Source: an uncultured Deinococcales bacterium
GTDB taxonomy: Bacteria > Deinococcota > Deinococci > Deinococcales > JAAFIG01
Reading direction: 5' to 3'
DNA: 11,563 nt
NCBI GenBank assembly: GCA_964244895.1
Contig: CAXTKV010000174.1
Span: forward strand, 1 to 11,563
Positions 1 through 11,563 of this stretch are shown here, piece after piece. A program made the translations under genes and the position numbers. The first letter of the stretch is position 1. The number at the start of each line of letters is the position of its first letter. The notes below the pieces were generated by a model. That model was not told where the DNA came from, did no database searches, and saw nothing but the letters and a program-made list of their open reading frames with translations.

Positions 1-53
1 GGGCTGTTCGCGCTTCTTGCTCACGGAATAGCACCTGACGGGCTGTTCGCGCT
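1..53 (+). repeat. 39-bp tandem-repeat array, locus 1 (one full unit 15-53 plus a partial unit 1-14, truncated by the window edge)
   Basis: Unit TCTTGCTCACGGAATAGCACCTGACGGGCTGTTCGCGCT is preceded by its own 3' end GGGCTGTTCGCGCT. It has the same length and framework as the 2208-2324 units and is followed by CCCAGAC. Confidence 0.9.
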
Positions 54-65
54 CCCAGACCCAAG

Positions 66-98
66 CTCGAGAATGCGTCCTGGACGGTGTTTCTCTAG
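66..98. repeat. REP-like palindrome copy (degenerate left arm)
   Basis: CTCGAGAATGCGT-CCTGG-ACGGTGTTTCTCTAG matches the family seen at 2346-2379 and 10196-10251. Confidence 0.8.
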
Positions 99-197
99 CC
101 TTGAGCGTTTCGCCCGCGTTCTCGCAGGGGCGAGGCGCAAACATCAGAAGCATCTCGAGCCTCCACGACACCGAATCTCGAGACTCGAGGTGCGCGC

Positions 198-1181
198 GTG
201 AACCGCATCTGGAAGGCGTACCAGCGCGAATTGGTGCTGCTCGGGCTGCTCATTCTGAGCCTGATCGCGGTCGGCATCAGGGCACCATCCTTCATCAGCC
301 TGAAAACCTTCGATTCGATCTGGCAGGACAGTTCATTGCTGATCCTGCTGGCCCTCGCGCAGATGCCGATCATCATGTCGCGCGGCATTGATCTGTCGGT
401 GGCCGCGAACCTGGCGCTGACCGGCATGCTGGTCGGGTTGATCGGCAAGGCCGCGCCGGGATTGCCGGTGATCGCACTGATTGCGCTGGGCGCGGTGATC
501 GGGCTGGCGCTGGGTTGCCTGAACGGCGCGCTGATCAACCTGCTCGAGCTGCCCCCCATCGTGGCCACGCTGGGCATGCTGAGCGTCTACCGGGGCATGA
601 CCTACGTGGTGTCCGGCGGGCAGTGGATCAACTCGAACGAGCTTCCGCCGCAACTGGTGGCCTTCCCCAATGCGAGGTTCATCGGCGTGACGGGTCTGGA
701 ATGGGTGAGCCTGATCGGTGTGGTGATCGCGTTTTTCGTGATTCACCAGTCGCGCTTCGGGCGCGAGGTGCGCGCAATCGGCGGCAACCCCAATGCATCG
801 AAGTACGTCGGGATTCCGACCACGCGGCGCTTGTTCGCGCTGTACGCGATCTCCGGGACGGTCGCGGGCATCGTCGGCGTGCTGTGGGTCGCGCGGTACG
901 CGCTGGCCTCCACGGAAATCGCGGCGGGCTTCGAGCTTCAGGTCGTGGCCGCCTGCGTGCTGGGCGGCGTCAGCATCGCGGGCGGGGTCGGCAGCGTCTA
1001 CGGCACGGTGTTGGGATCGGTCTTTCTGGTGACGCTTTACAACGCGCTGCCCGTGGTCAACATCAGCCCGTTCTGGCAGACCGCGATCGTCGGCGTGGCG
1101 ATCCTGGTGGCCGCCGTGGTCAACCAGGGCGAGGGGCGCAGGAAGGGCAAGCAAATTCTTCGTCTCGAGAAAGCAGCCTGA
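198..1181 (+). CDS. rhaP: Sugar (rhamnose) ABC transporter permease, RbsC/BPD_transp_2 family, RhaP-like
   Basis: 327 aa, highly hydrophobic, with motifs GIDLSVAA, G..NG.L, PPIVATLG, FGREVRAIGGNP and GFELQVVAACVLGGVSIAGGVGS. GTG start follows GAGGTG. The rhamnose assignment comes from operon context. Confidence 0.85.
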   Translation: MNRIWKAYQRELVLLGLLILSLIAVGIRAPSFISLKTFDSIWQDSSLLILLALAQMPIIMSRGIDLSVAANLALTGMLVGLIGKAAPGLPVIALIALGAVIGLALGCLNGALINLLELPPIVATLGMLSVYRGMTYVVSGGQWINSNELPPQLVAFPNARFIGVTGLEWVSLIGVVIAFFVIHQSRFGREVRAIGGNPNASKYVGIPTTRRLFALYAISGTVAGIVGVLWVARYALASTEIAAGFELQVVAACVLGGVSIAGGVGSVYGTVLGSVFLVTLYNALPVVNISPFWQTAIVGVAILVAAVVNQGEGRRKGKQILRLEKAA

Positions 1182-1184
1182 GCC

Positions 1185-2198
1185 ATGCAGAACGTCTCCC
1201 CGTCGCACCAGAGCTCAGGCGTCCAGCCCAAAGCGCCGTTCAGAGCCTCGAGCTTATTGTTCCGCTGGGAAGTCATCCTGGTCGTTTTGTTCATCGTCGT
1301 GATGATCGTCAACAGCCGCCTGACGCCGTACTTCTGGGACCCGTACAACCTGGGCGACGCGACCTTCAACTTCGCCGAAAAAGGCATCATGGCGCTCGCG
1401 ATGGCGCTGGTGATCCTGTGCCGAGACATCGATCTGTCGGTGGCTTCCACCATCGCGCTCAGTTCGCTGACGATGGGCTTCGCCGCGCAAGCTGGCGCTG
1501 GGCCGTTCGTCCTATTCGCCGTCGGCATCCTGACGGGCACGATCTGCGGCGCGTTCAACGGCTTTCTGGTGATCCGCTTCGCCGTGCCGAGCATTGCGAT
1601 CACGCTCGGTACGCTGTCCTTGTTTCGCGGCATCTCCCAGGCCGTGCTGGGCGATCAGGCGTTGACCACTTACCCCGCCAGTTTCTCGAGCATTGGGCAG
1701 GGGTACTTCTTCAAATACCTGCCGATTTCGTTCGTGACTTTTCTGGTTCTGGCCGTGATCGTCGGTTTCGTGCTGGCGCGCACGCGCTGGGGACGGAACC
1801 TCTACGCCATCGGCAACAACCCGGAGGCCGCGCGGTTTTCCGGCATTCCCGTCAGCGCGTACCGATTCGCCATCTTCACCCTGTCCGGCGCGTTCGCTGG
1901 CCTCGCTGCCGCCTACCTGACGGGCCGAATCTCGAGCACGAGACCCAACATCGCACAGGGCTGGGAACTGGATGTGATCACGATGGTCGTGCTGGGCGGC
2001 GTCAGCATCGCGGGCGGCACGGGCACGATCGCGGGCGTGGTGATCGCCGTGCTGCTTTTGGGCATGATCTCTTTCGGCATGGCTTTGTTGAACATTCCCG
2101 GCATCGTCGCCAGCATCGTGATTGGGTCGTTGCTGGTGCTGGCGATTGCGTTACCACCGATCATCAAGCGCTTCGTCAGACCTGGGGCGAAAACGTGA
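1185..2198 (+). CDS. rhaQ: Sugar (rhamnose) ABC transporter permease, RhaQ-like
   Basis: 337 aa with DIDLSVAS, PSIAITLGT, WGRNLYAIGNNPEAARFSGI and STRPNIAQGWELDVITMVVLGGVSIAGG. Starts 3 nt after the first permease. Confidence 0.85.
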   Translation: MQNVSPSHQSSGVQPKAPFRASSLLFRWEVILVVLFIVVMIVNSRLTPYFWDPYNLGDATFNFAEKGIMALAMALVILCRDIDLSVASTIALSSLTMGFAAQAGAGPFVLFAVGILTGTICGAFNGFLVIRFAVPSIAITLGTLSLFRGISQAVLGDQALTTYPASFSSIGQGYFFKYLPISFVTFLVLAVIVGFVLARTRWGRNLYAIGNNPEAARFSGIPVSAYRFAIFTLSGAFAGLAAAYLTGRISSTRPNIAQGWELDVITMVVLGGVSIAGGTGTIAGVVIAVLLLGMISFGMALLNIPGIVASIVIGSLLVLAIALPPIIKRFVRPGAKT

Positions 2199-2207
2199 GA
2201 ACACCGT

Positions 2208-2324
2208 TCTTGCTCGAAAGACAGCACCTGACGGGCTACTCGCGCTTCTTGCTCGTAAGACAGCACCTGACGGGCTACTCGCGCTTCTTGCTCGAAAGAC
2301 AGCACCTGACGGGCTACTCGCGCT
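2208..2324 (+). repeat. 39-bp tandem-repeat array, locus 2 (3 units: 2208-2246, 2247-2285, 2286-2324)
   Basis: Unit TCTTGCTCGAAAGACAGCACCTGACGGGCTACTCGCGCT x3; unit 2 differs by one base (GTAAG vs GAAAG). Flanked by GAACACCGT (2199-2207) and CCCACAC (2325-2331). Confidence 0.97.
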
Positions 2325-2345
2325 CCCACACACGAATTTTGGAAT

Positions 2346-2379
2346 CTCGAGAAACACCGTCCTGGACGGTGTTCTCGAG
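2346..2379. repeat. REP-like palindrome, near-perfect copy
   Basis: CTCGAG-AAACACCGT-CCTGG-ACGGTGTT-CTCGAG, a dyad centred on T2363 and capped by CTCGAG on both sides. Confidence 0.92.
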
Positions 2380-2400
2380 CATCAGGATTGGTGGAATCTC

Positions 2401-3171
2401 GTGCTGACGGAGACGCCACCCAGGGCGCGGCACGAGGTCATCCTTCAGGAAGTCCTGACGCGCAAAACCGTGCGCATCAAAGACCTGGCGCACAAGCTGG
2501 GCGTTCACGAGATGACCGTGCGACGCGACGTGGACACGCTGGTCGAACAGGGTTTGCTCGAACGCATTCACGGCGGTGCGAGGTTGCTGACCCGCGCCAG
2601 CGACGAGGTGGCGTACAGCCTGCGCGTCAACGAACGCGCGGACGTGAAAGCCCGCCTCGCCCGCGCCGCGCTCGAGTTGATCCGCGACGGTGACACCATC
2701 GCGCTGGACGCGAGCACCACGGTCTTGTCTCTGGCGCAGATCGTGGGCGCGAGGGACGTGACCGCGATCACCACCAGCTTGGACGCCGCCAACGCCCTGG
2801 CGGGCGCGAACGTGCCGTTCACGCTGATCGGCGGGACGTTCCACGCTCGGGCACGAAGCTTCGTCGGGCCGCTCGCCACGGCGACGCTGAAGAAATTGCA
2901 CCCGGACAAGGTGTTCTTCTCGAGCAAAGGCTTCACGCCCAAAGCGGGCTTCACGGACGCGCACCTGCCGGAAACCGAGATGAAAGAACGCCTGATTTCC
3001 AACGGCGGCCTGATCGTGGCGATGCTGGATCACACCAAGTTTGGACGCACAGCGTTGAACACGATTGCCGATCTGGACGCGGTGGATGTCTTGATCACCG
3101 ATGAAGAACCCGAGCAGGACGTGAGGGATACGCTCGAGGCGGCGGATATTCGATTGATTGTGAGTGAATAG
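2401..3171 (+). CDS. DeoR/GlpR-family transcriptional regulator (probable rhamnose operon repressor)
   Basis: HTH segment IKDLAHKLGVHEMTVRRDVDTLVEQGLLERIHGGA and sensor-domain motifs GDTIALDASTT, DHTKFG and VDVLITD. GTG at 2401 follows GGTGGA and gives a typical 256 aa protein; the 2122 start in the ORF track runs through repeats. Confidence 0.92.
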   Translation: MLTETPPRARHEVILQEVLTRKTVRIKDLAHKLGVHEMTVRRDVDTLVEQGLLERIHGGARLLTRASDEVAYSLRVNERADVKARLARAALELIRDGDTIALDASTTVLSLAQIVGARDVTAITTSLDAANALAGANVPFTLIGGTFHARARSFVGPLATATLKKLHPDKVFFSSKGFTPKAGFTDAHLPETEMKERLISNGGLIVAMLDHTKFGRTALNTIADLDAVDVLITDEEPEQDVRDTLEAADIRLIVSE

Positions 3172-3172
3172 T

Positions 3173-3607
3173 ATGACTCAAGAATCATCAGAAGGATTGA
3201 CAAATAAAGACTTAATCAAACTAGCATTAAAAATGTGTCTCAAGACAGTTTCTATAGCTTCAATTTTGTACATCGCATTCTTTGTTATTTTCAATATATT
3301 TTCTAAACAGAATCTAGACTTTATAGAGAATATGGCGGGTTTAGCTTACTTCAATTCCACCGCAATACTTTTTTATACGTTCGTGATTTCCCAAGCGTTG
3401 ACTCAAAATAAAAAACGATCTCCAGTCTTATTTATTCTGATTTTTCTTGTGATTCTTATTGTTTTTACAGCGAATCTAGGTGGAGTGACTAAAATAGTTT
3501 CGATTATTCTTCCCTCGATACTTTTTTCGATGGTTTTGTTCTGGGTAAATATTCGAGCCGCCATAAGAGCTTCACAAATAGCCGATTCTGAGGAGGTCTC
3601 GAGATGA
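3173..3607 (+). CDS. Hypothetical membrane protein (~4 TM), low GC
   Basis: Open frame of 144 aa from ATG 3173 (or GTG 3164) that fills the deoR-rhaI gap exactly. It has four hydrophobic stretches, and its stop overlaps the rhaI start (ATGA). About 31% GC by hand count over 3181-3540. Confidence 0.75.
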
Positions 3608-4803
3608 ACGTCCCTCAAACCGTGCGGGATACGCTCAAACGCCAACACATCGAAACGCCGTCGTGGGGGTACAGCAACGCGGGGACGAGGTTCAAGACCT
3701 TCCCGAGTCCAGGAGCGGCACGCAACATCCACGAAAAGCTCGAGGATGCGGGCATGGTGCAGCAACTCACGGGCATCGCGCCGAGCGTGGCGATTCACAT
3801 TCCGTGGGACAAACCGGGCGATGGGCTCGAGAGTTTTCACGCGTTGCGCGAGTTCGCGGAATCAAAAGGCGTGAAGCTGGGCGCGGTCAACCCGAACCTC
3901 TTTCAGAACGAGGCGTACAGGTTGAGTTCCATCGCCAGCCCGGACAAGGCGGCTCGAGAGAAGGCCGTCGCGCACATGATCGAGTGCGTGGAGATCATGA
4001 AGGTCACAGGCTCGAGGGATTTGAGTTTGTGGTTCCCGGACGGCACGAATTACGCGGGGCAGGACGATCTGCGATCCCGAAAACGCCGCGTGCGGGACGC
4101 CTTGCAGCGCGTGTACGACGTGATGCCGGACGACACGAGAATGCTGGTGGAGTACAAATTCTTCGAGCCAGCCTTCTACACCACCGACCTGTGCGATTGG
4201 GGCGTCGCTTACGCGCACTGCGTGGCGCTGGGCGAGAAAGCGCAAGTGCTGGTGGATCTGGGCCACCACGCGCAGGGCACGAACATTGAAAACATCGTGG
4301 CGATCCTGCTGGACGAGGGCAAACTGGGCGGCTTCCACTTCAACAACCGCCGTTACGCGGACGATGATTTGATCGTCGGCAGCGCCAACCCGCTCGAGTT
4401 GTTCTGCATCTACAACGAACTCGTCGGCGCGGAATTCTCGAGCGACGCGGTGGCGTCCAGCACGGCCAAAAACGTGGCCTACATGATCGACCAGTGCCAT
4501 TACCTCGAGAACAAGATCGAGGCGATGGTCGTGAGCGTGCTGAATTGCCAGGAAGCACTGGCGAAGGCGCTCTTGGTGGATCGGGATGCGCTCAAGGTTG
4601 CGCAAGAAAAAGGCGATTTGCTGGGTGCGAATCAAATCCTGATGGACGCGTACCGCACCGATGTGCGCGGTTTGCTGGCGGAGATTCGCGCCGAGAAGGG
4701 CTGCCCCGCCGACCCGTTCAGGGCGCTGCGCGAATCGGGTTATCTCGAGAAGATCATCGCTGAGCGCGGCACGGCATCGGCTGGCGGGGGCTTTCCCGAG
4801 TAG
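3604..4803 (+). CDS. rhaI: L-rhamnose isomerase, RhaI type
   Basis: 399 aa with [62 protein letters not shown] and YMIDQCH. SD GAGGAGG lies upstream. Confidence 0.93.
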
Positions 4804-4860
4804 CGTTCTCGTCAGCGCTCGAGTCGTCCAGAGCGATTCCTCGAGCGTGCCCGATCCAAA

Positions 4861-4914
4861 GAACACCGTCCCACACGCAATATCAGTAACATCGTCCAGG
4901 ACGGTGTTCCCGAG
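4861..4914. repeat. REP-like doublet, includes an empty target site
   Basis: GAACACCGT-CCCAC-ACG (4861-4877) is followed by TAACATCGT-CCAGG-ACGGTGTTC (4887-4909). The outer arms form an 11-bp perfect inverted repeat. A further CGCTCGAG...CTCGAGCG hairpin lies at 4816-4847. Confidence 0.88.
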
Positions 4915-4928
4915 AATCACGGGGAGGA

Positions 4929-7025
4929 ATGAGCGACATGCCGAAGAACTTGTGGAACGCAAAGGAAGCTCCGAAGGGTCAGGGACTCTCGAGCCTCGCT
5001 TACAGGTCGCGCTTGCTGGGCGCGGATCGGGCCGTGGTGAACATCTACGGCGGTAACACCAGCACCAAGAGCCTCGAGAAAGACCACACCGGACGTGAGA
5101 TCGAGGTCTTGTGGGTCAAGGGTTCGGGTTCGGACATCGCGGACATCACGGAAAAGGGCTTCGCGGGATTGAAGCTCAGTGAAGTGCTGCCGCTGTTCGA
5201 GCGCGAGTCCATGACGGACGAGGAGATGGTCGCGTATTTAGAGCGCTGCGCGTTCGAGCCGGGACGCCCGCGCCAGAGCATCGAGACGCTGTTGCACGCG
5301 TTCGTGCCGTTCAAGCACGTGGATCACACGCACCCGGACGCCGTGATCTCGATTGCCTGCGCGCCGAACGGCAAGAAAGTTATGCGCGAGATTTTTGGTG
5401 ATCGCGCGGCCTGGGTGGATTACATCCGTCCGGGCTTCACGCTTTCCCAGCAGATCGGCGCGGCGGTCAGGAAGAACCCGAATCTGGATTGCGTCGTGAT
5501 GGGCAAGCACGGCCTGGTGACGTGGGGCGACACGCCCGAAGCCTGCTACGACAAATCCATCGCCATTATCGGTGAAGTCGAGGCGTACCTGAAGAAGCGC
5601 GCGCTGAAAAATCCGTTCGGCGCTCAGGTCGTGAAGCCCGTCACTGAGAAAACCAGGGCGAGATTGCTCGCCAAACTTCTGCCCGTGCTGCGCGGCGCGA
5701 TGAGCGCATCCAGACCGGCAATTCTGATGGTGGATTCATCGAAGGAAGCGCTCGAGTTCGCGGGTGGCAAGGATTCCGCCAAGCTCTCGCAGGTCGGTGC
5801 GGCCTGCCCGGATCACCTGGTGCACACCAAGCGCACGCCGTTGTGGATCGACTGGAAACCGTCGGATGGCGAAGACGCGCTGGTCGAGAAGGCTCGAGCG
5901 GGCGTGGCCAAATTTGCGAAGGACTACGAGGCGTATTTCAACAAGAACAAATCCGAAGGCGACAGGATGTTCACGCCGATTCCGCGCATCACGCTGATTC
6001 CGGGCGTGGGCATGATCACGGCGGGAACGGACGCGATGGGCGCGGAGGTCTCGCGGCAGTTGTACCACCGCGCGATCAGCGTGATCAAGGGCGCTCGCGC
6101 GTGCGGCGGCTTCGTCAGCCTCTCCCCCGCTGAAAGTTACGCCATCGAATACTGGCCGCTGGAGTTGTACAAGCTTTCCCAGAAGCCCGCCCCTCGAGCG
6201 CTGGAGGGCAAGGTCGCGCTGGTCACGGGCGGCGCGAGCGGCATCGGCAAGGCGATCGCGTTGCGCTACGCGGCGGAGGGCGCGCACCTGGTGATCGCGG
6301 ACTTGAACGGTGAGGGCGCGGAGGCGGTGGCCGAGGAAATCCGCAACGCGCGAGGCTTCCGCCGCGCCATCGGCCTCAAGATGAACGTCACTTCCGAAGC
6401 CGAAGTCCAGGCCGCGTTCGAGAAGACCATCCTCGAGTACGGCGGCGTGGATCTGGTGGTGAACAACGCGGGCATTTCCGCGAGCGCACCGATTGAAGAG
6501 ACCAGCCTGGAGATGTGGAACCGCAATCAATCGATCCTCTCGACCGGGTACTTCCTGGTGGCGCGCGAAGCCTTCCGCGTGTTCAAAACGCAGGGCCGAA
6601 TCGCGTCCGGTAGCGGCAACACCGAGGGCGGAAGCCTGGTCTTTATTTGCTCTAAGAACAGCGTCGCGGCGGGCAAGAACGCCGCCGCCTACAGCGCCGC
6701 GAAAGCCGCCGAGTTGCACCTCGCGCGCTGCCTGGCCGAGGAGGGCGGCGCGAGCGGCATCCGGGTCAATTCGATCATGCCGGACGCCGTGCTGCGCGGT
6801 TCGGGCATCTGGGATTCGAGCTGGAAAAAGGAACGCGCCGCGACCTACGGCATCCGCGAGGATCAACTCGACGATTTCTACAAGGCCCGCACGACGCTCC
6901 GGGTCAGCATCTACCCGGAGGACATCGCGGAGGCCGCGTTCTTCTTCGCGTCTCCCGCCGCCGCCAAGACCACCGGCGGCGTGCTGACCGTGGACGGTGG
7001 CGTGCCGCTCGCCTACGTCCGGTGA
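4929..7025 (+). CDS. rhaD: Bifunctional rhamnulose-1-phosphate aldolase / short-chain dehydrogenase
   Basis: 698 aa. The N-terminal class II aldolase domain has GGNTSTK, VKGSG, SIETLLH, DHTHPD, KHGL and CPDH. The C-terminal SDR has TGGASGIG, VNNAG, YSAAK and VDGG. SD GGAGG. Confidence 0.93.
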   Translation: MSDMPKNLWNAKEAPKGQGLSSLAYRSRLLGADRAVVNIYGGNTSTKSLEKDHTGREIEVLWVKGSGSDIADITEKGFAGLKLSEVLPLFERESMTDEEMVAYLERCAFEPGRPRQSIETLLHAFVPFKHVDHTHPDAVISIACAPNGKKVMREIFGDRAAWVDYIRPGFTLSQQIGAAVRKNPNLDCVVMGKHGLVTWGDTPEACYDKSIAIIGEVEAYLKKRALKNPFGAQVVKPVTEKTRARLLAKLLPVLRGAMSASRPAILMVDSSKEALEFAGGKDSAKLSQVGAACPDHLVHTKRTPLWIDWKPSDGEDALVEKARAGVAKFAKDYEAYFNKNKSEGDRMFTPIPRITLIPGVGMITAGTDAMGAEVSRQLYHRAISVIKGARACGGFVSLSPAESYAIEYWPLELYKLSQKPAPRALEGKVALVTGGASGIGKAIALRYAAEGAHLVIADLNGEGAEAVAEEIRNARGFRRAIGLKMNVTSEAEVQAAFEKTILEYGGVDLVVNNAGISASAPIEETSLEMWNRNQSILSTGYFLVAREAFRVFKTQGRIASGSGNTEGGSLVFICSKNSVAAGKNAAAYSAAKAAELHLARCLAEEGGASGIRVNSIMPDAVLRGSGIWDSSWKKERAATYGIREDQLDDFYKARTTLRVSIYPEDIAEAAFFFASPAAAKTTGGVLTVDGGVPLAYVR

Positions 7026-7034
7026 AGATATGAA

Positions 7035-7093
7035 GAACATCGTCCAGGACAGTGTTTCTCGAGCATCAAAGAACGCCGTTTGGGACGGTGTTC
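7035..7093. repeat. REP-like doublet, includes an empty target site on the - strand
   Basis: GAACATCGT-CCAGG-ACAGTGTTT-CTCGAG, then GAACGCCGT-TTGGG-ACGGTGTTC (7071-7093), whose reverse complement is GAACACCGT-CCCAA-ACGGCGTTC. Confidence 0.88.
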
Positions 7094-7163
7094 AGGCTTT
7101 CAAGGCTCGAGTCCAGGCGAGGATCACGGCGCGCTTTTTCGCCCTGGCGCACGGCGGGCTGCC

Positions 7164-7685
7164 GTGAAGAAACGAGGCGCGAGCGAGCGGCGGGACACCC
7201 GGAAATCGTTCAGGAAATCGGTTCCGACATCCACGGTCATGATCGCGCTCGGTGAGACGCTCACATCAGCCACGGGACAGGAAAAATACCAGCACATCCA
7301 CGGCGAGATGCGGCTCGAGATCGGCGGGCGGGTCGTGCCGTACATGGGTTACCTGGGGCCGAAGGACGTGTGCATCAACGGTTGGGTTCGCGTATTGCGC
7401 TCCGTGATCGAGGTCTTCGGGCGCGACGGTCTCGAGCACACCTTCGACGAGGGCGAGCAGGGTCAGCCCGCGTACCGCTTCGAGCGCGACGGCGAGATGG
7501 CTTACCTGTCGATCGTGGATTCGCCGCTCTCCGAGGCTTCGGGTGACAAGAAATTCCAGCGCGTGCCGTTCAACTGGCGCGATCTGGAACCCGCGCTGCA
7601 CGGCTTCCGCGATGCGTTACTCGGGCGGTTGGGAACGCTCGCACCCTCGCAGGTCGAACACTGGAAACGGGTCTTCAAAGCCTGA
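7164..7685 (+). CDS. Hypothetical soluble protein, start uncertain (GTG 7164 or ATG 7239)
   Basis: The open frame has host-like GC3 codon usage and fills the rhaD-rhaB gap. The sequence is globular-looking (PYMGYLGPKDVCINGW, FDEGEQGQPAYRFERDG). No family recognised. Confidence 0.65.
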   Translation: MKKRGASERRDTRKSFRKSVPTSTVMIALGETLTSATGQEKYQHIHGEMRLEIGGRVVPYMGYLGPKDVCINGWVRVLRSVIEVFGRDGLEHTFDEGEQGQPAYRFERDGEMAYLSIVDSPLSEASGDKKFQRVPFNWRDLEPALHGFRDALLGRLGTLAPSQVEHWKRVFKA

Positions 7686-7699
7686 GAACGCGATCTACA

Positions 7700-7717
7700 A
7701 TCGTCCAGCACGGGGTG
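7700..7717. repeat. Degenerate REP-like copy
   Basis: ATCGT-CCAGC-ACGGGGTG has the same CCAGC centre as the - strand copy at 9260-9279. Confidence 0.45.
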
Positions 7718-7724
7718 AAATCTG

Positions 7725-9218
7725 ATGACCGCAAATCACAACCCGATCCACGCCGCCATCGACTTGGGCGCTTCCGGTGGTCGCGTGGCGATCGGAACCG
7801 TCAACGACGGCAAGCTCGAGGTCGAGATTCTGCACCGCTGGAATCACGCGCCCGTTCCCGTGCGCGGCGGTTTGCAGTGGGACGTGCTGGGCATCTGGAG
7901 TGAGATTCTGGTGGGCTTGAAGCTCGCTTCCGCTCGAGCCATCGCGCTCGGTGGGCGCGTGGTGAGCGTCGGGGCGGATTCGTGGGGCGTGGATTTTGCG
8001 CTCCTGGACGAGTACGGCGCGATCATCGACGGCGTGCGCGCGTACCGCGATCCGCGCACGGATTCCATCTTCGAGCGCGCGTTCGATCGAGTCCCCAGAT
8101 CCGTCGTGTTCGAGCAGACGGGTCTGCAATTCATGTCGATCAATTCCTTGTATCAACTTCTGGCCGTGCAGCGCGATACGCCCGAGCACCTGACTCGAGC
8201 CGTAACGCTGTTGATGGTGCCCGATCTGATCCACTTCTGGTTGTCTGGTTGCGCGGTATCCGCGCGCACGGATGCCAGCACGACCCAGTTTTACGACCCA
8301 CGCAGACGCCACTTTGCCGTACCCATGCTCGAGAGCGATTTTGATCTTCCAGTACATTTCCTGCCCGAGCTGATCGATCCCGGAAGCGTGATCGCGCCCG
8401 TGCTGCCGGACATCGCGCTCGAGACGGGGCTGGATGGCGTTCTCGTGATCGCGCCGGGAACGCACGACACCGCAACAGCCGTGGCCGCGACCCCGCTCGA
8501 GCATCCCGACGCGGCCTACATTTCGTCCGGGACGTGGTCGCTGGTGGGGCTCGAGGTCGGCGCACCGATCATCACGGAGGCGTCCCTGGCGGCCAATCTG
8601 ACCAACGAGGCGGGCGTCCACGGCACGACGCGGTTGCTGAAAAACGTCATGGGCTTGTGGATTCTTCAAGAATGCCGCCACGCCTGGAACGACCCGGAAT
8701 GGAGCGAGCTCTACGCGGAAGCCGAAGCCTCAGCGCCGCTGGTGAGCTTCATCGACCCGAACGACGCGCGTTTCTTGCACACGGGTCACGACATGCCGGA
8801 TCGCGTGCGCGCGTACTGCGCGGACACCGACCAGCGCGTTCCCGAATCTCGCGGCGAGATCGCGCGGTGCATCCTGGAGAGCCTGGCGCTGAAGTACAAA
8901 TCCGTGCTGGACGTGCTGGAACGCGTGACCGGGAAGCGCGTGCCGGTGCTGCACATCGTCGGTGGCGGTTCGCAGGTGGCGCTGTTGAACCAGATGACGG
9001 CGGACGCGACCGGGCTGGAAGTCGTGGCTGGCCCGACGGATGCCACGCTGACCGGGAACATCCTGATGCAGGCCGAGACGATGGGCATATTGCAGCACGA
9101 CCGCCGCGAGGTCGTGCGCCGTTCGTTCGAGTTACGCAGGTTCCAGCCGAAAGAATCTGGTGCGTGGGCGGAAGCCTACAACCGATTCTCGAGCCTGATC
9201 CGCTCGAGCGCGTTCTAG
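7725..9218 (+). CDS. rhaB: Rhamnulokinase (FGGY family)
   Basis: 497 aa with AIDLGASGGR, DSWGVDF, AYRDPRT, TGLQFMSINSLYQL, GTHDTA, YISSGTWSLVG, TNEAG, LKNVMGLW and HIVGGGSQ. Confidence 0.92.
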   Translation: MTANHNPIHAAIDLGASGGRVAIGTVNDGKLEVEILHRWNHAPVPVRGGLQWDVLGIWSEILVGLKLASARAIALGGRVVSVGADSWGVDFALLDEYGAIIDGVRAYRDPRTDSIFERAFDRVPRSVVFEQTGLQFMSINSLYQLLAVQRDTPEHLTRAVTLLMVPDLIHFWLSGCAVSARTDASTTQFYDPRRRHFAVPMLESDFDLPVHFLPELIDPGSVIAPVLPDIALETGLDGVLVIAPGTHDTATAVAATPLEHPDAAYISSGTWSLVGLEVGAPIITEASLAANLTNEAGVHGTTRLLKNVMGLWILQECRHAWNDPEWSELYAEAEASAPLVSFIDPNDARFLHTGHDMPDRVRAYCADTDQRVPESRGEIARCILESLALKYKSVLDVLERVTGKRVPVLHIVGGGSQVALLNQMTADATGLEVVAGPTDATLTGNILMQAETMGILQHDRREVVRRSFELRRFQPKESGAWAEAYNRFSSLIRSSAF

Positions 9219-9279
9219 AGAAGATCGTCTGGCACACGGTTTCTCGAGGTTCGGGATTTGCGTGCTGGACGGTCTTCTC
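9218..9279 (+). repeat. REP-derived long hairpin between convergent genes
   Basis: GAGAAGATCGTCTGGCAC (9218-9235) pairs with GTGCTGGACGGTCTTCTC (9262-9279): 15 Watson-Crick plus 3 G-U pairs. No U-tract follows. Confidence 0.75.
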
Positions 9280-9323
9280 GTGGGGTGAATACGAGATTTG
9301 CCCTGTGCATTCCAGGTGACCAT

Positions 9324-10112
9324 TCACTTCAGCAGCCCGAGCAATTCCTGAAGCTGCGCCCGATCCAACGGCCCGAGGTGGCGAGCCTCGACGCGACCAT
9401 CAGCGCCGATCACGAAACTCGTGGGCAGACCGGACACCTGTAGCGCGGCGCGCAGGTTCTCGAGGTCGCGGTAGACGGTGATCGGCAGGTGTTCGCGTTC
9501 CAGAAAGGCGCGGATGGTGGCGGCGTCCTCGCCCGCATCGAGGAACACCAATCGCGCCCCTCGAGCGGCTTCGCGGGCCAGCACGGGCATTTCGCTGCGG
9601 CATGGGCCGCACCAGGTCGCCCAGACGTTGACCAGCACGGGTTTTTGAACGTCCTTCCAGGTGGTCGGCGTGACGGAGGTCACGTCCAGGCGCTCCAGGC
9701 GGGCGCTCGAGGGCAGCGGTTCGGCGCGATCGGATGCGGGTCGCAAGAGTTGCGGTACGAACGCGACGACAAGCGCGATCAATCCCGCCGGGACGAGCCT
9801 GGCGGCCTCGAGTCGGAGCGTCCAGACCAGTGCGAGAATACCCACCACGAGGCTCCAGGGCCACGCCAGACCGCCCACGCGCGGATCGAGCAGGTTCGGG
9901 CCGAGCGCGCCCGAACTCAGGCCGTAACCGAGCCTTCCAGCGACCAGCGCCGCGACCAGTCCGATCCACGCGCCGCGCTCGAGCTTCGGGTTTTTCGTGC
10001 GGGAGATCAGGCCGGTGAAGGCGATCAAGCCCAGGATCAGCGATAACCTTCCCCATTCCAGCACGAACGGGCCGATGACCAGGGCGTCCGGTGTCAGTTG
10101 CACGCCTCTCAT
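9324..10112 (-). CDS. TlpA/ResA-family thiol-disulfide oxidoreductase with N-terminal membrane domain
   Basis: The C-terminal thioredoxin fold shows KPVLVNVWATWCGPCRSEMP, GLPTSFVIGADG and HLGPL. About 4 N-terminal hydrophobic segments. The start could also be GTG 10103. Confidence 0.88.
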   Translation of the reverse strand: MRGVQLTPDALVIGPFVLEWGRLSLILGLIAFTGLISRTKNPKLERGAWIGLVAALVAGRLGYGLSSGALGPNLLDPRVGGLAWPWSLVVGILALVWTLRLEAARLVPAGLIALVVAFVPQLLRPASDRAEPLPSSARLERLDVTSVTPTTWKDVQKPVLVNVWATWCGPCRSEMPVLAREAARGARLVFLDAGEDAATIRAFLEREHLPITVYRDLENLRAALQVSGLPTSFVIGADGRVEARHLGPLDRAQLQELLGLLK

Positions 10113-10195
10113 TCAAGCAGGATTCGCGTGAGTCGCGTGCGGTGTTCTCGGCGGGCTCGAGCGAGAGCCGGGTGAATCAGTCTCGAGATCGCAAG

Positions 10196-10251
10196 AAGAC
10201 CGTCCAGGACGTGTTTCTCGAGAACTCGGGAACACCGTCCTGGACGGTCTT
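10196..10251. repeat. REP-like inverted doublet
   Basis: AAGACCGTCCAGGACGTGTTTCTCGAG-AA-CTCGGGAACACCGTCCTGGACGGTCTT: ~27-bp imperfect inverted repeat whose arms are each palindromic. It abuts the GGDEF gene stop codon. Confidence 0.92.
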
Positions 10252-10856
10252 TACAGCTCGTCCTTGTATTTGGTCAGCAGATCCTCGAGGCCCTCGCGCA
10301 GCAAGGATGCCTCGGTACGGTGCTGGGCGCTGGAGAGCTTCGAGAGGCGATCCAGCGTGGCCTTCGAGTAATAGTTGGATTTCAGCACCATCCGATCCTC
10401 GACGTAGATCGCGCTGCGACCGCGACCCTCGCGTTTGGCGCGGTACAGGGCTTCGTCGGTGGCGCGCATCAGGTCGTCGAATTCGGTGGCGTGGGCTGGG
10501 CGGGCGGCCAGCCCGATCGAGAGCGTCACCGGGCGCGGCAGCGTGCCGCTCAGCGCGCCGAAGGCCGTGTGGATCGAGTCGGCCTCGACGAGCGCCTGCT
10601 CGGGGCTGCGTTTGGGGAAGAGCATCATGAATTCGTCGCCGCCCATGCGAGCCACGATCACGTCGGATCGGGTCTGTTCGAGCAGCACGCCGGTCAGCGT
10701 CTCGAGCACCAGGTCTCCGGCGTCGTGGCCGAAGTCGTCGTTGATGCCCTTGAAGTTGTCCAGATCCAATGACGCGAGCGTGAACGGAACGTCTTCCGGC
10801 AGGGCTTCGGTGACGGTGATGAATTCCTTGCGGTTGAGGATCGAACGTTTTCCCAT
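10251..10856 (-). CDS. GGDEF (diguanylate cyclase) domain protein with C-terminal ribbon-helix-helix-like domain
   Basis: 201 aa with DLDNFKGINDDFGHDAGDLVL, ARMGGDEF, TLSIGLA and DEALYRAKREGR. The last ~45 aa (VLKSNYYSKATLDRLSKLSSAQHRTEASLLREGLEDLLTKY) fit the strand-helix-helix RHH pattern. SD AAGGAG at 10861-10866. Confidence 0.9.
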   Translation of the reverse strand: MGKRSILNRKEFITVTEALPEDVPFTLASLDLDNFKGINDDFGHDAGDLVLETLTGVLLEQTRSDVIVARMGGDEFMMLFPKRSPEQALVEADSIHTAFGALSGTLPRPVTLSIGLAARPAHATEFDDLMRATDEALYRAKREGRGRSAIYVEDRMVLKSNYYSKATLDRLSKLSSAQHRTEASLLREGLEDLLTKYKDEL

Positions 10857-10879
10857 GATGCTCCTTACGTATGCTTAAC

Positions 10880-10915
10880 AACATATATATATCATAGGTA
10901 ACATATATATGTCAA
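10880..10915 (-). promoter_or_regulatory. Probable sigma70-type promoter of the GGDEF-RHH gene with an overlapping direct-repeat operator
   Basis: Perfect TTGACA on the - strand (10910-10915), followed by AT-rich -10 candidates (TATGAT, or TG-A-TATATA; exact -10 unresolved). AACATATATAT occurs at 10880-10890 and 10900-10910. Confidence 0.6.
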
Positions 10916-10958
10916 CCCTACGGCGTATCTCAACCCGAGAAACACGTCGCGGCAGCAA

Positions 10959-10980
10959 CTCGAGAGCACCGTCCCAGACG
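10959..10980. repeat. REP-like half copy (empty target site)
   Basis: CTC-GAGCACCGT-type arm: CTCGAGAGCACCGT-CCCAG-ACG. Confidence 0.7.
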
Positions 10981-11138
10981 CATATTCTTCGACAACGAAC
11001 CCACCTTCACACTGTTTCAGACGCTGGAAACGATAGACTCGAGCAACCACCAGAGCCAGACGCACCAGATCGGCTCGGGCGTCAGACTTCAGATCTCAAC
11101 GGCTCGCGCCGTCAAGAAAGAAACCCCGAGGGAAAACC

Positions 11139-11563
11139 ATGCGAACCCAAGGCATCCGATTCGACAACGGCCCGAAACTCCACCCCTTCGACGTGCCCAG
11201 CGAAGCTTTCGCGCTCCAATCGCGCGTCGTGGTGCAATCCAGGCGCGGACTGGAACTCGGCACGGTCAGGTCGGGCACGCACAACGCGCCGCGCGGCGCG
11301 AGCGCCGGAACCGTGCTGCGCGTCGCCACGCCCGAAGACCTGGAACGCGCCACGGAACTCGAGGTGCAAGCCGACGACCTGAAATGGTTCGCCAGATCGC
11401 GCGCGCGCGACCGCAAGCTGAACCTCAAGATCGTCGCCGCCGAATTCACGCTGGACGGCTCGAGCATCACGGTGTCCTACTCGAGCGAGGAACGCGTCGA
11501 GCTGCGCCCGCTGGTACACGACCTGGCCAGCCGCACCAGCGCCCAGATTCATTTTCATCCGGT
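11139..11563 (+). CDS. ricT: PSP1/RicT (YaaT) family protein, 5' part, truncated by the window end
   Basis: Hand translation from ATG 11139 (SD GAGGGA): MRTQGIRFDNGPKLHPF...VVVQSRRGLELGTV...VLRVATPEDLE...LNLKIVAAEFTLDGSSITVSYSSEERVELRPLVHDLA. This matches the PSP1 family pattern. It is absent from the ORF track because it has no stop in the window. Confidence 0.85.
   Translation, partial: MRTQGIRFDNGPKLHPFDVPSEAFALQSRVVVQSRRGLELGTVRSGTHNAPRGASAGTVLRVATPEDLERATELEVQADDLKWFARSRARDRKLNLKIVAAEFTLDGSSITVSYSSEERVELRPLVHDLASRTSAQIHFHP

Follow-up and report, generated by a model that had tools for sequence, protein, structure and literature searches.

Small dispersed repeats (SDRs) are very small, gene-less units of 21-27 nt that show compensatory changes in their stems and are nested in themselves and in other repeats, and to our knowledge no enzyme is known for them. 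They were reportedly described from the Nostocaceae by Elhai et al. in 2008 (Genome Res 18:1484). Later papers cite the SDRs (PMC5861425; PMC3116915), give their range as the Nostocaceae (PMC5861425), and state the insertion of SDR5 in HIP1 (PMC5861425). A second described system comprises the REP and REPIN sequences and their RAYT proteins. According to one account, group 2 REPs are bulged hairpins behind a short motif, and the pattern for TnpA-REP is a motif at the hairpin foot together with a target that resembles the element's end (PMC8266576). Additionally, IS110 elements that target REPs are already known (PMC12288879; 10.64898/2026.03.19.712850).

The window analyzed here is an 11,563-nt stretch of a contig from an uncultured Deinococcales bacterium. 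It carries three gene-less hairpin units head to tail on the forward strand, at 2207-2245, 2246-2284, and 2285-2323, of which the second differs from the other two by a single base. The first unit reads as a leader T, TCTTG, a variable stem, an A-rich bulge, GC-A-CC, the loop TGAC, GG-GC, the stem partner, and CGC. The three 39-nt units had been recognized in the first-pass annotation and were recovered by TRF as a tandem repeat of period 39 at 2207-2324 (3.0 copies, 97% matches), and the true bounds of the array were set at 2207-2323 by the junction table and by a joint of 2206 to 2324 found in relatives. The array splits a REP. The left portion of the host arm (2197-2206, forward strand) overlaps the stop codon of an upstream sugar ABC permease gene (PF02653; 1185-2198, forward strand), and the remainder of the REP composite occupies 2324-2379 on the same strand, with its right arm at 2366-2376. 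A gene for the DeoR regulator of a rhamnose-type operon follows at 2401-3171 on the forward strand, and both genes are given as context only. The 11-bp inverted repeat of 2197-2207 and 2366-2376 was present as noted earlier, and the excision of 2208-2324 indeed yielded the exact 16-mer of the empty REP arm at 4861-4876 (forward strand). Further empty arms were confirmed at 7077-7093 (reverse strand) and 10964-10980 (forward strand).

A second array, missed in the first-pass annotation, lies at 1-52 on the forward strand, where the right-hand portion of a unit (1-13) is followed by a complete unit (14-52) and then by the remainder of another REP; the contig end truncates the array. Nothing recombinase-like was found among the genes of the window, in agreement with the earlier statement that it encodes no candidate enzyme. 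Two other open reading frames of the window were of uncertain nature. One, at 3164-3607 between deoR and the rhamnose isomerase gene, is AT-rich and membrane-protein-like and had no Pfam or NCBIfam match. The other, at 7239-7685, is flanked by two REPs and includes an HIH triplet; it belonged to no family and had only weak hypothetical look-alikes, including DUF7878 on 46% of one cluster.

The cyanobacterial SDRs are the nearest kind to this unit, by description rather than by sequence or fold. Like the SDRs, the unit is small, dispersed, and marked by compensatory stem changes, and it is nested in itself and in other repeats. Its host genome also contains a hyper-abundant palindrome, CTCGAG, which occurs 21,883 times in the whole genome (4.3 per kb), like HIP1 in cyanobacteria. 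The present unit is longer, however, with 36-40 nt rather than 21-27, it belongs to Deinococcales and not to cyanobacteria, it is not inserted in the abundant palindrome itself, and an RNA-guided IS110 element resides in its loop. With MITEs and with non-autonomous derivatives of IS200/IS605 it shares a non-autonomous nature and movement in trans, but it lacks terminal inverted repeats, a duplicated target, and an autonomous partner that matches it, and it consists of only one hairpin. The usual minimum size of MITEs and of IS200/IS605 derivatives is also about three times that of the unit. The unit further differs from derivatives of the latter type in that it lacks ends in common with a resident tnpA element and a fixed target of 4-5 bases before the cut. 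A description of this unit family, or of an IS110 targeting such a unit, was not found in the literature covered, from whose scope subscription journals and bioRxiv supplements were excluded, and the available portions of three further sources made no mention of Deinococcales repeats or their nesting (PMC3733652; PMC3184786; 10.64898/2026.10.21.760802).

The window's own genome (G000) contains 117 copies of the unit at 77 sites. A structure-aware parse returned 118 copies at 78 sites, of which one was a false parse (C30:16087), and it returned none from the reversed genome. Thirteen of the units host nested copies, up to three deep. A profile search of the genome at 18 bits or more gave 82 loci, with 66 in a REP context and 16 outside one, some of the latter being cut by contig ends. 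The filled REPs are always interrupted at the same bond of the left arm, which supports the earlier proposal of a tiny non-autonomous mobile unit at one exact REP bond. The three empty sites of the window are real; they are ordinary members of a family with approximately 3,565 empty arms in this genome, of which fewer than 2% are filled, and alone they prove little. The 16-mer of the empty arm itself occurs in 52 exact copies.

The survey of flanks upheld the predicted REP context for the majority of the loci, yet the 16 others did not conform to it, and the specificity for REPs that had been proposed was not borne out. Units have also entered their own loop, their own end (giving tandem copies), other hairpin repeats, and transposase genes, where removal of the unit restores conserved reading frames in IS3 (three sites), IS5 (two sites), ISL3, and IS256 elements.

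Relatives carry an empty allele of the window site. In two of the four public runs compared (X1 and X8), contigs that cover the neighboring genes at approximately 90-95% likeness join 2206 to 2324, skipping exactly the 117 bases of the array with one ambiguous base; the letters between the joined ends are marked 'not known' in the comparison output. The search for empty alleles suggested in the first-pass annotation was thereby answered, and its concern about an assembly artefact was dismissed. That the repeats reflect slippage, recombination between REPs, or mis-assembly, with no mobile element involved, is a scarcely credible explanation. Contig ends and gaps do often coincide with arrays (29 of 780 ends), and the growth of arrays may itself be slippage. 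Nevertheless, single units in unrelated genes, nested units of different subfamilies, covarying stems, and the empty alleles in other runs all speak against it, and simple slippage as the source of the first copy at each site, already doubted in the first-pass annotation, is refuted.

Head-to-tail accumulation was seen as described, though not by independent arrivals. Neighbors within arrays were identical in 8 of 22 pairs, as compared to 0.6% of random pairs, and shared their loop in 17 of 22 pairs, as compared to 18% of random pairs. Because the identity of neighbors is far above that of random pairs, arrays are taken to grow mostly by local copying, though a few of them combine different subfamilies. 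Circularly permuted arrays, as would arise by target-target recombination of an IS110, were considered and rejected, since mixed arrays join whole units with matched stems. Among orphan unit halves, no cargo other than IS110 was found, and the remaining halves are decayed copies. A replication-strand bias was not shown (34 versus 40 units, with a skew estimator that was not bimodal), and there was no transcription-strand bias, with 14 units in each orientation between co-directional genes and both orientations inside genes.

Throughout the family, the unit is a bulged hairpin in which a leader and TCTTG are followed by the variable stem, an A-rich bulge of 4-5 bases, GC, a bulged A, CC, a loop of 3-4 bases, GGGC, the stem partner, and CGC. 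The stem covaries: 58 distinct 4-bp stems were found over 344 units, and 188 of the 232 cells were Watson-Crick pairs, as compared to a shuffle mean of 81 and a maximum of 104. An alignment of 24 rows was 93% paired and included 29 double changes, while slid controls reached 24-47%; its rows are related, so that the shuffle number gives no probability. One row of the alignment (A1), L043, had wrong coordinates. In the window's genome, where the loop sequence was left free, the lower strand had GNNA in 81 of the 85 loops of four bases and GAA in both loops of three bases. This is the only unbiased loop count, as the loci of relatives were collected by patterns that fix GCACCT. In DNA, loops of the GNNA and GNA types are stable (PMC10085684). 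GNRA loops made up only about a third (73 of 205). We infer that the fold matters as single-stranded DNA. Two observations count against this reading: the unit of the window did not outperform shuffled versions of itself in folding (z 0.6 and -0.7), and one lineage includes variants of the loop and inner stem that break the GNNA rule. In G178, the loci L492-L497 have loops of 5-7 bases and altered inner stems, are heavily nested, and lack the IS110 target.

An alternative route would pass through RNA: reverse transcription of a structured transcript would yield a cDNA that is then inserted, and template jumping would give tandem copies with variable first bases. As RNA, the lower strand has the better fold in 163 of 205 units, and both the variable leader of 1-2 bases and the frequent identity of array neighbors (8 of 22, versus 0.6% for random pairs) would be in keeping with such a route. 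The loops, however, are not of the GNRA type, the leader is inherited with the subfamily, units lie in both orientations in and between genes, a search of Rfam gave no match for the unit, and the window's genome (91% complete, no contig below 2 kb) had no match to a reverse transcriptase (PF00078), and we regard this route as improbable. A similarly slim chance is given to a tyrosine recombinase acting on folded single strands, which would recombine the hairpin in the manner that an integron integrase recombines attC. Like attC, the hairpin has an extrahelical base and an unpaired spacer. The bulged anatomy with one extrahelical base and the single crossover point without duplication would suit such an enzyme, but there is no paired R-box around the crossover, and the unit carries no gene cargo except IS110.

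The ends of the unit were placed from sites where the empty state is certain. Palindromic targets reveal their empty state through their symmetry, and in these the first T remains part of the unit even where the target continues with A, C, or G. The leader was T, TG, TC, TA, or G and followed the unit subfamily: the long subfamily has T or TG, and the short subfamily has G in most cases (at 68 of 76 other sites, irrespective of the base that follows). The long family departs from this pattern at 7 of the 16 sites with an A after the cut, where its leader is A or G. Since the first T travels with the unit and the leader follows the subfamily, the array in the window extends from 2207 to 2323 without a target duplication. 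The absence of a larger duplication had thus been correctly seen in the first-pass annotation, while the T it took as shared or ambiguous is the unit's own leader.

The target rule is loose, with mostly C before the cut, T after it, and often the edge of a hairpin loop. Among 214 targets, the base before the cut was C in 159, the two bases before it were GC in 96, and the base after it was T in 136, leaving 78 without a T. The sequence that precedes the cut is similar to the end of the unit itself. The enrichment of hairpins among targets was weak overall (mean -7.3 versus -6.5 kcal/mol, p 0.012, 111 sites). In the best-folding targets the cut often falls, by eye, at the first base of the loop, whereas the REP insertion site lies in a stem. 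The 9-mer GTGC^TGGAC was used in two IS3 genes, yet at no REP right arm in the site list, which suggests that the target is chosen by structure over sequence.

The unit was matched in all 18 other genomes of the family, with 1 to 323 copies (0-2 in controls). Its presence in two more families is patchy: seven genomes of one hold 12-177 copies each, and four genomes of the other hold 4-6. The named records that bear units are titled Deinococcales, Deinococcota, Trueperaceae, or Truepera. Before counting, 39 non-Deinococcota loci that were chance matches, viral loci, distant IS110 loci, and C30:16087 were dropped, as were L358 and L498, which were judged to be chance; the viral loci, which came from a loose pattern, were likewise rejected as chance matches. 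The order-wide tallies cover 363 genomes, one of which (G332) is unpublished, and no claim depends on it. In genomes with few copies, units lie inside genes of the IS1, IS3, and IS630 types and in repeats of 165-175 bp, at several different positions. The loci L459-L491 comprise several families of such MITE-like repeats in genera g7 and g24, with the unit at differing positions. Two other loci, L257 and L309, share a conserved noncoding stretch of approximately 390 nt, which covers some 60 bases ahead of the unit and 330 behind it on the minus strand near 10000, with copies 92% alike. It lies upstream of IS1-type remnants in a Trueperaceae record, had no Rfam match, and is intron-like by eye only.

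Our preferred, if tentative, reading is that a strand-transfer enzyme supplied in trans, with the HUH type as the likeliest, would cut the units out and join them in while they are folded as single strands of DNA; the probability of this reading is placed somewhat short of even. The fold would bring both ends of the unit together, one cut per end would free a small single-stranded circle, and the circle would then be joined to an exposed strand that bears a nick; we infer the circle, the strand, and the enzyme alike. An HUH-type reaction is favored because the precise ends, the lack of duplication, the motif at the foot of a bulged hairpin, and the target like the unit's own end form the TnpA-REP pattern. 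The likeness between the C or GC before the cut and the unit's own end would be as in HUH enzymes that use a single cleavage motif for both partners. Against this reading, the two indications of the active strand disagree, with the loop pointing to the lower strand and the logic of the cleavage motif to the upper.

The comparison with REPs and REPINs runs in both directions. These share with the unit a bulged hairpin that has a short, fixed motif at its foot, a likely single-strand substrate, and many extragenic copies (PMC8266576; PMC3116915; PMC3733652), as well as an imperfect palindrome with a conserved bulge in group 2 (PMC8266576). The unit differs in that it has no GTAG, its foot consisting of TCTTG on one strand and GC on the other, and in that its crossover falls between C and T rather than at a CT or CA site chosen by GTAG. 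It also moves as a singlet, whereas singlet excision is given as not found for REPs in PMC3116915, and no RAYT is flanked by the unit, the flanks of RAYTs being GTAG repeats.

Among 53 proteins with an HUH motif in a crude gene call of the window's genome, only a RAYT was credible, and this is the only HUH Y1 gene of the genome (52.6 bits, cut-off 80, with GTAG-type flanks). It was missed by a search with PF01797 and found through its motif, tblastn, and a local profile. The gene (L509:622-1185, G000:C12) has its own GTAG-type repeat in frame within the gene and at its start. The analogy to RAYTs as the motor, raised in the first-pass annotation, found no support: the RAYT of this genome is flanked by another type of REP, and RAYTs do not track the unit across the order. 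Relatives of this RAYT were found in 16 of the 18 family genomes, and in none of the 111 genomes of genus g7, some of which have 12-41 units; two families that lack the unit nevertheless have such relatives, in 32 of their 91 genomes. Two genomes (G178 and G085) have units and gave no Y1 match. No unit-like hairpin was present in the 17 TnpA or RAYT flanks inspected. The window's genome, with the completeness given above, had no match to an IS200-type TnpA or to an IS110, and none to IS91 (PF04986), for which the positive control was silent too. Recurring contig ends were ordinary IS ends, with none unit-like among the matches listed.

That no shared transposase was found among the three families of the order that hold units would also suit a rival in which a housekeeping enzyme that breaks and rejoins single strands, such as a type IA topoisomerase, moves the hairpin. 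On this account the unit needs no dedicated transposase and spreads between lineages by riding in IS elements and MITEs, as could be said of the low-copy genomes with units in IS1-, IS3-, and IS630-type genes and at several positions of 165-175-bp repeats; the loose target rule is compatible as well. The invariant TCTTG, bulged A, and CGC end nonetheless suggest a dedicated reader, and most genomes of the order have no unit although all possess such enzymes. We consider a host enzyme of this kind rather unlikely.

An IS110 element resides in the loop of the unit in some relatives of the window's genome. Its recombinase is DEDD plus Tnp (NF033542, 212 and 198 bits, cut-off 140), and the elements are bounded by the two halves of one unit with CT at both sides. 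The right end was found in 11 of the 363 genomes, each with at least 45 units. Of 29 right ends, 27 continue directly into the intact half of a unit and two into decayed halves. The noncoding left end has a predicted two-part fold (z -3.8), in which one stretch repeats the left target and another is the reverse complement of the right target. This predicted target guide follows the loop variant in 12 of the 13 copies with both ends, over seven variants, with L390 as the miss; L385, which has no flank, was left out of the count. Similarly, a single guide was recovered in G010, and the loop that it reads is the one found at all ten right ends of that genome. Truncated arrangements were also seen: in L058 (minus strand, near 384) and L230 (near 1250), left halves of the unit are followed by an IS3 remnant or an IS110 left end that lacks its first 30-40 bases.

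The companion element is like IS621, ISPpu9, ISPpu10, and MITEPpu9 in its recombinase, the CT core at both ends, the two-loop noncoding left end, and the palindromic target (PMC11208158; PMC12288879; 10.64898/2026.03.19.712850). It differs from these REP-targeting elements in that its target is itself mobile, has a variable loop, and in turn invades the donor guide. Because it lacks the IS ends, the unit cannot be classed as a MITE of this IS110; nor does it resemble an IS110 derivative, for its ends fail to match the donor guide and there is no two-base core on both sides.

An IS110 motor had been a further analogy of the first-pass annotation. In its present form, the recombinase, or a sister with another bridge RNA, would move the unit as a minimal non-autonomous donor. 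The right end occurs only in unit-rich genomes, nested units enter the same CT as the IS110, and two sources indicate that IS621 can release single-stranded circles and insert through half matches (10.64898/2026.08.31.748434) and that the first core base is flexible (PMC11208158). However, the associated IS110 inserts into the unit and does not carry the unit's ends, and its donor-side guide stretches match the IS ends and not the unit junction. Unit targets have no 7-base match in common with the target guide. IS621 cuts after the CT core and needs the T (PMC11208158), whereas the unit crosses between C and T, with 78 of 214 targets lacking the T. The element was not found in the window's genome (where neither PF02371 nor PF01548 gave a match), in G178, G141, and G085, or in 9 of the 18 family genomes. 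Other IS110 groups of the family showed no link to the unit, and relatives at 44-52% identity sit in other repeats. This motor is accordingly thought quite unlikely. Five loci with distant relatives (L416, L422, L428, L432, and L455; 44-46% identity) have the element at a CT in other structured repeats of approximately 90 nt, which are possibly further small mobile families.

Since IS621 cuts after the CT core, the unit crosses inside the core, and the IS was not found in several carriers, the IS110 looks like a parasite of the unit and not its motor. It may use the unit as a safe landing site. In turn, 12 of 17 left ends have a unit in their left donor guide, at one and the same bond, and at least three unit types on separate branches are involved. 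The unit types that recur in the donor guide have lost the IS110 target motif. These insertions may be hot-spot events, which would disturb the guide or be rescued in trans. Copies with a filled donor guide still match their own targets, so that the insertion would be tolerated, recent, or rescued in trans; the two loops of a bridge RNA can come from different RNA molecules (PMC11208158).

A broader picture, which we offer as a rather doubtful one, would be a DNA replicator of 36-40 bases that does without its own transposase, since a host enzyme would move it in the form of a single-stranded dumbbell circle. It would be engaged in a two-sided conflict with an RNA-guided recombinase, in which the IS110 would retune its guide to the loop variants, the loop would diversify in escape, and the hairpin would strike the donor guide of the bridge RNA. 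The companion IS110, with seven natural guide and target pairs on one scaffold and natural insertions in the donor loop, provides a test set for the retargeting of bridge RNAs in nature. A precise, duplication-free chemistry for the insertion of a 40-base single strand would also serve genome engineering. How repeats of less than 50 bases move has been open since the SDRs were described, and this family offers exact ends, a fold backed by covariation, and a target rule, together with near-complete carrier genomes and a defined substrate with which the enzyme may be hunted.
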